Assembly (NCBI GenBank): GCA_021812345.1 | Contig: JAKANP010000001.1 | Location: forward strand, 54,979 to 118,978 | DNA length: 64,000 nt | Source of the DNA: a bacterium | GTDB lineage: Bacteria; Patescibacteriota; Minisyncoccia; UBA6257; JAGOQP01 | Reading direction: 5' to 3' | In this document: piece after piece, positions 1 through 64,000 of the stretch | Position numbering within the stretch: position 1 is the first letter of the stretch | How the letters are laid out: each line of letters opens with the position of its first letter | Notes under the pieces: generated by a model | Database searches by the model: none | The model's input: only the letters and a program-made list of their open reading frames with translations | Told to the model about the DNA's origin: nothing | Position numbers and translations under genes: made by a program

Positions 1-135
1 AAAAAATATTCTCAGTTAAAGCCGATAAAACAAGGATACGGAGTTTCGATTATTTCCACACCGAAGGGGATAATGTCTGACGCGCAGGCCAAAAAAGAAA
101 AAGTCGGAGGAGAAGTATTATTTAATATTTGGTAA
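1..135 (+). CDS. rpsH: 30S ribosomal protein S8, C-terminal fragment (5' end lies outside the window)
   Basis: Frame 1 translates to ...[33 protein letters not shown], a typical S8 C-terminus. It is followed by rplF as in spc operons. Confidence 0.88.
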
Positions 136-137
136 AT

Positions 138-689
138 ATGTCTAGATTAGGAAAAAAACCCATAACTATTCCAAACGGAGTAAAAGTTGAAACTTTCGGA
201 GAAAATATTAACTTTGTCGGTCCCAAAGGAACGGTTAAAGTTAAACTTCTTCCCGGAGTTAATTTTGACATTAAAGATGGAAATATTGTTATTTCTCCAA
301 AAAATGAAACCAAACAAAATTTGATGAATTGGGGAACTATATGGTCTCATTCAAATAATGCCATTGAAGGAGTAACTGCCGGATTTTCAAAAGGACTTGA
401 AATAGAAGGCGTTGGTTTTAAAATTTCTGTCGAAGGGAAAAATCTGGTTTTGAAAGTCGGTTTTTCTCATTTGGTTAATTTCCCGATTCCCGAAGGAATT
501 TTAATTGAGGTTGAAAAGAATAAAATCAAAGTTTCAGGAATAGATAAGCAGCAAGTCGGACATATTGCCGCCAGCATAAGAAAAATTAAAAAACCCGAGC
601 CGTATCTTGGAAAAGGAATTCGCTATGAAGGCGAAATAATAAGGAAAAAAGCCGGTAAGAAAGCGGGAGCGGCAACATCAACTAAATAA
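138..689 (+). CDS. rplF: 50S ribosomal protein L6
   Basis: MSRLGKKPITIPNGVKV... is the L6 signature N-terminus. ATG at 138 is preferred over the TTG at 129 in the ORF track. Position is the spc-operon order. Confidence 0.9.
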   Translation: MSRLGKKPITIPNGVKVETFGENINFVGPKGTVKVKLLPGVNFDIKDGNIVISPKNETKQNLMNWGTIWSHSNNAIEGVTAGFSKGLEIEGVGFKISVEGKNLVLKVGFSHLVNFPIPEGILIEVEKNKIKVSGIDKQQVGHIAASIRKIKKPEPYLGKGIRYEGEIIRKKAGKKAGAATSTK

Positions 690-697
690 TAAAATCC

Positions 698-1051
698 ATG
701 AATTTCAGAAAAAAAACAAACAATTTAAAATCCAAGAGAGCTAATCGCGTAAGAGCGAAAATTTTTGGGACTTCAAAAAAACCAAGACTTTCTGTTTTTA
801 AGAGCAACAATTATATTTACCTTCAAGCCATAGATGATGATTCTCAAAAAACTATTTTTAGCATTTCGAGCCGACAATTGGAAAAGAAACTGAAGAAAAA
901 TGAAGCTGCTAAAATTATAGGAGAAAAAATGGCAAAGATGGCCAAAGACAAGAAAATAAGCGAAGCTATTTTCGATAGAGGAAGATATAAATATCATGGA
1001 ATAGTCAAACAAATTGCCGAAGAATCAAGAAAAAACGGATTAAAAATATAA
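698..1051 (+). CDS. rplR: 50S ribosomal protein L18
   Basis: 117-aa basic protein with the L18-like N-terminal KRANRVRAKI motif. It lies between L6 and S5. Confidence 0.88.
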   Translation: MNFRKKTNNLKSKRANRVRAKIFGTSKKPRLSVFKSNNYIYLQAIDDDSQKTIFSISSRQLEKKLKKNEAAKIIGEKMAKMAKDKKISEAIFDRGRYKYHGIVKQIAEESRKNGLKI

Positions 1052-1070
1052 TTAGTTTTTATAAAAATAA

Positions 1071-1550
1071 ATGTCATTTCAAAAAGGACAAAAAGGCGGA
1101 GGAAAATTTACTCCCAAAAAAAGCGAATACAAAGAAAAAACTCTTGATTTAAGAAGAGTTACTCGTGTCGTTGCCGGCGGTAAAAGATTTTCATTCAGGT
1201 GCACCCTGGTTATTGGAGATGAAAAAGGCAAAGTTGCCGTTGGAATAGCCAAAGGTCAGGATGTTGCGCAGGCCATTGATAAAGCCAGAAACGACGCCAA
1301 AAAGAATATGATAAGGGTTCCATTAAATGGAACGACTTTATCTCATGAAGTTGATGCTAAATTTTCGGCTGCTAAAGTTTTAATCAAACCGTCTTCAAAA
1401 GGTTCCGGACTTAAAGCCGGAGGAGCGGTCCGTGTTGTTTTGCTTATGGCCGGAATAAAAGACGCTTCGGCAAAATGTCTTGGAAGAACAAAAAACAAAC
1501 TAACCAATGCTTTAGCTACCGTAGAGGCGTTAAAAAAATTAAAATCCTAA
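1071..1550 (+). CDS. rpsE: 30S ribosomal protein S5
   Basis: RVTRVVAGGKRFSFRCTLVIGDEKGKVAVGIAKG and GLKAGGAVRVVL are S5 signature regions. Confidence 0.92.
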   Translation: MSFQKGQKGGGKFTPKKSEYKEKTLDLRRVTRVVAGGKRFSFRCTLVIGDEKGKVAVGIAKGQDVAQAIDKARNDAKKNMIRVPLNGTTLSHEVDAKFSAAKVLIKPSSKGSGLKAGGAVRVVLLMAGIKDASAKCLGRTKNKLTNALATVEALKKLKS

Positions 1551-1553
1551 AAT

Positions 1554-1958
1554 ATGCGACTTAACGAATTAAAACCAAAAACAAATAGGGATAAAATAAA
1601 ACGAATCGGAAGAGGGGGTAAAAGAGGAACTTATTCCGGGAGAGGTCAAAAAGGACAAAAAGCAAGAGCCGGAAGAAATATTCGTCCCGGATTAAGAGAT
1701 ATTATCATTCGCACCCCTAAATTAAGAGGGTTTAAAAACAAACCCAAATCATTAAAAATGATTGCGGTTAGTTTGAGCAAGATAGATAAAATGTCGGAGC
1801 AGGAAATCAATGTTGAAGTTTTGAAAAAATACGGAATAAAGTATCCGGTAAAAATTGTCGGAAATGAAAAAATGCAGTCCGCTAAAAATATATCGGGTAT
1901 AAAAATTTCTTCTTCGGCTAAAAAAATAATTGAATCTGCCGGAGGGAGCGTTAAATAA
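1554..1958 (+). CDS. rplO: 50S ribosomal protein L15 (immediately after S5, no L30 gene between)
   Basis: MRLNELKPKTNRDKIKRIGRGGKRGTYSGRGQKGQKARAG is the L15 N-terminus. It starts 4 nt after the rpsE stop. Confidence 0.9.
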   Translation: MRLNELKPKTNRDKIKRIGRGGKRGTYSGRGQKGQKARAGRNIRPGLRDIIIRTPKLRGFKNKPKSLKMIAVSLSKIDKMSEQEINVEVLKKYGIKYPVKIVGNEKMQSAKNISGIKISSSAKKIIESAGGSVK

Positions 1959-1962
1959 AGCA

Positions 1963-3234
1963 ATGTCAAAAATAGCCCAACTTTTTAAGATAAAAGATTT
2001 GAGATTCCGCATTTTGATAGTTTCGATGTGGCTGGTTGTTTTTAGAATCTTAGCCGCTATTCCGATTCCTGACGTTGATATAACCAGATTAAAAAACTTT
2101 TTTGAAAATAATCAGTTGTTTGGTTTTTTAAATGTCTTTTCCGGAGGCGGACTTTCCAATCTTTCGGTTGCCATGTTGGCTGTCGGCCCTTACATAACCG
2201 CCACAATCATCATGCAACTTTTGACAATGATCTTTCCTCGATTAAAAGAGATCTACTACGAAGAGGGAGCTTTGGGGAGGGCTAAATTTAATCGTATTTC
2301 AAAATACATAACCGTTCCTTTGGCTTTTTTGCAAGGATACGGATTTTTAAATTTATTGGCTTCTCAGGGAGTTATTGGTCATCTTGGCGCTTTACAGCTT
2401 TTTCAGGAATCTTTAATCATCACTGCCGGTTCTATGGTTTTGACTTGGATAGGAGATCTGATTACCGAACAAAATTTAGGCAATGGAATTTCATTGATAA
2501 TCTTTGCCGGTATTGTGAGCCGATTGCCAACCACTATTCAGCAAGCAATTGCCACTTTTGATATGTCTGTTTTGACCAGTTATTTGATGTTTGCCGTTTT
2601 GGCGGTTGTAGTTATCGCCGGAGTTGTTTTTGTTAATGAAGGAGAGAGAAAAGTTTCAATAACTTATGCTAAAAGAGTAAGGGGAAACAAAGTTTACGGG
2701 GGAGCCACCAGCTACCTGCCGCTGAGAGTCAATCAGGCGGGAGTTATTCCGATTATTTTTGCCATTTCAGTTTTACTTTTCCCTCAATTTTTTGCTCAGG
2801 CATCGGCTATATTTTCCAAAAATTTTTCACTGGAAGCAACCAATTTTGTAAACAATATATTTAATAATCAATATATTTACGCCGCCATTTATTTTGTTTT
2901 GGTTGTTTTGTTTACTTATTTTTACACCGCAGTTACTTTTGACCCCAAAGAAATATCGAAGAACTTGCAAAACTCGGGAGGATTTATTTTAGGTATAAGA
3001 CCCGGAGAATCAACTTCCGCCTATCTTTCTAAAATTATAAATAGAATTACATTATGGGGAGCTATTTTCTTGGGAGTTCTGGCTATATTGCCGAACATTA
3101 CCAGAATAGTTACCGGCATAACAATATTTTCTCTTGGAGGAACAGCGCTTTTAATCGTCGTTTCTGTCGCTATTGAAGTTCTAAGACAGGTCAACTCTCA
3201 ATTAGTGATGAGAGAATACGAAGGGTTTGAATAA
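1963..3234 (+). CDS. secY: preprotein translocase subunit SecY
   Basis: 10-TM protein with SecY motifs (GGGLSNLSVAMLAVGPYITATIIMQLL, NEGERKVSITYAKR). ATG at 1963 is chosen, 5 nt after the rplO stop. Confidence 0.92.
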   Translation: MSKIAQLFKIKDLRFRILIVSMWLVVFRILAAIPIPDVDITRLKNFFENNQLFGFLNVFSGGGLSNLSVAMLAVGPYITATIIMQLLTMIFPRLKEIYYEEGALGRAKFNRISKYITVPLAFLQGYGFLNLLASQGVIGHLGALQLFQESLIITAGSMVLTWIGDLITEQNLGNGISLIIFAGIVSRLPTTIQQAIATFDMSVLTSYLMFAVLAVVVIAGVVFVNEGERKVSITYAKRVRGNKVYGGATSYLPLRVNQAGVIPIIFAISVLLFPQFFAQASAIFSKNFSLEATNFVNNIFNNQYIYAAIYFVLVVLFTYFYTAVTFDPKEISKNLQNSGGFILGIRPGESTSAYLSKIINRITLWGAIFLGVLAILPNITRIVTGITIFSLGGTALLIVVSVAIEVLRQVNSQLVMREYEGFE

Positions 3235-3261
3235 AATTAAATATTTGAAAATAAATTTAAT

Positions 3262-3283
3262 ACCGGCGCTAGCCGGTTTTTTA
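3262..3283 (+). terminator. Rho-independent terminator after secY (hairpin accggcgctagccggt plus T-run)
   Basis: A perfect 6-bp GC-rich inverted repeat with a 4-nt loop is followed by TTTTTT. Confidence 0.45.
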
Positions 3284-3342
3284 TCGCAATATTAAATCAA
3301 AATTTAATGCCATCGTTATTGATTGTGTTGTTTTTAAATAAA

Positions 3343-3383
3343 TTGACGAATTTTTTGGATTTAATTTGAATTTAGTGTAAAAT
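3343..3383 (+). promoter_or_regulatory. Possible sigma70-like promoter for adk (TTGACG -35 and an extended -10 TGTAAAAT)
   Basis: TTGACG at 3343-3348 and TGnTAAAAT at 3376-3383. The second element ends about 7 nt before the adk ATG, so the mRNA could be leaderless. This rests on sequence resemblance only. Confidence 0.2.
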
Positions 3384-3389
3384 GTCTCT

Positions 3390-4103
3390 ATGTCTAATTT
3401 ACCATCAAATCAAAAAGTGGTCGTTGTCATGGGACCGCCCGGTTCGGGAAAAGGAACTCAAGCAAATCTTATAGCCGGGAAACTTAATCTTTACCATCTT
3501 GATACGGGAAAGTTTCTTGAGGAATTAGTCCATGACCCAAAACTTCAAAACAACCCGGAGGTTCAAAAGGAAAGAGAAAATTTTGACGGAGGAATTTTGG
3601 TAAGCCCAATTTTCTTTTTAAAATGGGTTACTGAAAAAATAAATGAATTATACAAAAATGGCGAAGGAATAATTTTCAGCGGATCGCCCAGGACTATGCT
3701 TGAAGGTTTTGGGGACGAGGGTCATAAGGGGCTTATGGATGTGTTGGAGCAAGATTATGGAAGAGAAAATATACTCATCTTTCTTCTTCAAATTCCTGAC
3801 GAGGAATCAATAAGAAGAAACAGTTCGAGATTGATTTGTTCGGTTTGCGGCAATGCGATGATAAGCGCTCTTAATTTGAATTTGCCTCAATGCCCGGTTT
3901 GTGGAGGAGCGTTTAGGAAAAGAACGCTGGACAAGTCGGATGTTATAAAAGTTCGTTTGGAAGAATATAGAAACAGAACATTTCCGGTTGTTGCGGAATT
4001 GGAAAAACGCGGGTTTGTGGTTAATAGAATCGACGGCACTCCGATGCCGTATAAAGTTTTTGAGAACATCACTTCAATTATCAATGATATTTTTAAAAAG
4101 TAA
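3390..4103 (+). CDS. adk: adenylate kinase with Cys4 zinc-lid
   Basis: GPPGSGKGTQ P-loop. LID with CSVCG...CPVCGG. Confidence 0.9.
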   Translation: MSNLPSNQKVVVVMGPPGSGKGTQANLIAGKLNLYHLDTGKFLEELVHDPKLQNNPEVQKERENFDGGILVSPIFFLKWVTEKINELYKNGEGIIFSGSPRTMLEGFGDEGHKGLMDVLEQDYGRENILIFLLQIPDEESIRRNSSRLICSVCGNAMISALNLNLPQCPVCGGAFRKRTLDKSDVIKVRLEEYRNRTFPVVAELEKRGFVVNRIDGTPMPYKVFENITSIINDIFKK

Positions 4104-4842
4104 GGAAGAAATAGAAATTTTGAAAGAATCGGGTAAAATTCTTTCATCGATATTAAAGACTTTAAAAAAGAAAGCGCTTGTTGGCGTCAACCTTCTTGAG
4201 CTTGAAGATTTATCGAGAAAAATGACAAAAGAGTTAGGGGCCAGGCCGTCGTTTTTGGGATATAAGCCGGATGGCGCCGACAGACCTTATCCGGCGGCTC
4301 TTTGTTTGTCTTTGAATGAAGTTATCGTTCATGGCGTTCCTAAAAATTACCAATTAAAATCGGGAGACATTCTAAAAATAGATATGGGAGTTGTTTATGA
4401 AGGAATGTATACGGATTCGGCTGTTACTGTCGGTATTGGCGAAGTTTCGTCTGTAGCAAAAAAACTTATGAATTCTACAAAAAAAGCTCTTGATGAAGCA
4501 ATTAAAATGGTAAAAATCGGAAGACATATAGGAGATATAGGATGTGTCGTAGAAAAAAGAGCGGATAAAGATGGTTTCGAGGTTATAAAAAATCTTACCG
4601 GACACGGAGTCGGTTATGAGGTTCATGAAGATCCGGTTATTTTAAATTTTGGGAGAAAAAACACCGGACCGGAGATAAAAGAAGGGATGGTTCTTGCCAT
4701 AGAGCCGATGTTCAGTATTTCAAGCGATCAGATTGTTCAAAACCAAGATGAGAGCTATTCATCCGCTGATGGGAGTTTGACCGCCCAATTTGAACACACT
4801 ATTGCGGTTACAAAAAATAAGATTATCGTTTTGACGGAGTAG
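4084..4842 (+). CDS. map: methionine aminopeptidase type I
   Basis: Pita-bread fold motifs (VIVHGVP, DIGCVV..GHGVG.EVHEDP, LAIEPM). The ATG at 4084 overlaps the adk 3' end by 20 nt and is preferred to the upstream alternative start in the ORF track. Confidence 0.87.
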   Translation: MIFLKSKEEIEILKESGKILSSILKTLKKKALVGVNLLELEDLSRKMTKELGARPSFLGYKPDGADRPYPAALCLSLNEVIVHGVPKNYQLKSGDILKIDMGVVYEGMYTDSAVTVGIGEVSSVAKKLMNSTKKALDEAIKMVKIGRHIGDIGCVVEKRADKDGFEVIKNLTGHGVGYEVHEDPVILNFGRKNTGPEIKEGMVLAIEPMFSISSDQIVQNQDESYSSADGSLTAQFEHTIAVTKNKIIVLTE

Positions 4843-4887
4843 TTATAGATTTTATTTTTTTAATATTTTTTGTGATACAATTGTTTT

Positions 4888-6159
4888 ATGAATTATTTTT
4901 ACGCCACCATGGTATCGGTCGTAGGAACAAATTTTATTAATTTTTTTAGCTCTGTTTTTGAAGCAATGTCCTTAAAAGACGTGGCTGATATTTTTTTAAC
5001 TGCCTTGATTATAGGAGGTTTTTTGTGGCTTTTTAAAAAAACTAAAAGTGTTTCTTTGGCTTTAACTTCTATTATCGGTTTTATAATATTTTATTCTGTT
5101 GCTTATTGGCTCAATCTTTACACGGTTTTAAGTATTGCTAATGCTTTTTTGGGAAGCATTGTCGTTATTTTAGTAATTGTTTTCCAAAAAGAATTAAGAC
5201 GTTTTGTCGAGTGGATAGATATTTCTGCCATCAGAAAGAGATTCTCAAAAAATATAAAAGACCAAAAAATTTCCGGAGCTAAAGACGTGATTGATGTTTT
5301 GGCTTCAACTTTTTTTACGATGGCAAAAAGAAAAATAGGAGGATTAATTGTTTTTCCAGGAATAGAGTCAATAAGTTCTTTTGTAAGCGGAGGATTTGAT
5401 TTGGATGGAAAAATTTCCGAGCCGTTGCTTTTGAGTATTTTTGACACCTCATCTCCCGGACATGACGGGGCAATAATTGTAGAGCAAGATGTGATAAAAA
5501 AATTTGGAGTCGTTTTGCCACTATCGGAAAGAGATGATTATGAAAAATTAAAACATCTTGGAACTCGTCATCGATCGGCTCTCGGACTTTCTGAAAGAAC
5601 CGACGCTCTTTGCGTGATTGTTTCTGAAGAAAAAGGAAGAGTTTCTTTGGCTTTTGACGGAGCGATTGAAGTTGTCGAATCTCCGGAAGATTTAAAAAAT
5701 AAATTAAAGACGTTTTTGAATGTTTCCGATACTAACGCCTCAAAATCGAGATTGTTAAGCGCTCAATTATTTTCAAAAATAAGAAAAAATATACCCAATG
5801 CGTTACTGGCATTGTTTTTGGCTTTAATTTTCTGGCTTTTTATAAGTTATCCTCAGCTTGGTATAATTCAAAAAGATATTTTAGCTCCGGTAGTATTTAC
5901 TAATGTCCCCGATAATGCCACTATTGACCGACTGACATATTCTCAAGTGGACCTGACTTTTTTGGGGGCGGAAAAAGATTTCCAATTGCTTGGAACAAAT
6001 AATATAAAAGCGGTGGTTGATATATCAAGTAAAGTTAATAATACGACTACTCAATATTTGTCGGTTTATCTTAAGCCGGATAATATACAATACCCGCCAT
6101 CCTTGAAATTGATCAAGATAGATCCCAGTCAGATAGAATTTAGAATTAATTTCAAATAA
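4888..6159 (+). CDS. cdaA: diadenylate cyclase CdaA fused to a C-terminal TM + YbbR/CdaR-like domain
   Basis: Three N-terminal TM helices. DAC domain with DGA (HDGAIIV) and RHR (GTRHRSALG) motifs. A fourth TM follows, then a beta-rich YbbR-like segment (...VVFTNVPDN..IDRLTYSQVDLTFLGAEKD...). Confidence 0.8.
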   Translation: MNYFYATMVSVVGTNFINFFSSVFEAMSLKDVADIFLTALIIGGFLWLFKKTKSVSLALTSIIGFIIFYSVAYWLNLYTVLSIANAFLGSIVVILVIVFQKELRRFVEWIDISAIRKRFSKNIKDQKISGAKDVIDVLASTFFTMAKRKIGGLIVFPGIESISSFVSGGFDLDGKISEPLLLSIFDTSSPGHDGAIIVEQDVIKKFGVVLPLSERDDYEKLKHLGTRHRSALGLSERTDALCVIVSEEKGRVSLAFDGAIEVVESPEDLKNKLKTFLNVSDTNASKSRLLSAQLFSKIRKNIPNALLALFLALIFWLFISYPQLGIIQKDILAPVVFTNVPDNATIDRLTYSQVDLTFLGAEKDFQLLGTNNIKAVVDISSKVNNTTTQYLSVYLKPDNIQYPPSLKLIKIDPSQIEFRINFK

Positions 6160-6162
6160 TTT

Positions 6163-6912
6163 ATGGATTTAAAGCCGTATCTTTCGGTCATTATTCCCGC
6201 CTATAATGAATCAAGAAGATTGCCCCTTACATTAATTGACGTCGATAAGCACTTACAGAACGTTCCATTTAATTACGAAATTATTGTCGTTGATAATAAC
6301 TCTAAAGATGCCACAAAGGAGATAGCTTTAAGATTCTCTTCAATTATAAAAAATCTTAAGGTTTTTGAATGCAAAACTCAAGGAAAAGGAGCGGCGGTGA
6401 AAACCGGCATGGAACAGGCCAAGGGGCAAATAAGACTGTTTTTGGATGCCGACAATTCGGTTTCTATTGATCATTTTTTTAAAATGAAGCATTTTTTTGA
6501 TGAGGGCTATGACGTGGTTATTGCCTCAAGAAATATTCAGGGATCAAAAACCGATCCTCCTCAACCTTGGTACAGAATTTTTTTGGGAATTTTGGGGAAT
6601 GCTTTTATAAGAATTATTCTTTTGCGCGGAATTAAAGATACTCAATGCGGATTTAAAATTTTTAGCGAAAAGGCGGCATCAAAAATTTTTTTGTTAACGG
6701 ATATTTCAGGATGGGGATTTGATATTGAAGTTCTGTCTCTTGCAAAAGATATGGGATTTAAAATAAAAGAAGCTCCTGTTTTATGGATTAATTCGTCCGG
6801 ATCAAAACTCGGTCCCGGAGCCTATTTTCAGGCGCTTTTTGATGCAATAAAAATAAAATCAAGAATGATTTCAAAGTATTATCTTAAAAAATCATCAAAA
6901 ATCAGGGCTTAA
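6163..6912 (+). CDS. GT2 family glycosyltransferase (polyprenol-phosphate sugar synthase-like, DPM1/ArnC/GtrB type)
   Basis: LSVIIPAYNES...IIVVDNNSKDAT...DAD are GT-A DXD-family signatures. Confidence 0.8.
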   Translation: MDLKPYLSVIIPAYNESRRLPLTLIDVDKHLQNVPFNYEIIVVDNNSKDATKEIALRFSSIIKNLKVFECKTQGKGAAVKTGMEQAKGQIRLFLDADNSVSIDHFFKMKHFFDEGYDVVIASRNIQGSKTDPPQPWYRIFLGILGNAFIRIILLRGIKDTQCGFKIFSEKAASKIFLLTDISGWGFDIEVLSLAKDMGFKIKEAPVLWINSSGSKLGPGAYFQALFDAIKIKSRMISKYYLKKSSKIRA

Positions 6913-6980
6913 CTTTACTTTTTTCAAATAACGAGTATAGTATCTGATTGTAAAATTATTAAGCATTAATTAAATGAATT

Positions 6981-7442
6981 ATGCCAGAACAATTTTTGAG
7001 CAAAGAAAAAGTTGAAGAATTAAAAAAACATCTTAAAGAACTTCAAACTACCGAAAGATTTAAAATAGCCGAACGGCTTAAAAGGGCAAAAGAACACGGA
7101 GATTTATCGGAAAATTTTGAATATTCTCAGGCGAAGGAAGATCAGGATAAGTTGGAAAGAGAAATTTTTGATTTGGAAATACTTTTGAAAGACGCCAAAA
7201 TCATCACCAAACCCAAGAATAAAAATGCGGTAAATGTCGGATTGGCGGTAACCGTAAAAAATAAAGGCAAAGAGATTGTCTTTACTATTGTCGGCTCACA
7301 AGATGCCGATCCGATGCAAAATAAAATTTCAAATGTTTCTCCGTTGGGCAGAGCTCTTTTGGGTAAAAAAATTGGAGATAAAGTTAAATTCAAAACTCCA
7401 AAAGGAATGGAGATTGACTACGAAATATTAAATATTGAATAA
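6981..7442 (+). CDS. greA: transcription elongation factor GreA
   Basis: 153 aa. N-terminal coiled coil with the conserved HGDLSENFEYSQAKEDQ acidic tip. C-terminal FKBP-like domain. Confidence 0.85.
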   Translation: MPEQFLSKEKVEELKKHLKELQTTERFKIAERLKRAKEHGDLSENFEYSQAKEDQDKLEREIFDLEILLKDAKIITKPKNKNAVNVGLAVTVKNKGKEIVFTIVGSQDADPMQNKISNVSPLGRALLGKKIGDKVKFKTPKGMEIDYEILNIE

Positions 7443-7460
7443 TTTTATATCTTAAACAAT

Positions 7461-7490
7461 GGCGGGGCTTTAAAAATCCCCGCTTTTTGT
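7461..7490 (+). terminator. Rho-independent terminator after greA
   Basis: ggcgggg cttt aaaaa tccccgc followed by TTTTTGTT. Confidence 0.5.
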
Positions 7491-7502
7491 TATAATAAAA
7501 AA

Positions 7503-8954
7503 ATGATTGATCAAATAATATCCGACAGATTAAAAAAGCTTGATAATTTGAAAAAAGAAGGGATAAATCCATATCCCATAAAATCCAAAAAAACCGTTTC
7601 AATAGGTGATTTTATATCCGAATTTAATTCCTTCAAAAAATCCGGTAAAAAAATATATTTAGTCGGAAGAATAAAAAGTTTGCGTGATCAAGGAAAAATA
7701 ATTTTTGTTGATGTTGAGGATTTTTCCGGAAGAATTCAGGCGATATTTAAAGACGAACAATTAAAAAATAATTTTAAACTTGTAAAAAATAATATTGACT
7801 TGGGAGATTTTATTCAAATTTTTGGCAAAGCAATGGTCTCAAAATCCGGTCAAAAAAGCGTTTTTGTTAATGATGTTGTTTTTTTGGCAAAATCATTAAG
7901 ACCGATACCCAAAGATTTTTATGGAATTGAAGATGTTGAATTGCGTTTAAGAAAAAGATATTTGGATTCCGTTATTGATTCGAAAGTAAGGGAAATTTTT
8001 GTTAAAAAATCTGTTTTTTGGAATTCGGTAAGATTGTTTTTAAATCAAGCCAATTTTTTGGAAGTTGATACTCCGGTATTGGAACAAACTCCCGGAGGCG
8101 CCGAAGCCGAGCCGTTTAAAACTCATCATAACGCTTTGGACGAAGATTTTTATCTTAGAATTTCTTTGGAAATTTCATTAAAAAAAATGTTGGTTGGAGG
8201 CTTTGAAAAAATATTTGAAATCGGAAGAATTTTCAGAAACGAAGGAATTGATGCCGAACATCTGCAAGATTATACCCAGTGCGAATTTTATTGGGCCTAT
8301 TCCGAATATAAAGAGTTGATGAAATTTACGGAAAAACTTTATAAATTTGTCATCAAAAAAACTGTCGGCTCTTTAATTACCGTTTACAAGGGAGAAAAAA
8401 TAAATTGGGGCAAAAAATGGAAAACAGTTGATTATTGCGACGCTTTTTATAAAGCCACCAATCTTGATCCGACAACGGCATCCAGAGACGCTCTACTTAA
8501 AAAAGCGCACGAGCTGAACATATTTGTCGAAGTTTCTTCCGGAAAGGGGAAGGTTATTGATCAAATATTCAAAAAAACAGTAAGACCAAAATTAATTCAG
8601 CCGACATTCTTAATAAATCCGCCGATTTTTATAGAGCCGCTGGCTAAAAAATCATCCGATAACCCGTTAAAAGTTGAAAGATTTCAAATAATGGCCGGAG
8701 GGACGGAATTGGGCAAAGGATTTTCCGAATTAAACGATCCATTGGATCAAAGAGAAAGATTTCAGGAACAAATGAATTTAAGAGCTCAAGGGGATTTGGA
8801 AGCTCAGCGTTTAGATGAAGATTTTTTGGAGGCTCTTGAATACGGTATGCCTCCGGCATCCGGTTTTGGATTTTCCGAGAGATTATTTGCCGTGATTATG
8901 GATAAGCCGGTGAGAGAAATAATATATTTCCCGCCGATGAAAAAGGAAAAATAA
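7503..8954 (+). CDS. lysS: lysyl-tRNA synthetase, class II
   Basis: N-terminal OB anticodon-binding domain. Class II motifs FRNEGIDAEHLQDYTQCEFYWAY and GGTELGKGFSELNDP...GFGFSERL. Confidence 0.85.
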   Translation: MIDQIISDRLKKLDNLKKEGINPYPIKSKKTVSIGDFISEFNSFKKSGKKIYLVGRIKSLRDQGKIIFVDVEDFSGRIQAIFKDEQLKNNFKLVKNNIDLGDFIQIFGKAMVSKSGQKSVFVNDVVFLAKSLRPIPKDFYGIEDVELRLRKRYLDSVIDSKVREIFVKKSVFWNSVRLFLNQANFLEVDTPVLEQTPGGAEAEPFKTHHNALDEDFYLRISLEISLKKMLVGGFEKIFEIGRIFRNEGIDAEHLQDYTQCEFYWAYSEYKELMKFTEKLYKFVIKKTVGSLITVYKGEKINWGKKWKTVDYCDAFYKATNLDPTTASRDALLKKAHELNIFVEVSSGKGKVIDQIFKKTVRPKLIQPTFLINPPIFIEPLAKKSSDNPLKVERFQIMAGGTELGKGFSELNDPLDQRERFQEQMNLRAQGDLEAQRLDEDFLEALEYGMPPASGFGFSERLFAVIMDKPVREIIYFPPMKKEK

Positions 8955-8975
8955 TTTTTTTATCGGTCTCAATAT

Positions 8976-9905
8976 TTGATGATTGACTATTATCAAAGCC
9001 AGAAATTGGAGAAAAAAAGAAAGAGGAAAGCAAAAATTTTTTTTGCTTTGTTTTTATTTATTTTATTGATTATTATCGGCGGTGTGACTTATTTTTTCAG
9101 AAGTCCTTACTCAAAATTAAAAGAGATTAATGTAAACGTCGGCAATCAGGACAAAACTTTTAATGATAATTTAATAAGTTTATATAATTCCGATGCTAAT
9201 GGCGGGAAATATTTCTTTGAAAAAATATTCGGGCAAAACAGTATTTTTACTCCGATTTTTTATTCATCCGACATTATCAATTCAATAGAAAAAGACGTTC
9301 CGGAAATAAAAAATGTTCAAATTACAACAGGTTTTTTATCCAGGTCGGTAAGTATAAATGGATCCATGAGAGACAAATTTGGTCTCTGGTGTCTTGATGG
9401 AAAACAATCCGCTGTCAATAATAGTTCAACTTCTTTATCTCTGCCAACCTCCGGACAGGCGACTTCTTCCGGTTTGACTTCTTCAAGCTCAAGCGATTAT
9501 CTTTTTTTAAATCCTTCCAACTCAATAAAGTGTTTTTGGTTTGATAGCGACGGGGTGGCTTTTATGGAAGGACCCGATACCGAAGGTCAGTTGATTTACA
9601 AAGTGATGGATTCATATGATAACAATATAAATATAGGTCAGACTATTTTAAGAACGGAATTGATTAAAAATATAATTTTGGATTTTAATTTCCTTGATAA
9701 AACCGGGTTGGGATATAAGATTTTGTATCTTTCCGATCCGTCTTTGGAGGAGATCCATACCGATACTTCAATTAAGCCGGTTATTTATTTTAGTTTGAGA
9801 AACGATCCCGGTTATGCTCTCGACGCTTTTTTGAAGTATAAATCGGATTTTATTAAATCGGGATATGTTGATTTAAGAATTCCTAACAGAATCTATTACA
9901 AATGA
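8976..9905 (+). CDS. membrane-anchored protein, possibly FtsQ/DivIB-like (single TM then POTRA-like start)
   Basis: The basic cytoplasmic N-terminus is followed by one TM and then the ...LKEINVNVGNQ... pattern reminiscent of FtsQ POTRA. The similarity is weak and there is a low-complexity Ser/Thr stretch. Confidence 0.35.
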   Translation: MMIDYYQSQKLEKKRKRKAKIFFALFLFILLIIIGGVTYFFRSPYSKLKEINVNVGNQDKTFNDNLISLYNSDANGGKYFFEKIFGQNSIFTPIFYSSDIINSIEKDVPEIKNVQITTGFLSRSVSINGSMRDKFGLWCLDGKQSAVNNSSTSLSLPTSGQATSSGLTSSSSSDYLFLNPSNSIKCFWFDSDGVAFMEGPDTEGQLIYKVMDSYDNNINIGQTILRTELIKNIILDFNFLDKTGLGYKILYLSDPSLEEIHTDTSIKPVIYFSLRNDPGYALDAFLKYKSDFIKSGYVDLRIPNRIYYK

Positions 9906-9909
9906 TTTT

Positions 9910-11820
9910 TTATTTTAGTTTGTAAATAAAAATCGAAGTTCCGGCTCTAGCATAAGGATTCTGATAATTATTTATCCATGGGTAAGAATCTTCCTGGTTA
10001 ATCTGATAGTTGTTAGTCGGATTAGCCTTTGCCGATTCTATTGAGTTTATTGATACCGCATACCAATCAATTCCTTGACTACTCGGATCTCCTTTGGCTG
10101 AATTCCATTCGACTGCTTTATCTTTCAGATAATATTCGACATTTCCTCCGCCAAAATAATCCACTGCTATTTTTTGTATATTATTTTTATCCACAAAATC
10201 TTTTAGCCGCTTAAGATCCTGTCCCCAATCATAATTGGAATCGGTGGCGATTTTATATCCATTCCAAATACCTCCTCCAAAATAATTATAGTAGGAAAGA
10301 AAATACGGATAAGCCGATACGGTATCGGCAATTAACCAAATAGATATTAAAAAAATAGCAAAAATTTTCAAAGATTTTTTTAAAAAAGTTTTAAAAGCGG
10401 ATGAAATTTTATTTATTGTTGAAATATATTCAAAATCCGGTTTTGAGTTAAACCATTTTTTTATTGAACTGGCGGAAAGAATATATAAAAACGGCAAAGT
10501 AGGGAGCACATGCCTAAGACCTATGTTGAGGTTGCTCCTTACGCTATAGAACCAATAAAACAAAACCATTGCAATCATCGAAAATTCGTAGAAATTAAAT
10601 TCAAGATAATTAAACAATCTTTTTCTTTTTTTATCTTTGGCGTTATCAAAAAATCTCTTAATTGCCAGATATAATCCCAATACAATTGTTATTAAAATCG
10701 GTATCGGCTCCTTCGTTAAAAATAATATCGGAAAATAATACCACCATCCGGATGAGCTTATATTGCCCATAAAATAAGAAGTGTTGCCCCCGGCCGCTCT
10801 CTGGATAACCATAAGAATCCCTAAAATATATTGGCCGAATCCTCTTAGTATGGGTTTAGATGACATCCAAATATCAATATCAGCTATGCATCTTAGTCCG
10901 ATTTGATTTGGCAAACATTTTGACCAACTCGGATCCGGTCCTCCCGAAAAAGAATTCAATAAAAAAACGGTATCCGAGTTTTGTTTTGGTATTGGATAGT
11001 TGAATGTAAACAAAACATAAACAGCCCAAACCAATATATAACCGATAACCAAAATTTTAATAAACGAAAGAAAATATTCCCATAAAACTTTCAATGATTT
11101 TTTTGAAAATATCTTATATTCCAATTCGTTTGATTTGAGCCACCATTTGACCAGAGTCAATAACAAAAACAACGGCACCAGAATAACAGTCGAAAATTTC
11201 AGAAGTTGTGAAATGCCAAATACTATTCCCGCTATCCAAAATGTTTTTTTGTTGGGAGAGGTAAGATATTTGGCATAAGCCCAAATTCCTATAAGAAAAC
11301 CCAAAGCGGCGCCAACATCGGTAGTTACATAATGTCCATTAGCTAAAAAATTAGGAGAAAGACCGACAAAAAACGAAGGCAACAGAGCCCAAATCGGCCC
11401 CATGATTTCTTTTGCCCAAAAATAAACCAAGATTATAAAAATCAAAGTTAGAATTATAGGAAACAATCTTGCCAAAAATATTATTAAATCCGCTTTTTGT
11501 CCGTTATCTTTATAAAGAAAATCGGTTCCGGCGTTCCATTGGCTGTTAACATCCGATGTCCATAATGATTGATTGGTTGGAAAATTGAGTCCTAAAAAAA
11601 GAAGCGGAGTTGCCGCAAGCGCTTTTAACAAGGGAGGATGTTCGGGATTCAGGCGATAATCAAGATATCTTACATAACTATAGCCGGCAGGAATGTGGGC
11701 TAATTCATCCATAACGGCGGAATCTTGGCTTGAAACTTTAAGCATTAAAAATCCCGATGAAATTACAATCAAAGATAAAATGATTAAACCAAAAGAATTG
11801 GCGGAAAGCGCTTTTTTCAT
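9910..11820 (-). CDS. GT-C fold membrane glycosyltransferase (PMT/ArnT GT39/GT83-like)
   Basis: 636-aa polytopic protein. The N-terminal first loop carries the DE motif (MDELAHIPAGYSY) typical of PMT/ArnT-type GT-C enzymes. Many TM helices and a large C-terminal extracytoplasmic domain. Confidence 0.68.
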   Translation of the reverse strand: MKKALSANSFGLIILSLIVISSGFLMLKVSSQDSAVMDELAHIPAGYSYVRYLDYRLNPEHPPLLKALAATPLLFLGLNFPTNQSLWTSDVNSQWNAGTDFLYKDNGQKADLIIFLARLFPIILTLIFIILVYFWAKEIMGPIWALLPSFFVGLSPNFLANGHYVTTDVGAALGFLIGIWAYAKYLTSPNKKTFWIAGIVFGISQLLKFSTVILVPLFLLLTLVKWWLKSNELEYKIFSKKSLKVLWEYFLSFIKILVIGYILVWAVYVLFTFNYPIPKQNSDTVFLLNSFSGGPDPSWSKCLPNQIGLRCIADIDIWMSSKPILRGFGQYILGILMVIQRAAGGNTSYFMGNISSSGWWYYFPILFLTKEPIPILITIVLGLYLAIKRFFDNAKDKKRKRLFNYLEFNFYEFSMIAMVLFYWFYSVRSNLNIGLRHVLPTLPFLYILSASSIKKWFNSKPDFEYISTINKISSAFKTFLKKSLKIFAIFLISIWLIADTVSAYPYFLSYYNYFGGGIWNGYKIATDSNYDWGQDLKRLKDFVDKNNIQKIAVDYFGGGNVEYYLKDKAVEWNSAKGDPSSQGIDWYAVSINSIESAKANPTNNYQINQEDSYPWINNYQNPYARAGTSIFIYKLK

Positions 11821-11851
11821 GTTTTTGAATTATACAACAAATTATTTATTT

Positions 11852-12226
11852 ATGTTAATATTGATAAAAATGTTTAAATTTCCCGTTTCTGAAAAATACA
11901 TTTGGACCAGGCATGCTCAAGCTAAAATGGCTTATTATAAGATTTCCCCGTCCCGAGTGAAAAGAATTATAAAAACTCCTAAAAGGATTGAAGAGGGAAT
12001 TGCCACAGGAACCAAAGCTTTTATGCAGCCCATTTCTTATAAATTTAAAGATGGGAAAAAAATATGGAGTCAGGAATATTGGGTTATGGTAGCCGATAAA
12101 AATATAAAAGACAAAAATAAAATTAAAATTATTTCGGCTTGGAGATATCCCGCGGTAACTAAGCCGGGAGTGCCTTTGCCCAAACAAATACTTGATGAAA
12201 TTGCCGAAGCTTTAATTAATTTATAA
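11852..12226 (+). CDS. DUF4258-like small protein
   Basis: YIWTRHAQAKMAYYKISPSRVKRII resembles the H..A..RM..R.I motif of DUF4258. ATG at 11852 is chosen so it does not overlap the convergent upstream gene. Confidence 0.35.
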   Translation: MLILIKMFKFPVSEKYIWTRHAQAKMAYYKISPSRVKRIIKTPKRIEEGIATGTKAFMQPISYKFKDGKKIWSQEYWVMVADKNIKDKNKIKIISAWRYPAVTKPGVPLPKQILDEIAEALINL

Positions 12227-12265
12227 AACTTGTTTTTTAGGGGATTTTATAAGATTATTATAATT

Positions 12266-13528
12266 ATGGAAAATAATAAATTAGTTTTGGAAAAATTATC
12301 TGAAGTTTTTTTTAACCGATTTTTTGAAAATTGGAAAAATATTTCCGTCTCCGACTTTTTGGATTTTTTAAAACCCAAAATAGAACAAGCCATTACTTTT
12401 GATGAATTTAAAAAGCAGATCTCTCTTAAAGAGAAGAGCAATATCAAATTTGGTATCGACCCCACCGGTCCGGATGTTCATTTAGGGCATCTTTTGCCGA
12501 TAATGGTATTAAGGCAGTTTCAGAAAGCCGGTCATCAGATTCATCTTATAATAGGAGATTTTACGGCGACAATTGGCGATCCCAGCGGCAGAAACGACCA
12601 AAGGCCTCCGCTTACCGAAAATCAGGTTAAGATTAATTCCAAAACTTATTTTTCTCAAATCGGAAAATTCATTGATATTAAAAAATCAAAAAAACACAGG
12701 AACTCCAAATGGTTAAACAAGCTTTCTTTTAAAAATATTTTAATAGATTTAAAAAATCTTAATTTTTCGGAAATTATTCAAAGAGAAGATTTTAGAAATA
12801 GGATAAAACAAGGTCATTCTCTAACGATGGCGGAATTATTATACAGTTATGCTCAGGCGATTGATTCGGTTGAAACAAAAGCCGATGTGGAAATCGGCGG
12901 AAGAGATCAACTGTTAAATTTTGCCCATGCTCGGACAATTATGGGCATAAGAGGATTAAAACCGGAAGTTGTTTTAACCACGCCGGTACTCGAAGGAATT
13001 TTTGGAGATGGAAGAAAAATGAGCAAAAGTTTTGGAAATTACATAGCCGTCAGTTCCTCTTCCGAAGATAAATTCGGAAAAATAATGTCCATGCCTGATT
13101 CCGTTTTGACTATGTATTTTAAGGCCTTTACCGATATAAAAGAGTCCGAAATTGGACAACTTGAAAATTTAATCGAATCTAATCCTTTGGAAGCGAAAAA
13201 ACAACTGGCTCAATTTATTGTTTCTATTGAAAAGAAATCATTAAGCGCAGGATTAAAAGAAAGGAAAAAATTTGAGAATAGATTTTCCAAAAAAAATTAT
13301 GATTCCGACATACAGAAGTTGGAATTCAAAGACGGACAATTTTTATTGGAAGTTTTGTCAAATTGCGGCCAATTTAAAAGTAAATCGGAGATATTCAGGC
13401 TTTTTGAACAAAATGCGATTAAAATGGTCAAACCCGAAGAAAGATTTTTCAGCAGAAATGAAATTGCCGTTGAAGGGGTTTATAAAGTCGGAAAGACAAA
13501 ATTTTTCAAACTGGTAATAAAACAATAA
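12266..13528 (+). CDS. tyrS: tyrosyl-tRNA synthetase
   Basis: Class Ic signatures: GIDPTGPDVHLGHL (HIGH), GDFTATIGDPSGR and KMSKS. Length is about 420 aa with a C-terminal S4-like extension. Confidence 0.83.
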   Translation: MENNKLVLEKLSEVFFNRFFENWKNISVSDFLDFLKPKIEQAITFDEFKKQISLKEKSNIKFGIDPTGPDVHLGHLLPIMVLRQFQKAGHQIHLIIGDFTATIGDPSGRNDQRPPLTENQVKINSKTYFSQIGKFIDIKKSKKHRNSKWLNKLSFKNILIDLKNLNFSEIIQREDFRNRIKQGHSLTMAELLYSYAQAIDSVETKADVEIGGRDQLLNFAHARTIMGIRGLKPEVVLTTPVLEGIFGDGRKMSKSFGNYIAVSSSSEDKFGKIMSMPDSVLTMYFKAFTDIKESEIGQLENLIESNPLEAKKQLAQFIVSIEKKSLSAGLKERKKFENRFSKKNYDSDIQKLEFKDGQFLLEVLSNCGQFKSKSEIFRLFEQNAIKMVKPEERFFSRNEIAVEGVYKVGKTKFFKLVIKQ

Positions 13529-13529
13529 A

Positions 13530-14540
13530 ATGAAACTTTCTATTGGAATCGTCGGTCTTCCAAATGTCGGCAAGTCCACTCTTTTTAAAGATTTGACTCA
13601 AAACGATATTTTAATCGCCAATTACCCATTTGCTACAATTGACCCGAATGTAGGCATAGTTCCTGTTCCTGATGAGCGTTTGGATATTTTGGATAAATTG
13701 AGTCATTCAAAGAAAAAAATACCGGCAATAGTTGAATTTTATGACATTGCCGGATTGGTTAAAGGCGCAAACGAAGGACAAGGGCTTGGCAATCAGTTTT
13801 TATCTCACATAAGAGAGACGGACGCCATAGTGCAAGTTGTAAGATGTTTTAACTCCGGAGAAATAATTCACGTTGAGAATACCGTTGACCCAAAAAGAGA
13901 CATAGACATCATAAATACCGAATTGATTTTAAGAGATTTGGACACTGTTGAAAAAAGAATTGGCAAATTGGAAGGGGAAGCTCGAACAGGCGATAAAACA
14001 AAAATAAAAGAACTTGAAATTGTCAGGCATCTTAATAAACAACTTTCTGATAATAAGCCGATTTATTTTTTGGAAAAGGAAATTATAGAAAATCCGTCGG
14101 TCAAATCTTTAAATCTTTTGACGGCAAAGCCTCAAATATTTTTACTTAACGGCAATCAGGAAGATGTCTCGAAAGAACTTGAAGATAAAATAAAAAACGA
14201 ATTAAAATCCGATTATATAATCTCGGATTTGGGAACTGGCCCCGACTTGTCCGTTTTAATTAAAAAAACTTATCAAATTTTGAATTTAATAAGTTTTTTT
14301 ACGACCGGAGAAGACGAAACAAGGGCTTGGACTATTATTAACGGATGGAAAGCGCCTCAAGCGGCCGGAACCATTCATACCGATTTTGAAAATAAATTTA
14401 TCAGAGCGGAGGTGGTTTTTTGGAAAGACCTGGTTGATGCGGGAGGTTGGTCGCAGGCAAAACAAAAAGGCAAGCTCCGTTTAGAAGGAAAAGATTACGC
14501 AATTAAAGACGGAGATGTTATGGTTATCAGGCATGGATAA
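13530..14540 (+). CDS. ychF: ribosome-binding ATPase YchF (Obg-family)
   Basis: SIGIVGLPNVGKSTLF G1 motif. YchF-type coiled-coil insert. C-terminal TGS domain (GWKAPQAAGTIHTDFE). Confidence 0.9.
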   Translation: MKLSIGIVGLPNVGKSTLFKDLTQNDILIANYPFATIDPNVGIVPVPDERLDILDKLSHSKKKIPAIVEFYDIAGLVKGANEGQGLGNQFLSHIRETDAIVQVVRCFNSGEIIHVENTVDPKRDIDIINTELILRDLDTVEKRIGKLEGEARTGDKTKIKELEIVRHLNKQLSDNKPIYFLEKEIIENPSVKSLNLLTAKPQIFLLNGNQEDVSKELEDKIKNELKSDYIISDLGTGPDLSVLIKKTYQILNLISFFTTGEDETRAWTIINGWKAPQAAGTIHTDFENKFIRAEVVFWKDLVDAGGWSQAKQKGKLRLEGKDYAIKDGDVMVIRHG

Positions 14541-14558
14541 AAAATTAATAAAATACTC

Positions 14559-14831
14559 ATGAGCAGAATTTTAAGGAATATAAATAATGAACTTCCGCCA
14601 AAAATTTCAAACGAAAAAGAAGTTTTGGAATTGGTTGAAAATATAAAACAAAAATTTAAAACCGACGATATTGTCAAAATAAATTCGGGCAATGAAGATG
14701 ATGTCTGGAAATTTTTATATGTGGCGACTAAAAATGATTTTGGAAGAGTGGATCCTAAAGTGGTGGTTATGAATCAAAACGAGGAAAGAATGATCATCAA
14801 CCCCAAAGATTTTTTGGATTATCAAAAATAA
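14559..14831 (+). CDS. hypothetical protein (90 aa)
   Basis: ORF with protein-like composition in a coding-dense context. No recognisable motif. Confidence 0.35.
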   Translation: MSRILRNINNELPPKISNEKEVLELVENIKQKFKTDDIVKINSGNEDDVWKFLYVATKNDFGRVDPKVVVMNQNEERMIINPKDFLDYQK

Positions 14832-14899
14832 TTTTTTACTCTTGAAATTTAAAATTTTTTTAAGTAGTATTATTTTTCGCGCAAAGGAGGAAATAACAC

Positions 14900-15157
14900 T
14901 TGCCCGAACAAAAAGAAGTGAAGATGGTTTTTAATTTTCTTCCTTCCGGCACTTCAAGCTGGCTGGAATCAAAATGTCATTGTCCAAATTGCGGAAGTTT
15001 TCTTTTGCAATATCCCAATGATTCAAGAATTATGGCATGTAATAGCCATCATTGCCTTTGTCTTTATGGCAACAAGGATATGGATGTTGAAACCTGCCGT
15101 CAGAAAATTAAAGAAATTTTCGGCAATTCGATATTCCCGAGTATTGTATTTGTTTAA
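14900..15157 (+). CDS. small Cys/His-rich protein (putative zinc ribbon), TTG start
   Basis: AAGGAGG lies 9 nt upstream of TTG. CHCPNCG...CNSHHCLC cluster. Confidence 0.3.
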   Translation: MPEQKEVKMVFNFLPSGTSSWLESKCHCPNCGSFLLQYPNDSRIMACNSHHCLCLYGNKDMDVETCRQKIKEIFGNSIFPSIVFV

Positions 15158-15174
15158 CGCGAAAAATTGCACAC

Positions 15175-15203
15175 AAACCCTTTTAAAAAGGGTTTTTATT
15201 TTG
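15175..15203. terminator. Bidirectional terminator between convergent genes
   Basis: aaaccctttt a aaaagggttt hairpin flanked by T-runs on both strands. Confidence 0.4.
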
Positions 15204-16755
15204 GCTCAAGATATAAAACAACGGCATTTTTATCGTTGATTTCTTTTTCTTGAGATGGAAGTAAATAATAAATATTTTTCTCTTTTTGTTTTTCTTGAGT
15301 AAAGGTGTCGGTTATAAACATAATTGTTTCTGCCGGCATCGGTATTCCGTTCACCAAAACTCCATCGGCATTAACAATTACATATTTTTTGATGCTTTGC
15401 GGCATTTGATTCAGTTGATTGCCAAGCTGAACATAGTTTTCACTGAAAGCGTTGGCAACGTTGGGATTTTGCGCCCAAAAAATAAAATAGCTCGCATAAG
15501 ATTGAAAGATCAAAAATACTCCCACAATAATCAGAGTTGCGTAAAAAATTTTTTCTTGAGAACATTTCTTTTGAAAATAATTTATAAAAGCCAGAGCGCC
15601 CAATCCGGCAAGCATATATGACGGGGGAATCATAAGGATTGAACGTAAAGCGTGCGGAATTGATTCGTTTGAAAATACGACCGGCAACATTGCCATAAAC
15701 ATCCAAAATATCAATATCCACCAAAAAAATTCAAATTCTTTATTTTTTTCCGATTCCTCGCTTTCATCTTGTTTTTCGCTTAAATTAATAGCAGACGATT
15801 TGATTTTAGGAATCAATGAAAATATTCCGATTATAAAAAATATTCCGACAAACCAATATATTTCCGGGGATCCGGAAATATTGTGCCTCCAATTTGAATC
15901 TCCCTTAAAATCGAACATTCCCAAAGTTTTTATTATATTGGATGATAAATCCTTTAATGGAGATGCGGACGAAGTGATGGATATTTCGGACGTTCTTCCA
16001 AAAAAGTCTCCCGGATTTTTTATAAAATATATTCCCAAAGGAGAAAATACAATCAATGAAGCTATAACGTAAAAAGCAAAACTTGTAAAAATTTTTTTAA
16101 AATCTATTTTATAAATCCATTTATACAGCAAATAAATAAATATGATCAGAATCGGAGTGGCTCTGTAGGCGATATAAGAATACATTCCCAGTCCATAAAT
16201 GCTTCCTCCCAAAACACTCATTAAAATTATTTTTTTGTAATTTATTTTCTGTTCTTTTAATAATTCAAGCGATAAAATCAGTAAATAAATTCCCCACACC
16301 AATATTGCCGGCGCCATTATCGCTCTAAATCCCATTCTTGAAAAATCAACATGCCAAAAACTGATGGCGGTAAAAAACGAAGACAAAAAAGCCACCAAAT
16401 GGGAATATTTTCTTTTTCTGAAGATGTATTGAGTTAAAAGATAAATTCCTAAAATTGTTATCACTCCCCAAAAAGCGCTCTCGCTTCGCAACACCCAAGG
16501 AGCATGAACTTTAAAAATATATAACAAAAATGACTGAATATTGATAAATAATCCTTCCCGCCCGTTATTTTCAGGATAAAAAACTTTGTAATCTCCCGTG
16601 GATAGAGCTTGTGAGGCATTATTTCCGTTGATTGCTTCATCGGGATAGAGTCCCGGCGGAGTAATCGATAAATTGTAGAATCTAAAAAAGATTGCTATAA
16701 TTAAAACCGTAATAAGCCCATATTTTCTGAAGAAAGAATAAAATTTTTCGTTCAT
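15196..16755 (-). CDS. GT-C fold membrane glycosyltransferase (ArnT/PMT_2-like)
   Basis: 519-aa polytopic protein. The first periplasmic loop has YPDEAINGNNA and NNGREGLF motifs typical of ArnT/PMT_2 family transferases. Confidence 0.7.
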   Translation of the reverse strand: MNEKFYSFFRKYGLITVLIIAIFFRFYNLSITPPGLYPDEAINGNNASQALSTGDYKVFYPENNGREGLFINIQSFLLYIFKVHAPWVLRSESAFWGVITILGIYLLTQYIFRKRKYSHLVAFLSSFFTAISFWHVDFSRMGFRAIMAPAILVWGIYLLILSLELLKEQKINYKKIILMSVLGGSIYGLGMYSYIAYRATPILIIFIYLLYKWIYKIDFKKIFTSFAFYVIASLIVFSPLGIYFIKNPGDFFGRTSEISITSSASPLKDLSSNIIKTLGMFDFKGDSNWRHNISGSPEIYWFVGIFFIIGIFSLIPKIKSSAINLSEKQDESEESEKNKEFEFFWWILIFWMFMAMLPVVFSNESIPHALRSILMIPPSYMLAGLGALAFINYFQKKCSQEKIFYATLIIVGVFLIFQSYASYFIFWAQNPNVANAFSENYVQLGNQLNQMPQSIKKYVIVNADGVLVNGIPMPAETIMFITDTFTQEKQKEKNIYYLLPSQEKEINDKNAVVLYLEPK

Positions 16756-16780
16756 ACAATAAATTTATATAATAAAACTT

Positions 16781-17176
16781 ATGGATTCAAATATTGTTCA
16801 TAATATCAATTATCACGAGTTGGCTCAAGAAGTTAATGTTAAAAAAGAAGCCTCTCCCGAATTGTCGCATAAAGAAATAGTATCGAATGTTTTGGAAAAA
16901 AGCGGAATGCCTCCGATGTCTCAGCCAATTACGCCCGCTCCTTCGGTAACTCAATCTTCAAACAAAAACGATGATTCAATTTTGCCGGATTATGCGAAGA
17001 AATCCGATCCGGGTATTCAAAATAAAATTCAACATTTGGTGTCTTTAACTTTGGAAAAGGGATTGAAAGAGGGAATTAATTTTGCAAAAAAAGAGGATCC
17101 ATTTGTCATGGACGCCTATCACGATTCTCTTTCGGATGTTTTGGTTGATGAAATGAAAAAAAGAAAACTTATATAA
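16781..17176 (+). CDS. hypothetical protein, translationally coupled to the downstream ATPase
   Basis: Its stop overlaps the start of the next gene at 17176. No recognisable domain. Confidence 0.4.
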   Translation: MDSNIVHNINYHELAQEVNVKKEASPELSHKEIVSNVLEKSGMPPMSQPITPAPSVTQSSNKNDDSILPDYAKKSDPGIQNKIQHLVSLTLEKGLKEGINFAKKEDPFVMDAYHDSLSDVLVDEMKKRKLI

Positions 17177-19539
17177 TGCAAAGCGTTATTATCACTTTAA
17201 TTATTGTTGTGAGTTTGGCCTCGTTTTTGGGCATAATTTGGTATGTTCTTTTAAAACAACAGAGGGAAAAAATAAAAAAATCTTTAAATTTAAAATTGTT
17301 AACAATCAAAATGCCCCGTCCGGATTTAACGGATTCCAGAGAGCATAATTTCAAAGAAGAAATAAATTTTTCGGAACAGCTTTTCAGTTCTCTTGCCTCG
17401 CTCAAGGAGATGACTGCTTTTGAAGTTGCAGTCCATCATGTCGGCGAGGAAATATTTTTTTATGTGGCGGTTCCTGAAAAAATGGTTTCTTTTATCAGTC
17501 GTCAGATAGAAGGAATTTTTAAGGACTCTCAAGTAACGGCTTCTCCCGAATATAATATTTTTCAACCGGGAGGATTTAACGCCGGATTTTATTTAAAACA
17601 AGACGCTCATTATTCGTTGCCGTTAAGAACTTATCTTGAATCCGAAGCCGATACTTTTTCTCCAATAGTCAGCGGACTTTCTAAAATTAATGAAATTGGT
17701 GAAGGCGCCGTTATCCAAGTTTTAATAAAATCCGCCCCGGAAAGTTATAAGAAAGGCATAGTTTCAATAATAAATTCTTTAAAAAAGGGAGAGAGTTTCA
17801 AAAAAATTGCCTCCACTAAAGCCATCGATTTAAAAGGTTGGGCTGATGTTTTAAAAGATAAAAAACCTGAAGATGATAAAAAACCTTCCATTATCGATGA
17901 AGAATCAATAAAATCGCTTGAAAGAAAAATTTCAAAACCTCTTTTTAAAGTTAATTATCGCGTATTGGTTTCTGCCATCAATCAATTTCAAACGGAGAAT
18001 ATTTTAGACGGTATTGCCGGGTCATTTAATCAATTTGAAGCGCCATTAAAAAATAAATTTAAAATAAATAAAGTAAAAAATTTCCAAAAATTCGCTTATC
18101 AGTTTTCTTTCAGAGATTTTGACGATTCTCAAGCGATGATTTTAAACACCGAAGAGATGGCCGGAATTTTTCACATGCCTTCGTCTTCCACATTATCTCC
18201 AAAGATCAAATGGATAAAATCAAAAGAATCTCCTCCGCCCTCAGAACTTCCCGATAACGGAACTTTGATTGGCCAAAGCAATTTTAGAGGGGAAGTAAAA
18301 CCGGTTTACATAACCGAAAGTGACAGACGCAGACACGTTTATTCTATCGGTCAAACCGGTGTCGGTAAAACAACATTGATGGTGGATATGATTTGGGATG
18401 ATATAAAAAAAGGCAAAGGAGCTTGTTATATTGACCCTCACGGAGATGCCATTGAAACTATTTTAGGATTGATTCCTAAAGAAAGGATGGACGATGTCAT
18501 TGTTTTTGATCCGGGATACACAAAAAAACCTATAGGATTGAACATGCTTGAATACAATTTTGATCATCCCGAAGAAAAAACTTTTATTGTTAACGAAATT
18601 CAGGGAATTTTTAATCGATTGTTTTTAGCTGAAACCATGGGCCCGATGTTTGAACAATATATGCGCAATTCGCTTTTATTGCTGATGGAAGATGCCGTCA
18701 ACGAGCCGGCTACATTTATTGATGTCCCGAGAGTTTTAACCGACGAAGAATTTCGTATTAAAAAATTATCAAGAATTACCAATCCGGTGGTTATAGATTT
18801 TTGGACAAAGGAGGCGAGCAAAGTCGGAGGTGAAGCGTCTTTGGCGAATATGGCTCCGTATATTACTTCCAAATTTAATAATTTTATTGCCAATGATTAT
18901 TTGAGGCCGATTATCGGACAAGCTAAATCGTCTTTTAATTTCAGGCAAATAATGGATGAGAAAAAAATTCTTTTGGTTAATTTATCCAAAGGAAAGATAG
19001 GAGATATCAATGCCGGACTTCTTGGAATGATAATCACGGGAAAATTGCTTATGGCGGCGCTTTCTCGGGTGGATATGGCCGAATCGGAAAGAAATGATTT
19101 TTATCTTCACATCGACGAGTTTCAAAACTTTACCACCGATTCCATTTCCACTATTTTATCGGAAGCCAGAAAGTATCGTCTTAACTTGAATATAACCCAT
19201 CAATTTATTGCTCAGCTTGAAGAAAAAATAAGAGATTCTGTTTTTGGAAACGTCGGTTCTATGGTTGTTTTCAGAGTTGGCGCTCAGGATGCGGAATTTT
19301 TAATCAAGCAATTTGAACCCGTGTTTACGCAATCGGATTTGATGAATATAGACAACTTTAATGCTTACGCCAAAATTTTGATTAACAATCAAACGTCCAA
19401 GCCGTTTAATATGAAAACGGTAATGTATCCCAAGCCGGATGTTGAGCTGGCTCAAAAAATAAAAGAGCTTTCTTTCTTAAAATACGGAAAAGACAGAGTG
19501 GAAGTAGAAAAAGAAATTATGGAAAAACTGAGAAGTTGA
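17176..19539 (+). CDS. membrane-anchored P-loop ATPase of the FtsK/HerA/VirD4(TraG)-like type (T4 coupling-protein-like)
   Basis: N-terminal TM. Walker A SIGQTGVGKTT, Walker B FYLHIDEFQNF. The C-terminal RKYRLNLNITHQFIAQLEEKIRDSVFGNVGSMVVFRVG resembles the TraG/TraD C-terminal motif. Confidence 0.6.
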   Translation: MQSVIITLIIVVSLASFLGIIWYVLLKQQREKIKKSLNLKLLTIKMPRPDLTDSREHNFKEEINFSEQLFSSLASLKEMTAFEVAVHHVGEEIFFYVAVPEKMVSFISRQIEGIFKDSQVTASPEYNIFQPGGFNAGFYLKQDAHYSLPLRTYLESEADTFSPIVSGLSKINEIGEGAVIQVLIKSAPESYKKGIVSIINSLKKGESFKKIASTKAIDLKGWADVLKDKKPEDDKKPSIIDEESIKSLERKISKPLFKVNYRVLVSAINQFQTENILDGIAGSFNQFEAPLKNKFKINKVKNFQKFAYQFSFRDFDDSQAMILNTEEMAGIFHMPSSSTLSPKIKWIKSKESPPPSELPDNGTLIGQSNFRGEVKPVYITESDRRRHVYSIGQTGVGKTTLMVDMIWDDIKKGKGACYIDPHGDAIETILGLIPKERMDDVIVFDPGYTKKPIGLNMLEYNFDHPEEKTFIVNEIQGIFNRLFLAETMGPMFEQYMRNSLLLLMEDAVNEPATFIDVPRVLTDEEFRIKKLSRITNPVVIDFWTKEASKVGGEASLANMAPYITSKFNNFIANDYLRPIIGQAKSSFNFRQIMDEKKILLVNLSKGKIGDINAGLLGMIITGKLLMAALSRVDMAESERNDFYLHIDEFQNFTTDSISTILSEARKYRLNLNITHQFIAQLEEKIRDSVFGNVGSMVVFRVGAQDAEFLIKQFEPVFTQSDLMNIDNFNAYAKILINNQTSKPFNMKTVMYPKPDVELAQKIKELSFLKYGKDRVEVEKEIMEKLRS

Positions 19540-19582
19540 CGGCTTTATTTTGATTTGTTTTTATTGTATATTTTTTACGCTT

Positions 19583-19655
19583 GCCACCTTAGCTCAGCTG
19601 GTAGAGCAGCGCTTTCGTAAAGCGAAGATCCGCGGTTCAAATCCGCGAGGTGGCT
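19583..19655 (+). tRNA. tRNA-Thr (anticodon CGU)
   Basis: 73-nt cloverleaf: acceptor GCCACCU/AGGUGGC, D-arm GCUC/GAGC, anticodon loop UUCGUAA, T-arm CGCGG-UUCAAAU-CCGCG. There is one G.A mismatch at the top of the anticodon stem. Confidence 0.8.
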
Positions 19656-19663
19656 CAAAACCT

Positions 19664-20747
19664 ATGATTCAAAAAGAGTATGAATTAAAAATTAACGAGC
19701 TTCTTCAACGCCTCCAACAGCTAGGAGGCTGGCTTTGACGTAGAATCAAAACAAAACAGAATGAAAGAAATCCAGGCTCTTATGCAAGATTCTGATTTTT
19801 GGAAAAACAAAAATTCCGCCGATGAAACAATAAAAGAAATGGGCGACATCCAAAATGTTTTGGATAAATATCTTAAAGCTCAAAAAATGGTTGAAGAACT
19901 TGTAAAAAACAGCGAAGAAATAAACGAGGACGAATATTATAAAACGGAAAAAATAATAAAAGAACTTGAAATAAAAAAATTATTCAAAAACGAGTTTGAT
20001 TCCGGAAATGCCATAGTTTCTATTTATGCCGGCGCCGGGGGACAGGACGCGGCCGATTGGGTTCACATGCTTTATCTGATGTATGAAAAATATTCTCAAA
20101 AAAAAGATTGGAAAATATCGGTAATCGATTCCGCTCAAGAATCGGGAGAAGCAAGAACTGGAAGGACTTCGTTAAAAAATATAACTTTTGAAATAAAAGG
20201 GAATTATGCTTACGGCTATTTAAAAAAAGAGAGCGGCGTTCATCGTTTAGTGAGAGTTTCTCCTTTTTCGGCTCAAGGGCTAAGGCACACTTCGTTTGCT
20301 TTGGTTGAAGTTTTACCTGAAATAAAAGAAAGTTCTTTAAAAATAAATCCGGCTGATTTGAAAGTTGAATTTTATCGCTCTTCCGGACCCGGAGGACAAA
20401 ATGTAAATAAAGTTGAAACAGCCGTAAGAATAGTTCACTTGCCTACGGGACTTTCCGCGTCGTCTCAAGTGGAGCGCTCTCAATCACAAAACAGGGACAA
20501 GGCTATGAAAATTTTGGAAGCCAAGCTTATTCAATTGATGGAAAAAGAAAGAGTCAAAGAAATTGAAAAAATAAAAACAAAGGTCAAGCCGGAATGGGGA
20601 AGTCAGATAAGGTCTTATGTCTTAAATCCCTACAAACTTGTTAAAGACCATCGCACCGAACATGAAACAACTCAAATTGACAAGGTGATTGAAGGAGGAG
20701 ATTTGGACGGATTCATAGAATCGGAATTGACTGCCGATAATATCTGA
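19664..20747 (+). CDS. prfB: peptide chain release factor 2 with programmed +1 frameshift
   Basis: Frame 0 runs ATG 19664 to CTT 19733-19735 (MIQKEYELKINELLQRLQQLGGWL), then an in-frame UGA at 19736-19738. An AGGAGG SD-like element lies 4 nt upstream of CUU UGA C. The +1 frame continues DVESKQNRMKEIQALMQDSDFW... with SPF and GGQ motifs, in frame from 19737 to 20747. Confidence 0.88.
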
Positions 20748-20805
20748 TAAAATCTTCATAAAGCGTTTGGATTTTTTTAAAGCGCGTGATATAATTATTT
20801 TCGTT

Positions 20806-21498
20806 ATGATTATTTTTCAAGGAGTATCAAAAATTTATAAAGGCGACGATCATGAATTAGTAGCTCTTGATAATGTCAGTTTTAAAATCAATCCCAAAGA
20901 ATTTGTTTCTTTAGTGGGGAAATCAGGCGCCGGAAAATCAACTATAATAAAACTTTTAACGGGAGAAGAAAAACCTACCAAAGGCAGAATTATTTTTGGT
21001 TCTTATGATGTTACCAAAGTAAAGAATAACGAACTTTATCAAATGAGGCGCCATATCGGCACCATTTTCCAGGACTTTAAATTGCTTCCGGAAAAAACCG
21101 CCTTTGAAAATGTGGCTTTTGCTTTAGAAGCTTCGGGAAGGCCCGAAGGAGAAATCACCGAACTTGTCCCGAAAGCGTTGGATATGGTGGGACTTTCTTC
21201 AAAAATAAAAAGTTTTCCCAGAGAAATGTCCGGTGGAGAAAAACAAAGAGTTGCTATTGCCCGCGCTATGATAAATAATCCCGATGTTATAATTGCCGAT
21301 GAGCCAACCGGGAATCTGGACCCTATAAACAGCAACGATATTATAAAACTTCTTTTAAAAATCAATGAACTTGGAACAACTATAATTTTAGCCACTCACA
21401 ATAAAGACGTGATTAATAATTTAAGCAAACGAGTTATCAGTCTTGAGTCGGGACAAATAATTCGCGACGAAGAGGAAGGGAAATATATTTTATTTTAA
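20806..21498 (+). CDS. ftsE: cell division ATP-binding protein FtsE
   Basis: ABC ATPase: Walker A GKSGAGKST, signature LSGGEKQRV, Walker B IIADEPT. Followed by ftsX. Confidence 0.87.
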   Translation: MIIFQGVSKIYKGDDHELVALDNVSFKINPKEFVSLVGKSGAGKSTIIKLLTGEEKPTKGRIIFGSYDVTKVKNNELYQMRRHIGTIFQDFKLLPEKTAFENVAFALEASGRPEGEITELVPKALDMVGLSSKIKSFPREMSGGEKQRVAIARAMINNPDVIIADEPTGNLDPINSNDIIKLLLKINELGTTIILATHNKDVINNLSKRVISLESGQIIRDEEEGKYILF

Positions 21499-21507
21499 GA
21501 TTTAAAA

Positions 21508-22416
21508 ATGGTTACTACTTTTTTCAGAATAATCAAATACGGCAAGCAAAATTTTTCAAGAAACGCTTGGCTTTCCACCGCGACTATTGCCATCATGGTT
21601 TTAGCATTATTAGTTTTTATGGGTTTGATAATTTTTAATGTTCTCACCAGAACTGTTATCTCCAGCATTGAAGATAAAATTGATATCAGTGTTTATTTCA
21701 AAACTACTACCGCCGAAGATGATATTTTGAGAATAAAATCGACTTTACAAGGATTGCCCGAAGTAAAAAGCGTCGATTATATTTCCAAAGACGAGGCGCT
21801 GGCTATTTTTAAAGACAAGCACGCTAACGATCAGACAATATCTCAGGCGATTTCGCAATTAACCGATAATCCGCTTTTAGCTTCTTTAAACATCAAAGCA
21901 CGCAACCCGAGCGATTATCAGGCAATTTCCGATTATCTTAACAACGACTCTATCAGTCCGTTTGTTGATAAAGTTTCTTACGCTCAAAATGCCGGCGTGA
22001 TAGACAGATTGAATAAAATAACAACAACCGCTAAGAATGGAGGATTGGGTCTTGCTATAGTTATGTCGTTAATAGCAATGTTGATAACTTTCAACACTAT
22101 TCGTTTGGCTATTTATTCGAACAGAGAAAGCGTAAACATTATGCGTCTTGTCGGTGGTTCCAACTTTTTTATCCGAGGGCCATTTTTGATTGAAGGAATT
22201 TTATATGGAGTAATTTCGGCGATTGTAAGCTTGATTATTTTGGCGCCGATAATTTATTTTGTTTCTCCTTATACCAACGCTGTTATTCCGGAATTAAACT
22301 TGTGGAGTTATTTTGTCGGCAGGTTGCCCGTATTGCTTGTTTATCAACTTTTGTTTGGTATCGGACTTGGAATAATTTCCAGCTTCATCGCTATCGGAAA
22401 GTATTTGAAAAATTAA
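21508..22416 (+). CDS. ftsX: cell division permease FtsX
   Basis: 4-TM FtsX topology with a large periplasmic loop after TM1. Follows ftsE. Confidence 0.85.
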   Translation: MVTTFFRIIKYGKQNFSRNAWLSTATIAIMVLALLVFMGLIIFNVLTRTVISSIEDKIDISVYFKTTTAEDDILRIKSTLQGLPEVKSVDYISKDEALAIFKDKHANDQTISQAISQLTDNPLLASLNIKARNPSDYQAISDYLNNDSISPFVDKVSYAQNAGVIDRLNKITTTAKNGGLGLAIVMSLIAMLITFNTIRLAIYSNRESVNIMRLVGGSNFFIRGPFLIEGILYGVISAIVSLIILAPIIYFVSPYTNAVIPELNLWSYFVGRLPVLLVYQLLFGIGLGIISSFIAIGKYLKN

Positions 22417-22430
22417 TTTTAAAAAAACAA

Positions 22431-22458
22431 AATCGCCTTGAATTAAGGCGATTTTTAG
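22431..22458 (+). terminator. Rho-independent terminator after ftsX
   Basis: aatcgcctt gaatt aaggcgatt followed by TTTTT. Confidence 0.5.
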
Positions 22459-22488
22459 TTTATTTTTATTAAGGACTTTTATATTTAA

Positions 22489-22559
22489 TGGGGGATCGTC
22501 TAATGGTAGGACATGGGCCTTTGAAGCCCAGTATCGGGGTTCGAATCCCTGTCCCCCAG
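22489..22559 (+). tRNA. tRNA-Gln (anticodon UUG)
   Basis: UGGGGGA acceptor pairs with UCCCCCA. D-loop AAUGGUA. Anticodon arm UGGGC-CUUUGAA-GCCCA. T-arm CGGGG-UUCGAAU-CCCUG. Discriminator G. CCA is not encoded. Confidence 0.85.
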
Positions 22560-22561
22560 CA

Positions 22562-22830
22562 AAATAAATACACTCTTGTGGTGTATTTTATTTTGCATGG
22601 GAAGTCCCGAAACTGCTTTCGGGACGTCAGGGATTTTAAACGACGTAGCTTGTTCCGCTCAGCAGAGCGGAACGCGAGTCGGTGCTTAGACCAATTCTAC
22701 TCGACGGAGTAGAATTGAGTCGAAGGAGATTCCCTGCCGCGCCCGTCCGAAACTTTAGTGAAGGAGGGTCCCCCAGCCGATTTTTAAGCGTAAAAATCGC
22801 GTCGGAATGAGTACATTTCCGACGTCGTCC
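22562..22830 (+). ncRNA. Candidate structured RNA of unknown class (six strong hairpins, locally GC-rich)
   Basis: Perfect stems at 22567-22587 (6 bp), 22604-22625 (9 bp), 22652-22672 (8 bp), 22693-22716 (10 bp), 22778-22799 (9 bp) and 22800-22824 (8 bp). No ORF. GC is well above the local background. Confidence 0.3.
22768..22777 (+). repeat. 10-nt direct repeat of the tRNA-Gln(UUG) 3' end (gtcccccagc)
   Basis: Identical 10-mer at 22551-22560 (tRNA 3' end) and 22768-22777. Confidence 0.5.
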
Positions 22831-22948
22831 ACTATCTCTTTATTTTGTGTACAGCAAGCAACTTGGGTCAAAAATTTAAAGAATAGTAAGTTTCTTGTAT
22901 TAATCTTCCATTTGCTGATATACTGAATAAACAATTAAAAAAATATAT

Positions 22949-23074
22949 ATGGGCAAAAGAAACACAAGCACCGGCAGACGCAGGCCGTCAAAATCTCATA
23001 AGACTAAAAAAAGACTGGAGGCAAAGAGACTTATGCTTGAATCAAAGAAAAAGAAACATCTTTCAAAAAAATAA
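22949..23074 (+). CDS. possible small highly basic protein (41 aa)
   Basis: MGKRNTSTGRRRPSKSHKTKKRLEAKRLMLESKKKKHLSKK. Composition resembles a small ribosomal protein or nucleic-acid-binding peptide. It falls below the ORF-track size cutoff. Confidence 0.25.
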   Translation: MGKRNTSTGRRRPSKSHKTKKRLEAKRLMLESKKKKHLSKK

Positions 23075-23302
23075 AATCCGAACAAAAAATCGTCAATCAG
23101 GCGGTTTTTTGTTTCTTCTGTGCTTTGCAAGCTGCAAACGGACGCAGTAAAATAAATTCGTGCAACCGGGGGTCGGGAGATCGTCTTCAATTAATAAATT
23201 AATCGGCAAAATATATGAAAAAAATAAATATCAATAAAATGCGTAAAAAAATACTTTAATTATTAATTTGTAAAAATTTCAAAAATGATTTAATATAAAC
23301 AT

Positions 23303-24277
23303 ATGAACAAAAAAATTAATATTTTATTTTTATCGCTCTTTGCCTTGATCGGAGTTGTTTTTGTAATTCCTCATTCCGTGTTAGCTGATGGACCGGAGTT
23401 TTTACCTCCTGCATGTGGACAATACGATGGAAATCAACGTACTTGTAGTTTTTATACGGTTAGTCGTGATATGAATATAACTCCCGAACTTACAAACTCA
23501 TTTGTGTTTGTAACTCATTTGAGAAATAAAGATATGATAGGATATGTAGATCAAAGTCTAACAAATGCGGACTATAAGTTGCAGAATTTTGTCTCAACGA
23601 CAGGGATTATTGATGAAGCAGTTGATAAAAATTATTTTAATGAAAATGGCGGAATAAATAATCTTTTTACAAAAACAGATATTATAAAAGTAGCAGCGTC
23701 TTCTTCGTGTCCGAGTGGATATCAAATAATCGACGTTCCCATAGACCAGAATGGAAATAGTACATGCGCCAAAGAAGCAGCTCCAAAACCAGAGACAAAA
23801 AAACATATGTTTAGTATATGGGTAGTAGCAACAGATAAATACGATTCTCCTTCCGCTAAACCCGGAAATTTGGTGCCTTGGAATCAGGGAGACCACATTG
23901 ATCCATTTGTTCAGACAACTTTAGGTAATCCAATTACTATAAAAATATTAAGATACAGTCCTCTGGGAATTTTGAATAATAAAATAATTTTTTATCGCTC
24001 TCAAGAAATTTATTATATTAATCAAGGAACCGAAAAAACCATCTCCAGACAAACAAACTTATCGGCACCTACCGTTCAAGGGATCAAACCATTTTCGGCG
24101 GCACAAACAAATGTTGTAACAAATATCCAGGCAAATACAACTACCACAACTGTTTCTGCTACAACTAGTCAAAATGACAACAAGCCGGTTACCGTCAATT
24201 CTCCATCTTTAATTGGTTATATAAAATCTTTTTTCTCCGGATTTGGTAATCTTGTGCGAATACTTTTCCGCTTCTAA
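23303..24277 (+). CDS. secreted hypothetical protein (signal peptide, Cys pairs, C-terminal hydrophobic tail)
   Basis: N-terminal MNKKINILFLSLFALIGVVFVIPHSVLA signal-like segment. No catalytic motif recognised. Confidence 0.5.
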   Translation: MNKKINILFLSLFALIGVVFVIPHSVLADGPEFLPPACGQYDGNQRTCSFYTVSRDMNITPELTNSFVFVTHLRNKDMIGYVDQSLTNADYKLQNFVSTTGIIDEAVDKNYFNENGGINNLFTKTDIIKVAASSSCPSGYQIIDVPIDQNGNSTCAKEAAPKPETKKHMFSIWVVATDKYDSPSAKPGNLVPWNQGDHIDPFVQTTLGNPITIKILRYSPLGILNNKIIFYRSQEIYYINQGTEKTISRQTNLSAPTVQGIKPFSAAQTNVVTNIQANTTTTTVSATTSQNDNKPVTVNSPSLIGYIKSFFSGFGNLVRILFRF

Positions 24278-24280
24278 CTA

Positions 24281-24661
24281 ATGATTCCTTACACATATCA
24301 ATTTCTTTTCTCTCTGTTTGGAACCGTTGTAATTGAAACGGCGGTTCTTATTATCCTGGTGCGATTAATTTTTAAAATCGACCAACAAAAAATCGAATTA
24401 AAAGTTCTCTTGACTGCGGGTGTCTTTGCCAACTTAAGTACAATATCTTATGTTTGGTATGTTATTCCCATTTTGACATTTTGGAATCTTCCACTCGCCA
24501 TTGCTATCGGAGAGATATTCGCTTTTCTGATGGAAGCTATTTTTTACGAGGTATTTTTAAAATTTAACTTCAAAAGAGCTCTTATGGTATCGTTTTTATG
24601 TAATATCAGTTCGTTCATATTAATGACCCCACTACTTAAAGCATTTATCCTTTTTTCTTAA
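24281..24661 (+). CDS. small polytopic membrane protein (about 4 TM)
   Basis: Hydrophobic helices throughout. Starts 4 nt after the upstream stop. Confidence 0.45.
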   Translation: MIPYTYQFLFSLFGTVVIETAVLIILVRLIFKIDQQKIELKVLLTAGVFANLSTISYVWYVIPILTFWNLPLAIAIGEIFAFLMEAIFYEVFLKFNFKRALMVSFLCNISSFILMTPLLKAFILFS

Positions 24662-24823
24662 TTGAAACATATTTAAATCCAGGTTTTTTAAAATAGGTTT
24701 AAATTTTTTATATTTGATAATAATTCAATTTAAAACAAAAACAAAACGGGCTAATGGAAAAAGTATCCTATAGTGATATACTCAAATTAGCAAACAAATT
24801 TTCAAAAAAAGAGAGGGGGGGAT

Positions 24824-25912
24824 ATGATACTACTGCCCAAGATTGCTATTCGTGGCTTAGGGCGAGAAATTATTTTTATTCAAGGGGGAATGGGTGCAGG
24901 TATTTCTCTTGCGCCTCTTGCCGGAGCGGTTGCTCGGAGAGGTGGCGTTGGAACGGTATCTTTTGTCGCCTTGGATAGATTTGTTGAGCGTCGCATAGGC
25001 CATAAAGTGAGCCATCATGAAGCCGCCGAACTTGAAATTCAAGAAGCGCGACGAATTTCCTGTGGCAATGGCGCAATCGCCATTAATTGTATGGTCTTGA
25101 TTGAAAGGACATATATTCCTTCAATAGAAGGCGCAATTGATGGCGGAGTAAATGCAATTATTGCCGGTGCGGGTTTGCCTATGACTTTGCCTGAAATTGT
25201 AGATAATGCACCCGTTTCGCTAATTCCCATCATTTCTTCCGGTAGGGCATTGGAACTAATATGCCGTCGCTGGAGCCGTTATGAAAAAATACCCGACGCA
25301 GCAATTCTTGAAGGGCCACTTGCGGGAGGACATCTTGCTTTTAGAGCTGAAGATATTTTCAAACAAGAATTTCAGTTGGAAGCGATATTTGAACGAGTTA
25401 AAATAATCGCTCAGAAAAACGGAAATTTTCCGATAATTGTGGCTGGTGGCATTTATACTCGTGAAGATATTATTTGGTGGATTAATGCCGGAGCCGATGG
25501 TGTACAGATGGGGACTCGCTTTGCCGCAACACACGAAAGTGGCGCATCAAAAGAGTTTAAAAATGCCATTGTTGCTTGTTGCTCAGAGGATATAGAAATA
25601 GCAACCAACCCGGGATCACCGGCAGGATTACCATTTCGTGTTATCCGTACTTCACCTGGGTACCAACAAGCACTGATTCATGGAAGAAAAATTTTATGCG
25701 ATAAGCAATATCTATTGAATAAAGACAAGAGCGGCCGTTTGGGATGCCCCGCTTTGGATGGTAATGATGCTTTTTGTATCTGTAACGCTCTTTTATCCGC
25801 AGCGGATTGTAATAACGTATCCGAATTGCCGATCTTTACCGTTGGAGCGAATGCGGCTCGTGTAGATCGCATTCTCTTCGTTGATGAATTGATGGATGAA
25901 TTAATAGGGTGA
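24824..25912 (+). CDS. NMO-family FMN oxidoreductase (nitronate monooxygenase / FabK-like TIM barrel) with C-terminal Cys-rich extension
   Basis: IIFIQGGMGAGISLAPLAGAVARRGGVGTV matches the NMO/FabK GGMG.G.S N-terminal signature. GG-rich RBS upstream. GC is about 48% against a background near 35%. Confidence 0.72.
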   Translation: MILLPKIAIRGLGREIIFIQGGMGAGISLAPLAGAVARRGGVGTVSFVALDRFVERRIGHKVSHHEAAELEIQEARRISCGNGAIAINCMVLIERTYIPSIEGAIDGGVNAIIAGAGLPMTLPEIVDNAPVSLIPIISSGRALELICRRWSRYEKIPDAAILEGPLAGGHLAFRAEDIFKQEFQLEAIFERVKIIAQKNGNFPIIVAGGIYTREDIIWWINAGADGVQMGTRFAATHESGASKEFKNAIVACCSEDIEIATNPGSPAGLPFRVIRTSPGYQQALIHGRKILCDKQYLLNKDKSGRLGCPALDGNDAFCICNALLSAADCNNVSELPIFTVGANAARVDRILFVDELMDELIG

Positions 25913-25990
25913 CGCTTAGCTAATTTCTACTAAGCGTCTTTTTTTAAATAATTTAAAATAAAAAATTTATCATATTAATGATACAAATTA

Positions 25991-26566
25991 TTAAATTAAA
26001 TTATCTTTGTTTTTTATAAAAACCAAAAAGAATCCGATTACTCCGCCTAATAAATCAAAACTTAAATCTCCCATCGTATCAAGATTGGTCGGTTGGTCTA
26101 ACAAGTTAAGATGAACTCTCCAATTTACCAATTTCTCTCCTAAAATATCCAAACGAAAGGCGTCATGAGCGCATTCATACATTTCCCAAGCTACCGATAC
26201 CAAAGCTATGATTGCTATGATTTCAATAAACATTTTCCATTTTTCTTCTTTCAATAATGAATATTTCGGATAAAGCTTATCAAACAGAATAAGTCCGATG
26301 GCTAAAGCAACTCCAAAAAATAAATGTTCAAAAGCGTCATATCCAAAAAATCCCTCAATGCATCCTAAATATTTTGAACAAACATTATTTCCCGCCCAAT
26401 CGTAAAGAAGCTCTCCCAAGCTGGTGATTAAAAGCCAGACCGCCGTAAAATAAAAAAGTAAAATTTTTATTTTTTTTATTTCTGTTCCTTTTGATAATTT
26501 TGTAAAAAAAATAACTATCGCCGAAATTACAAAAGATAAAATTATTACATATGTTGGCGTATCCAT
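25991..26566 (-). CDS. hypothetical polytopic membrane protein
   Basis: 191 aa with multiple TM helices and conserved Cys/His (YECAHDAF). Confidence 0.45.
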   Translation of the reverse strand: MDTPTYVIILSFVISAIVIFFTKLSKGTEIKKIKILLFYFTAVWLLITSLGELLYDWAGNNVCSKYLGCIEGFFGYDAFEHLFFGVALAIGLILFDKLYPKYSLLKEEKWKMFIEIIAIIALVSVAWEMYECAHDAFRLDILGEKLVNWRVHLNLLDQPTNLDTMGDLSFDLLGGVIGFFLVFIKNKDNLI

Positions 26567-26691
26567 TTGTTATTACTTATTAATACGGATAAAAAGTGAT
26601 TTTGTTTTCTTTACGGCGAGTATGTGACATATATGGACAAAAATCATTTTTATATTATACTCTTTTCAGATATTTGAAAAAGGAGGGCTCT

Positions 26692-27714
26692 GTGAAAAAG
26701 GGCTTTTATCTGGAGAATTGGCACAAGTTGTCTTTGCCTGTAGTTCAAATTGCCAACGAATTAAATCCGTTTTATAACAAGGGAGTTGTTTTTTATGCGG
26801 CATTGGCTAACCATTTGCCTTATGAAAACATAAAATTTATTACGGTTTATGGGCTTTTACAAAACGCATTGGATGTTGGGGCTCTTCAAAAGACAAAGAT
26901 TTTGGTTGAGGCAACCTCCGGCAATACCGGCGTGGCGTTGGCTTTGATGGCAAAACATTTTGGGATTAACAAGGTTAAGCTTGTGGTGGCTCCCGATATC
27001 CCCGATGGAAAGCGTTATCCGCTGATTCTTGCCGGAGCGGAATTGATTTATCCCAAGGAAGGATTGAGTGCTATCGCAACTGCCAGAGAAATGGGAGGCG
27101 GGGGATGGAAGCCGGATGGTTGGCAACCTGATAGCGGATATTTGAATCTTGACCAATATGCCAATCCTTTTGGCGCCGAACCTCATTCAACTTTTACCGC
27201 TGATAAGATAGTAGAAAAGCTTTTTTATAACACTCCGTCTATTTTTGTTTCCGGCATTGGGACCGGAGGGACTATGGTTGGTATCGGTAAATATATCAAG
27301 CGCAATAATATGCGCGCGGTAAATATCGGCGTGCTTTTGAAGGCGGGGAGTGAAATTCCCGGAGTAAGAGATTTGAATCGGATGAAAGAAATAACTTTGC
27401 CTTGGAGAGATTTTTCAGACGGCATTGTTGAAATAGGTTCAAGGCAATCGTATTTGGCGAGTCTGTGGCTTAACTGGGTTATGGGTATTACTCCCGGTCC
27501 AAGCAGCGGCTTTGCTTATTTGGGAGCTCTGAAGTTTATCAAGAGCCTGATTGATTCCAAGTTGGATTCTTTTAGGGATGATCATGACAAGGTTAGAGTT
27601 GTTGTTATTTTTCCCGACGGAAATCGCCCCTACGGAGATAGGTATATGGCAAACTTGCCCTTTGAGTGTTTGAGTCCGGCAACAGCGCCATTGCCTTGGA
27701 ATTGGAAAGTATAG
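26692..27714 (+). CDS. PLP-dependent enzyme of the cysteine synthase / Trp-synthase-beta (fold type II) family
   Basis: VEATSGNTGVALALMA matches the CysK SGNTG loop. Glycine-rich GIGTGGTMVGIG PLP-phosphate loop. GTG start at 26692 with AAGGAGGG 7 nt upstream. GC is about 47%. Confidence 0.72.
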   Translation: MKKGFYLENWHKLSLPVVQIANELNPFYNKGVVFYAALANHLPYENIKFITVYGLLQNALDVGALQKTKILVEATSGNTGVALALMAKHFGINKVKLVVAPDIPDGKRYPLILAGAELIYPKEGLSAIATAREMGGGGWKPDGWQPDSGYLNLDQYANPFGAEPHSTFTADKIVEKLFYNTPSIFVSGIGTGGTMVGIGKYIKRNNMRAVNIGVLLKAGSEIPGVRDLNRMKEITLPWRDFSDGIVEIGSRQSYLASLWLNWVMGITPGPSSGFAYLGALKFIKSLIDSKLDSFRDDHDKVRVVVIFPDGNRPYGDRYMANLPFECLSPATAPLPWNWKV

Positions 27715-27755
27715 TTTTGATTTTTAATTTATCCGCCCGAAAACGGCGGATTTTT

Positions 27756-28487
27756 TTATTTTTTTTCGCGCAAAATACAAAACGGAGTCATCTCGTCAGC
27801 TTGTCCTAAGGGATTATCTTTAAATGCCTGCTGAATAAATTTTTCGGTAATTGATCTATTTGATTTTCCGACAGAAAAGGCTCCTAAATAATTGGCGTCC
27901 AATATCACAGCTTCGTTTCCAAATTCTTTTTTTATTTTTTTTGCCGCGCCATCCGGATCCATCGGCGCTAATTTTGCATGATGAGCATATTCCAAAATAT
28001 TAAATGAGAGGGGACAGTCGATGGATTTTGCTCTTTTGCCGCAAATCACGTAAAACAAACCTTTGATTCCGAGCGGGCGAGTAATTGCCGAAATTGCGGC
28101 CGCCAAAAAAACTCTCGGATATCCGGCTTCTTCTATTAAAAGTTGCATTGCCATCGGAGTGCCGTGGCCAAAACCTCTAAAATCTTTTGTTCCGTATTTA
28201 TTGTTGACTTTTCTTGCCAAGAATCTGGCAAAAGAAGTCGGTTTAATATCGTTTAGATTTATAATTCTTCCTTGAGTGATAGCCAAGACCTTTTCGCTTA
28301 CAAAAATTATATCGTTTGGCTCCAGATAAGGCGTTATATATTTTTTTAATTCTTCAATAATATCGCTTTTTTCGGTGATGAGGGCTGTTCTTATGGGCAA
28401 TCTTAAATATGTTTTTGAACCGATTTGAATTTCCAGATTTTTCCCCTTGTTGGGTTTTATTTCTTTGTTGTTGATTTCATTTTTCAT
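27756..28487 (-). CDS. CofE-like protein (F420-0:gamma-glutamyl ligase family fold)
   Basis: IIFVSEKVLAITQGRI and surrounding pattern resemble the CofE/F420-ligase family. The identification is by pattern only. Confidence 0.5.
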   Translation of the reverse strand: MKNEINNKEIKPNKGKNLEIQIGSKTYLRLPIRTALITEKSDIIEELKKYITPYLEPNDIIFVSEKVLAITQGRIINLNDIKPTSFARFLARKVNNKYGTKDFRGFGHGTPMAMQLLIEEAGYPRVFLAAAISAITRPLGIKGLFYVICGKRAKSIDCPLSFNILEYAHHAKLAPMDPDGAAKKIKKEFGNEAVILDANYLGAFSVGKSNRSITEKFIQQAFKDNPLGQADEMTPFCILREKK

Positions 28488-28525
28488 CGGTTGTATTATA
28501 ATATTAATTCAAATAATATCAAAAT

Positions 28526-28903
28526 ATGTTAATAAGAGTTTGTTTATCAAAAATTCACAGAGCAACAGTAACCGAAGCCGATTTGAATTATGTCGGTTCA
28601 ATTACGATTGATAGCGAACTTTTGGAAAAAAGCGGAATGAGGCCTTTTCAATATGTTAATATCACCAATGTCTCAAACGGCGTTTTTTGGCAGACATATA
28701 TAATGCCGGGTAAAAAAGGAAACGGAGATATTTGCTTAAATGGCCCTCCTGCAAGGCATTTTCAACCGGGAGATAAAATTATAATTTTAGCCGAAAGTCT
28801 GGTTGAGCCGTCCGAAATGAGAGATTTAAATCAAACTATTGTCTTTGTGGATGATAAAAACAAAACAACCGAAGTTAAGATAAATAAAATGTCTCAATTA
28901 TGA
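28526..28903 (+). CDS. panD: aspartate 1-decarboxylase (pyruvoyl-dependent)
   Basis: MLIRVCLSKIHRATVTEADLNYVGSITID... matches the PanD N-terminus, including the GS self-cleavage site. HFQPGDKIIIL is also present. Confidence 0.85.
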   Translation: MLIRVCLSKIHRATVTEADLNYVGSITIDSELLEKSGMRPFQYVNITNVSNGVFWQTYIMPGKKGNGDICLNGPPARHFQPGDKIIILAESLVEPSEMRDLNQTIVFVDDKNKTTEVKINKMSQL

Positions 28904-28910
28904 GACATTT

Positions 28911-29153
28911 TTAGTAAATAAAAGTTTCAATAACCACAATAACGTTTATAAAAAAGTTTGCCACGTTGGATATAATTATCGGTTTTTCATCATGAACAAT
29001 TCCATAGATCGTCCAAACAATGTTTGCCAATGAATAGCATATCCAAGAAAATGCCGATTTATCCAGAAAATTTTTAAGTTTTTCCGGATGAGGATAGGAT
29101 TCAAATTTTTGACTGATTCTCTTTCTTATGTTCTGATGTAAAAAAGCAAGCAT
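28911..29153 (-). CDS. hypothetical small membrane protein
   Basis: 80-aa ORF with 2-3 hydrophobic helices. Confidence 0.3.
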   Translation of the reverse strand: MLAFLHQNIRKRISQKFESYPHPEKLKNFLDKSAFSWICYSLANIVWTIYGIVHDEKPIIISNVANFFINVIVVIETFIY

Positions 29154-29161
29154 AATATTAT

Positions 29162-30292
29162 TTATAAATTAAATTTTGTTTTTTCTTCTTTTAAATTTTC
29201 TATGACAGCGATTTCGAAAGGAGCTATCGGAAAAGGATTGTATTTCATTTGAGAATAAGCCGAAATTAAAGATTTGATTAAAGCGATGAGCTTGTCGCGG
29301 TTGGCTATTTTGGCATGTTGCTGAATTTTATTTATTTCCGCCTCCGCCAATTCCCGTTTGAACATTTCTTCCAAATCGGGATTCAAGCTTAACGAAAGAA
29401 CTCTTCTTAAATATTCGGTTATATCTTTATTGAATTGAAAAAGATTATATCCTTTGTTGGCAATATCATAAAGAAACTCGAGAGATTGCTTTAAATCGTT
29501 TTTTATCAACAAATCGCACATGCCGACTGTTTTTGAAAAATCCACTTTGCCTAATATTTCTTCAACGTTTGCAACCGTCAGATTTTCTCCTTTTAATGAA
29601 ATTATTTGATCCAAAAGCGATTCCGCATCGCGCAAACTTCCGTCGGCAAGATAAGCTATCATTTCAATCGCTTCTTTGGAATAAGACGTTTTTTCGTTTT
29701 TTAAAATTGTTTCAAGTTTTGACGATATCTCGCTTAAAGTAAGTTTTCTAAAGTGAAATCTTTGGGTTCTTGAAATGATTGTCGGGGGAACTTTTTCGTA
29801 TTCGGTTGTTGCTAAAATAAAAATTACATGAGTCGGCGGTTCCTCAAGAGTTTTTAAAAGCGCATTAAATGCCTGAGTGGTGAGCATGTGAACTTCGTCT
29901 ATTATAAAAACTTTGTAATTAAAAAGAGAGGGGAGTGTTTTTATATTTTCTTTTAAATCTCTTATCTCGTCTATTCCTCTGTTTGAAGCGGCATCAATTT
30001 CAACGACATCAAGCGCTTGTCCGGCGTCTATCGCCAAACATGCCTGGCATTTATTGCAAGGTTCTCCTTTTTTAGCAAATTCGGAATCTTTTTTTCTTGT
30101 TTGACAATTGGCTATTTTGGATAAAATTCTGGCAACGGTTGTTTTGCCGGTTCCTCTTGAGCCATAAAAAATGTAGGCGTGCGCCAACTTATCTTGGGCT
30201 GCCGAATTTTTAATGATAGTCGTTACATTTTCTTGGCCGATAACATCGGCTAATTTTTTCGGTCTGTATTTTCTGTAAATTGCCAATGACAT
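29162..30292 (-). CDS. dnaX: DNA polymerase III subunit gamma/tau
   Basis: YRKYRPKKLADVIGQE, GSRGTGKTT Walker A, Cys4 zinc module (CQTRKK...CNKCQAC), FIIDEVHMLT Walker B, SRTQ sensor. Start taken at the internal ATG (MSLAIYRKY). Confidence 0.85.
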   Translation of the reverse strand: MSLAIYRKYRPKKLADVIGQENVTTIIKNSAAQDKLAHAYIFYGSRGTGKTTVARILSKIANCQTRKKDSEFAKKGEPCNKCQACLAIDAGQALDVVEIDAASNRGIDEIRDLKENIKTLPSLFNYKVFIIDEVHMLTTQAFNALLKTLEEPPTHVIFILATTEYEKVPPTIISRTQRFHFRKLTLSEISSKLETILKNEKTSYSKEAIEMIAYLADGSLRDAESLLDQIISLKGENLTVANVEEILGKVDFSKTVGMCDLLIKNDLKQSLEFLYDIANKGYNLFQFNKDITEYLRRVLSLSLNPDLEEMFKRELAEAEINKIQQHAKIANRDKLIALIKSLISAYSQMKYNPFPIAPFEIAVIENLKEEKTKFNL

Positions 30293-30385
30293 GATAAATA
30301 GTATAAAACAAAAAACCACTCAAAAACAAGCGATAAAAAAACCGCTCTTCTTATTTTAAAGAGCGGGTGATTGATTAAAAGAGCG

Positions 30386-32140
30386 TCAAGAAATTAACAA
30401 TTCAAAATCATCAATCATTTTTTTGATTATATTAAATCCGTCTTGCCAAAACTTGTTTGATTTTATATTGATTCTTGCTCTTGCAAGAATTTCCATCGGA
30501 TAAGCGGATCCGCCGGCAGATAATATTTTCAAAATATTTTTAGCGTATTTGGGTCCGTTCTTTTTAAATCTGTTAAAAAGATGCAGGGCAATTATTTCAT
30601 TTACGGCGTAAGAGTAAATCCAAAACGGATTTTCAAAAAAATGAGGAATAGTCATCCATTCCCACCTGAATTTTTGGGGGACCGATATTTTTTCTCCGAA
30701 TTGTTCTTTAATCAAAGCAAGATATTCCTCATTCATTATTTTCAGATTATTGCTGTCTTTTGTTATATTCCCAAACGTTTTTTCTTCCCAGATTGCCAGA
30801 TAGCCCATCTTAAAAATTAATGTAAGGATATTGTCGAGCATTGACCCTAAAATATAAATCTTATCTTTCACCTCATTAGTTTCGGAAAATAATTTATCAA
30901 AAACGATAAGTTCGGACAAAGACGAAGATAATTCCATCAAAAATATTGACGGTTCGCGAACGACAAATTTGTGATGACCGGAAAGGTCATCGTGGACAGC
31001 ATGCCCGACTTCATGAGAAAGAATAATCAAGCTTTCCAGGTCTTTGTTAAAAACAACGTTTATGTATGACGGAATTCTGTTTGAAACCGAAACGGTAAAA
31101 TTCATCGGGAATTTGCCTTGTCTGTTCTGGGCGTCGATATGATTTGAATCAAAAATTTTTTTAGCCGAATTTCCATAAACCGGAGAAAAGTCAAAAAATG
31201 ATTTTAAGATGATTTTTTTGGCTTGAAAAAAATCTATTTTTCTCATCGATGCCGGAACTTTAAATGGAATATTCAGATCATAAGCGGTTGCCTTTTTTAA
31301 TTTAAGAAGTTTTGATTTCAGTTCAAAATATTGCTGGAAAATAGAGATGTTTTTTCTGATTAATGTAAACATCTGATCCAAAATGGCTTTTGAAATGTAA
31401 TTTTGGCTTACTCCTTTTTTCTTTTCTCCGATGATGTCTTTTATGATGATTTCATAAATATAAGACAGTGTCGGACCGATTCCATTTTCAAATTCTTCAA
31501 AATACTCGTCGTAAGCCCGTTTTCTGAGTTTCTTATTTCCAGAATAAAAATACGATTCAATTTCTTCAACTGTAAGAATCTTCGTTTCATCTCCAACCTT
31601 GAGCTTGAATTTCAGATTTTTTATGAGCAAAGAATATATTTGTTTCAACGATTTAACTCCGATATTTTTTTCGGAAATCAAATTACCATCCGTTTGCCTA
31701 ACAGCTAACTCGTTTTGGCGTATTTGTCTTAATTCGTGCTTAAAATCTTTTCCGGCCAAAGACATTAATCTTTTGGCGTTTTGTTCATCGAGTTTTTTCC
31801 ACCATCGGTCAAAAAATATAAGGCGGTCATCAAAATTATTCAGTATCTTTTCCGTGTCGGTTTTGTTTTTATTTGTTTCCAAATCAAAAACATTTTCACC
31901 TTGCTTAATTTCAAAATAAGCGTCAATTATGTTTTTTTGTTGATGATATAAGTCGATGAGTTTTAACAATTTTAAGAAATTTTTTGAAGAAATGTTTTTT
32001 CTTAATTTATTTTTATAGCTTTCTATAGATAGAACATTTTTCTCCAAATTAAAAATCGCTTTCTCGATAAAATTCGGATTATTTTCATCAAAAATATCAT
32101 TTAAGTTCCAACGGGGCAAAGATTTTGTGTTCGCCCTCAT
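30386..32140 (-). CDS. pepF: oligoendopeptidase F (M3 family zinc metallopeptidase)
   Basis: HEVGHAVHD HExxH motif in an M3B-like 584-aa protein. Confidence 0.8.
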   Translation of the reverse strand: MRANTKSLPRWNLNDIFDENNPNFIEKAIFNLEKNVLSIESYKNKLRKNISSKNFLKLLKLIDLYHQQKNIIDAYFEIKQGENVFDLETNKNKTDTEKILNNFDDRLIFFDRWWKKLDEQNAKRLMSLAGKDFKHELRQIRQNELAVRQTDGNLISEKNIGVKSLKQIYSLLIKNLKFKLKVGDETKILTVEEIESYFYSGNKKLRKRAYDEYFEEFENGIGPTLSYIYEIIIKDIIGEKKKGVSQNYISKAILDQMFTLIRKNISIFQQYFELKSKLLKLKKATAYDLNIPFKVPASMRKIDFFQAKKIILKSFFDFSPVYGNSAKKIFDSNHIDAQNRQGKFPMNFTVSVSNRIPSYINVVFNKDLESLIILSHEVGHAVHDDLSGHHKFVVREPSIFLMELSSSLSELIVFDKLFSETNEVKDKIYILGSMLDNILTLIFKMGYLAIWEEKTFGNITKDSNNLKIMNEEYLALIKEQFGEKISVPQKFRWEWMTIPHFFENPFWIYSYAVNEIIALHLFNRFKKNGPKYAKNILKILSAGGSAYPMEILARARINIKSNKFWQDGFNIIKKMIDDFELLIS

Positions 32141-32253
32141 TTTCCCCTCCTTTTCAAGGTTCTAATTAAATGTTTATTTAATATCTTGCCGTTGTCAACG
32201 GCTTGCTAAATTTAATTGAATTTGACGCTTTTTTGAGTTAGAATTGATATATT

Positions 32254-33003
32254 ATGTATCAGGTAAAAACCGAAGCGTTTTCAGGGCCGTTAGAGAAGCT
32301 TCTGGAGATGATTGAAGAGAAAAAAATGGATATAACCAGGATTAGTTTGGCTGAAGTTACCGCCGATTTTATTTCTTATGTTGAATCGCTTAAATCTAAA
32401 ATAGATAATTTTGAAGAAGGAAACGAGGAAGAAAAGAAAACCGAATCATTGCGGATGTTGGCCGATTTTTTGACGGTCGCTTCGCAATTAATTCTGATTA
32501 AATCCAAAGCATTGCTTCCGGAATTGGTTTTGTCCCAAGAGGAAGAGGATGAAATAAATAATCTTGAAATGCGTCTTAAGATATACAGCCAATTGAAACC
32601 GATGTTTGCCCTTACAAAGAAATATTGGATTGAATCCAATCGGTTGCATTCGCGAACAATGTTGATGTCTGTGGAGCCCGTTTTCTATCCGCCCAAAGAA
32701 ATGAAACTTGAATTTTTAAAATCCGCTCTTGATAAGATTCTGAATTCTTTGGGTTCATTTTTTTTGGATACGGAAAAAATAAAAAAACAATTATTTTCTT
32801 TGGAGGATAAGATTGCCGAATTAACCAAAAAAATAAAATCCGGAATATCCAAATTTTCTCAGGTGATAACCAATAAAAACAAAGAAGAGGTGGTAGTGAT
32901 GTTTTTGGCGTTGCTTCATCTTTTGAGAGAAAATGCTTTTACCGCTTCTCAAAACAGCGCTTTCGAAGAAATAAGTATTGAGAATAGTCCCAATTTAAGT
33001 TAG
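32254..33003 (+). CDS. scpA: segregation and condensation protein A
   Basis: Kleisin-like. The N-terminal FSGPLEKLLEMIEEKKMDITRISLAEVTADF is the ScpA signature. Confidence 0.8.
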   Translation: MYQVKTEAFSGPLEKLLEMIEEKKMDITRISLAEVTADFISYVESLKSKIDNFEEGNEEEKKTESLRMLADFLTVASQLILIKSKALLPELVLSQEEEDEINNLEMRLKIYSQLKPMFALTKKYWIESNRLHSRTMLMSVEPVFYPPKEMKLEFLKSALDKILNSLGSFFLDTEKIKKQLFSLEDKIAELTKKIKSGISKFSQVITNKNKEEVVVMFLALLHLLRENAFTASQNSAFEEISIENSPNLS

Positions 33004-33015
33004 AATTTAAATTAA

Positions 33016-33654
33016 ATGCTTCAAGAAGAAATTAAAAATATTGTCGGTCCGTTGGAAGCCCTGCTTTTTATTTTTGGAGAACCGCTTGATTCAAAAAAAA
33101 TAGCCGATGTTTTAAAAACCGACGAAGAAAAAGTGAAAACCGCCGCCAAGGAACTTTCCGATATTTTATCTAACGATTCAAATAGGGGAATCGTTTTAAT
33201 TGAAAATAGCGGGAAATATATGCTGGCCACAAAACCTCAATATTCGGCATTGGTTGAAAAATTTATCACGGACGATTTAAAAGAGGATTTAAGTCCGGCA
33301 TCTTTGGAGACTCTTTCAATCATCGCTTATTTTGGTCCGGCAACGAGAGCTCAGATAGATTATTTAAGAGGCGTTAATTCAAGTTATATTTTAAGAAATC
33401 TGCTTATAAGAGGACTGATAAACAGAAAATCAAAGGGAAATGCTTTTGAATACGAGGTAAGTTTTGATTTCTTGAAATTTATGGGGATAGACAATGTCGA
33501 AAAAATGCCTCAATATCAGGAGTATCAAAAATTAAAAGAACAATATTTTTCACCAAAACCGGAGTCGGAAAACTTTTCGGAAATTAACAATGAATCAAAA
33601 CCGGAAAATAAAGAATCTCAAGATATTTCTTTAAGTCCTGAAAATAAAAATTAA
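33016..33654 (+). CDS. scpB: segregation and condensation protein B
   Basis: GPLEALLFIFGEPL ScpB N-terminus with tandem winged helices. Follows scpA. Confidence 0.8.
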   Translation: MLQEEIKNIVGPLEALLFIFGEPLDSKKIADVLKTDEEKVKTAAKELSDILSNDSNRGIVLIENSGKYMLATKPQYSALVEKFITDDLKEDLSPASLETLSIIAYFGPATRAQIDYLRGVNSSYILRNLLIRGLINRKSKGNAFEYEVSFDFLKFMGIDNVEKMPQYQEYQKLKEQYFSPKPESENFSEINNESKPENKESQDISLSPENKN

Positions 33655-33666
33655 TTTTTAATTAAG

Positions 33667-34722
33667 ATGAGATATCAAGCATTGGCGCTTTTATTAATAG
33701 TTCTTGTTTCTTCTTATTTATTTAGGGAGAATTCGGTTTTTTCTCAAAGCGGAAATGGATTAAGCCAGCTTTCGGCGACTGCCGTTGATACTATTAATTT
33801 AAATTCCTCGCCCCAGTCGATTCAGCAAAGTGAAAACACAATAAGTTCAACCGAATCTTTGATATTAAAAGATAAAGAAACGCCATCAACATCGTCGGTT
33901 GTTTCTCAAATTTCTCCATCGGAACCGATTGATAATTCCACCAGAATTGAAAATGCGATGATTGAAAAACCGATAATTGAGAATTCATCTTCAACTCCAA
34001 ATAGTTTGTGCGCTCCGGTTACCGCTAAAATTTATATCGCTCAAACGATTGACGGAGGAAATGTTCTCTATGAAAAAAATTCTCAGAACAGATGGCCAAT
34101 AGCTTCTGTCTCAAAATTAATGACTGCAGTTATAGCGCTTGAAAATTTAAATCAGTCGGACAAAGTTACCATAACCCAAAAAGAAATTGACGATACCGGA
34201 GGAAATAATACTCTTATGGCAGGAGATACTTTTACCATAAGCAGTTTGGTAAGAGCTTTGCTTATTGTTTCCAGCAATGACGCCGCCTATGCTCTGGCTG
34301 ATGCTATGGGACAAGATGCCTTTGTTCAGAAAATGAATGAAAAAGCCAAAGAAATTTCTATGTCTCAGACAACATATTTTGAACCATCGGGACTTTCTTA
34401 TTTGAATCAATCAACCGCTCATGATTTATATTCATTATTGATTTACATACAAAAACACGACCCTTTGATATTGGATATAACCAGAATCAAAACTTTGACA
34501 ATAAAAAATTTAGCCAAAGGAATGCAGGATAAAAAACTTGTCAATATAAACGAATTTGCCGGAAGAAACGATTTTTTTGGAGGGAAAACCGGATTTATAG
34601 ACCAGTCGGGAGGCAATCTTGTTTCTTTATTTAAAAAAGACGGCAAGATGGTTTATGTAGGAGTACTGGGAAGTTCCGATAGATTTAATGACAGCTTGGC
34701 GATATTATCTTGCATTCAATAA
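33667..34722 (+). CDS. D-alanyl-D-alanine carboxypeptidase (S11, PBP5-like)
   Basis: Signal peptide. SxxK (ASVSKLM), SxN (SSND) and KTG (GKTGF) motifs. Confidence 0.78.
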   Translation: MRYQALALLLIVLVSSYLFRENSVFSQSGNGLSQLSATAVDTINLNSSPQSIQQSENTISSTESLILKDKETPSTSSVVSQISPSEPIDNSTRIENAMIEKPIIENSSSTPNSLCAPVTAKIYIAQTIDGGNVLYEKNSQNRWPIASVSKLMTAVIALENLNQSDKVTITQKEIDDTGGNNTLMAGDTFTISSLVRALLIVSSNDAAYALADAMGQDAFVQKMNEKAKEISMSQTTYFEPSGLSYLNQSTAHDLYSLLIYIQKHDPLILDITRIKTLTIKNLAKGMQDKKLVNINEFAGRNDFFGGKTGFIDQSGGNLVSLFKKDGKMVYVGVLGSSDRFNDSLAILSCIQ

Positions 34723-34723
34723 T

Positions 34724-35776
34724 ATGACTTTAAGTTTTTTAGCAACAAAAGTTTTAATTCTTACGGCGTTATCTTTTTTTACCGCTTTATTTTTGACTCC
34801 ATTAGTTTCCAAATTTCTTTATAAATATAAGGCCGGCAAACAAATTAGAAAAAGTGAAGACGCTCCGGTTTATAATTCTCTTCATCAAAAAAAAGAAGGA
34901 ACGCCGACAATGGGAGGAATAATAATTTGGGTGACGGTTCTCGGTCTTTCGGGAATTTTATTTTTGTTGAGTTTGTTTTTTGACGGAGATTTTTCAAGAT
35001 TGAATATTATAGAAAGATCTCAAACTTATCTTCCAATCGCCGCAATGTTGATAGCGGCGCTTTTGGGTTTGATTGACGATATTTTAGGAATAAAGAAAAA
35101 AGGTCCTAACGGAGGCGGAATGGCAATGAGACAAAAAATAATTATTTATTTGGCGATTGCCTTGGTTGGAGCTTATTGGTTTGCGGCAAAACTCGGATGG
35201 TCAACTCTTTATATTCCTTTTGCCGGAAGCGTTGAAATCGACGGATGGTATATTCCTATTTTTATTTTTGCCATAGTTGCCACCGCTTTTTCCGCCAATG
35301 AAACTGACGGACTTGATGGACTGCTGGGTGGAACATCGCTTTTTACATTCGGTTCTTTGGCGGTTGTCTCTTTTGCTTTGGGGAGATATGAATTAGCTTC
35401 TTTTTCGGCAATGATTATCGGAGCTTTGCTTGCTTTTTTGTGGTTCAATATTTATCCGGCAAGATTTTTTATGGGAGATACCGGCTCAATGGCCTTGGGA
35501 ATAACAATGGGCGTTATAGCTATGTTAACAAACACTCTTTTATTTTTGCCGTTTTTTGCTCCAATTTTGGTTTTGGAATCTCTTTCGGTTATAATTCAAA
35601 TGATATCCAAAAAATTTTTCAAAAAGAAAATTTTTATATCCACCCCCATTCACCATCATTTTGAAGCTCTCGGCTGGCCGGAATCTCGAGTGACGATGAG
35701 ATTTTGGATAGTGTCCGCAATTTCCAACGGATTGGGATTGGTTCTATTCTTTCTTTCGCGAATAATGCTACACTAA
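34724..35776 (+). CDS. mraY: phospho-N-acetylmuramoyl-pentapeptide transferase
   Basis: 10-TM protein with MraY motifs (TPTMGG, DDxxG-like GLIDDILG, NETDGLDGL, HHH). ATG at 34724 is chosen. Confidence 0.88.
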   Translation: MTLSFLATKVLILTALSFFTALFLTPLVSKFLYKYKAGKQIRKSEDAPVYNSLHQKKEGTPTMGGIIIWVTVLGLSGILFLLSLFFDGDFSRLNIIERSQTYLPIAAMLIAALLGLIDDILGIKKKGPNGGGMAMRQKIIIYLAIALVGAYWFAAKLGWSTLYIPFAGSVEIDGWYIPIFIFAIVATAFSANETDGLDGLLGGTSLFTFGSLAVVSFALGRYELASFSAMIIGALLAFLWFNIYPARFFMGDTGSMALGITMGVIAMLTNTLLFLPFFAPILVLESLSVIIQMISKKFFKKKIFISTPIHHHFEALGWPESRVTMRFWIVSAISNGLGLVLFFLSRIMLH

Positions 35777-35781
35777 TATAT

Positions 35782-37302
35782 ATGATAACTCTTATCAAAA
35801 ATGTAATTATCGTTGATGGCAGTGGCAAGCCTCCGATAAAAGGGGATGTTTTAGTAAGAGAAGAAAAAATTTTAGCCATAGGAAGTTTTCCTCAATATAA
35901 AGCGGATAAAGTTATTTTAGGAAATGAAGGATATTTGTTTCCCGGTTTCATAGACCCGAATGTGAGTTCCGACAGATATCTTACGATGTTTTTATCTCCG
36001 CTTCACAAAGATTTTCTGCTTCAAGGAGTGACCAGCGCCGTTATCGGTCAATGCGGTTTTTCACTTGCTCCGTCTTTTTACGGAAAAAATTTGGAACATA
36101 TAGAAAGTTGGGCTAAATCAAGTCATATAAATATAAATTGGAAAAGCGTCGCCGAGTTTTTGAAAGTTATCGAAAATTACGGGATGGGAATAAATATCGG
36201 AACTCTTGTCGGACATGAAATCATCAGAGAAGATATATTAAAAGATCCGAACGAAAAATTCAGAAACTTAAGTTCAAACGAATTGAGAGTTTTCAGATCT
36301 ATTTTGGAAAAATCGTTAAAAGAAGGAGCTTTGGGCTTATCTACCGGATTAGGTTATTATCCTTATCAAGAAACAAGTTATTACGAAATCAGAGCTCTTT
36401 TGGATGTATTAAAAGAATATAAAGGAATTTATGCCACTCATTTGAGAAATGAACGGGAAAAACTTTTTGATTCGGTGGATGAAACAATTAAAGTGAGCCA
36501 AGAGATGTCGGTAACTTCTATAATCAGTCATTTCAGACCGCTTATCGGTTTTGAGGATCAATATGAAAAATCGTTAAATGCAATTGAGGAAAAATCTTCA
36601 AAATCAAATGTTTATTTTGATATCAATCCGTTTAATTTCAGCGCCACTTCTTTAAGTGTCTTTTTGCCGGATTTTATTAAAGACAATGACAATGCTGTTG
36701 TTTTGGAAAAAATATCCAATAAAGACATACTCAAAAAACTTGCATCCAGCATGCCCAAGATTGATCCGCAAAAAATGATAATTTTAAATGCCCCATCTCT
36801 TGAGTTTCTTAACGGAAAAACTCTTTATGAGTTTGCAAAAAATCGGGAGCTTGGGTCTTCTCAAGCATTGATTAAGTTGATGGAAATAACAAAACTCAAT
36901 GGCGTAGTACTTTATGAAAATCTTAATCAGCAGGAAGTTTCAAAAGCGATTTTCAGTTCGCGTTCGCTGATTTCAACCAATAGTCCGAACTTTGATAATG
37001 TTTTTGGAACATTCAAACCGGAGAGGGCTTATAAAACATTCACGACGTATTTGAAAGAATCGGATAAAAATAAAATCTCTATTGAAAAATCGGTTGCTAA
37101 AATAACCGGTCTTCCGGCATCTATTTTTAATTTGGATGGAAGGGGATTTGTAAGCGCCGGATATTTTGCCGACTTATCTTTATTTACAAAAGATTTTGAC
37201 GCTTCCTTGGTTATGGTTAATGGAAAAATTATGGTTGAAGACGGAAATATTGTTGTTTCGGGTCAAAAGGGAAACGGAAAGATTTTGAGAAAAAATAAAT
37301 AA
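35782..37302 (+). CDS. amidohydrolase-superfamily protein (D-aminoacylase/dihydroorotase-like) lacking the N-terminal HxH metal ligands, at the dcw position normally held by murD
   Basis: IKNVIIVDGSG...GDVLVREEKILAIGS...GYLFPGFIDPNVSSD has amidohydrolase architecture. The canonical GFID.H.H motif is replaced by PNV. No Mur-ligase P-loop is present. Confidence 0.6.
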   Translation: MITLIKNVIIVDGSGKPPIKGDVLVREEKILAIGSFPQYKADKVILGNEGYLFPGFIDPNVSSDRYLTMFLSPLHKDFLLQGVTSAVIGQCGFSLAPSFYGKNLEHIESWAKSSHININWKSVAEFLKVIENYGMGINIGTLVGHEIIREDILKDPNEKFRNLSSNELRVFRSILEKSLKEGALGLSTGLGYYPYQETSYYEIRALLDVLKEYKGIYATHLRNEREKLFDSVDETIKVSQEMSVTSIISHFRPLIGFEDQYEKSLNAIEEKSSKSNVYFDINPFNFSATSLSVFLPDFIKDNDNAVVLEKISNKDILKKLASSMPKIDPQKMIILNAPSLEFLNGKTLYEFAKNRELGSSQALIKLMEITKLNGVVLYENLNQQEVSKAIFSSRSLISTNSPNFDNVFGTFKPERAYKTFTTYLKESDKNKISIEKSVAKITGLPASIFNLDGRGFVSAGYFADLSLFTKDFDASLVMVNGKIMVEDGNIVVSGQKGNGKILRKNK

Positions 37303-37304
37303 AA

Positions 37305-38471
37305 ATGGCCAAAGGATTTTTTTCGATAAAATCGGAGCACAAACCGAATTATATTTTTTTACTTGTCTCGCTTTTTTTGTTGCTTGCGGGTTTTATAGCC
37401 TTGGCTTCCGCGTCTTCCGACATCGGGAAGATTCGTTTTAATAACACTTACTATTATTTGTTTGAACAGCTTATAAAAGGACTTATTCCCGGGCTTGTCG
37501 GATTTTTTGCCGGATATCTTATTTATTACAGAAAAATAAAAAAAGCTTCTTTATATTTATTTTTAATCAATTTGGTTTTATTGGTATTGGTTTTTGTTCC
37601 TAAAATAGGAATCAATGCCAATGGATCAAGACGATGGATTGGTTTTGGCTCGTTTTCTTTTCAACCGTCGGAACTTTTAAAAATAACTTATATTCTTTAT
37701 ATTGCTTCTTTATTTTCCGGGCAAAGAATTAAAAAATTGAGCAATTCTTCCGGTGGATGGAAAAATTATGGAATATTTTTTGCTGTTTCGGCTATCGTGG
37801 GGGCATTAATATTTTTTGAACCGGCAACAACAATGGCTTTAGTTCTGCTCGTTTCCGGAATGGTGGTTTATTTTTTAAGCGGAAAATCTTTAAAGCAAAT
37901 TGTATCCCAAATAATTTTATCCGGAGCGGTAGCTATTTTGGCAATTATTGCTTTGTCGATAATAACTCCATACAGAATGGCAAGAATAGTTCCATTTTGG
38001 AACGATATTGCTCAAAAATTTTTTCCTTCGGCAGTTGTTAAAACGGAAAACACGGACACTTATCATTTAAATCAGGCCTTGATGGCAATAGGCACCGGAG
38101 GTGTTAGCGGAGTCGGCTTTGGCAATTCAACCAGTAAGTACAGTATTCTTCCCGAACCGATGGGGGATTCAATTTTTGCCGTCATTGCCGAAGAGTTTGG
38201 ATTTGCCGGTTCTTTGGTTCTAATTTTTGCTTATTTTTTGTTATTTTGGCAATCGATAAGAATCGCCCAAAAAAGCAACGACGATTTTGCGCGTCTTACC
38301 GTTGTCGGGTTTGCCTCTATTTTAGCGATGCAAACTATAATTCACATAGGAGCCAATACGGGGCTATTGCCGTATACCGGAGTGCCGTTGCCGTTTATCA
38401 GTTATGGAGGAACATCTTTAGCAATAACTCTTACAATGACCGGAATAATCGCAAATATTTCAAAATACTAA
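37305..38471 (+). CDS. ftsW: SEDS-family peptidoglycan glycosyltransferase FtsW/RodA
   Basis: 10-TM SEDS protein with the conserved C-terminal ...PLPFISYGG motif. Located between mraY-side genes and murG. Confidence 0.85.
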   Translation: MAKGFFSIKSEHKPNYIFLLVSLFLLLAGFIALASASSDIGKIRFNNTYYYLFEQLIKGLIPGLVGFFAGYLIYYRKIKKASLYLFLINLVLLVLVFVPKIGINANGSRRWIGFGSFSFQPSELLKITYILYIASLFSGQRIKKLSNSSGGWKNYGIFFAVSAIVGALIFFEPATTMALVLLVSGMVVYFLSGKSLKQIVSQIILSGAVAILAIIALSIITPYRMARIVPFWNDIAQKFFPSAVVKTENTDTYHLNQALMAIGTGGVSGVGFGNSTSKYSILPEPMGDSIFAVIAEEFGFAGSLVLIFAYFLLFWQSIRIAQKSNDDFARLTVVGFASILAMQTIIHIGANTGLLPYTGVPLPFISYGGTSLAITLTMTGIIANISKY

Positions 38472-38503
38472 ATTTTTTATCGTTTTTTTGTTATTATTAA
38501 AAT

Positions 38504-39655
38504 ATGAGAAAAGAATTAAGAATTGGTTTTACCGGAGGCGGGACAGGAGGTCATATTTATCCTTTATTGGCAGTCGCCGACTTGGTTGGAGAAAAGCTCA
38601 ATCATTCGCAGATTGAATTTAAATTTTATTATTTCGGTTCTCCCGGACAATATGCTCAAGAATTTTTAAAGAGAAATTTTAAGATAATAAACATTATCTC
38701 TTCAAAAATCAGAAGATACGCTTCTGCGGAAAATATTTTGGATGTTATAAAATTTCCTTTTTCTTTGGCGCAAGCATTTTTTAAGATGCTTTTTATCATG
38801 CCGGACGTGATATTTTCCAAAGGAGGCACCGGCGCGGTGCCGGTTGTTATTGCCGCTTGGTTTTATAGAATTCCGGTTTTTATTCACGAATCGGATTCCA
38901 TACCCGGCCTTTCAAATAAAATATCATTTTCATTTTCGAAAGCGGTTGCTGTTTCTTTTAAAAAAACATTGGATTTTTTCTCGGGAGAAAAGGTCAATCT
39001 GGTCGGAAATCCTGTGAGAAGTTTTTTAATTGAGCCGAGTCCGGATTTGAACGGAGAAAAGGCAAAAAAAATATTCGGTTTTGATTCTCAGTTGCCGTTG
39101 ATATTGGTTTTAGGAGGTTCCCAGGGGTCTCAAAGAATCAATGAGTTTATGTTGGATAATGTAAAAAAATTTGTAGAAAAGTATCAGGTGCTTCATCAGG
39201 TCGGTTCCGAAAATTTCAACGATTTTAAAAGTGAATTGGCGGTGGCGACAGAAAGTTTCATTCCCGAAGAAAGAACAAGATATAAAATAGTTGGATTTCT
39301 AAATAATGAAATAAAAGAAGCGATGATAGCTTGTGATCTTGTTGTTTCAAGAGCTGGGAGCGGGGCAATTTTTGAAATCTCGGCTTTTAAAAAACCGTCT
39401 ATTTTAATTCCTTTGGCCGAATCGGCCGGAAATCATCAATTTTATAACGCTTACGAATATGCCCAGAACGGAGCGGCGATAGTCATTGAAGAAGATAATT
39501 TAAAATCGGATATCTTCTTTTCTCAATTGCGGTTGGTTTTGGAAAATAAAACAAAATACAATCTTATGAGTGAAGCTTCCGGTAAATTTTTTAATCCTCA
39601 ATCAGCGGAAATTATAGCTGACGAATTAATAAAGTTAGCTGAAAAAAATAATTAA
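38504..39655 (+). CDS. murG: undecaprenyldiphospho-muramoylpentapeptide beta-N-acetylglucosaminyltransferase
   Basis: GGGTGGHIYP G-loop. GT-B architecture. dcw context. Confidence 0.88.
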   Translation: MRKELRIGFTGGGTGGHIYPLLAVADLVGEKLNHSQIEFKFYYFGSPGQYAQEFLKRNFKIINIISSKIRRYASAENILDVIKFPFSLAQAFFKMLFIMPDVIFSKGGTGAVPVVIAAWFYRIPVFIHESDSIPGLSNKISFSFSKAVAVSFKKTLDFFSGEKVNLVGNPVRSFLIEPSPDLNGEKAKKIFGFDSQLPLILVLGGSQGSQRINEFMLDNVKKFVEKYQVLHQVGSENFNDFKSELAVATESFIPEERTRYKIVGFLNNEIKEAMIACDLVVSRAGSGAIFEISAFKKPSILIPLAESAGNHQFYNAYEYAQNGAAIVIEEDNLKSDIFFSQLRLVLENKTKYNLMSEASGKFFNPQSAEIIADELIKLAEKNN

Positions 39656-39740
39656 CTACGAAATACAAATTAACTACCCTTCGACTTCGCTCAGGGCGAG
39701 TTCCTTCCTTCGCTAAAGCTACGGAGGGCGCGCAAGTTTG

Positions 39741-39966
39741 TCATTCCAGCGGAGGCTGGAATCCAGGAAGCGTGGATCCTGAATCAAGTTCAGGATGACA
39801 AACTCTCTCGTCATTCCAGCGTATGCTGGAATCCAGGAAGCGTGGATCCTGAATCAAGTTCAGGATGACAAACTCTCTCGTCATTCCAGCGGAGGCTGGA
39901 ATCCAGAAAAGATGGATCCTGAAATAAATTCAGGATGACAAACCCTCTCGTCATTCCAGCGAAAGC
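39741..39966. repeat. Tandem array of a 70-bp unit (3 full copies plus a partial fourth), each unit containing two 8-bp hairpins
   Basis: Units at 39741-39810, 39811-39880 (67/70 identical), 39881-39950 (more diverged) and a partial copy from 39951. Each unit has attccagc-NNNN-gctggaat and atcctgaa-tcaagt-ttcaggat stems. There are no unique spacers and no ORF. Confidence 0.85.
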
Positions 39967-40046
39967 TACTCGTTCGAATCAGAGCGGAGGATGGATTCCA
40001 AGCCCATCCTTAATGCCATCTTGATTTGCGTAATAAATTCCAATGT

Positions 40047-40083
40047 GCGCTGTTATGCTATAGCATAACAGTCGTGTTTTTAT
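40047..40083 (+). terminator. Perfect 22-nt palindrome (ctgttatgctatagcataacag) followed by a T-run. Possible terminator for the dcw operon
   Basis: 11-bp perfect stem with no loop mismatch, then gtcgtgTTTTTaTT. Confidence 0.35.
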
Positions 40084-40097
40084 TAGAATCAAAAGTT

Positions 40098-40178
40098 GTT
40101 AAGTATCTCACGCCGCGCCCCGTAGCAAATTCACTTTGCTATTTGGGGATCGTGAGATACTTAACGGAAGTGTTTTTT
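40098..40178. repeat. Long inverted repeat with 15-bp arms (gttaagtatctcacg ... cgtgagatacttaac) enclosing a nested hairpin, followed by T6
   Basis: Arms at 40098-40112 and 40151-40165. The internal tagcaaa ttcac tttgcta hairpin lies between them. T-run at 40173-40178. Confidence 0.6.
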
Positions 40179-40224
40179 GGGGATTGTTATTTGTAATTTG
40201 TTATTTGGGATTTATACTTTAAGC

Positions 40225-40322
40225 GTGAGGGTCGCCAAGACGGGAAGGCGCAAGACCTCGCAAGGCCTTCATCGCCGGTTCAAATCCCTACCTGCCGACA
40301 GGCAGGCGGGCCCCTCACTCCA
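40225..40322 (+). ncRNA. tRNA-like cloverleaf element of uncertain identity (possible degenerate/pseudo tRNA or novel RNA)
   Basis: 5' GUGAGGG pairs with 3' CCCUCAC followed by U-CCA. U8, A14, G18G19 and A21 are in place with a GCC/GGC D-stem. A GGUUCAAAUCC T-loop-like motif is present but has no complementary stem. A 9-bp interrupted hairpin with a GACA loop precedes the acceptor 3' strand. It does not fold as a canonical tRNA. Confidence 0.2.
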
Positions 40323-40415
40323 ACAGCACTTTTAGCTTAAGGCTCGGCATAAAGAGCCTATTTTTTATAGAAAAACATCCTTTTAAAACAACTTTTTTTG
40401 TGTTAGAGTTGTTTT

Positions 40416-41861
40416 ATGACAGAATCAGTTCCAATAAGGGTAAGAATCGCTCCATCACCGACGGGATATCTTCACTTAGGCACCATTAGGGCCGCTTTGT
40501 TTAACTATCTTTTTGCCAAAAAAGAAAACGGAAAGTTTATTATAAGAATTGAAGATACGGACACTGAACGTTCCCTGCCTATTTATGAAAGAGATATTCT
40601 TGACGGTTTAAAAAATCTTGAAATAAATTGGGACGAAGGTCCGGACGTGGGAGGAGATTACGGACCGTACAGGCAAAGCGAAAGGATGGAAATTTATAAA
40701 AAATATATAAAAGAATTACTTGATTCAAAAAAAGCATATAAATGTTTTTGCTCCAAAGAAGAATTAGAAGAAGAAAGAAAAGCAATGTTATCGGCCGGAA
40801 TCTTTCCAAAATATAGTGGAAAATGCAGAAATCTGACCGAAGAAGATGTAAAAAGTAAGGAGAAAGACGGGAAAGAAAGCGTAATCAGATTAAATGTTCC
40901 GTCAAATATTGAAATAGAATTTAGTGACATTATCCGTGGAAAAATTTCCGTAAACAGTGATACTATCGGCGATATTGTTATTGCCAGAAACGAACGTTCG
41001 CCATTGTATAATTTGGCGGTTGTTATTGACGATCATTTAATGAAAATTTCTCACGTTATAAGAGGTGAGGATCATATTTCAAACACGCCAAAACAAATTT
41101 TGATTCAAAAAGCGCTCGGAATTGAAATGCCGAAATACGCTCATTTGCCTTTGGTTTTGTCTCCGGACAGAAGCAAGATGTCTAAAAGAAAAATGGAGAC
41201 CTCTTTTGATGAGTATATAAAAGACGGATATCTTCCGGAAGCAATAGTTAATTTTTTGGCATTGCTCGGATGGCACCCTGAAGACGAAAAAGAAATAATG
41301 CCGCTTGAAGAATTAATTTCCAAATTCAGTTTAAAACGAGTTCAAAAAGCCGGAGGAGTTTTTAATATGGAGAAATTGGACTGGTTTAATTCTCAATACA
41401 TAAAAATATTGCCCATAGAAAAACTTGCCCAGAGAATGTCGGCGATTGTTCCATCGAGTTGGACCCTAAATTCCGACAAATTCAAAAAAGCTCTTGAAAT
41501 AGAAAGAGAAAGAATGAAAAAACTCTCCGATTTTAACAGTTCGGCAAAATTATTTTTTGAAAATATAAATTATGATAAAGATTTGTTGGTATGGAAAAAT
41601 CTTCCGCTTGATTCCGCCAAGGACAATCTTTTGAAAGCTAAAAATTTTTTGGAGAAAATGAAAGATTCTGATTTTGATAAAAAAACTCTGGAAGAAAAGT
41701 TTATGCCGCTGGCTTCTTCGTTGGGAAGAGGGGAGTTGTTGTGGCCGTTAAGAGTATCTCTTTCGGGGCAGAAAAATTCTCCCGGACCGTTTGAAATAAT
41801 GGAAGTTTTGGGAAAAAGAGAATCTCTTGAAAGAATTCAGAAAGCAATTGACCTTGCGTAA
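40416..41861 (+). CDS. gltX: glutamyl-tRNA synthetase
   Basis: RVRIAPSPTGYLHLGTIRAALFNYLFAKK (HIGH-type), IRIEDTD, KMSKRK. Confidence 0.88.
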   Translation: MTESVPIRVRIAPSPTGYLHLGTIRAALFNYLFAKKENGKFIIRIEDTDTERSLPIYERDILDGLKNLEINWDEGPDVGGDYGPYRQSERMEIYKKYIKELLDSKKAYKCFCSKEELEEERKAMLSAGIFPKYSGKCRNLTEEDVKSKEKDGKESVIRLNVPSNIEIEFSDIIRGKISVNSDTIGDIVIARNERSPLYNLAVVIDDHLMKISHVIRGEDHISNTPKQILIQKALGIEMPKYAHLPLVLSPDRSKMSKRKMETSFDEYIKDGYLPEAIVNFLALLGWHPEDEKEIMPLEELISKFSLKRVQKAGGVFNMEKLDWFNSQYIKILPIEKLAQRMSAIVPSSWTLNSDKFKKALEIERERMKKLSDFNSSAKLFFENINYDKDLLVWKNLPLDSAKDNLLKAKNFLEKMKDSDFDKKTLEEKFMPLASSLGRGELLWPLRVSLSGQKNSPGPFEIMEVLGKRESLERIQKAIDLA

Positions 41862-41872
41862 ATTAAATTATT

Positions 41873-43174
41873 ATGACTGATAAAAAGCCGATTTTTTATA
41901 TATTGACTTGCTCACTGTTTAGTTTTGTAATAATAACTTTTAGCGTTATTTTTGGTCATTTTTGGGGTGGGGTAGTAATGGCGCAAACAATCGATAAAAG
42001 CGCCTTACAGAGCCAAATTGATGCCAAAAATGGCCAATTGCAACAGATCCAACAGCAATTAAAGGATCAGCAACAGCAATTAATTAACACTCAAAATCAA
42101 AAGCAGACATTATCTTCGGAAGTTAAAAGGATTAATTCCAATATTAATCAAATAAACTTAAATATACAATCAAGCCAAATTCAAATAGAAAAACTCAATC
42201 TTCAGATGCAGGAACTTCAGGGACAAATATCGGACGCTAAAAACGATATTTCCATAAAAAGTCAGGCGGTTGAAGAATTGATGAGGCAGATACAACAATC
42301 GGACAGCGAGAATGTAATCGTCGGTTTCTTAAAAAATAAAACTCTATCCGACGGAGTAATGGAGGCCCAATCTTTGCAGGATTTGAACAATAATCTTATT
42401 GTAAGCATCCAACAATTAAACAATGCCAAACAGAATTTAAATAATATTTTAATAACCACGAATAATACCAAAAATCAAAAAGAGGTTGAAAATTCAAATT
42501 ATCAGAATCAAAAACAAATCGCCAGTGATCTAAAAAACCAAAAACAACAATTTTTAGACCAAACAAAAAATCAGGAAAAAGTTTATCAAAGTTCAATATC
42601 AAAACTTCAACAGCAACAAGTTCAAATTGCTTTAGAAATAGAAACAATAGAAAGCCAATTAAGGTCGGAGATAAATTATAAAAATCTTCCCAAGAGCATT
42701 CCCGGTCTCTTGGAAGTTCCGATTCAAAAAGGAGTTTTTGTAATGACTCAGGGATACGGTTCTACCGGCTTTGCTCAAAAAGCTTATAAAGGAAAATGGC
42801 ATAACGGCATTGATCTTGCGGCACCTATCGGGACTCCGATTATGGCAGCCGCCGACGGAGTTGTAATCAGTGTTGATAATCAGGATAGGTATTGTTATCA
42901 CGGAGCTTATGGAAAATATGTTGCCATAAAACATTACAACGGACTTACAACAATTTATGGTCACATGTCTCTTTATGTTGTTAAAGAAGGAGATAAAGTT
43001 AATCGCGGTCAAGTGATAGGATATGTCGGTCAAACCGGGTATGCCACCGGACCTCATGTTCATTTTGGAGTTTATGATTCGGCGACTTTCAAAATAGCTC
43101 CAAGCGTCTCTTGCGGTCCTAAAATGCCATTAGGAGGAGACTTGAATCCGCTTAATTATGTTTCAATTAATTAA
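41873..43174 (+). CDS. M23/LytM-family peptidase with long N-terminal coiled coil (EnvC-like murein hydrolase activator/endopeptidase)
   Basis: N-terminal TM and Q-rich coiled coil. C-terminal M23 motifs HNGIDLAAPIGTPI and HYNGLTTIYGHMS. Confidence 0.8.
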   Translation: MTDKKPIFYILTCSLFSFVIITFSVIFGHFWGGVVMAQTIDKSALQSQIDAKNGQLQQIQQQLKDQQQQLINTQNQKQTLSSEVKRINSNINQINLNIQSSQIQIEKLNLQMQELQGQISDAKNDISIKSQAVEELMRQIQQSDSENVIVGFLKNKTLSDGVMEAQSLQDLNNNLIVSIQQLNNAKQNLNNILITTNNTKNQKEVENSNYQNQKQIASDLKNQKQQFLDQTKNQEKVYQSSISKLQQQQVQIALEIETIESQLRSEINYKNLPKSIPGLLEVPIQKGVFVMTQGYGSTGFAQKAYKGKWHNGIDLAAPIGTPIMAAADGVVISVDNQDRYCYHGAYGKYVAIKHYNGLTTIYGHMSLYVVKEGDKVNRGQVIGYVGQTGYATGPHVHFGVYDSATFKIAPSVSCGPKMPLGGDLNPLNYVSIN

Positions 43175-43196
43175 AAAATGGTCTATAATTTAATTA

Positions 43197-43475
43197 ATGA
43201 ATAACAATATTGATATTAATAAATTAATTTCATCAATCCTGGCTCCGGTTATCGATTTTTTAAAACGAAATAATATTTGGGATACTTTGGTTAATATATA
43301 TCAATTGGTTTATGGTTTGGTTATCAATCTATGGTCATGGCTGGGGAACAATATTGGAACTCAAAGAATTTTGGATTTTTTAATAACTTTTACAAAATTT
43401 ATTTTGAATATATTTCTTACCTTATTTAGCGTGTTGTCTCAAATAGTAAATTGGGCATTGCACCTGCTTAAATGA
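43197..43475 (+). CDS. hypothetical small protein (92 aa), possibly membrane-associated
   Basis: Open frame with hydrophobic segments. No motif. Confidence 0.3.
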   Translation: MNNNIDINKLISSILAPVIDFLKRNNIWDTLVNIYQLVYGLVINLWSWLGNNIGTQRILDFLITFTKFILNIFLTLFSVLSQIVNWALHLLK

Positions 43476-43592
43476 TTATATTTAAATATTTCAGATATAT
43501 AGTGTCGCAAAATCTACCTTGTGCGACACATAATATAATAAAGATTTAGGCAAATAATCGCTATTCCCTAAATAAACAGGTCAAATAAAAAT

Positions 43593-43617
43593 TCCGATTA
43601 AAAAATCGGATTTTTTG
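43593..43617. terminator. Hairpin tccgatt-aaaa-aatcgga with flanking T/A runs (bidirectional terminator-like)
   Basis: 7-bp stem followed by TTTTTT on the plus strand, with an A-run upstream. Confidence 0.4.
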
Positions 43618-43880
43618 TTTACTTAATTAAATTTTGATAAAAAATTTTCTTGATATTGAAATAACAATATCGGAGATAATAACCAAAAAAATCAAAATAA
43701 TGGCAGTGAAAAAGTTTTTTGGCTGGTCCGGCTCTTTGTTTTCGTGTTTGCTCGCTTCCCCGAATTCCGTTCGTGTCATTTTTTATCCTTTCTTGAAAAA
43801 TGAACTTTAAATAATATAAAACGAATTTTATTTTTTGTCTAGTTAGATATTTTTTTATATTCTGATACAATTTTTATCAA

Positions 43881-44666
43881 ATGAATAATTATCACAATGT
43901 TGAAGAATTTAAAACTCTTGCCGGATATGACATAGACGGCACGTGGTATCCTCGGGTGACTAAAATAGTTGAAATAAAAGCCAAGCCCGCTTTATATAAA
44001 TTTTATGCCGAGCTATCCAGTTTTGAAGAAGGAGAATCCGTTAAAAAAATATCTGCCACCGAAGGAACACTCATTCATGAAACGATAGAAGGAATTTTTA
44101 TGAATAAAAATCCGGAAATAGACTCTACAATCAAGCCGGCAGTAGAAGCTTTCCAAAAATTTATTGCAACAAAAAATATTCAGGTTGATTCCGAGTTTGT
44201 TGAAAAAAGAGTTGCCAATCACGAAGAAAAATATGCAGGAACGATAGACTCGATGGCGCTTATTGACGGGAAGTTTGGAGTATTGGATATAAAAACTTCC
44301 CAGTCTATTTACCGTGATTATAATCTGCAAACTTCGGCTTACATGGCGGCGCTTGAAAAAGATTTTCCGACATTACAAACGAGGTGGATATTGAGAATAG
44401 ATCAAAATAAAATATGTAAAAAATGCGGAGCCACTTTACGTCCCAAAGGCGGAAGAGAGAAAATTCGTTTGCCATGGGACCCAAAAGACAAAAGCATAAG
44501 AGCTAGAGCTTCCGTTTGTGAACATGAATGGTCGGATTTAAGAGGAGAAATTGAACTTAAAGAATTCCCCTACTGGAAGGATGATTACAAAGCGTTCTTG
44601 GGCGCTAAAAAATTGTGGGAATGGGAAAATGAATTTTGGCTCAAGCAGGCCGGATATTTGCAATAA
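43881..44666 (+). CDS. PD-(D/E)XK superfamily nuclease (Cas4/RecB-like core) with C-terminal Cys/His zinc-ribbon-like segment
   Basis: GTIDSMALIDGKFGVLDIKTSQSIY fits the D...(hydrophobic)xDxK...Q/Y PD-(D/E)XK core. C-terminal CKKCG...CEHEW. Confidence 0.55.
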   Translation: MNNYHNVEEFKTLAGYDIDGTWYPRVTKIVEIKAKPALYKFYAELSSFEEGESVKKISATEGTLIHETIEGIFMNKNPEIDSTIKPAVEAFQKFIATKNIQVDSEFVEKRVANHEEKYAGTIDSMALIDGKFGVLDIKTSQSIYRDYNLQTSAYMAALEKDFPTLQTRWILRIDQNKICKKCGATLRPKGGREKIRLPWDPKDKSIRARASVCEHEWSDLRGEIELKEFPYWKDDYKAFLGAKKLWEWENEFWLKQAGYLQ

Positions 44667-44828
44667 TTGATTTTAATATTTTTGGATAATTATCGGAATT
44701 TTGGAAAAATCTCTTCCTGATATAAATCCCAACGCATAAGCCAGTAAAATTATCAGCAGTCCCATAATTGAAAGCAAAATATTTTTTTTATTGTTTCTAA
44801 TCCAGATTTTTAATCTTACAAACATATA

Positions 44829-45524
44829 TTATAAATTAAGATATTTATCCCATCTGCGATAAATTTCGGCGGTGGCTTTTAAATCTCTCAGATTGTATTC
44901 CGCTACATCCAAAATTTTATTTTCTTTATAAAGAGCGGTAACATTATCCCCTGTTACCCCCTGTTCTTTGGGGCTTTCTACTCCGAATGCTTTACTCCAC
45001 ATATGCAAAGGAAAATGATTTCTTGTCGCTCCATAAAAAGTAAGCTGATCGGCTAAGTCTATGTGTTTGGCGCCAAATTGTTGAGAGTTCAGGTATCTAT
45101 TTGAAAGAAGATTTTTTGACGGTCTGATTCCAAATATTGCCGAACGAACTTCCAAAAAAGGGACATCAAACCCTCTTCCATAAAAAGAAATAAAAACGCC
45201 GTATTGTTTTATTATTTCCCAAAATTTTTCTAAAATTTCTTTTTCACTCCCCTGCTCTAAAATTATTCCATCTCCGATTTCTTCGGGTAGTTTTATATTA
45301 TTATCGTTTCTTAGCAATATTCTTCCCTGATTGGTTTCGGGGTTTAACATTCCAATTACCACAATTTCTCCGGTTAATGGATAAAAACTTGTTCCGTTTT
45401 TTGCTTGAATTTCATCTTCTTCGCTTTCGGCATATTTTAGAAGATGTTCTTGGGACATCTTATCCAAAGATTCAAAATCATTGCCTATGGTTTCCACATC
45501 AAAAACTAATTTTGCATTTGACAT
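44829..45524 (-). CDS. DEDD-type 3'-5' exonuclease (RNase H-like fold, PolB-exonuclease/YprB-like)
   Basis: Exo I motif FDVETIG at the N-terminus. Downstream acidic/Tyr motifs (YGRGFDVPFL, H....D) are consistent with DnaQ-like exonucleases. Confidence 0.62.
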   Translation of the reverse strand: MSNAKLVFDVETIGNDFESLDKMSQEHLLKYAESEEDEIQAKNGTSFYPLTGEIVVIGMLNPETNQGRILLRNDNNIKLPEEIGDGIILEQGSEKEILEKFWEIIKQYGVFISFYGRGFDVPFLEVRSAIFGIRPSKNLLSNRYLNSQQFGAKHIDLADQLTFYGATRNHFPLHMWSKAFGVESPKEQGVTGDNVTALYKENKILDVAEYNLRDLKATAEIYRRWDKYLNL

Positions 45525-45589
45525 ATTGGTTTATTATATACTATAATGGAAAAAATCAAAACATTATTTTTGATTTTATTTTTTAATTT

Positions 45590-45862
45590 ATGGCGCATAC
45601 TAAACAGCTCGGTTCAACTAAGTTGGGCCGAGAATCAGAATCGAAAAGATTAGGAGTTAAACGTCAGCAAGGACAAAAAGTCAATGCCGGCGAAATTTTA
45701 ATCAGACAAAGAGGAACAAGATATCTTCCCGGTTTTAACATAAAAAAAGGCAAAGATGATACTCTTTATGCCGGCAAATCCGGCGTTGTCCAGTTTAAAA
45801 AAGTTAAGAAAACTAACTTCAACGGCAGACCGAGATATGCCACTCAAATCAGTGTAAAATAA
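45590..45862 (+). CDS. rpmA: 50S ribosomal protein L27
   Basis: [25 protein letters not shown]... is the L27 signature. Confidence 0.88.
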
Positions 45863-45865
45863 AAA

Positions 45866-45896
45866 ACAGCCTGAAAATAATCGGCTGTTTTTTTGT
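45866..45896. terminator. Bidirectional Rho-independent terminator between convergent rpmA and rplI
   Basis: acagcc-N11-ggctgt followed by TTTTTTTG. An A-run lies upstream for the opposite strand. Confidence 0.5.
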
Positions 45897-45899
45897 TTT

Positions 45900-46373
45900 T
45901 TATTTTTTAGGCAATACCTCTATTTCTATTTGAATATTTTTACCGATTTCCCCTCTGCCGATTTTGATGAATATCTTTTTATTTCCTAATTCTTTAATGG
46001 GTTTGATGTCCAATCCGATATCGTTTTCGTCTATATTTTTTAAGCCATTGCTTTTTGCAAAATCTAATATTTTTTCTTTTATATGAGAATCATGAATAGA
46101 TGAAAAAATCTGGTTATTTTCTCCGGTTTTAATTTCAAATTGAAATTTTTGTCCGGATATTTTTTTGGCAATATCCGATATTTCTTTCTTCTTTTCTTCA
46201 AAAATTCTTATTTCTTTTTCCTTTTTTTGTTTATTTTCAATAATTATTTGAGAGCTGGCTATTTTCGCCAGATTTTTTCTTAGAAGAAAATTTTTCGCGT
46301 ATCCTTCGGAAACTTCCACAATTTCTCCCTTGTGTCCGATTTTTGGGACTTCGCTTAAAAGTAACACTTTCAT
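45900..46373 (-). CDS. rplI: 50S ribosomal protein L9
   Basis: MKVLLLSEVPKIGHKGEIVEVSEGYAKNFLL is the L9 N-domain signature. Two-domain, 157 aa. Confidence 0.85.
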   Translation of the reverse strand: MKVLLLSEVPKIGHKGEIVEVSEGYAKNFLLRKNLAKIASSQIIIENKQKKEKEIRIFEEKKKEISDIAKKISGQKFQFEIKTGENNQIFSSIHDSHIKEKILDFAKSNGLKNIDENDIGLDIKPIKELGNKKIFIKIGRGEIGKNIQIEIEVLPKK

Positions 46374-47660
46374 TTATTGAATTTTTTTATCAATTATTTT
46401 TACCGATTGTTGAAAAACATAATCCGAATTTAAATCATTGCTATAACTGCTTTTGAGTTCGTTTGCTGTAGATGTCGATTCATTTGAGGCAATCGCAATG
46501 TCCGGAGTGATTCCGTTTTTATCTATTTGATTGCCTTTGGGAGTAAGCCAATGAGCAATTGTTAATTTCATCATTGAACCGTCGGAAAATGGGATTAATT
46601 CCTGGACTGTTCCTTTACCAAAGCTTTTTTCTCCGACAGTTATTGCCCCATTATCTTCTTTAAGCGCTCCGGCAAGAATTTCCGAAGCCGATGCCGATCC
46701 TTTATTTATTATCACGAGAGTTGGAGTTTTATCAAAAATTGAAGGTCCTGATGAATTAAAAACATTGTTGTTCTTTATATCTCTAAACTCCTCGGTGACA
46801 ATAGTTTTTCCTTTATCCACAAACCAACCTCCGATGCTTACTGCGGCATCCAAATATCCTCCGGGGTTGTCTCTTAAATCGATAATAATGCCTTTGGCAT
46901 GATTAGCGGAAGCTTGCATTGCCGCTTGATAAAATAAATAAGGAGATTGTTCATAAAAATTATAAATTCTTATGTAAGCAATTGTTCCATTTGGATCTTT
47001 TTTCCCGTTACTGTTTATCATTTTAAAATCAATTGTCGGAACATTTATGATTTGTCTGGTTATTGTTATATCCTTCGTGTTGTTCCATCCGTTTCTTAAA
47101 ATTGTTAAAGTCACTTGAGTCCCCTCTTTGCCTCTTATCTTTTTAACAGCTTCATCAACCGACAATCCCGATGTGACTTGATTGTCTATTTTCAAAATCA
47201 AATCTCCCGATTTTATTCCGGCATTGTAAGCCGGAGTTCCATTTATTGGCGCGATGACAACTACTTGTCCTTGTTTATTGGCTCCGATTTCCGCTCCTAT
47301 TCCTCCAAACTGGCCTGTCATATCTTGATTAAATTGACTCGCGTCTTGTGGAGGAAAGAAAACGGAATAAGGATCTCCAAGCGAAGAAACCAGTCCGGAC
47401 GCTGCTCCATAAATTAATTTTTGATTGTCTTCGGTTGAACTTTGATAAACGTATTTTGATTTTATCGTATTCCAAACATCCCAAAAAGTTCCGAAATTTC
47501 CTGTGCCGGGCTGATTTATATTACCCACTCCTTCAACTGTTATATTTCTTGTTTGTTCGTTTCCTTTAATAAAACCCAAATAATAAAAACCGCCCATGAT
47601 GGCAACGGAAATTATTGATATTGCGGTAAAAATCCCCGCCTCTTTTATGTGTTTTTTCAT
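46374..47660 (-). CDS. ctpA: carboxyl-terminal processing protease (S41, PDZ-containing)
   Basis: N-terminal TM, PDZ (GIKSGDLILKIDNQ), and S41 catalytic region with GSASASEILAGALKE and catalytic K. Confidence 0.85.
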   Translation of the reverse strand: MKKHIKEAGIFTAISIISVAIMGGFYYLGFIKGNEQTRNITVEGVGNINQPGTGNFGTFWDVWNTIKSKYVYQSSTEDNQKLIYGAASGLVSSLGDPYSVFFPPQDASQFNQDMTGQFGGIGAEIGANKQGQVVVIAPINGTPAYNAGIKSGDLILKIDNQVTSGLSVDEAVKKIRGKEGTQVTLTILRNGWNNTKDITITRQIINVPTIDFKMINSNGKKDPNGTIAYIRIYNFYEQSPYLFYQAAMQASANHAKGIIIDLRDNPGGYLDAAVSIGGWFVDKGKTIVTEEFRDIKNNNVFNSSGPSIFDKTPTLVIINKGSASASEILAGALKEDNGAITVGEKSFGKGTVQELIPFSDGSMMKLTIAHWLTPKGNQIDKNGITPDIAIASNESTSTANELKSSYSNDLNSDYVFQQSVKIIDKKIQ

Positions 47661-47684
47661 ATATTTATATTATAAGTTATTATA

Positions 47685-48284
47685 TCATTGAAAAAAATTT
47701 GATTCAAATATGGGAACATAAAATCTTTCGCCGTCTTTTTGAATTGATTCAAATAAAAAAACAGAATGTGCATCAAATGAAAAATTTATATTTTCAGGAA
47801 ATGTATCTTCTATTTTCAGAATCTCTTCTTTCTTTTGTTTGTCGTTTTTTAAAACAAAACTCTCTTGCCATCGGTTGGAAAATCTGGCGACAGTCAGATG
47901 GGAATTTGTTTCATGTGTTTTATCATATTTTATCCGGCTGGAATCGAGCTCCTCTTTTATTTTTTTAGACAAGGATTTAATAAAAATATTTGTTTTCTCA
48001 TCCGTCAACAGCCAGATCATTTTAGGACTTGCCGCATCCGGAGCTATCTTTATATCGTTGATTGTAATTTTATCGGGTGCCATTTCTTTTGATATCTTAA
48101 TGAGTAATTCTTTTATTTTTAAGATGTCTGATCTGTCTGATTCTCCCAAAAACGCCAGCGTAATGTGAAGGTTTTCCTCTTTGGTAAATGACGCGAAATC
48201 TAACGAATCTTTGGCATAAGCAACGGCATTTTTAATATTATTCTTCGCAATATTTGGTAAATTTATGGCAATAAATGTTCTCAT
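47685..48284 (-). CDS. thpR: RNA 2',3'-cyclic phosphodiesterase / 2'-5' RNA ligase (2H phosphoesterase, LigT/ThpR)
   Basis: Two H-x-T/S-x motifs (HITLAFLG and SHLTVARF) in a 199-aa protein. Confidence 0.75.
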   Translation of the reverse strand: MRTFIAINLPNIAKNNIKNAVAYAKDSLDFASFTKEENLHITLAFLGESDRSDILKIKELLIKISKEMAPDKITINDIKIAPDAASPKMIWLLTDEKTNIFIKSLSKKIKEELDSSRIKYDKTHETNSHLTVARFSNRWQESFVLKNDKQKKEEILKIEDTFPENINFSFDAHSVFLFESIQKDGERFYVPIFESNFFQ

Positions 48285-48598
48285 ATTGATTTATAAAGTA
48301 TTTATTATATCATTAAAAAAATGCTTGAAAAAGATTATTTAAAGAAAATTGTTTCAAGAAAAAAACAGACGCATGTTTTTAAAGATTTTCAGCATACCGG
48401 TCTGGTGATTTCCGAAATGCTTGAAGATAAAAAAAATAAATCTTTATACATAAAATTAGCCAAAACCATCAGCAAACAGATATTAATTCCTATCGCCAAG
48501 GATGTTTCGGAAAGAAAAAACGTTGCCTCAAAAGGAGCTTATTTTATGAAATTGATAAAAGAAAAAGGAATATTTAACAATATAATTTCAAAAAAAAT

Positions 48599-49111
48599 AT
48601 GGTTAAAGAAGAAAACCAAAAAATCTGGACAACAGAAATTAAATCTCAAAAAGATTTTTTAAAAGGAAGAGCCAAAAAATTCGATTTTGCCGAATATTCA
48701 AAAAAAGATATAAATGATCTTATTCTTTTTATGAGAATGATGATGATAAAAAATCGCGGAGTGGGCTTAGCCGCTCCTCAAATCGGGTTAAATATGAGAG
48801 TTTTTGTCGCTCAACTTCCCAACGATGACGGATCCGGATATGTGGGAAAATTTTACGCGATATTTAATCCGGAAATAGAATCTATTTCCAAAAAATATAT
48901 TTCTGACGTTGAGGGTTGTTTGAGTGTTCCTTATTACTACGGGTCGGTCGAGAGAGCCGACAAAATAACAATAAATGGGTTTGATAAGAACGGCAGAAAA
49001 ACAAAAATCAAAGCCCAAGGATATTTGGCTAGAATATTTCAGCATGAAGTGGATCACTTGAACGGAATCTTGTTTTCCGACAAATCAAAAGATTTAAAAA
49101 AATATCAATAA
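48599..49111 (+). CDS. def: peptide deformylase
   Basis: GVGLAAPQIG, EGCLSVP and QHEVDHLNG motifs. Confidence 0.85.
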   Translation: MVKEENQKIWTTEIKSQKDFLKGRAKKFDFAEYSKKDINDLILFMRMMMIKNRGVGLAAPQIGLNMRVFVAQLPNDDGSGYVGKFYAIFNPEIESISKKYISDVEGCLSVPYYYGSVERADKITINGFDKNGRKTKIKAQGYLARIFQHEVDHLNGILFSDKSKDLKKYQ

Positions 49112-49112
49112 T

Positions 49113-49970
49113 ATGATAAGTTCCTCATTTGTTTTTTTTGGAAGTCCGAAATTCGCCAAGATAATTCTTGAAAAATTGGAAGAAAATAATATTATTCCAT
49201 CAATTTTGATATGCAATCCGGACAAACCTTTTGGAAGAAAACACGTAATAACTCCCCCTCCGACAAAAGAGTTTGTAATTAAAAAAAATCTTCCTATAAA
49301 AATTTTTCAACCTAATTCAAAAGAAGATTTGGTTAAATTATTTAAAAGCGGAGAAATTCCCGAAAATAAATTTGCGGTTGTAGCGGCCTACTCTAAAATT
49401 ATTCCAAAAGAAGTGATTGATTTTTTTCCGTTAAAAATCGTAGGCGTTCATCCCTCGTTATTACCCGCTTATAGAGGCGCTTCTCCCATCCAAAATGCTA
49501 TTTTAAACGGCGATAAAATTTTTGGAACATCAATCTTTCTGATTGATGAGAAAACAGACCATGGACCGATTTTGGCTCAAGAAACTATAGATTTATCGGA
49601 TAAATTGCCGAATTATGAAGAGCTTGAAAAAACTCTGGCATCATCGTCCGCAAATCTTTTGATAAGAAACCTCCCTCTTTTTGCGGAAAATAAAATAACA
49701 CCGAGTCCTCAAGATGAATTTAAAGCCACATATACAAAAAAATTTAAAACCGAAGACGGATTTGTGGACTTAAGAAAAGATAATCCTGAATTGGTTTTTA
49801 GAAAAATAAAATCTTTAAATCCGGAGCCGGGAGTTTATGCGATAATAAACGAAAAAAGAATCAAATTAATCGATGTAATAAAAATATCGGATAATAATTT
49901 TGTGATAACAAAAATTCAGCCGGAAGGGAAAAAAGTCCAATCGGCCGATTTAAAATTGCCTTTAAATTAA
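49113..49970 (+). CDS. fmt: methionyl-tRNA formyltransferase
   Basis: N-terminal formyltransferase domain with HPSLLPAYRGASPIQ and IFLIDEKTDHGPIL. C-terminal Fmt domain. def-fmt operon. Confidence 0.88.
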   Translation: MISSSFVFFGSPKFAKIILEKLEENNIIPSILICNPDKPFGRKHVITPPPTKEFVIKKNLPIKIFQPNSKEDLVKLFKSGEIPENKFAVVAAYSKIIPKEVIDFFPLKIVGVHPSLLPAYRGASPIQNAILNGDKIFGTSIFLIDEKTDHGPILAQETIDLSDKLPNYEELEKTLASSSANLLIRNLPLFAENKITPSPQDEFKATYTKKFKTEDGFVDLRKDNPELVFRKIKSLNPEPGVYAIINEKRIKLIDVIKISDNNFVITKIQPEGKKVQSADLKLPLN

Positions 49971-50545
49971 AAAAGTTTATTAAATCTTTCGGATACAACT
50001 TCCCAATTTATTGCTTTCATAAAAGCGCTTATGTAATCCGCTTTTTTTGTTCCGTAATCAATCATAAAAGCATGCTCAAAAACGTCTATGTTTAACAATA
50101 TGGGAAGTCCGGCCAGATGACCTTGATCGTGCTCATTAACCCAATTATTTATAAGAGAATTCGATTTATTGTCGTAATAAAGAATCCCCCAGCCTATTCC
50201 GCGGGATGACGCTATTGTTTTAAATTCTTTTTCCCATTGGTCAAAACTTCCAAAATCATCTTCTATTTTTTTATAAAGACCTGACTGTTCTTGTATTTTT
50301 TGGGAGTTTTTTGATAAAGATTCAAAATAATATTCATGCAGTCTCATTCCGTCAAATTCCCAGCCGAATCTTCTTTGCATCTCTGCGCGAGCCGGAGATT
50401 CTTGATTTACCGATTTTAATTCGTCAATCAGTTTATTGGTATTGCTTACATACCCCTGATAAAGAGCGAAATGAATTTTTAAAGCATTATCGCTAAAACC
50501 TTCCAAACCGAAAAGATTTTCAAAATTTTTAGCTTCGTATTTCAT
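49967..50545 (-). CDS. Fe/Mn superoxide dismutase
   Basis: HH..Y N-terminal helical hairpin motifs and C-terminal DVFEHAFMIDY metal-binding signature. Confidence 0.88.
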   Translation of the reverse strand: MKYEAKNFENLFGLEGFSDNALKIHFALYQGYVSNTNKLIDELKSVNQESPARAEMQRRFGWEFDGMRLHEYYFESLSKNSQKIQEQSGLYKKIEDDFGSFDQWEKEFKTIASSRGIGWGILYYDNKSNSLINNWVNEHDQGHLAGLPILLNIDVFEHAFMIDYGTKKADYISAFMKAINWEVVSERFNKLF

Positions 50546-50548
50546 ATT

Positions 50549-50854
50549 TTATTTATTAAATAAATTTTCTTGACTATCCGAGTCACTGCCTGAAATTTTA
50601 TCCGTGCTTGCATAAGATGTTTTTTTATTGGTTGATATTTTAAAGATGGCATAAATAGCGCAGAATCCGGTTACTGCCGTTACTAAAATTATTCCACCGA
50701 CAACCGCCATTAATATTCTAAGCCAGCTGGAAGATACCCAAAACATCGCTCCATAAAATAAAATTAAAGATAGAACGACTCTTATTATTCTATCGACTAA
50801 CCCTTCATTCTGTTTCATATTTTTTAAATAAATTAATTTAATTTTTATCGACAA
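50549..50854 (-). CDS. small membrane protein, DUF2892/YgaP-like
   Basis: GLVDRIIRVVLSLILFYG matches the DRxxR motif of DUF2892. Two TM helices. Confidence 0.5.
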   Translation of the reverse strand: MSIKIKLIYLKNMKQNEGLVDRIIRVVLSLILFYGAMFWVSSSWLRILMAVVGGIILVTAVTGFCAIYAIFKISTNKKTSYASTDKISGSDSDSQENLFNK

Positions 50855-50864
50855 TTGATTATAG

Positions 50865-50895
50865 CATAAAATAAAAACTCCGCTAAGTAGCGGAG
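50865..50895 (-). terminator. Rho-independent terminator downstream of the 353-aa membrane-protein gene
   Basis: ctccgct aagt agcggag hairpin followed, on the minus strand, by TTTTTATTTTAT. Confidence 0.5.
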
Positions 50896-50918
50896 TTGTG
50901 TGTAAAATTCGGTCAGAT

Positions 50919-51980
50919 TCAGGCTTTAGCCGGGTTTGTAACGTGAGAATCGGATGTGATGTTAAGCCATCTTTCGATAGCCATCGATACGGTTATCCCG
51001 ACGAGACTTCCCGTGATGGTGAACGTGATGTAAGGAGTCAACAGCATCAAAGACATTTGTTCGCGAGTAAGATATCTGAACGTCAAATACCAAATTCCAT
51101 TACTGAAAACGGAAGCAATTGCGTGATAAATAAAGTTATTTCTGCTTCTGGCCCGACTGATGAGAGCAAAACTGATATTCTGAGAAATTGCCAAAATCAT
51201 CAGAATGTAAGCTTGGTCGATGGTTTTGGATATAACCGCAAACAAAATACCGATCGTTGCCAATATTGATGCCGGAACCAGCGGAGAAACAGAATCCTTA
51301 TTTTTCAGATGAGAGTCGGCGGAAGTTCCCACCAATCTTTCGATGGTCATGGAAACTTTCTGCCCCGACATTCCTCCAAGAATCGATCCGAAAAGATACG
51401 GCGGGAAAAGGTCAAACGTCAATTTCGCCATAATTAACTCTCTCCACATAAAATACCACAGAACTCCGTCAACAATCGATATCAATGCATGATAAGTGGC
51501 ATTATTTGTGTTGCGTGAACGTCTTACAGCCGTAAAGCCGGCATCCTTCATGAAAGCCAGCGCCGCCAGCGTCATCAATGCCAAAGCGCTTTTTCTGGCA
51601 AGAATTATTGACAGAAGAATCAAAATTCCCATCATCACCAAAAGAAATACCTGAGCCATCTTTGGAGTTGAAGTATTCTTGTTTGGCTTGGTTGTTATAT
51701 TGAACAACTTTTCGATCTTCATTGAAAGCGCGGCTCCGCTTACGCTTCCAAAAACAGTAGCTACGGTGTATGGAACCCACAAAATCAAAGTCATGTTTTT
51801 ACTGACCAACATTTTTAATGTGGAAAAGAAGACAAGATTTGAAAGCAACATAGTAAAGGCGTAGTAAATAAAACTGTTTCTATTTCCCGCCCTGCTGGTT
51901 AACGAATAACAGGTATTCTGTATGTATGCCATTAAAACCAACAGCAAAACGAAAGACAGCGAAAGTGTCATCTTGTCCAT
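50919..51980 (-). CDS. polytopic membrane protein built from three internal repeats (each with S-R-x3-RN-x2-[FIY]-Y ... PY ... GS..G...SM.IE[RK][LW] motifs)
   Basis: Repeats are visible by eye around residues 20-95, 140-235 and 260-353 (LTSRAGNRNSFIYY / AVRRSRNTNNATYH / LISRARSRNNFIYH, and SMKIEKLFNITT / SMTIERLVGTS / SMAIERWLNITS). GC is elevated (~45%). Confidence 0.55.
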   Translation of the reverse strand: MDKMTLSLSFVLLLVLMAYIQNTCYSLTSRAGNRNSFIYYAFTMLLSNLVFFSTLKMLVSKNMTLILWVPYTVATVFGSVSGAALSMKIEKLFNITTKPNKNTSTPKMAQVFLLVMMGILILLSIILARKSALALMTLAALAFMKDAGFTAVRRSRNTNNATYHALISIVDGVLWYFMWRELIMAKLTFDLFPPYLFGSILGGMSGQKVSMTIERLVGTSADSHLKNKDSVSPLVPASILATIGILFAVISKTIDQAYILMILAISQNISFALISRARSRNNFIYHAIASVFSNGIWYLTFRYLTREQMSLMLLTPYITFTITGSLVGITVSMAIERWLNITSDSHVTNPAKA

Positions 51981-52063
51981 CCTGCCCTCCCCTTTTTCAA
52001 TTTTCTAATACATATTTAATATTTATATTAATTTTTTGTCAATGTTTTTTAATTAAAAATAAA

Positions 52064-52093
52064 TTATAAAAAAATCCCTGCTTTTGCAGGGAT
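52064..52093 (-). terminator. Rho-independent terminator downstream of the 935-aa gene
   Basis: atccctgc tttt gcagggat hairpin followed, on the minus strand, by TTTTTTT. Confidence 0.5.
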
Positions 52094-52112
52094 TAATGTT
52101 CTAGTAAAATCA

Positions 52113-54920
52113 TTATGCCGGATTAGGCAGGAATGATTCCCAATCCAATTTGGCATTTTCCTTAATAAATTTATGAATTTGATCGGCGGGAAGCACACGG
52201 ACAAGAATTGGCGCACTTTGAGGTCCCTCTGCCGGAAGTCCCACAAATGAGACTCCGGAACTGTTAGGAGGAAATCCAAGTTCACCGTACTGATCGGTAT
52301 GAACATCGGCTCCCGAGCTGTGATAAATCGCGTATCCGGTAATTACTGTTCCCGTAAAATGTTTGTCGCCAACCGTTTTCAAGGTTATGCGATGATTCAT
52401 AATTCTATTGTAATTACCGCGACGAATATCATTGCGAACCATATTAAGCAATGTGTCGCCCCAATTTACACCTTGACCGGTAGGAGTATCTCGAAAATCG
52501 ATGCCGTATTCATATCCATCCGGAATTTGGAACGTTCCCCACGCAATGTATTGATTTCCAAAGAGAGGAGATTTAATCGAATGCTCGATCCATTCCGGAT
52601 GATTTGCCCAATGAGAAAGAGCAAGCAACTTAGCCTTAAGGATCCGGGCATAAATGAACCCTTCCGTTATCGTTTTGTCGGTTGTCTTAAGAATATGATT
52701 TCCGGTTCCATCGCTGATAATACCAACGTCGCGACGGTCGAAATCGGTTCCATTAAAATCACTGATTCCCTTGACAATGAGTCCGGACTTTTTAGCCCGA
52801 CGCAAAACAGCATCAAAAAATTCAACACCTTCCAAAACAAGAGAATCGATAGCTTCCTCAATTTGATCTTGAGCCCAATGAATTCCTCTGTACCAAAGTT
52901 GTGTTAACATAAACCTTCGCGCTTTTTCAAAATAAAAACGCAACTTATCCGGATCACTTTCATTCATCGCTCTATCACTCATATCCATAAGCTTTTTCTG
53001 AATTTGAGTGTAATTCATAGCGCGCGGATCCGGTTGTTTGTGGTTCTCATAATGATGTCCGTGGACGCCATCGTCATTCATGGTAACGCTATGAATTGGC
53101 ATAGCATCATTTTCAAAAAGACCGTCACGTTCCATCATCTTAAAACTTGCTTCAGTAATACCGACAACTTTCCCGTTGGGCATACTGATTATTTCCCGCG
53201 AAGGAGAACCAATATGAGTATCGGTAATTTCTTCAACCCATATATATTTCGGTTTGGGAACCGTGATTCCTCTTGCTTTGCTTTCCTTAATTCGTATTGA
53301 TGTTTTTTGAAGAGACTCAGTAGACCAGACAACCGGTTGGAATTTTCCATCAACCATTTTAAGTGTCAAAACTCCACTTTCAAATTGCTCGTTAAGCATA
53401 GAATTCGAAAGCTTGTGAACTTTCCTGATGGTGTCGCGAAGAGTTCCTCTGATAAAACGCTTATCAATCGCAATCGGCGCGACAAATACCTGAGCCGAAC
53501 CTCGTTTTCCGTCCGCATCCACTTGGCGTTCCGTAGAACGATAGTTGACGGCAAAAGGATGGCAAATAACAACATTATCCGCCATGCGTTCACGAAGAAC
53601 CTTCGGACCGTAAGAATTGCAGTAATTAGCCAACAACTCGTCACTCGGATCGTCGTTTCTGGGAATATTAATCTCAATACTTTGGCCGTTGTTTCTCGCA
53701 AAAGTGCTTCCGATGCCGATAACCTTGGAATTCGGAATAGTTTCTTCGATTCTCTTGATCACGAAGCGCATTACTTTGTAGTAATAACGCTTATGTTCTT
53801 GAGATGCTATGTTTGACGCCGCAGTGCGAGCCAGTTCATTCGAAACAGATTCCAAATTTTTTCTCAACTCATCGGCTAGAGAATGATCTTTTTTGTTGAT
53901 TGCGTGAGCAATTTGAATTTCCAACAAACGCTTTTGAACGTTCAATTCGTTTTGAATCCGTCTCATAAAATACAACTCTTCCCAATAAGCGCCGGCGGCA
54001 ATAATTTCTTCATCTCTGTAACCAAGAACAACCAATATCTGTCCGTTGAACGTCGGGTTCTTTTTGGTGCCGACAATCTTGGACCAACCTCTCATGCTTT
54101 CGGTGAACAATTCCGCGGTTGTCTGAAACATTATCTCGTCATGCGGTTGTTTTTCGATGATTCTTTTTGCCTTTTCGGCATAATCACGATCGAGATCGTC
54201 AGGATTGACATTGCGTCCGGAAAGAAGAGCTCGAAGAACCTTAATCGGTCCGGCTGCTTTCTTGGTATCGATATCAAGAATGTTGGTCAAAATTATCGCG
54301 GAATGCTTATAATAGCAAGCAATTTCAAGCGGTTGGCGCGCAGGATTCTCGGATATTACGCTGCTGTAAGGAATTCCCAAATTGACTCCGTTAAGAAATG
54401 TGATAGCGGCAGGGCTATCGTCATTGTCTGAACGAATTTCAAACGGTTTGATAAATGTTCCGGTTTCGAAATGCAACGGTTCCCCGCTCATTTCGGAAAT
54501 TTCTTCGCCTAGTCGCAAGATGCCCTTAACAAATCCGGTAGAAGATGAATCTTTCCGTCCGATTGTATTGCCGTGCAGTTGATTCCACTTTCTTACAAAT
54601 AATTCATAAGGAATATATGAAACGGCAGAATAAACTTTATTCATTTCCAATCGATGACGAACGGCAATTTTAATTTCCGCAAGAACCTTGAAAGTCCATA
54701 TCAATTCGATAATCTTACGTTGAAAATTGCGTTTATTAAAATTATATTCCGGCTTTTTCAGATGTTCAGCAAATTCTTCCTTAATTGCCTCGTACAAATA
54801 GTCGATGCCTTTGTCTTTTAACGTGCCGTCATAAATTAATTTTTCGATTCGATCAATAAGTCCGGAAATTTTCCAAGTATCTTTCTTCTTCCTTGCGGAA
54901 ACTTCCTTCTTGGAGCTCAT
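52113..54920 (-). CDS. large (935 aa) two-part protein: unknown N-terminal ~550-aa region plus C-terminal calcineurin-like metallophosphoesterase domain
   Basis: Metallophosphatase motif I (WVEEITDTHIGSP, D-x-H), probable motif II (NDDGVHG), motif III (ISDGTGNHIL, GNH), and downstream His-containing motifs. No P-loop. GC is about 45% against ~35% background. Confidence 0.6.
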   Translation of the reverse strand: MSSKKEVSARKKKDTWKISGLIDRIEKLIYDGTLKDKGIDYLYEAIKEEFAEHLKKPEYNFNKRNFQRKIIELIWTFKVLAEIKIAVRHRLEMNKVYSAVSYIPYELFVRKWNQLHGNTIGRKDSSSTGFVKGILRLGEEISEMSGEPLHFETGTFIKPFEIRSDNDDSPAAITFLNGVNLGIPYSSVISENPARQPLEIACYYKHSAIILTNILDIDTKKAAGPIKVLRALLSGRNVNPDDLDRDYAEKAKRIIEKQPHDEIMFQTTAELFTESMRGWSKIVGTKKNPTFNGQILVVLGYRDEEIIAAGAYWEELYFMRRIQNELNVQKRLLEIQIAHAINKKDHSLADELRKNLESVSNELARTAASNIASQEHKRYYYKVMRFVIKRIEETIPNSKVIGIGSTFARNNGQSIEINIPRNDDPSDELLANYCNSYGPKVLRERMADNVVICHPFAVNYRSTERQVDADGKRGSAQVFVAPIAIDKRFIRGTLRDTIRKVHKLSNSMLNEQFESGVLTLKMVDGKFQPVVWSTESLQKTSIRIKESKARGITVPKPKYIWVEEITDTHIGSPSREIISMPNGKVVGITEASFKMMERDGLFENDAMPIHSVTMNDDGVHGHHYENHKQPDPRAMNYTQIQKKLMDMSDRAMNESDPDKLRFYFEKARRFMLTQLWYRGIHWAQDQIEEAIDSLVLEGVEFFDAVLRRAKKSGLIVKGISDFNGTDFDRRDVGIISDGTGNHILKTTDKTITEGFIYARILKAKLLALSHWANHPEWIEHSIKSPLFGNQYIAWGTFQIPDGYEYGIDFRDTPTGQGVNWGDTLLNMVRNDIRRGNYNRIMNHRITLKTVGDKHFTGTVITGYAIYHSSGADVHTDQYGELGFPPNSSGVSFVGLPAEGPQSAPILVRVLPADQIHKFIKENAKLDWESFLPNPA

Positions 54921-55061
54921 CGAGTCCTCCCTGTCTCTCGCCCTAAATTGTCAATGAGCGAAAGTGTTCTGCCAAAATATTATCACGATATATTTTGAAT
55001 AACAATACTCAAATAATCCTCAATTATTCTATATTTAAAGGATAGATAATAAGGATAAAAT

Positions 55062-55089
55062 AATAAAAATCAGCTGCTTTTGGCAGCTG
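55062..55089 (-). terminator. Rho-independent terminator downstream of the Cys-rich small gene
   Basis: cagctgc ttttg gcagctg hairpin followed, on the minus strand, by a T-run. Confidence 0.45.
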
Positions 55090-55101
55090 AAAAATGTTTT
55101 T

Positions 55102-55362
55102 TTACTTTTCTTCAAAAATAAATTTAGGACAGCGGGTAACCGCCAAAGCGACATTGGTAATTTGGCAAATCTTATAAAAAGCTCCGGCAATTGGACAATT
55201 TTCATTGTCCGGACGATGAAAATTAAGATTGGCGCAATTGTAACAAAGACATTCCGTGCGCCTTAATTCATCCATCTTTTTGTTCACAAAAACATAAGAT
55301 CCGTAATGATTTTTCAAAACTGCCGGCGCTTCCATGCCGCCATACTTCTTTCCTTCAGCCAT
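55102..55362 (-). CDS. small Cys-rich protein (86 aa; C-x-C-x2-C ... C-P ... C ... C-P)
   Basis: ECLCYNC...NCPIAGAFYKICQ...TRCP. Probable metal-binding mini-protein. GC elevated. Confidence 0.4.
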   Translation of the reverse strand: MAEGKKYGGMEAPAVLKNHYGSYVFVNKKMDELRRTECLCYNCANLNFHRPDNENCPIAGAFYKICQITNVALAVTRCPKFIFEEK

Positions 55363-55478
55363 GCGCTCCCCTTTCTTTTTTGTTGTTTTACTGCTGAAAA
55401 AATTATAAATAATTGCAAGTGGTAAATCAATGGCAACCGTTGAAAAACAACGTCTTTTATTATATATTTTACAAGTAT

Positions 55479-55549
55479 TGCGGGATCGTCTAATGGTAGG
55501 ACACGTGCCTCTGGAGCACGGTATCTTGGTTCGAATCCAGGTCCCGCAG
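55479..55549 (+). tRNA. tRNA-Gln (anticodon CUG)
   Basis: UGCGGGA acceptor pairs with UCCCGCA. Same D-arm as the UUG isoacceptor. Anticodon arm CGUGC-CUCUGGA-GCACG. T-arm with UUCGAAU. Discriminator G. Confidence 0.85.
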
Positions 55550-55551
55550 CA

Positions 55552-56520
55552 ATGATTATCGACGATGTTATTATAAAAATAAAAGCCGGCAACGGAGGAA
55601 AAGGCGCTGTTGCTTTTAATAAAAATCTGATGTCTTTGGGGCCGGCTGGTGGCAGTGGAGGGAGAGGCGGAAATGTTTATGTTAAAATTATTCCCGAAAT
55701 TGACGCCTTAAATCAATTCAGAAATAAAAAAGAAATTATTGCCAAAGATGGAGAAAATGGCGGAAGACAATTCAGAGATGGAAAAGACGGGGAAGATTTG
55801 ATAATAAAAATTCCACAAGGATCGGTCATCCATAATTTATCCAACGGATTAAAAATTGAACCTAAAGAAATAGGAGAAATAATTCTTTTGGCAAAAGGCG
55901 GAAACGGAGGAAAAGGAAATTTTCATTTTCGTTCTCCAAGAAATACATCTCCAAAAAATTTTCAAACAGGACTTCCCGGAGAAAGATTTGAAATTCGCTT
56001 TGAGTTAAAGCTTATCGCCGATATTGGTTTAATCGGCCTTCCTAATGCTGGAAAGTCCAGTTTTTTGAATGCCATAACCAGCGCTAAGAGTAAAATCGGA
56101 AATTATCCTTTTACTACATTGGAACCTAATTTGGGCTCTTACTATGAATTAATTCTGGCCGATATACCCGGGTTAATAGAGGGGTCATCTGTTGGAAAAG
56201 GTCTGGGAATAAAATTTTTGCGCCACATTGAAAGGACTAAAATCCTGTTTCATTTAATCAGTTGCGAATCGGATGATATAAAAAACGACTATCAGATTGT
56301 CAGAAATGAACTTAAAAATTACAACAAAGAATTGTTGAAAAAACCGGAATATATTTTCTTGACCAAAATTGACTTGATCGAAAAAGATGAAGTTGAAGAA
56401 AAAATGAAAATTATTAAAAAAATATCTTCAAAATCGAATGCGATATCAATTTACGACGACACCAGTTTGGATAAAATAAAAAAAATATTAAATGAAATCA
56501 AAGATAAATCGGGTAATTAA
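55552..56520 (+). CDS. obg: GTPase Obg/CgtA
   Basis: Glycine-rich Obg fold N-terminus (GNGGKGAVAF...GGSGGRGGNV). G-domain GLIGLPNAGKSS, DIPG. Confidence 0.9.
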   Translation: MIIDDVIIKIKAGNGGKGAVAFNKNLMSLGPAGGSGGRGGNVYVKIIPEIDALNQFRNKKEIIAKDGENGGRQFRDGKDGEDLIIKIPQGSVIHNLSNGLKIEPKEIGEIILLAKGGNGGKGNFHFRSPRNTSPKNFQTGLPGERFEIRFELKLIADIGLIGLPNAGKSSFLNAITSAKSKIGNYPFTTLEPNLGSYYELILADIPGLIEGSSVGKGLGIKFLRHIERTKILFHLISCESDDIKNDYQIVRNELKNYNKELLKKPEYIFLTKIDLIEKDEVEEKMKIIKKISSKSNAISIYDDTSLDKIKKILNEIKDKSGN

Positions 56521-57260
56521 TTTCTTATATCTCTTTGATTCTTTGCTTTCCTAAATGGCCTGCCTTTGATTGTTATCCATAAATAATCAAAACTTGCTCT
56601 TACTCCGGTCATTACCACGCCTTCCGCTTTTAATCTTCTTCCGGACGTGTATATGGGTAATTTTGATGTAAATTTAACTTTTCCAACTCTGCTTATTCTT
56701 TTGGCAATGTCTATATCTTCTCCAAAAAAGGTTAGGTCCATATTGTAGCCGTTTACTTTTTTTAGGGCATCTTTGCGGATAATAAAATTGCCTCCTTGTA
56801 AGACAGCTCCATTTTTAAAAACTCTCTGATTTAAAAAATTGCTTAAGGACCCGAAATAAAAAAAGGTTTTAATAAGAGCATTGGATATTTTCGATAAATC
56901 ATAATAAATAAAAGGGCCGCTTAACGCCACCAAATCATTATCTTTTTGAAATTCTTCAAAAACTTTGGAAATCCAATTTTCCGTCAAAACTGTATCGGCG
57001 TCTATATTGGCAATCAAATCCCCTTTTGATGCCAAAAAACCGGCCTGTCTTGCCTGAACCAGTCCTTTTTTGGGTTCATCAACTACTATTACTTCCTCAA
57101 ACATCTGCGCCACTCTTTTAGTATTGTCGGTGCTGGCATTATTGACCACAATAATTTCTGTTTCATGTCCGCATCTTTTGGAAGCATCCACAACTGAAGT
57201 CAAACATTTGTCCAAATAAGATTCTTCATTATGAGCCGGAATAACAAAAGTTAATTTCAT
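56517..57260 (-). CDS. GT2 family glycosyltransferase
   Basis: LTFVIPAHNEE...IIVVNNASTDNT...DAD are GT-A signatures. Confidence 0.8.
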   Translation of the reverse strand: MKLTFVIPAHNEESYLDKCLTSVVDASKRCGHETEIIVVNNASTDNTKRVAQMFEEVIVVDEPKKGLVQARQAGFLASKGDLIANIDADTVLTENWISKVFEEFQKDNDLVALSGPFIYYDLSKISNALIKTFFYFGSLSNFLNQRVFKNGAVLQGGNFIIRKDALKKVNGYNMDLTFFGEDIDIAKRISRVGKVKFTSKLPIYTSGRRLKAEGVVMTGVRASFDYLWITIKGRPFRKAKNQRDIRN

Positions 57261-57261
57261 A

Positions 57262-57954
57262 TTAATCTTTTACTTTTAATGAATGCATTTTTATTATCTG
57301 ATAGATCACTTTAAAAGGAGATGAAATTTTCAGTATTTGAATTGTCATTTTAATTTCTTCGATAAATCCCCTTAATTTTCCCACCTTCCATGATTTCCAT
57401 GGACTTAAAACATTATTCCATTCAACTATTTTTATTTTAAGATTATTTTTGATAATAATATTATTCATAAATGTTTCAAGTCCGTAAGATGGAAGATTTT
57501 CTATTTCACTCAGTTTATCCGATATCATTTTTTTATAAAAAACCCTTTCTCCCGAAATAAAATCGAGTCCTATTTTTCGATACCAAATTGGAGCATTTTT
57601 CCTTAAACTTATGGAAATATCAGCTTTTTTATCAATTACCGGCTCGATTAAATCGGAAATGTTTTCTTTGGTAATTCCTATAAGATCCGCGTCCAAGAAA
57701 AATAAAATGTCGTTTTTTGATGCTTTGACGCCTACTACTATTGTTTTGCTTTTACCCAAATTTTTTTCATTTTTTATAAACGTTATGTCTTTATATTTTT
57801 TAACAACTTCGGACGTATTGTCCTTTGAGGCATCGTCAATAACCACCAACTCGTCAATAAGCGGATGCTGATAAACCGATTCAAGAACATTTTCAATTCT
57901 TTTTTCTTCGTTATAAGCGGGAATGATGCAAGAAACTTTTGGCATATTAATCAA
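57262..57954 (-). CDS. GT2 family glycosyltransferase (polyprenol-phosphate sugar synthase-like)
   Basis: VSCIIPAYNEEKRI...VVIDDASKDNT...LDAD. Confidence 0.8.
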   Translation of the reverse strand: MINMPKVSCIIPAYNEEKRIENVLESVYQHPLIDELVVIDDASKDNTSEVVKKYKDITFIKNEKNLGKSKTIVVGVKASKNDILFFLDADLIGITKENISDLIEPVIDKKADISISLRKNAPIWYRKIGLDFISGERVFYKKMISDKLSEIENLPSYGLETFMNNIIIKNNLKIKIVEWNNVLSPWKSWKVGKLRGFIEEIKMTIQILKISSPFKVIYQIIKMHSLKVKD

Positions 57955-58540
57955 TATTAATTTTATCTTTATTTTTCTTTATATAAAAATAAATAGCAAC
58001 AACGGAAACAATTATAATCAACATTAGCACACTAAAATATCCGAAATATTTGTCTATTTTATTATAAGCCGAACCAAAATAATATCCGATTATCAAGAAA
58101 ATAAACGTTTTGGGAATCGATCCGACAACATTATACAAAATGAATTTATTGATTTTTATCTTAGCCATTCCGGCGGCAATCAATATTGGGGCCCCAACGG
58201 AATGAGTCAATTTGCCGAATAAAAGAGTTTTTCCCGAATGTTCCTTGAAGTGGCCCTCTATTTTTTCTATATTATTTAATTTTATTCCTAAAAATTTACC
58301 TTTCTTGACAATTTTTTGACCGCCCCATCGGCCGATTAAATAATAAATAACGTCTCCGGTTATATCACCAAGAAAAGCGACCGCATAAACCACAAAAAAA
58401 TTGAAATATCCCAAAGAAGATAAAAATCCGGCGATTATGGTAACTATGGGCCCTTCGGCAACCATTATCGGAAAAAGAATGAAATATCCGTAATTTATTA
58501 ACAATGTTGAAATTTCGTTGGGAGTTATGGCGTTAAACAT
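57947..58540 (-). CDS. DedA/VTT-domain membrane protein
   Basis: DedA signature region FIPGVRTF-like, with GYFNFFVVYAVAFLGDITGDVIYYLIGRWGG and re-entrant helices. Overlaps the upstream GT2 gene by 8 nt, so it sits in the same operon. Confidence 0.78.
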   Translation of the reverse strand: MFNAITPNEISTLLINYGYFILFPIMVAEGPIVTIIAGFLSSLGYFNFFVVYAVAFLGDITGDVIYYLIGRWGGQKIVKKGKFLGIKLNNIEKIEGHFKEHSGKTLLFGKLTHSVGAPILIAAGMAKIKINKFILYNVVGSIPKTFIFLIIGYYFGSAYNKIDKYFGYFSVLMLIIIVSVVAIYFYIKKNKDKINID

Positions 58541-58676
58541 GGATATATTCAGTATATATTATTCAATCATTTTTACAATAATTTCTACGAGGTTGACTAA
58601 AACAAAAATAATGATTAGGATAAAAACGCTAATTGATCATTGAAAAGGTCGTTTAGATTAAGAAGTATAGCCAAAA

Positions 58677-59300
58677 ATGAAAAGAATCGCTTTTGGTGCG
58701 GTTATTTTTATTGTTTTGATATTTTCCATTATTGGCGTTCAAACCGCTAAAGCGGCTGAAGTTACGGTTAATTATACAACTTCCGGGTCAAAATTGAGCC
58801 AGCAAGATGCCGTTGTTTTAAAACAGGCACTTGACGTTCTCAAGCAAGCCCTCGATACTTTGGGAGAATTTATCACTGTCGCTCCCAAACCGATAAAAAA
58901 TGCTTCGTCTATAAATTTAACTTTGGATAATTTAAGGTCCAATCTTCAGGGAATAAATACCACGCTTATCGCCTATCAAACGAGTTCGGGCAATAATGTG
59001 GCGGTAAATCCAAACACTAATAATTCGATCAATAATGAAAATTCCGCTCAATCGGAAAATAATCTTTCCCCACAAGAAGTAAACCAGCAAGTGACAAATC
59101 AATTGGCTCAAGCGCAATCATCGTTTGATTTGAAATCTTTGACATGGCCAGCAGTAGCAGTCCTAGCGGTAATTGTTGTAGCGGCGCTCGCGATAGTTTT
59201 AAGAAGAAGGATGGTTAAAGCCAAAATTACAAACGTAAAGAAAAATATTCAGGATTTAAAGGAAAAAAATACTCCGATTAGTCAGCCTAAACAGGTATAG
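58677..59300 (+). CDS. hypothetical secreted protein with signal peptide, low-complexity N/Q/S region and C-terminal TM anchor
   Basis: MKRIAFGAVIFIVLIFSIIGVQTAKA signal-like segment. C-terminal AVAVLAVIVVAALAIVLRRR stop-transfer. Confidence 0.45.
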   Translation: MKRIAFGAVIFIVLIFSIIGVQTAKAAEVTVNYTTSGSKLSQQDAVVLKQALDVLKQALDTLGEFITVAPKPIKNASSINLTLDNLRSNLQGINTTLIAYQTSSGNNVAVNPNTNNSINNENSAQSENNLSPQEVNQQVTNQLAQAQSSFDLKSLTWPAVAVLAVIVVAALAIVLRRRMVKAKITNVKKNIQDLKEKNTPISQPKQV

Positions 59301-59347
59301 ATGACTACCAACAAAAACTGCCTTAAAAATAAACGGGCGGTTTTTGT

Positions 59348-60049
59348 TTAGTTTGTAAATTTGAAAGTTTTTAATATGTCTTGAGTCTTATCAAAATAAC
59401 CATTTAAAACAGAATCGGGAATATCACTCGGATTTGGTTCTTCTCTGTAACTACTGCCCGTCTCCAGTCGTTCAACCGCGAAACAAATATTATTATGCAC
59501 AATTCTATAGCTGAATCCTTTTAAATATTGCATCATCCCGGCATCTTCTACTTGAAATTTTTTAAAGATTTCTCCGTTTATGTTTTCATTGGTTGACGTA
59601 ACATTCAAATAAGACGGCGGATTTAAACAATTTTTTATATCTTCCAAGTCCTTACTGGCTCCGATTCTTATCTCGGCATCATAATAAAGAGGATAACTTT
59701 TGTAAGCGCCATTGCCGCTGTCTATTCTATAAACCGGAATACTTATTATAGGAATTCCTTTGGAGTTGTCTGTAAATATTTCAGCATTCCATTTGTCGGA
59801 TAAGTGATAAAATGTTTTGAATTTGAATTCCGGAATTAAATAATTCGGATAACTTATTTCAAATCCATAGTCGGTATTTTTATAAGTTGATAAATCAACT
59901 TGAGAAAGATCCCATTTTGTATTAAGTGATTTATTATTTGGACTTTTTAATAGAAAATAAAGAGATATAAATAAAAACAGGAGTAAAATAAACAATCCTC
60001 CGAATAAAATTCTTTTATTTTTATTTGTCATATTTTGAAATTTTATCAT
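59348..60049 (-). CDS. hypothetical N-terminally anchored exported protein
   Basis: N-terminal TM (ILFGGLFILLLFLFISLYFLL) followed by a hydrophilic Tyr/Asn-rich domain. Confidence 0.45.
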   Translation of the reverse strand: MIKFQNMTNKNKRILFGGLFILLLFLFISLYFLLKSPNNKSLNTKWDLSQVDLSTYKNTDYGFEISYPNYLIPEFKFKTFYHLSDKWNAEIFTDNSKGIPIISIPVYRIDSGNGAYKSYPLYYDAEIRIGASKDLEDIKNCLNPPSYLNVTSTNENINGEIFKKFQVEDAGMMQYLKGFSYRIVHNNICFAVERLETGSSYREEPNPSDIPDSVLNGYFDKTQDILKTFKFTN

Positions 60050-60072
60050 TTATGTTTTAATATTCAATAATA

Positions 60073-60366
60073 ATGAAAATTATTGTAGAAACAAAACGTT
60101 CGGAATTGGACGCAATGAGGAGAGCCGGATACGGTTTTTTAAAGCAGGACGCGCAATCAGGAGAATTCTCATTCACTAAAAGAGCCGGCGGAAGCGACTA
60201 CCCACGATTTCATGCTTATGTAAAAAAAGAAAAGGGGGTGCTTATTATCAATTTGCATCTTGATCAAAAACGCCCAAGTTATTCGGGAAGTCACGCCCAC
60301 AATGCCGAATATGACGGAGAAATGATTGAAAACGAAATGGAAATAATAAAAAAAACCGCCATTTAA
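60073..60366 (+). CDS. hypothetical protein (97 aa)
   Basis: ORF with a conserved-looking GSDYPRFHAY...GSHAHNAEYDG segment. No confident family assignment. Confidence 0.35.
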   Translation: MKIIVETKRSELDAMRRAGYGFLKQDAQSGEFSFTKRAGGSDYPRFHAYVKKEKGVLIINLHLDQKRPSYSGSHAHNAEYDGEMIENEMEIIKKTAI

Positions 60367-60393
60367 ATGGCGATTTTTTGAATAAACAACTAT

Positions 60394-61521
60394 TTAAAAA
60401 GCTTCTTTTAATATTCCGGCAACAATCAAAAATACCAGAATAATAATAAGAATTAATCCGAATAAGCTATTTTGATTTAAATATCCAACTGAACCTATAA
60501 CCGATGCGCCAAGTCCATAGCTATAGCTTGAGGGCACAACCGTCTGCATTCCATAATATGGAGCATAGTATTGATTTCCCCAATAAGCGGCATTTGAAAA
60601 ATTTGACGTGTTCGCATTTTGATTATTTATATTTTGATTTTGAGGATTATATTGATTTCCATTGGCATCAATATAAATAATCTTTGGAGTTTCGTATACA
60701 TATTGAATTTGAGAATTACTACCGTTGTTATTTGAGTTATCGGGAACATAATTATATGAAACAGGATTAGTGTAGTTATAAGTAGGAGTGTAAGTGAGCG
60801 AATTTCCGTAAGTGGTAAACATTAAAGTTTGGCCGTAAGAAATGTAAGAGGTCCCATCGCTGGAGCTAATCCCCGCTCTAAAATAATATGTAGTGTTAGG
60901 ATTTAAATTATTAAGTTGATAAGTGAAATATGGCGATGAATTTGAATTTCTATAATAAGAAGCCGCGGGGACTACTGCCGGAATTGTCTTGTTGATTAAA
61001 TAATTTGGGTCAGTGCCGTATTCAAACCAAGTTGATCCCTGGTAAGTTTCGGAAACCGAAGCAAATGAATTTAATGTAGCGTAATTTGAAGAAATATTTG
61101 TTGCCGCATTGGTAGTGATTGATAAATTATAAACATTATAATTTCCGTTTCCGTTGGTACTGAAACTCATTATACTCCCCTGTGTTGAACCATAAGCATT
61201 GTAAGCGTCAATTCTATAATAATAAGTAACGTTATTGTTTATTCCGGAAATCTGATAAGCGACGTTTGAATACGAATAGCTTGAGCCTATGATTTGAGAA
61301 GGAGTTGTTTGTCCTAAAGAGGTTGTCTGGCCGTATTCAAAATAATAAGTTGTCTGATAACCGTTTGGATTTACTTGACCGCTTAAAGTTGCATAGTTAT
61401 TTCCAATACTCGTTGCCGATCCGGTTGAAACATAAGGAAGATTATAAGATTGGGAAAAAACTGCCGTTGCCCCCAAGACAAGAGAAGCTATTATTAAGAT
61501 AATAAATATTGTTTTTTTCAT
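60394..61521 (-). CDS. cell-surface protein with FN3-like T/Y-rich repeats and C-terminal TM anchor
   Basis: Signal peptide. Repeated TYYFEYG / TYYYRIDAYN / TYYFRAGIS beta-sandwich-like motifs. C-terminal LFGLILIIILVFLIVAGIL anchor. Confidence 0.5.
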   Translation of the reverse strand: MKKTIFIILIIASLVLGATAVFSQSYNLPYVSTGSATSIGNNYATLSGQVNPNGYQTTYYFEYGQTTSLGQTTPSQIIGSSYSYSNVAYQISGINNNVTYYYRIDAYNAYGSTQGSIMSFSTNGNGNYNVYNLSITTNAATNISSNYATLNSFASVSETYQGSTWFEYGTDPNYLINKTIPAVVPAASYYRNSNSSPYFTYQLNNLNPNTTYYFRAGISSSDGTSYISYGQTLMFTTYGNSLTYTPTYNYTNPVSYNYVPDNSNNNGSNSQIQYVYETPKIIYIDANGNQYNPQNQNINNQNANTSNFSNAAYWGNQYYAPYYGMQTVVPSSYSYGLGASVIGSVGYLNQNSLFGLILIIILVFLIVAGILKEAF

Positions 61522-61626
61522 TTGACAAGATTATACGCTAAAATATTTATTTGTCCATATTTGTCAAGTTATCAAAAACCGCTTATAAAACAGCGGTTTT
61601 TGACAATTTATTTAAAAAAATTATTT

Positions 61627-64000
61627 TTATCTTGGAATTATTTCACGAAGAACAGGAATAAATCCGACATTGACAGTGGTCTGAGTATCGGTAACGGTCG
61701 GAGCTCCATCACAAGAAAGGTTATATTGAGTAGTAGCAATTGGTTTCACTCTGAATGTTCCGGATTCGGTTCCTGTGGCAACCATGCTATTATCCGAAAC
61801 TTTGGTAATTGCACAATTTCTTGAAACTCCGGTTGGGTCACAAGACCAAGATAAAATGGAAGATTGTCCGGTTAAAATTGACGAAGAAGAAGCGGTGAAA
61901 GTACAGGAAGCGGGAGTCAATGACTGGCAAGTAGCGCTATAAACACTGTTGTCATTTTGGGCACATCTATAAATATCGGCGTACACTGATTTTCCAAAAT
62001 ATTGACCCCACTGGCTATCCAAAGTACTACACATTATTTCCGGTTCATTTTTTAATAATTGACCGGGCTGTGGAACTTGGACGTAATCGGTTTCTCCATT
62101 ACTTGATGTATTTCTGGAACCGGACCAACCAACTATAACAGAAGACCCCCTTGATGTTGTAGTAGCATAACAATTAGTTACATTATTCACTGACCAAGAT
62201 AATACTATCGGATATGTTGAAAATTGATAGTTATATGGAACTATAAGAGGATCTATCGATACGTCAGTCCATTTATATTTAGGTGGAGGAGATAATACTT
62301 TTATATAACTACCTCCAAAACCTGTAGAAAAGCCGTTATTTTGAGTTGTAGACCACACCGTCGCCGGATTGAGACCATCCGCTACAGCCATCCACCCATT
62401 AGGCCTATTTGTAACGCCAGTTCCATTAATGTTGAGTAAGCACGAAGTCGTGTTATTATTTTTATCACTCACTCCTATATTTAGATGACAGCCGTTAACC
62501 GAATCACCACAAGTATATGTTGGTGTGCTATTGTATCCATAACAAGTCATGTCAGCTATAGCGCCTGGCCAGTTATAACATCTATAAGGAGACGTCCCTC
62601 CGGTAATTCCTACCGAAACTTGAGTTGGAGCGCTACTTGATGGATTTGCCGTAAGATTGCAGGAAAAACCTCCCGGAGGTGGCGGAGTTGAGCTTACTAT
62701 ATCTATATCCGCATTTGCCGAATGATTTAATGTTCCGCTCACTCCTGTAACTGTGAATGTGTATCTTTCAATTACTGCAGCACTTGAGACATTTAACGTA
62801 AGATTGGAAGTTCCGCTTGTTGAAATTGTTTGAGGAGAAGGAGTTCCTGTTGTGCCGCTGTGAAGACCGGATATTGATAAAGCTACATTTCCGGTAAACC
62901 CCCCGCTTGGGGTTACTGATATTGTATATGATGCTGAACCTGGCTTTGTAGTAGAAGCATAATTCGGAGAAATAGAAATTAAAAAGTCTGGAATTCCCGG
63001 AGGATTAGTTACGTTAAGAATGGCTGTAGCATTGATACTATTATAAGTAGAATTAATTCCTGCAGTTCCTGATTTTTTTCCCAAATAGAGTCCACTTCCT
63101 TGAGATGAAGCAATTGATGAATCGGGAGCGTTAACCGCCCAAGAAGCAAATTGATTAACTTTAAAATTTCCATATCTTATATCCGTTCCATCCGGATCAT
63201 ATAATCCGTTGTATTGATATGTGCTACCAACGGTTGTTGTCGCGCTTGGAGGATCAATAACATAAGTCGGGGTATGACCTGGTGGTGGCGGAGGAGGAGA
63301 ATCACAATCGCCGGCATATGGAAATGGAGTTTTTACAGAAATAGTATTGGATGGGGAACTTTCTCCACTACTGTTCACGGAAGTCACATAATAATTATAG
63401 GTTGAATTAACATTTACATTTTGATCTATATACCAAGTATTGATTGTGTTGGCTATTTTTGATCCGTTTCTGTAAACATTATAATTTGAAGCGCCGGAAA
63501 CCGGGCTCCACCCTAAAATTGCTTGGACTGAAGCTGATGGATAGTTTTGATGACATTCACCGTTTGCAGCAAAATTCGTTGGAGATCCCGGGATACCACC
63601 TCCTATTGGTGCAAAATAGAGTTTTATTTCTTGTTCTAGCGGCGGAAGAGATGCGTTAGTTCTTACATTAGTTATCGAACCACTATTGCTACAATATTGA
63701 TATCCATTTGGAGGAACTACATTTTTACCAGTAACGGTAAATTTTGAAGGGTAATAAGAATCCCATGGTCCCCACGTAAAATCATTTGGTTTTTGAGGCG
63801 TGTTGCTTAATGAAGCTGTTGGGTAATCGGCAATGGTAGTTTGGGCGGGACCACTGGTGATTGTTACGTCAAATCTTACATTGGGATCATTAGGGCTCAT
63901 AGCCACAGCGCCCGCCAAAGGAGCGGAACAATTTGGTAAGGTGTAACCATTAAAATGGACTAAGTCGTGGAATTGACTAACGGATATTGTCTTTGTAGTT
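61627..64000 (-). CDS. very large S/T/N/G-rich surface protein with FN3-like repeats (5' end beyond window)
   Basis: The frame stays open upstream of the first start codon out to the window edge. FN3-like motif (WYIDQNVNVNSTYNYYVTSVNSSGESSP) and long low-complexity T/S/G/N tracts. Confidence 0.55.
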   Translation of the reverse strand, partial: TTKTISVSQFHDLVHFNGYTLPNCSAPLAGAVAMSPNDPNVRFDVTITSGPAQTTIADYPTASLSNTPQKPNDFTWGPWDSYYPSKFTVTGKNVVPPNGYQYCSNSGSITNVRTNASLPPLEQEIKLYFAPIGGGIPGSPTNFAANGECHQNYPSASVQAILGWSPVSGASNYNVYRNGSKIANTINTWYIDQNVNVNSTYNYYVTSVNSSGESSPSNTISVKTPFPYAGDCDSPPPPPPGHTPTYVIDPPSATTTVGSTYQYNGLYDPDGTDIRYGNFKVNQFASWAVNAPDSSIASSQGSGLYLGKKSGTAGINSTYNSINATAILNVTNPPGIPDFLISISPNYASTTKPGSASYTISVTPSGGFTGNVALSISGLHSGTTGTPSPQTISTSGTSNLTLNVSSAAVIERYTFTVTGVSGTLNHSANADIDIVSSTPPPPGGFSCNLTANPSSSAPTQVSVGITGGTSPYRCYNWPGAIADMTCYGYNSTPTYTCGDSVNGCHLNIGVSDKNNNTTSCLLNINGTGVTNRPNGWMAVADGLNPATVWSTTQNNGFSTGFGGSYIKVLSPPPKYKWTDVSIDPLIVPYNYQFSTYPIVLSWSVNNVTNCYATTTSRGSSVIVGWSGSRNTSSNGETDYVQVPQPGQLLKNEPEIMCSTLDSQWGQYFGKSVYADIYRCAQNDNSVYSATCQSLTPASCTFTASSSSILTGQSSILSWSCDPTGVSRNCAITKVSDNSMVATGTESGTFRVKPIATTQYNLSCDGAPTVTDTQTTVNVGFIPVLREIIPR

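Follow-up and report, generated by a model that had tools for sequence, protein, structure and literature searches.

A tandem array of NTS/SRM-type hairpins between murG and gltX in a Patescibacteria genome

NIMEs are intergenic mosaic arrays of Neisseria that are built from dRS3 repeats. Under the strict definition, a dRS3 repeat is ATTCCC-N8-GGGAAT (PMC11893778). SRMs (Ssn-related motifs) are short extragenic hairpins of single-stranded DNA (ssDNA) that are recognised by small GIY-YIG nucleases, the Ssn enzymes, and for the NTS-type SRMs both the binding by Ssn and the cutting beside the hairpin, a few nucleotides upstream, have been demonstrated (Chenal et al., Nat Commun 2025, PMC11893778). 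The published Neisseria NTS reads CGTCATTCCCGCGMAVGCGGGAATCYRG. The SRM frame is oriented, with GTC before the stem and C after it; the three bases before the palindrome are needed for cutting and the C right after it is needed for binding. A degenerate pattern for the whole family was given as HGTCWYN(0-2)YYVSBRHN(0-5)WNVSBRGN(0-2)RNCYNB. An ssn gene encodes a single-domain GIY-YIG protein of the cd10448 type, about 94 aa long, and typically has SRMs on its flanks; SRMs are numerous in a genome, and Ssn acts on them in one orientation only. Changes of the palindrome sequence that kept its structure abolished cutting by the Neisseria enzyme, which implies that Ssn specificity differs enzyme by enzyme, and the characterised enzyme neither binds nor acts on RNA (PMC11893778).

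The Ssn authors themselves liken SRMs to REP/BIME elements and raise, as a hypothesis only, that SRM/Ssn may be a mobile-element system (PMC11893778). The REP/BIME/REPIN elements of Enterobacteria and Pseudomonas, with their RAYT (REP-associated tyrosine transposase), share with SRMs the extragenic palindromes recognised as ssDNA hairpins, the inverted doublets and tandem mosaics, and a partner gene flanked by its own repeats. They differ in the head of the repeat (GTAG in REP, GTCAT in the SRMs considered here) and in the fold of the partner (HUH/Y1 rather than GIY-YIG), and SRMs are not known to be mobile. In this paper, we describe a short tandem array from a Patescibacteria genome and compare it with these systems. 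The window, i.e. the whole stretch of DNA that was analysed, is 64 kb long, and all positions given below refer to it.

The array lies in the gap between murG and gltX, which spans 760 bp (39656-40415) and contains, according to an ORF scan, no ORF longer than 56 aa, as a sequence-only reading of the region had stated with a limit of 60 aa. That reading called the spacer exceptional for a compact genome, and the spacing of the long ORFs in the window bears this out, with a median gap of 25 bp and the murG-gltX gap among the few long ones. Of the other apparent gaps above 700 bp, the one at 3235-3987 was checked in detail and is an artefact of crude ORF picking. Roughly 570 bp of the spacer (39656-40224) are lineage-specific and about 190 bp at its 3' end are conserved with relatives. 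The spacer is not one continuous structured element, because 40225-40322 is occupied by a gene of tRNA origin that has a promoter-like site and a terminator to itself; the 3' part stands apart as a conserved module made up of the tRNA-Cys, a terminator and the promoter of gltX. The description of the spacer as non-coding and structured throughout was thus right about the lack of long ORFs and had missed this module. The features are collected in Table 1.

Table 1. Features of the murG-gltX region, in window coordinates
Feature	Position	Strand	Description
MurG ORF	38504-39655	+	both Glyco_transf_28 domains present
Stretch from murG stop codon to array	39656-39739		lineage-specific; absent in L004-L008 and L161
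Tandem array	39740-39967	+	three full 70-bp units and the first 18 nt of a fourth
Full units	39740-39809, 39810-39879, 39880-39949	+	head to tail
Hairpin 1, copy 1	39739-39766	+	TGTCATTCCAGCGGAGGCTGGAATCCAG; NTS/SRM-type motif
Hairpin 2, copy 1	39773-39800	-	- strand reads TGTCATCCTGAACTTGATTCAGGATCCA; GTC-palindrome-C frame as in hairpin 1
Hairpin 1, copy 2	39809-39836	+	CGTCATTCCAGCGTATGCTGGAATCCAG; strict match to the SRM pattern
Hairpin 2, copy 2	39843-39870	-	identical to hairpin 2, copy 1
Hairpin 1, copy 3	39879-39906	+	CGTCATTCCAGCGGAGGCTGGAATCCAG
Hairpin 2, copy 3	39913-39940	-	different loop (TTTAT), stem intact
Decayed repeat remnant	39950-40020	+	truncated fourth hairpin 1 (GTCATTCCAGCGAAAGCT), degenerate AGCGGAGGATGGATTCCA, small GGATGG/CCATCC hairpin
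Terminator-like site	40049-40081	+	perfect 22-nt palindrome 40050-40071, then T run
Long hairpin	40098-40165		15-bp outer arms 40098-40112/40151-40165, inner stems
Promoter-like site	40191-40218	+	TTGTAA-16-TATACT; ends 6 nt before the tRNA
tRNA-Cys ortholog	40225-40322	+	98 nt, encoded CCA, 7-bp acceptor stem, U73, D arm, GGTTCAAATCC T loop
Insertion in 3' strand of T stem	40288-40308	+	21 nt, CTACCTGCCGACAGGCAGGCG; 6-bp hairpin, GACA loop
Terminator-like hairpin and T run	40340-40366	+	after the tRNA; equivalent in relatives
Extended -10 element	40399-40409	+	TGTGTTAGAGT; ends 6 nt before the gltX ATG; kept in all relatives
gltX ORF	40416-41861	+	class I Glu/Gln tRNA synthetase

Tandem Repeats Finder reported the array at 39740-39961 with a period of 70, 3.2 copies, 92% matches and a score of 374, the same head-to-tail arrangement that had been noticed from the letters. 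In each unit, an 11-nt linker separates hairpin 1 (+ strand) from hairpin 2 (- strand), which is followed by the 10-nt spacer AAACTCTCTC. Both hairpins have perfect 8-bp stems, as the reading had seen, namely ATTCCAGC-N4-GCTGGAAT and ATCCTGAA-N5-TTCAGGAT. Copies 1 and 2 are nearly identical (68/70) and copy 3 is diverged, being identical to copy 1 at 62/70 positions and to copy 2 at 60/70. All 10 of the columns that vary among the three units fall in loops or linkers, leaving the 40 positions of stems and frame invariant (P = 7.6e-5). The whole array folds as RNA with z = -6.1 against shuffles, and one unit folds as ssDNA with z = -6.5 and -7.0 on either strand; hairpins 1 and 2 as ssDNA give -7.7 and -6.4 kcal/mol (z = -3.8 and -3.4, respectively). 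Both hairpins are absent from the rest of the 64 kb, and shuffling the window 100 times never produced a match. A CRISPR array, dismissed already in the sequence-only reading, was rejected, the units standing head to tail with no unique spacers between them.

The stretch before the array, which the reading had described as a GC-rich leader, is indeed GC-rich (0.58 at 39676-39739 against 0.35 for the genome) but not significantly structured when its folding is compared with shuffles (z = +0.8). The perfect palindrome, followed by its T run, is present as that reading had described it, and so are the 15-bp arms of the inverted repeat. Neither the long hairpin at 40098-40165 nor the GC-rich stretch has another copy in the window or in the viral contigs, and the lineage-specific block as a whole has no match among phage records. 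The site at 40049-40081 probably ends the murG transcript, which would put the array in the murG 3' UTR.

Hairpin 1 is the NTS/dRS3 consensus but for one compensated stem pair (C-G to A-T) and the loop, copies 2 and 3 reading CGTCATTCCAGCG...GCTGGAATCCAG. When the strict SRM pattern was searched in the 64 kb, hairpin 1 copy 2 was the sole match, with 0.06 expected; copies 1 and 3 miss the pattern at one loop base, a G where the pattern has H, and match once this position is relaxed. The same G occurs in 20 of 149 genome copies of hairpin 1 among the matches listed. Hairpin 2 fails the degenerate pattern at stem positions requiring S (G or C). The frame of GTC, palindrome and C is present in 6/6 hairpins of the array, with all the bases reported as critical, and both hairpin types are extragenic with perfect 8-bp stems, within the 20-50 nt ssDNA hairpins by which SRMs are defined. 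Hairpin 2 keeps GTC, palindrome and C, forms doublets with canonical NTS hairpins and adjoins Ssn-like genes, and for these reasons it is treated here as a putative SRM variant outside the authors' hand-made pattern. Judged by their sequences, the array hairpins are members of the known, bacteria-wide NTS/SRM family and putative Ssn targets in the source organism. The array is an ordinary new example of a known hairpin family in a Patescibacteria genome, and none of its features is surprising enough to rank highly.

In its extragenic location, its oriented frame and its clustering, the array resembles the NTS/SRM sites described with Ssn. It differs in its strict head-to-tail order of 70-bp units, in which two types of SRM alternate between the strands, in that its hairpin 2 lies outside the published pattern, in its occurrence, within the 73 kb covered, at a single site with no ssn gene nearby rather than in hundreds of copies, and in its host, the Patescibacteria being a group that is unmentioned in the text of Chenal et al. 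Like the present array, dRS3/NIME arrays hold 20-bp palindromes of the form ATTCC-N-GGAAT that alternate in intergenic regions with other short repeat units. The palindrome of the present array is ATTCCA-N8-TGGAAT rather than the ATTCCC-N8-GGGAAT of dRS3, the repeat paired with it is another SRM hairpin and not an RS element, and the taxon is unrelated.

The collections were scanned for exact matches to 21 specified bases per hairpin. The exact stem of hairpin 1 was found in at least 120 genome-contig stretches and 17 viral-contig stretches, the hosts including Pseudomonadota, Chloroflexota, Bacteroidota, Nitrospirae, Planctomycetia and Patescibacteria (Daviesbacteria, Saccharibacteria, Uhrbacteria). 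Its flanks are conserved beyond the searched bases, with C at -1 in 99/149 and A at +1 in 139/149 of the matches listed; among these same listed matches, 56/149 have an inverted partner within 130 nt, and the head GTCAT is present in all 149 as well as in all copies of the array. For hairpin 2, the matches amount to at least 120 stretches of metagenome sequence and 8 of viral sequence, and in other contigs this hairpin forms doublets with canonical NTS hairpins. The 26-nt core of hairpin 2 copy 3 is identical to hairpins of two viral contigs (L152 and L153). Outside the source genome, hairpin 1 likewise forms doublets with a partner resembling hairpin 2, both in further Patescibacteria and in Chloroflexota (L031, L036, L065 and L069). 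The composite 70-bp unit was found in the source species only.

The retrieved loci contain 23 single-domain GIY-YIG ORFs (PF01541) of about 95 aa, and 16 of them have such a hairpin no more than 100 nt away, where 5.6 were expected (p ~7e-6). Flanking of ~95-aa single-domain GIY-YIG genes in other genomes is a further trait shared with the described NTS/SRM sites: the layout SRM-gene-SRM is formed with hairpin 1 in L046, L089 and L131 and with exact hairpin 2 in L254, and hairpin 2 directly flanks Ssn-like genes in L254, L198, L277 and L265. A Saccharibacteria contig (L065) has the order hairpin-2-like, ssn, hairpin-2-like, hairpin 1, and close homologs of its protein bear the source names Patescibacteria, Doudnabacteria and Moranbacteria. 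The assignment of these ORFs as Ssn-like is a putative one, drawn from size, single domain, Pfam family and flanking hairpins. Compared with solved structures and NCBIfam, the Ssn-like protein gave a weak match to UPF0213 protein BH0048 (1zg2), all else being below threshold, and received no specific name. The suggestion that the array consists of protein-binding sites points in the right direction, in that hairpins of the NTS/SRM family are bound and cut beside by Ssn (PMC11893778) and those of the array may be recognised likewise.

No ssn gene or remnant was detected in the 64-kb window, where an HMM built from the Ssn-like ORFs had no hit among the ORFs and the tblastn matches are translated hairpins, and none in a 9-kb extension. 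The extension, on the left side, is a ribosomal protein operon without ssn; on the right side, all assemblies break near window position 61.8 kb. Within these 73 kb there is no SRM site beyond the array, which forms one cluster of 6 hairpins and remnants, and about 35 kb from related species hold no SRMs. Relatives with 71-90% identical GltX have neither the array nor such a hairpin. A comparison of copy number between strains, proposed in the sequence-only reading, gave a difference: in the strain L001, whose GltX is 100% identical, the array is shorter by exactly one 70-bp unit. This could be an assembly collapse, given a k of 141 in that assembly and no more than 2 differing positions between units 1 and 2. 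On these comparisons, the array is a recent gain of the source lineage and its copy number appears to vary. The locus has been rearranged among relatives, with a pilin-like gene in L004 and L008, no tRNA in L008, and the tRNA directly after murG in L006, L007 and L161.

The tRNA-Cys ortholog in the 3' module has an anticodon loop of 8 nt (CUCGCAAG) and an interrupted T stem. It was not called by ARAGORN, nor by Rfam RF00005 even at E <= 10, and at gathering scores Rfam reported only three ordinary tRNAs in the whole window. A forced cloverleaf of 40225-40322 is 12.5 kcal/mol worse than the MFE fold. Orthology is indicated by the same place upstream of gltX in L004, L007 and L161 and by an identical GTGAGGG acceptor and U73. 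The 21-nt insertion in the T stem was delimited by comparison with L004, L006, L007 and L161 and is identical in L001-L003; once it is deleted in silico, ARAGORN recognises a tRNA whose 8-nt loop includes GCA. The T arm of L161 is normal, and the contig of L160 ends before the tRNA. A metagenome scan for the insertion elsewhere, as CATCGYCGGTTCRAWTCC-N12-40-GGCCCCTCAC, gave 0 matches. The insertion stem CCTGCC/GGCAGG recurs mainly in one gammaproteobacterial genome, inside other hairpins, and this was judged uninformative. The -10 element TATACT of the promoter-like site is common to the relative L004. Downstream, the conserved extended -10 element ends 6 nt before the ATG, and the gltX mRNA is therefore probably leaderless.

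Several other explanations of the array were weighed. Had it been a neutral minisatellite, a local duplication outside any family, its likeness to SRMs would be coincidental; the sequence-only reading had allowed for this should the unit occur only here and the region be untranscribed and unconserved. The composite unit is in fact confined to the source species and its copy number differs between strains, but both hairpins are found across Bacteria, with 21-base exact matches per hairpin in hundreds of unrelated contigs and conserved flanks, the shuffled windows gave no match, and the variation among units avoids stems and frame. We consider this account scarcely credible, while the amplification step itself may well be neutral, which is compatible with an SRM doublet. 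A classical REP/BIME or REPIN cluster, spread and maintained by a RAYT, is very improbable. The short extragenic palindromes in alternating orientation, with short linkers and tandem repetition, do make up a BIME/REPIN-like layout, and inverted doublets of hairpin 1 are common elsewhere, so that the REP/BIME-like element proposed from the letters holds as a description of extragenic hairpin repeats; it does not hold for the conserved head, which is GTCAT and not GT(A/G)G, nor for the recurrent neighbour gene, a GIY-YIG nuclease and not a Y1 transposase. Moreover, Pfam labelling of about 50 kb of the source genome yielded no Y1_Tnp, and a single cluster is present in 64 kb.

A role at the RNA level, as murG 3' UTR stabilisers, partial terminators or processed small RNAs, draws on the position of the array, downstream of the murG stop codon and ahead of the first terminator-like site, where it is probably transcribed, on the strong RNA fold given above and on a weak match at 39795-39888 to the Francisella sRNA B (FtrB, Rfam RF02748). 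The match stems from an NTS-type hairpin in the FtrB consensus, which contains GUCAUUCCCGCGUAGGCGGGAAUC followed by a second hairpin; at 29.3 bits it is far from the gathering score of 66, the rest of the model is unaligned, and the array is not an FtrB member. The Rfam/Infernal scan that the sequence-only reading had recommended gave no family at threshold on the array, and at E <= 10 the spacer yielded only FtrB, RAGATH-10 and miRNA families, all weak, spurious and hairpin-driven. The hairpins lack U tails, those on opposite strands keep the oriented GTC...C frame, as would be expected of a strand-specific DNA signal more than of a single transcript, relatives are without the array, and the characterised Ssn is inactive on RNA and does not bind it. 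The earlier proposal of a processed small-RNA array is not upheld, and an RNA-level role appears quite improbable as the explanation of the array, though an RNA side effect could coexist with a role as DNA. Improbable too, in our view, is that the 570-bp block at 39656-40224 is the scar of a larger mobile element beside tRNA-Cys, with the hairpins and the T-stem insertion as its debris. Genes for tRNAs are common integration sites, the locus is rearranged among relatives as described above, and the block has a decayed repeat copy and an unexplained long hairpin. Against this, the block contains no integrase, ssn or other gene remnant and has no similarity to phage records, it lies 5' of the tRNA whereas integrative elements are usually at the 3' end, and such a scenario would leave the identity of the hairpins unchanged.

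The reading that we prefer, with a probability of about 0.78, is that the 70-bp unit represents an inverted doublet of two SRMs, hairpin 1 on the + strand and hairpin 2 on the - strand, that was tandemly amplified about three times, as the sequence comparisons suggest. The doublet would have arrived by whatever process spreads SRMs; slippage or unequal recombination between units would then have multiplied it and, in one strain, shortened the array again. A cognate Ssn in the host or in an invader would find three cleavable sites per array strand, with the predicted cut points in the 10-nt AAACTCTCTC spacers, and cutting would fragment single-stranded copies of the locus, e.g. DNA taken up by transformation. 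Apart from this, the array would be a passenger that lies ahead of the terminator at 40049-40081 in the 3' UTR of murG.

A bolder version, which we regard as unlikely and put forward tentatively, would have the 60-nt doublet (GTCAT...ATGAC) and its 10-nt spacer act as a REPIN-like non-autonomous mobile unit that is excised or copied by Ssn. If the cuts were placed as they are by the Neisseria enzyme, a few nucleotides upstream of the motif, those on both strands would fall in the same AAACTCTCTC spacer and so would release exact 70-nt units. If this were true, the one-unit difference between strains and the stem-sparing variation would be traces of recent Ssn-driven amplification, and SRM/Ssn would be a GIY-YIG-driven mobile-element system that is active in a streamlined Patescibacteria genome.

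For annotation, the disrupted tRNA-Cys is of consequence: because standard tools miss it, the genome would score as having no tRNA-Cys at the position upstream of gltX. With the inverted SRM doublet as the preferred reading, the array extends to Patescibacteria a hairpin-plus-nuclease system, SRM/Ssn, that was described only in 2025. Natural competence has been shown in Saccharibacteria, a member of the Patescibacteria (PMC10187176), and incoming ssDNA, the substrate of Ssn, is thus plausibly relevant in this group. Although hairpin 2, of the type GTCATCCTGAA...TTCAGGATCC, is not covered by the published pattern, it flanks Ssn-like genes, which suggests that the family is broader than the pattern captures. 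The strict tandem array of doublets, together with its strain-level copy variation, offers a compact natural case for how SRMs multiply.

The sequence-only reading had described the gap between murG and gltX as an unusually long, non-coding spacer holding 3.2 copies of a 70-bp unit with two hairpins each, and this observation was confirmed. The spacer of 760 bp (window positions 39656-40415) is unusually long because the median gap between the long ORFs of the window is 25 bp, and its longest ORF is 56 aa, below the 60 aa limit set in that reading. Tandem Repeats Finder reported the 3.2 copies with 92% matches and a score of 374; units 1 and 2, described as near-identical, agree at 68 of 70 positions and the diverged unit 3 agrees with the others at 60-62 of 70. 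Both 8-bp hairpins are perfect. Of the other features reported, the perfect 22-nt palindrome and its T run were present, as was the inverted repeat, whose arms are 15 bp long. The array is far more stably folded than shuffled sequences, with z = -6.1 as RNA, and one unit folded as ssDNA gave z = -6.5 and -7.0 for the two strands.

Features of the murG-gltX region (window positions)
Feature	Position	Description
MurG gene	38504-39655	Both Glyco_transf_28 domains
Tandem array	39740-39961	3.2 copies of the 70-bp unit
First terminator-like site	40049-40081	
Long hairpin	40098-40165	68 nt; 15-bp perfect outer arms and inner stems; after the murG terminator and before the promoter of the tRNA
tRNA-Cys ortholog	40225-40322	Acceptor GTGAGGG as in relatives, U73, encoded CCA, D arm, T loop GGTTCAAATCC
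Hairpin insert	40288-40308	21 nt, CTACCTGCCGACAGGCAGGCG; inside the 3' strand of the tRNA-Cys T stem
Extended -10 element	40399-40409	TGTGTTAGAGT, within the 17 nt that precede the gltX ATG
GluRS gene (gltX)	40416-41861	

Hairpin 1 is read on the + strand as (C/T)GTCATTCCAGCG-loop-GCTGGAATCCAG and hairpin 2 on the - strand as TGTCATCCTGAA-loop-TTCAGGATCCA. The two have in common a frame of GTC, palindrome and C, and since these frames lie on opposite strands, the unit is an inverted doublet, GTCAT...ATGAC, followed by a 10-nt spacer AAACTCTCTC. The three units differ in 10 columns, none of which falls in the 40 positions of stem and frame (P = 7.6e-5). Neither hairpin was found again outside the array within the 64-kb window.

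The Neisseria Transformation Sequence (NTS), CGTCATTCCCGCGMAVGCGGGAATCYRG, is an oriented extension of the dRS3 palindrome, and the NTS and Ssn-related motifs (SRMs) flank homologs of SsnA, a 94-aa single-domain GIY-YIG protein, across phyla (Chenal et al. 2025, PMC11893778). SsnA binds the motif solely as ssDNA and in one orientation, cuts a few nucleotides upstream and is inactive on dsDNA and RNA; the C located 3' of the palindrome is key for binding and the three bases 5' of it matter for cutting (PMC11893778). In N. meningitidis, SsnA activity reduces the integration of motif-bearing transforming DNA, and the authors, who do not mention Patescibacteria, likened the NTS-ssnA-NTS arrangement to an insertion sequence and to REP/BIME elements with RAYT transposases (PMC11893778).

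Hairpin 1 differs from the NTS consensus only at one compensated stem pair and in the loop. Copy 2 is a strict match to the published degenerate SRM pattern, for which 0.06 matches are expected in the window, and copies 1 and 3 match if a single position in the loop is relaxed. Hairpin 2 falls outside this pattern and is placed in the family because it keeps the GTC-palindrome-C frame, forms doublets with canonical NTS hairpins and lies beside Ssn-like genes. The array hairpins belong to the SRM family. The earlier proposal of REP/BIME-like protein-binding sites came close, the family here being that of SRMs, whose hairpins lie near Ssn-like genes elsewhere, and the alternative of a processed small-RNA array was unsupported. 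The consensus of FtrB, a Francisella sRNA (Rfam RF02748) compared with window positions 39795-39888, contains an NTS/SRM-type hairpin GUCAUUCCCGCGUAGGCGGGAAUC, and an Ssn-related motif may form the core of the FtrB family.

The exact stem of hairpin 1, whatever its loop, was found in 17 viral-contig stretches and, among species-representative genomes, in at least 120 stretches; hairpin 2 was found in 8 viral and at least 120 metagenome stretches. Among the matches listed, the hosts of hairpin 1 include Alpha-, Beta-, Gamma- and Zetaproteobacteria, Dehalococcoidia and other Chloroflexota, Nitrospirae, Ignavibacteriae, Aquimarina, Cloacimonadota, Planctomycetia, Verrucomicrobiia and Acidobacteria as well as the Patescibacteria Daviesbacteria, Saccharibacteria and Uhrbacteria. 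The 149 copies of hairpin 1 among these matches are conserved at bases beyond the searched pattern (C-1 in 99, A+1 in 139 and G+2 in 97), most have a GAAA loop, and 56 have an inverted partner ending in ATGAC within 130 nt. A hairpin-2-like partner with the same TCAAG-type loop occurs in other Patescibacteria and in Chloroflexota (loci L031, L036, L065 and L069), and two loci (L152 and L153) carry doublets of hairpin 2 with the canonical Neisseria-type hairpin GTCATTCCCGCGCAGGCGGGAATC. Tight arrays of near-identical doublets with an equal period are uncommon, with just two looser clusters in the 265 hairpin-bearing loci among the matches listed. A Saccharibacteria contig (L051, 288-365) has a 53-bp direct duplication bearing hairpin 1, and a metagenome contig (L213, 279-723) has a duplication of about 350 bp bearing hairpin 2 and a related hairpin.

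In other genomes, the hairpin sequences of the array are associated with Ssn-like genes. In locus L046, two inverted copies of hairpin 1 enclose a small GIY-YIG ORF; this seed ORF matches Pfam GIY-YIG (PF01541) alone (E = 4e-16), and an iterative search of all ORFs of the fetched loci identified 23 such ORFs, 12 of them in the set for hairpin 1 and 11 in that for hairpin 2. A perfect GTCAT hairpin lies within 100 nt of 16 of the 23, where random placement of each gene inside its own locus gives an expectation of 5.6 (p ~7e-6). The hairpin-gene-hairpin layout is seen with hairpin 1 in L046, L089 and L131 and with exact hairpin 2 in L254, and a Saccharibacteria contig (L065) has the order hairpin-2-like, GIY-YIG gene, hairpin-2-like, hairpin 1. 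The protein of this contig has thousands of close homologs, some of them named Patescibacteria, Doudnabacteria and Moranbacteria. Neither an ssn gene nor a further SRM besides the array was found within the 64-kb window and a 9-kb extension.

One assembly of the same species (L002) has a spacer of 760 bp as in the window, and the 690-bp spacer of another (L001) is shorter by exactly one 70-bp unit and shows no other difference, so that the array is either unstable or difficult to assemble. Contigs of GCA_027423225.1 and of several ENA and Logan assemblies encode the identical GluRS protein; named homologs belong to Paceibacterota, Wolfebacteria and the Patescibacteria group. In relatives whose GluRS is 71-90% identical, the spacer upstream of gltX measures only 43-342 bp and contains neither the array nor a related hairpin, and the array is therefore a recent, lineage-specific gain. 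The murG-gltX junction is a rearrangement hotspot in the clade, because a pilin-like gene (N_methyl, Laminin_G_3) adjoins gltX in two relatives, L004 (73-1392) and L008 (1713-2957), the latter having no tRNA beside gltX.

The remainder of the spacer contains an altered tRNA gene, which may be a pseudogene. In relatives, gltX is closely preceded by an ordinary tRNA-Cys(GCA) gene, called by ARAGORN in L004 and L007 and read by eye in L161. The ortholog in the window, preceded by a promoter-like site ending 6 nt upstream and followed by a terminator, was called by neither ARAGORN nor Rfam. Its anticodon arm is 2 nt longer, so that the loop has 8 nt (CUCGCAAG) and the stem contains an A-C mismatch, and forcing the cloverleaf costs 12.5 kcal/mol relative to the predicted optimum. 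Once the T-stem insert is deleted in silico, ARAGORN recognises a tRNA whose "anticodon" has four bases. All 4 assemblies of the species carry the identical insert, which is absent from the relatives and had 0 matches in a metagenome pattern scan. Unusual anticodon loops also occur in the tRNA-Cys genes of related Paceibacterota: CCGCAAG, with C at position 33, in L004 (1532-1606) and L161 (~1358-1430), and an 8-nt loop CCUGCAAG in L006 (2853-2924), which ARAGORN reads as a 6-nt loop and calls 'tRNA-???'; among these four loci, only L007 (2860-2930) has the canonical CUGCAAA. The relatives' genes appear to be under selection, since their anticodon stems co-vary. In L004, L006, L007, L160 and L161 as in the window, 6 nt separate the end of a conserved extended -10 element (TGTGTTAGAGT or TGTGTTAGAAT) from the start codon of gltX, which suggests a leaderless gltX mRNA. 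Neither the window nor viral contigs contained a second copy of the long hairpin, and the block holding it had no match in phage records.

Two other regions of the window were noted. Directly downstream of tRNA-Gln(UUG), a relatively GC-rich stretch of about 270 nt without an ORF (22585-22870) has several perfect 9-11 bp hairpins, and fold z scores of -4.5 (+ strand) and -5.7 (- strand). This stretch matched no Rfam family at E <= 1 and may encode a structured RNA that lacks annotation. The contigs carrying the gene at 60394-61521 end about 350-590 bp past it in all three assemblies shown (L157-L159), which suggests a variable or repetitive region at ~61.5-62 kb, adjoining a 763-aa ORF (61627-63918).

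We propose that the doublet would have been acquired via whatever process spreads SRMs and then amplified by slippage or unequal exchange. The array would be transcribed as part of the murG 3' UTR, given the position of the first terminator-like site, and any cognate Ssn that is present would cut the locus, when single-stranded, in the 10-nt spacers of either strand. The array represents a known repeat family; what is new is the host group and the unusually regular tandem form.

Follow-up and report, generated by a model that had tools for sequence, protein, structure and literature searches.

Group I introns are the only tRNA intron type known in Bacteria, Patescibacteria included, save for extremely rare group II introns; they possess a catalytic core of ~100 nt made of about 10 helical elements and are located in the anticodon loop (PMC4033280, PMC13011429). 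The introns described in Patescibacteria tRNA genes are self-splicing ribozymes of this location, and the intervening sequence hides the gene from annotation tools (PMC13011429). Non-canonical introns of the bulge-helix-bulge type have been reported in the D- and T-arms of tRNA genes from Archaea (Thermoproteales and ARMAN) and from the red alga Cyanidioschyzon merolae (PMC4033280, PMC9602550, PMC3241643). No T-arm introns are known outside Archaea and a red alga, in which they depend on the splicing endonuclease (PMC4033280, PMC9602550). Two other kinds of unusual tRNA sequences are relevant here, namely the prokaryotic tRNA pseudogenes and fragments, which are derived from tRNAs, fail canonical rules and show an accelerated divergence (PMC9897764), and the +1 frameshift-suppressor tRNAs such as SufB2, which carry one extra nucleotide in the anticodon loop (PMC7803779). 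Our survey of the literature brought up no account of short insertions in the T-stem of a bacterial tRNA gene, or of T-arm inserts or C33 in a bacterial tRNA-Cys.

Here, we analyzed a 98-nt tRNA-like element, encoded CCA included, located at positions 40225-40322 (+ strand) of the window, by which we mean the whole 64-kb stretch of Patescibacteria DNA under study. The nearest relatives of this element are the canonical tRNA-Cys(GCA) genes of its own clade (L083, L097, L094, L086 and L095). They occupy the same slot with the same promoter and terminator, and share with it the acceptor stem, D-stem, variable loop, T-stem and T-loop nucleotides, U73, the GCA anticodon and A37, but the window copy differs from them by a 21-nt hairpin, by a longer and mismatched anticodon arm and by the fact that generic finders miss it. 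As in the archaeal and red-algal T-arm introns, a short insert is found in the T-arm and the tRNA can be called once the insert is deleted in silico. In contrast to these introns, the host is bacterial, the bulge-helix-bulge motif is absent and a splicing endonuclease is neither known nor seen here; the likeness to archaeal T-arm introns is one of position only. The element shares with the intron-bearing tRNA genes of Patescibacteria (PMC13011429) both the phylum and an intervening sequence that conceals the gene, whereas here 21 nt without any family match lie in the T-stem instead of a ribozyme in the anticodon loop. Like tRNA pseudogenes and fragments (PMC9897764), it is tRNA-derived, departs from canonical rules and has diverged quickly; unlike them, it is full-length, is served by a promoter and a terminator of its own, keeps a perfect acceptor stem, displays clustered changes, and is not a 3' fragment beside an integrated element. 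Finally, it resembles SufB2 (PMC7803779) in having one extra anticodon-loop nucleotide, ARAGORN reading CGCA as its anticodon, but the extra U is 5' of C33 and thus outside the anticodon, other lesions are present, and quadruplet decoding is without support.

Identity of the gene upstream of gltX

The element (full sequence GUGAGGGUCGCCAAGACGGGAAGGCGCAAGACCUCGCAAGGCCUUCAUCGCCGGUUCAAAUCCCUACCUGCCGACAGGCAGGCGGGCCCCUCACUCCA) is found in a 760-nt gap within the gene order ftsW, murG, gap, gltX and M23 peptidase. Its acceptor stem is a complete 7-bp helix in which the 5' strand GUGAGGG (40225-40231, +; element positions 1-7), invariant in 7/7 orthologs, is fully paired to CCCUCAC (40312-40318; positions 88-94), followed by U95, which is the discriminator U73 (40319), and by C96 C97 A98. 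The D-arm GCC-AAGACGGGAA-GGC (40234-40249, +) has a normal 3-bp stem, was aligned at high posterior probability to the covariance model presented below, and differs from that of L083 at two D-loop positions and nothing else; U8, A14, G18, G19 and A21 are all present. The variable loop CAUC, the T-stem 5' strand GCCGG, the T-loop UUCAAAU and C61 C62 follow (40270-40287, +), and the gene ends with GGC, which is the rest of the T-stem 3' strand, CCCUCAC, U73 and CCA (40309-40322, +); both segments are the same as in L083 and L097. The T-loop motif GGUUCAAAUCC corresponds to element positions 53-63. The original prediction had pointed out the acceptor pairing, the U and CCA that follow it, the conserved D-arm nucleotides with U8 and the T-loop motif, and each of them was found in place.

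The DNA of relatives was gathered around GluRS homologs, which in a large protein database gave a graded series from 90% to 56% identity. The GluRS of the window has its affinity within Patescibacteria, near Paceibacterota and Wolfebacteria, and the nearest species-representative genomes are 42-54% identical. In the relatives, the slot upstream of gltX holds a 74-75-nt tRNA-Cys(GCA), and the clade keeps this gene between murG (or a pilin-like gene) and gltX. The tRNA-Cys is in the slot at loci whose GluRS shares about 89-90% (L083/L084), 76% (L094 and L092), 75% (L086, L087, L090 and L091), 74% (L095) and 71% (L097) identity with that of the window, and an orthologue is in the slot of L085 (78%). 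ARAGORN returned tRNA-Cys(GCA) in L083, L086, L094, L095, L097 and L090-L092. All orthologs have the same first 15 nt, D-stem, variable loop, T-stem, acceptor 3' strand and U73, and the window copy (insert excepted) is identical to L083 and L097 over its first 15 nt and its last 32 nt.

A clade covariance model, R1, was built solely from the seven orthologous tRNAs of the relatives. Its match covers exactly 40225-40322 and model positions 1-74, with a score of 52.9 bits and an E-value of 1.8e-12, and is the best one in the 64-kb window; the orthologs themselves score 93-105 bits. The alignment of the window copy contains a local insertion in the T-arm, and a non-standard pair and inserted nucleotides are flagged in the anticodon arm. 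Standard rules do miss the gene, as in one of the options of the original prediction. ARAGORN made no call at the element while it detected three ordinary tRNAs elsewhere in the window (Thr-CGU, Gln-UUG and Gln-CUG), and Rfam, tRNA-Sec included, gave no tRNA match to the element at gathering thresholds, nor at E<=10; weak SdsR/SraG matches near it are merely its terminator. With the 21 nt deleted in silico, ARAGORN called a tRNA with a 4-base anticodon, 'cgca', which it did not do otherwise, and with both the insert and the extra loop U deleted it called tRNA-Cys(GCA). The orthologs, the R1 match and these calls together indicate that the element is a tRNA-Cys by descent, and it is near certain that it is the orthologue of the tRNA-Cys(GCA) gene of the clade. 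It also possesses U73 and the GCA triplet (40260-40262, +), which we take to be the CysRS identity set. The presentation of GCA to CysRS from an 8-nt loop, and its use in translation, are putative.

These results bear on two readings that concern the nature of the element. On the basis of its size, it had been proposed to be a tRNA-Sec or a class II tRNA (Leu, Ser or Tyr) with a long extra arm, and a UCA triplet inside GGUUCAAAUCC could be added to the 98-nt length in favor of this assignment. The ortholog comparison refutes it, and we give it practically no credit. Indeed, the extra length is the T-stem insert, GCA and U73 fit Cys, the orthologs are 74-75 nt long, and the UCA sits in a textbook T-loop closed by G53-C61. 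Moreover, the acceptor stem has 7 bp, the D-stem 3 bp and the variable loop 4 nt, and the additional hairpin is 3' of the T-loop, inside the T-stem, and is not a variable arm. A chance resemblance or an assembly artefact, for which nothing but the failure of standard tRNA finders can be invoked, is refuted as well and has a negligible probability: the absence of a covariance-model match, together with that of transcription, had been put forward as a sign of a relic or of chance, and R1 matches the full length (E ~2e-12), the orthologs are syntenic, and two further independent assemblies, obtained from different samples, carry the element with 100% identity. Since the other assemblies of the locus are 99.96-100% identical overall, the tRNA gene displays no informative polymorphism.

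The element is preceded by a sigma70-like promoter (TTGTAA, 16-nt spacer, TATACT; 40191-40218, +) with a predicted start ~6-7 nt past its end, at G1 or directly beside it. The orthologous loci L083 and L097 conserve its -10 region GATTTATACTTT, and L096 has a similar one. An intrinsic terminator, AGGCUC-GGCAUAAA-GAGCCU followed by a U-run (40340-40366, +), has its homolog in L083 and L097. Flanked by its own promoter and its own terminator, the element looks like a stand-alone small-RNA gene, and these predicted signals establish the tRNA gene as a stand-alone transcription unit. The gltX gene has a separate, conserved promoter (TGTGTTAGAAT) located downstream of the tRNA gene. This organization speaks against the idea, raised in the original prediction, of a structure serving as a processing or entry signal. 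A T-box-like cis-regulatory leader of gltX was also considered, and was rejected because of the terminator of the tRNA gene, the separate gltX promoter and the plain tRNAs found as orthologs. A gene encoding a LigT/ThpR-family 2H phosphoesterase is located 7 kb from the tRNA gene.

The T-stem insert and the anticodon arm

Comparison with L083 and L097 indicates that the extra length of the element is a 21-nt insertion in the 3' strand of the T-stem. Where both relatives read GCCGGUUCAAAUCC|GGCCCCUCACUCCA, the window reads GCCGGUUCAAAUCC, CUACCUGCCGACAGGCAGGCG and GGCCCCUCACUCCA, the junctions being unambiguous. The insert CUACCUGCCGACAGGCAGGCG (40288-40308, +) lies between standard positions 62 and 63 and is absent from all orthologs. 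It holds a perfect 6-bp hairpin, CCUGCC-GACA-GGCAGG, and its GC content is 71%, versus 35% for the genome. The T-loop motif had been described as devoid of a stem, and the hairpin as occupying the position of the T-arm. In fact, a genuine T-arm exists, with its 3' strand cut in two: the strand GCCGG (50-54) is paired to CC (62-63) and, beyond 21 intervening nt, to GGC (85-87), and the hairpin is the insert itself. The contiguous 5-bp T-stem of canonical tRNAs is thus interrupted, although all 10 T-stem nucleotides and the T-loop UUCAAAU are kept, and removal of positions 64-84 in silico leads to GCCGG-UUCAAAU-CCGGC stacked on the acceptor stem. RNAfold reproduced the interrupted 9-bp GACA-loop hairpin of the original prediction, which is composed of C63C64U65/G84G85G86 and CCUGCC/GGCAGG.

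We looked for the origin of the insert. It occurs once in the window, with no second copy, no local template was found within +/-2 kb (no match >=8 nt), and no Rfam ribozyme, intron or other family matches it (E<=10). A 70-nt x 3.2 tandem array, whose copy number varies between assemblies, is present upstream of the tRNA promoter (39740-39961), and the original prediction had offered, as one option, a former integration into the tRNA as the explanation of the repeats. The array and the insert have no common sequence, the annotated genes of the window and its surroundings include no integrase, and the insert was not found in IMG/VR viral contigs, in which the matches to the 3' end of the tRNA are ordinary phage tRNA-Cys genes in tRNA arrays. 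The integration proposal is thus not supported, and an origin of the insert from a mobile element or an attachment site was rejected on the grounds of its uniqueness in the window, its absence from viral contigs and the missing integrase. A group I intron was rejected too, as 21 nt are too short, the location is the T-stem and no Rfam intron matches. For a bulge-helix-bulge intron, we enumerated all registers at both junctions. At most 2 of the 4 central-helix pairs form and no relaxed variant can be drawn, leading to the rejection of this candidate. Since L083, the closest relative, is devoid of the insert, the latter is a young, non-conserved feature.

The anticodon arm is remodelled as well (40250-40269, +; as indicated by the R1 alignment and by ARAGORN after deletions). 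It consists of G26 and an extra C, the stem AAGAC/GCCUU and the 8-nt loop CUCGCAAG, and is 2 nt longer than in the orthologs. The arm of L097 is A-AUGGU-CCGCAAG-ACCAU, compared to GC-AAGAC-CUCGCAAG-GCCUU in the window, which corresponds to the gain of one nucleotide at 26/27 and of one U in the loop. Two stem pairs are changed on both sides and are still paired (U-A to A-U, and U-A to C-G) and one is broken (G-C to A·C), so that four Watson-Crick pairs and one A·C form the stem. Instead of the canonical 5-bp stem, 7-nt loop and U33, the arm thus has a mismatched stem and a loop of 8 nt, or of 7 nt with a bulged C. A tandem 10-mer duplication (GCAAGACCUC / GCAAGGCCUU) may be the origin of this arm, but it brings no gain in parsimony: it needs an extra 8-nt deletion, and is therefore not more parsimonious than 6 substitutions and 2 single-nucleotide insertions.

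The remodelling also affects the predicted folding of the RNA. The new 3' strand of the anticodon arm, GCCUUC, is fully complementary to GAAGGC of the D-arm region, and RNAfold consequently favours that helix over the cloverleaf. The cloverleaf-plus-hairpin structure is 9.0 kcal/mol above the MFE, versus 0.3-4.5 kcal/mol in the orthologs, and the mean probability of the cloverleaf pairs is 0.53, versus 0.62-0.93.

Variation and rate of change within the clade

Every ortholog keeps GCA and A37, but position 33 and the size of the loop vary across the clade. The loop CCGCAAG, which has C33 and not the near-universal U33, was found in five sampled loci (L083, L097, L094, L092 and L096). The anticodon loop of L085 is CCUGCAAG, and the ARAGORN output for this gene is 'tRNA-???'. 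L096 (GluRS 72%) possesses the same gene with ~95 nt inserted in the T-loop region, this insert being different from that of the window. The 5' 50 nt of the L096 gene are intact, including the clade-typical anticodon arm, and its 3' end is the same; ARAGORN made no call at this gene, and its insert has no credible Rfam match to a ribozyme or an intron. When the acceptor stem was enforced, the L096 fold was 1.2 kcal/mol above its own MFE. In L088/L089 (GluRS 71%), the slot is without any tRNA. The L096 insert, the empty slots of L088/L089 and the loop variants indicate that the gene in the slot varies to an unusual degree in two parts, the anticodon loop and the T-arm, while the acceptor stem and the D-arm stay frozen across the clade. 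No homologous element or tRNA was found upstream of gltX in distant CPR genomes (GTDB GluRS loci), and the linkage is specific to this clade. Finally, a metagenome scan with the invariant 5' 22-nt pattern recovered three loci only, all canonical.

We then compared rates of change. Insert excluded, 11 alignment columns differ between the window and L083 (GluRS about 89-90%), and four positions that are invariant among the orthologs are altered in the window copy. Comparably close pairs of loci display 0-4 differences, with none between L086 and L095 (GluRS 86%) and four between L086 and L094 (GluRS 90%); L083 and L097 (GluRS 72%) differ once. As judged by these counts, the tRNA-Cys gene of the window has clearly accelerated and has evolved ~3-10 times faster than in comparably close lineages. 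All eight substitutions (8/8) are located in the D-loop, at position 26 or in the anticodon arm, and none in the ~44 other positions (P ~5e-4). The five stem substitutions include the two compensated pairs, for which P is ~0.05 under random mutation.

Functional status of the gene

Cysteine codons account for 92 of the 18,137 codons (0.51%) in the large ORFs of the window, which is a normal usage, and three conserved cysteines of GluRS and two of the M23 peptidase are kept in L096 as well as in the window. The cell must therefore have a working tRNA-Cys somewhere. No second tRNA-Cys was found in the 64-kb window and the ~9 kb upstream of it, which contain tuf and the ribosomal-protein operon (~73 kb searched). 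Patescibacteria usually carry one gene per tRNA, and if the element is the sole copy of tRNA-Cys, it must work. The original prediction had hesitated between a decayed tRNA and an unusual functional one; the orthologs and R1 confirm that the element derives from a tRNA, and both options are still live.

On balance, we lean towards a recently disabled or strongly impaired tRNA-Cys copy, with another tRNA-Cys present elsewhere. The insert would turn the acceptor/T minihelix into a three-way junction and hit the part of the T-stem that is contacted by EF-Tu, whose contacts include the 3' strand where the insert sits. The D/anticodon domain is predicted to misfold. No bacterial mechanism is known to remove a 21-nt insert that is not a group I intron. 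Taken together, the three-way junction, the predicted misfold and the lack of a known removal mechanism suggest that these lesions most likely lead to a poor or inactive elongator tRNA, in which case Cys decoding would rest on a further tRNA-Cys gene, located beyond the window. Such damage would have to be recent, since the acceptor stem, D-stem, variable loop, T-loop, discriminator, CCA, promoter and terminator are intact. Two separate structural lesions, the predicted misfold, the misses by generic detectors, the acceleration of the rate and the young age of an insert that L083 does not have all argue for a disabled copy, and the slot is empty in L088/L089, the gene being dispensable or relocated in L088, and the T-loop is differently disrupted in L096. 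However, several observations go against a disabled copy: a second tRNA-Cys is not found in the ~73 kb although Cys codons are used normally, the substitutions are clustered and not spread as neutral decay predicts, two stem pairs are compensated, the promoter and terminator are conserved, and the insert is a perfect GC-rich hairpin whose placement disrupts neither half of the T-stem.

Alternatively, the gene could be the working tRNA-Cys of the cell. The hairpin would then either be accepted as an additional arm that branches from the T-stem, or be excised or nicked post-transcriptionally by an undescribed activity, and the 8-nt loop would still present GCA. We regard this as rather unlikely, even though no damage is seen in the acceptor stem, D-stem, T-loop, U73, CCA, promoter or terminator, changes occur only in the D-loop and in the anticodon arm, with partial compensation in the stem of the latter, and the insert is a clean hairpin between T-stem halves that are still complementary. 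The independent T-loop insert of L096, in a gene otherwise intact, points in this direction, as do the conserved use of Cys codons with no second tRNA-Cys in ~73 kb and the functional Patescibacteria tRNA genes known to be hidden by unusual intervening sequences (PMC13011429); the nearby 2H phosphoesterase gene offers a weak lead. However, no bacterial mechanism is known to excise a 21-nt insert, no bulge-helix-bulge, ribozyme or intron match was obtained, and the insert sits on the T-stem 3' strand contacted by EF-Tu. The A·C mismatch, the 8-nt loop, a thermodynamically disfavoured cloverleaf, the absence of the insert from the closest relative L083 and the accelerated rate all weigh against it. 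Another explanation could be a repurposed tRNA-like RNA under a changed selection regime, in which the acceptor, T and D features and the GCA triplet are kept, allowing charging by CysRS and recognition by RNase P or the CCA enzyme, while ribosomal decoding is relaxed. Such an RNA could serve, for example, as a regulatory decoy or as a source of Cys for a reaction outside the ribosome, and its T-stem hairpin would be an EF-Tu anti-determinant. There is a precedent in the staphylococcal non-proteinogenic tRNA-Gly, which evade EF-Tu through T-stem changes. Such a role is consistent with acceptor, D and T parts that are strongly conserved next to a rapidly changing anticodon arm, with the constancy of GCA and A37 amid loops as diverse as CCGCAAG, CCUGCAAG and CUCGCAAG, and with the cell-wall gene neighbours ftsW, murG and M23 peptidase. 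This explanation is purely inferential and we hold it to be improbable: the annotated part of the window revealed no Fem/MurM-type transferase or other enzyme using aminoacyl-tRNA, the T-arms of the relatives are canonical and any new role would thus be strain-specific, and the predicted D/anticodon misfold would harm the recognition by CysRS too. That the gene is functional in either way, as an interrupted or as a repurposed tRNA, is doubtful but deserves consideration alongside the disabled copy that we favour.

If the gene is a decaying copy, its significance is minor: streamlined Patescibacteria also carry young tRNA pseudogenes, and a tRNA-Cys missing from an annotation can reflect a disrupted gene where none is really lacking. 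Should the gene be the sole tRNA-Cys of the cell, then an elongator tRNA of a bacterium functions despite a T-stem insertion, or is matured from a transcript that carries one. No such case has been described for Bacteria, and this would extend the finding that essential tRNA genes of Patescibacteria stand behind unusual intervening sequences (PMC13011429). More generally, some Patescibacteria might carry working tRNA genes with short T-arm inserts that are neither group I nor bulge-helix-bulge, a proposal we advance tentatively and think unlikely to hold; if true, it would define a new class of disrupted tRNA genes in Bacteria, invisible to standard annotation. The T-loop insertion of L096, together with the clade-wide C33 and the 8-nt loops, makes this tRNA-Cys family a test case. 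Two cases are observed in the tRNA-Cys gene, the 21-nt hairpin at 62/63 in the window and the ~95 nt in the T-loop of L096.

A second T-arm interruption in the tRNA-Cys gene

A relative whose GluRS is 72% identical (L096; JGI 3300047582, Ga0502071_01187) carries the orthologous tRNA-Cys gene as a 168-nt element (L096:724-891), which keeps its 5' 50 nt and its 3' acceptor strand intact and has an insert of about 95 nt in the T-loop region. This insert holds a second GUCGG(G), able to pair with the 3' CCCGAC. Neither an ARAGORN call nor an Rfam family match was obtained for the 168-nt gene. The L096 insert thus interrupts the T-arm of the same gene independently of the 21-nt hairpin insert in the window.

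The anticodon loops of tRNA-Cys were also compared across the clade. A non-canonical loop, CCGCAAG, occurs in the tRNA-Cys of L083 (1532-1606), L097 (1193-1267), L094 (1358-1431) and L092 (1132-1205, minus strand), as well as in the intact 5' part of the L096 gene (724-773). Position 33 of this loop is a C, while U33 is near-universal in tRNAs, and C32 and G38 could pair. The tRNA-Cys of L085 (5853-5927) contains an 8-nt anticodon loop, CCUGCAAG, and is reported by ARAGORN as 'tRNA-???'. Within the clade's tRNA-Cys, the canonical loop CUGCAAA is found only in L086, L095, L090 and L091. Finally, no tRNA is present in the slot upstream of gltX in L088/L089 (4713-6000; GluRS 71% identical), where a 414-aa pilin-like (N_methyl) gene stops 44 nt ahead of gltX; the tRNA-Cys of this genome must be located elsewhere or lost.

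Repeats in the murG-gltX gap

The murG-gltX gap of the window, filled by a tandem array, an inverted repeat and a terminator-like hairpin, reaches 760 nt, whereas the corresponding gap in relatives measures only 150-340 nt. The array lies between murG and the tRNA (39740-39961, plus strand) and is built from a 70-nt unit present in 3.2 copies (92% matches), each unit bearing two hairpins, ATTCCAGCGGAGGCTGGAAT and ATCCTGAATCAAGTTCAGGAT. Array copy number differs among strains, because in the otherwise 99.96% identical assembly L001 this region is shorter by exactly 70 nt and the unit start is matched twice, versus three times in the window. No further copy of the unit occurs elsewhere in the window or among the retrieved loci.

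Closer to the tRNA, a terminator-like 10-bp hairpin and the T-run behind it (40049-40072) stand ahead of an inverted repeat, GTTAAGTATCTCACG...CGTGAGATACTTAAC, whose 15-bp arms match perfectly and are separated by 38 nt (40098-40165, plus strand); this inverted repeat lies immediately upstream of the sigma70-like tRNA promoter. About three repeats of a 14-nt unit, TGTTATTTGGGATT (40171-40213, plus strand; 75% matches), span the -35/spacer region of this promoter, and their TTTGTTATTTGGGATTTATACTTT string is also conserved in L097, ahead of the tRNA.

A neighboring RNA-end enzyme and a viral tRNA array

A gene encoding a 199-aa LigT/ThpR-type 2H phosphoesterase ('2'-5' RNA ligase' family; PF02834, E 1e-11) is located 7 kb from the interrupted tRNA (47685-48284, minus strand). 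The substrates of this family are RNA 2',3'-cyclic phosphate ends, and the gene offers no more than a weak lead for a hypothetical processing of the interrupted tRNA.

The tRNA 3'-end pattern also led to a viral contig (L100; IMGVR_UViG_3300010354_007451) with 37 tRNA genes arrayed in about 7 kb (L100:5132-12326). One of them is predicted by ARAGORN to have a 4-base anticodon (tacc), and the array contains a tRNA-Cys with the acceptor stem of the window gene (GUGAGGG/CCCUCAC, U73, CCA).

Follow-up and report, generated by a model that had tools for sequence, protein, structure and literature searches.

Two predicted DNA nuclease genes, here called ORF A and ORF B, lie tail-to-tail in the 64,000-nt stretch of DNA that was analysed (hereafter, the window), which comes from an ultra-small Parcubacteria/Paceibacterota-type CPR (Patescibacteria) bacterium. 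The original prediction read them as a minimal nuclease pair that could serve repair, competence or defence. The question, then, is whether the two genes form a functional unit or are separate genes that happen to abut. The features on which the answer depends are as follows, in window coordinates.

43197..43475 (+): small 92-aa ORF, 3' of the M23 peptidase gene, with an 89-100 aa counterpart in related loci
43593..43610 (either strand): bidirectional terminator-like hairpin between the 92-aa ORF and ORF A
43844..43871 (+): promoter-like site for ORF A (TAGATA-16-TACAAT, TG extension), a consensus match only, ending 9 nt before the ATG
43881..44666 (+): ORF A, MGME1-like RecB-type PD-(D/E)XK nuclease (H66, E108, D123, D136, K138, Q150, Y154)
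44406..44540 (+): putative zinc-knuckle/ribbon insertion of A, about residues 176-220 (C179-x2-C182 ... C213-x-H215)
44673..44825 (-): 'sm50', a conserved 50-aa ORF with one predicted TM helix (ORF list; tblastn in related loci)
44829..45524 (-): ORF B, standalone PolB-exonuclease-like DEDDy 3'-5' exonuclease (D9, E11, D120, Y210, D214)
45518..45547 (+): rpmA promoter that matches the sigma-70 consensus perfectly (TTGACA-18-TATAAT), with a -35 hexamer that abuts and overlaps the start of B
45590..45862 (+): rpmA (ribosomal protein L27; PF01016 in syntenic loci), divergent from B and its constant neighbor

Both nuclease genes are genuine. The ORF list confirms their coordinates and convergent orientation (A, 261 aa; B, 231 aa), and each has more than 2000 homologs (E<=1e-3), without exception in CPR bacteria of the Parcubacteria/Wolfebacteria/Paceibacterota type. 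The flanks are also as originally described, with the 92-aa ORF and a 405-nt gap holding hairpins or palindromes upstream of A, and rpmA downstream. The surrounding genes encode GltX, an M23 peptidase, L27, L9, CtpA, LigT, Def and Fmt. The claim that the pair lacks a helicase or recombinase partner holds within ~5 kb of A and B, an interval that contains no cas gene either. Its companion, that neither cas genes nor an array accompany the locus, agrees with a search of the whole 64-kb window, which returned no CRISPR array, and with the window ORFs scanned (part of the ORFs, against Pfam), among which no cas gene was found. A 70-nt tandem repeat was considered as a CRISPR and rejected, as its 70-nt units match one another at 89-95% identity over their whole length and variable spacers are absent. 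The GC content of the locus is unremarkable and native, and it has neither an integrase nor a tRNA junction nor flanking repeats; given its composition and fixed synteny, a prophage or mobile element was rejected as its source.

A and B do not form an operon, and their convergence makes co-transcription impossible. The hairpin at 43593..43610 points to a separate transcript for A. The position of the promoter-like site, so close to the ATG, suggests a very short leader or none, with the reservation that the regional count of such sites is not above chance.

Family membership of the two nucleases

Members of the A family carry the label 'hypothetical protein' and lack a Pfam call, with relatives present in ~530 species-representative CPR genomes. 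ORF A itself scores 16.6 bits against PF12705 (PDDEXK_1), under the gathering cut-off of 22, and a precomputed PF12705 match exists for one of 120 homologs among the matches listed. A profile of the family was built from 30 sequences (alignment A1; this set was too diverse for the locus search, for which a 13-sequence alignment, A2, served instead). Queried against the PDB, the profile has chains of MGME1 as its sole significant match (E 1e-14), as compared with E 0.77 for the Cas4 protein SSO0001; the single sequence of A matches MGME1 only at a non-significant E of 0.24. In the alignment, H180, E223, D238, D251, K253, Q271 and Y275 of MGME1, all catalytic or DNA-binding residues (PMC6237815), correspond to H66, E108, D123, D136, K138, Q150 and Y154 of A. 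Mapping of these RecB-type motifs, a check that the original prediction had proposed, found them in 129-131 of 131 family sequences, with D123, D136-I-K138 and Q150-x3-Y154 conserved in 130-131; A therefore looks catalytically intact, as judged by its residues.

Fold comparison likewise places A closest to MGME1, with phage exonucleases also among the nearest structures. The best library match is to a phage family, phrog_298 (E 2.7e-24, residues 16-252), part of the phage PD-(D/E)XK exonucleases (PHROG 298/466; RecE, lambda exonuclease, LHK-Exo). In addition, many BFVD phage proteins match A at E 1e-9 to 1e-10, and short A homologs occur in phage-like gene arrays. This agrees with a published grouping in which MGME1-like proteins cluster with phage and archaeal exonucleases, MGME1 proper being reported from Opisthokonta only (PMC3597694). 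Human MGME1/Ddk1 (PDB 5ZYT/5ZYU/5ZYW/8XA9) nevertheless shares only 19% identity with A, has a mitochondrial targeting region that A does not, and lacks the ~45-aa CxxC...CxH insertion of A; unlike MGME1, A is bacterial, chromosomal and confined to a CPR clade. A hallmark of the MGME1 fold is a helical arch through which only ssDNA passes. Two distant relatives of A (P0242 and P0250) lie on contigs of 1-1.6 kb, too short to inform.

The description of A as a 'Cas4/RecB-like' PD-(D/E)XK nuclease with a zinc ribbon is thus to be kept for the nuclease and the zinc module and dropped for Cas4. The RecB-type motifs (D, D/ExK, QxxxY) are common to both, but all Cas4 proteins bear a four-Cys Fe-S module made of one N-terminal and three C-terminal Cys (PMC5704561), whereas A has only three Cys (179, 182 and 213), all within the internal insertion and none at the N- or C-terminal positions of Cas4 (COG1468). 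Exactly three Cys are present in 114 of 131 family members. Scores against the Cas4 models PF01930 (10.5 bits, cut-off 22.7) and TIGR00372 (18.6 bits, cut-off 65) fall short, and where CRISPR-associated Cas4 is found with cas1/cas2 or an array, A has neither and sits among housekeeping genes. From profile, motifs and fold, A is assigned to an MGME1-like branch of the RecB-type PD-(D/E)XK nucleases rather than to the Cas4 sub-family.

The insertion is placed between two core beta-strands. C179, C182, C213 and H215 are kept as a ligand set in 130 of 131 sequences; individually, C179, C182 and H215 are present in 131/131 and C213 in 124/131, the seven exceptions having a Cys 2-3 residues earlier (six) or a His near that position (one). 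In the model, strands 185-189 and 192-196 form a hairpin and residues 205-211 a helix, with block-mean pLDDT of 93-97 over 171-220. A basic loop, R-x-KGGR-x-K-I-R, is conserved within the insertion, and the short relatives of A (~200-230 aa, alignment A1), including those from phage, have no insertion. Paired ligands on a beta-hairpin, family-wide, fit a putative zinc knuckle. The lineage-specific Cys3-His knuckle and KGGR loop would most likely act as an extra grip on nucleic acid or a partner.

The identification of B as a DEDD 3'-5' exonuclease is essentially sound. It scores 72.2 bits against PF10108 (DNA_pol_B_exo2; gathering cut-off 24), and D9, E11, D120, Y210 and D214, which make up Exo I/II/III of a DEDDy enzyme, are invariant in 121 sequences, so that by its residues B also looks catalytically intact. 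Its fold is that of a PolB exonuclease domain without the polymerase domain. DnaQ/epsilon, ExoI/ExoX, Cas2-DEDDh and Cap18 are DEDDh enzymes, whereas the Y210-x3-D214 motif makes B a DEDDy enzyme, one that clearly resembles the exonuclease domains of family-B polymerases more closely. With no attached polymerase, TPR or helicase domain, it has the same architecture as others of the PF10108 kind and is an ordinary standalone PolB-like exonuclease. In the literature, the sole mention of PF10108 is as a 'predicted exonuclease' cluster, and papers on CPR nucleases, DNA uptake and proofreading yielded nothing specific to the A or B families.

Synteny and conservation

The comparison of neighborhoods took in 61 species-level GTDB loci that extend 4 kb or more past the end of A. 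A has gltX upstream in 50/57 and rpmA downstream in 47 of the 61. B lies convergent within 4 kb of A, between A and rpmA, in 33 of 61 (54%), with gaps that range from 137 to 2843 nt; rpmA is beside B in 32 of these 33 (B-rpmA gap by tblastn, 37-333 nt). Conversely, 15 of the 47 loci with rpmA downstream of A have no B. Adjacency of A and B is not conserved beyond background synteny. The original prediction had named consistent co-localization with an unrelated housekeeping pathway as evidence against a pair, and A is tied more closely to gltX and rpmA than to B.

Individual genomes tell the same story. To illustrate, in the complete, rearranged KatS3mg098 genome, A remains with mraY-ftsW-murG-gltX-M23 and B is found ~75 kb away with rpmA-rplI-ctpA-ligT-def-fmt. 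(This genome has a second PDDEXK_1 gene near B; at a BLASTP E of 0.23 it was rejected as a possible paralog of A.) Next to a homolog 52% identical to A, murG-gltX-M23 is retained and the vicinity lacks B. In locus L001, A and B are separated by unrelated genes, which encode a Zip transporter and a 421-aa protein. In the closest sister lineage (GCA_021837745.1), A is intact and B is apparently frameshifted at a T8 tract, which may mark a pseudogene, a sequencing error or slippage. When 80 metagenome loci were sampled around B, 3 of 31 had A no farther than 4 kb from B. In the window, as in each of the 33 clade loci with both genes, the orientation of the two is convergent; one exception is L125, from a divergent lineage, in which they are co-directional in the order B->A with a 106-nt gap, a pattern expected of functionally linked genes.

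Across 30 genomes, median identity is 69% for A, 67% for L27, 56% for GltX, 52% for Def, 51% for B and 50% for CtpA. Of the two nucleases, A would be the less dispensable, and conservation equal to that of L27 implies that its role is probably a core one in DNA-end or flap processing.

Candidate roles of A and B

We consider it probable that A and B are housekeeping nuclease genes, separate from each other and inherited vertically, whose products would trim DNA ends and flaps independently in replication and repair. They would adjoin because two conserved chromosomal blocks meet there, mraY-ftsW-murG-gltX-M23-[small ORF]-A on one side and B-(small TM ORF) / rpmA-rplI-ctpA-ligT-def-fmt on the other. 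By homology, A would be metal-dependent, with catalytic metal(s) bound and water activated by D123, D136, K138, H66 and E108, and with Q150 and Y154 holding phosphates beside the scissile bond. The same homology with MGME1 leads us to expect action on free ssDNA ends and flaps. In B, D9, E11, D120 and D214 would bind two Mg2+ and Y210 would position the attacking water, and with such DEDDy chemistry the enzyme would remove nucleotides from 3' ends. That the two trim independently is our conjecture for a group known for reduced gene content; counting against it, A and B are still neighbors in 54% of close-clade genomes.

That proximity is the main argument for the original reading as a functional pair, in which a 5'/flap ssDNA nuclease and a 3'-5' exonuclease would form a minimal two-polarity set, kept together for co-regulation and standing in for absent RecJ/ExoI or RecBCD-type functions. 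In its favor, the two polarities as predicted complement each other, L125 has an independent co-directional order, and the literature records fusions that join PF13482-type RNase-H-like exonuclease domains to Cas4-like DUF83 domains (COG2251; PMC3985635). The comparison of loci does not support the pair, since B is beside A in 33/61 as against 50/57 for the unrelated gltX and 47/61 for rpmA, and the split in KatS3mg098 falls exactly at the A/B boundary. Convergent genes without co-transcription, variable spacing with unrelated insertions, the scarcity of A near more distant B homologs and the frameshifted B beside an intact A also argue against it, and we regard the pair as unlikely. As a solo Cas4-like protein plus a DEDD exonuclease, A and B might be an anti-phage module or the remnant of a mobile element. 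PADLOC gives weak single-domain matches (Cas4, 4e-6; DEDDh, a marginal 1e-3), the wider A family is phage-borne, and solo-Cas4 is reported to be over-represented in CPR (PMC5704561). Neither A nor B, however, matches a system-specific PADLOC protein model, A is without the Cas4 Fe-S module, and the array and cas searches described above were negative for the window and for the ORFs scanned. Furthermore, the position is fixed in core housekeeping synteny in most species-level loci examined, native GC and the absence of integrase, tRNA junction and flanking repeats speak against mobility, and conservation at the level of a ribosomal protein is the opposite of what is typical for defence genes. 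A defence role, as originally suggested, thus goes unsupported and is extremely improbable.

Two further alternatives concern the substrate. CPR bacteria are for the most part without de novo nucleotide synthesis and possess competence-type genes for DNA uptake. A, B or both might degrade imported or damaged DNA for nucleotide salvage, or process ssDNA in natural transformation, activities on which CPR bacteria would depend; strong conservation of A would fit an indispensable metabolic role. Against this, com genes, nucleotidases and nucleoside transporters are absent from the conserved neighborhood, neither A nor B has a signal peptide or membrane anchor (sequences read by eye), and the data do not separate such a role from replication or repair. 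We consider it quite improbable, even though MGME1 does degrade ssDNA from both ends (PMC6237815). The translation-related neighbors and ribosomal-protein-like conservation could instead point to RNA, with A acting in rRNA or tRNA maturation or in RNA repair. The neighborhood, however, looks like generic core synteny and not an operon, because the terminator-like hairpin precedes A and A has its own promoter-like site. The nearest relatives by profile and fold (MGME1, Dna2, RecE, Cas4, AdnAB and lambda exonuclease) are all DNA nucleases. The QxxxY motif is typical of the RecB-type DNA exonucleases in this set, and its presence in A points the same way. MGME1 itself lacks RNase activity (PMC6237815), and an RNA substrate is very improbable.

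Separate housekeeping genes therefore remain our preferred reading, by which the 'nuclease pair' is ordinary, two housekeeping genes that abut by chance. The interest lies in A, an unannotated family with a putative zinc module added; among the bacterial-chromosomal proteins seen here, it is the nearest to human MGME1. A could reasonably be a core nuclease for DNA ends or flaps in a group of organisms whose means of replication and repair are little understood, and might offer a tractable bacterial model of MGME1-type chemistry. A bolder version, which we rate as unlikely, would make A a chromosomally fixed bacterial counterpart of MGME1, a putative zinc-knuckle ssDNA/flap nuclease that Paceibacteria cannot do without in replication or repair, perhaps joined with B as a two-polarity trimming pair in place of canonical bacterial exonucleases. 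If so, the essential role would explain the ribosomal-protein-like conservation, and mitochondria and CPR bacteria would each have recruited the lineage of MGME1 and phage exonucleases independently for the upkeep of the core genome.

A small ORF between A and B

The original prediction overlooked sm50, which occupies the space between the two nuclease genes, 3 nt past the stop codon of B and 6 nt from that of A, and is convergent with A. By tblastn it has matches in many related loci, those without B included (for example L008, L057, L063 and L067), and it is annotated as a gene of 55-56 aa in L001 and L003.

Layout of the locus

The two nuclease genes lie among ordinary housekeeping genes. 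ORF A encodes an MGME1-like RecB-type PD-(D/E)XK nuclease with a predicted zinc-knuckle insertion, and ORF B a standalone PolB-exonuclease-like DEDDy protein of family PF10108 (DNA_pol_B_exo2). In order along the window, with gltX, the peptidase and rpmA assigned by Pfam matches in the syntenic loci and the window, the features are:

40416-41861, + strand, gltX
41873-43174, + strand, coiled-coil M23 peptidase
43197-43475, + strand, 92-aa ORF
43881-44666, + strand, ORF A, 261 aa
44673-44825, - strand, sm50, a 50-aa ORF with one hydrophobic helix
44829-45524, - strand, ORF B, 231 aa
45590-45862, + strand, rpmA

Downstream of rpmA, Pfam matches in the same set identify rplI, a CtpA-type S41 protease, LigT, def and fmt. 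The convergent arrangement of A and B in the original prediction holds, as do its flanks (the 92-aa ORF and a hairpin at 43502-43529 upstream, rpmA downstream) and its statement that no CRISPR array is present, none being found in the window; sm50 had been overlooked. Elsewhere the window encodes secY, a DisA-type DAC protein, two tRNA synthetases, dnaX and obg, among others, as well as three tRNAs, and contains no other Rfam family. GC content is uniformly low (0.32-0.41) and unremarkable at the A/B locus (0.346). Close homologues of A and of B all come from metagenome-assembled genomes of Parcubacteria/Wolfebacteria/Paceibacterota-type CPR.

Identity of the two nucleases

As a single sequence, A scores 16.6 bits against Pfam PDDEXK_1 (cut-off 22), falls far under threshold for Cas4 profiles and reaches E 0.24 with MGME1 in PDB; PHROG 298, 'exonuclease', matches residues 16-252 (E 2.7e-24). 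When a profile of 30 family members is searched against the whole PDB, human MGME1 is the sole significant match (E 1e-14); SSO0001, a Cas4 protein, reaches E 0.77. The metal- and DNA-binding residues of MGME1 known from crystallography and mutagenesis, H180, E223, D238, D251, K253, Q271 and Y275 (PMC6237815), align to H66, E108, D123, D136, K138, Q150 and Y154 of A, positions kept in 129-131 of 131 family members, and the two proteins also have an N-terminal P-R-V-T motif in common. The AlphaFold model of A is confident (pLDDT 94.8, pTM 0.88). Its structural matches include many phage proteins, and short relatives of A are set in phage-like gene arrays; both agree with the reported grouping of MGME1-like proteins with phage and archaeal exonucleases (PMC3597694). 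A is better described as a RecB nuclease of MGME1/phage-exonuclease type with a zinc-knuckle insertion than as Cas4. Every Cas4 protein has a four-Cys Fe-S module (PMC5704561), whereas A has exactly three cysteines (179, 182 and 213) and so fails a defining Cas4 feature. Of the proposed Cas4/RecB-like nuclease with zinc ribbon, the RecB-type fold and a predicted zinc module stand and the likeness to Cas4 does not.

Together with H215, these cysteines form a CxxC...CxH set in a segment of ~45 aa (about residues 176-220) between two core strands; a conserved basic loop, R-x-KGGR-x-K-I-R, lies in this segment too. The ligands are kept in 130/131 sequences, the third Cys being displaced by 2-3 residues in a few, whereas the shorter relatives (200-230 aa) are without the segment. 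Relatives of A occur in about 530 species-representative genomes. With 25 clusters (50% identity) matching at E<1e-30 versus 2601 at E<1e-3, the zinc-bearing architecture is narrow but widespread inside its clade, and A represents an unannotated sub-family of bacterial, chromosomally fixed MGME1-like nucleases with a zinc-knuckle insertion.

B is an ordinary member of a family already known and uncharacterised (PMC3985635). Its best PDB sequence match is the exonuclease domain of Sulfolobus PolB1, its model has a pLDDT of 88.4, and 121 sequences show no variation at D9 and E11 of Exo I, D120 of Exo II or Y210 and D214 of Exo III (Y210-x3-D214). On these grounds B, which lacks a polymerase domain, is predicted to be a DEDDy exonuclease competent for catalysis, in line with the DEDD 3'-5' exonuclease originally proposed. 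The closest sister lineage, whose A is 95% identical, has a +1 frameshift in B; it falls in a T8 tract immediately ahead of Exo II and splits the gene into 119-aa and 108-aa ORFs (L175, 6464-7166; L176, 1790-2492). The frameshift is identical in two assemblies, both with A intact, and may mark a pseudogene, a site of slippage or an assembly error common to both.

The intervening ORF, sm50, starts 3 nt past the B stop codon and stops 6 nt from that of A. It is a real conserved gene with no family match, still convergent with A (gaps of 13-125 nt) where B has been lost or relocated.

Linkage of A and B and their proposed roles

For 80 species-representative genomes, the ±10 kb flanking the A relative was compared with the proteins encoded around A in the window. 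Among loci with at least 5 kb upstream, gltX precedes A on the same strand in 50/57; where 4 kb or more is available downstream, A is followed by rpmA in 47/61 (15 loci have it without B), and B lies between the two, convergent with A, in only 33/61. A is thus linked less to B than to functionally unrelated flanking genes. A and B are 137-2843 nt apart, with unrelated genes between them in some genomes, for instance a 421-aa protein and a Zip transporter in one locus (L001), and B abuts rpmA in 32 of the 33 loci that have it (37-333 nt between tblastn matches). In the complete genome KatS3mg098 the region is broken exactly between A and B: A ends the block mraY-amidohydrolase-ftsW-murG-gltX-M23-small ORF, and B lies ~75 kb off, still together with rpmA-rplI-ctpA-ligT-def-fmt. 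A relative with 52% identity to A keeps its place behind murG-gltX-M23, with no B nearby. Among 80 metagenome loci centred on B (38-64% identity), 3 of the 31 with enough flank have A at a distance of 4 kb or less, and ctpA, not A, adjoins many more distant B genes. As a system, the 'minimal nuclease pair' is not supported: A is found consistently with unrelated housekeeping genes, an outcome that had been named beforehand as refuting the pair.

Across 30 genomes with all markers, median identity to the window protein is 69% for A, 67% for L27, 56% for GltX, 52% for Def, 51% for B, 50% for CtpA and 36% for L9. A is thus under unusually strong purifying selection, which points to a core function and away from a defence or accessory one. 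A defence role, or a mobile-element remnant, is scarcely credible. We lean towards A and B being independent housekeeping replication/repair enzymes of an organism whose group is known for small genomes. By homology, A would be an Mg2+/Mn2+-dependent nuclease that uses a RecB/MGME1 active site on flaps or free ssDNA ends, its zinc knuckle and basic loop perhaps making an extra nucleic-acid or partner contact, and B would trim 3' ends as a two-metal DEDDy 3'-5' exonuclease. That the two cooperate as a two-polarity pair is rather unlikely given their comparatively weak linkage, the break in KatS3mg098, the few B-centred loci with A nearby and the frameshifted B beside an intact A. We retain it because in one divergent lineage (L125) gltX-M23 is followed by a co-directional B (7995-8690) and A (8797-9534), 106 nt apart, an order not derivable from the window arrangement by one inversion, and because PF13482-type exonuclease domains are fused to Cas4-like domains elsewhere (PMC3985635). 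Breakdown of DNA to salvage nucleotides, or the processing of DNA taken up in transformation, seems quite improbable as an alternative to independent housekeeping roles, and RNA processing by A very improbable.

In KatS3mg098, a loose cluster of nucleic-acid repair genes lies within ~6 kb after B (L087, 6001-12699): a Zip transporter, UDG, an RRM protein, a Cas4-like PDDEXK_1 protein, AP endonuclease 2 and archease-RtcB. The Cas4-like protein (243 aa) was rejected as a relative of A (BLASTP E 0.23).

Transcription signals and other elements

Promoter and terminator sites at the locus are consensus matches only:

43593-43610, bidirectional terminator-like hairpin after the 92-aa ORF
43844-43871, promoter-like site for A
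45518-45547, sigma-70 consensus promoter TTGACA-18-TATAAT (12/12 match) in front of rpmA

The second site ends 9 nt ahead of the A start codon, so A is probably transcribed from a promoter of its own, with at most a short leader. The -35 hexamer of the rpmA promoter overlaps the first codons of divergent B. The consensus search found no terminator between A and the sm50-B unit, so that convergent transcripts would overlap.

Five large ORFs have no Pfam match above the curated cut-off, the 787-, 763- and 519-aa ORFs having been scanned at E <= 1e-5 only; such ORFs are typical CPR 'dark' proteins:

15196-16755, - strand, 519 aa
17176-19539, + strand, 787 aa
50919-51980, - strand, 353 aa
52113-54920, - strand, 935 aa (sub-threshold IQUB match only, E 9e-4)
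61627-63918, - strand, 763 aa

The 760-nt gap from the murG-like ORF to gltX holds a tandem repeat (39740-39967) of a 70-nt GC-rich unit in 3.2 copies, 89-95% identical and found in 0/174 related loci fetched. Within each unit, GTCAT...ATGAC encloses two perfect hairpins, TTCCAGC..GCTGGAA and ATCCTGAA..TTCAGGAT; compared with shuffled sequence, the repeat has a much stronger fold (z = -5.6). A CRISPR array was rejected, since whole units repeat.

The 405-nt gap upstream of A contains a candidate 50-aa ORF (43627-43779, - strand) whose hydrophobic helix is C-terminal. This ORF has a promoter-like site (43841-43813) and shares the bidirectional terminator-like hairpin at 43593-43610. Downstream of the 92-aa ORF, the palindrome GTGTCGCA-N12-TGCGACAC (43502-43529), single-copy in the window, is unchanged in one related locus (L006). 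In a second (L009), a double change (T-A to A-T) and a single G-C to G-U leave the pairing intact, and in a third (L008) the right arm alone, TTGTGCGACAC, is kept. The palindrome may act as an RNA structure or as a binding site for a protein.
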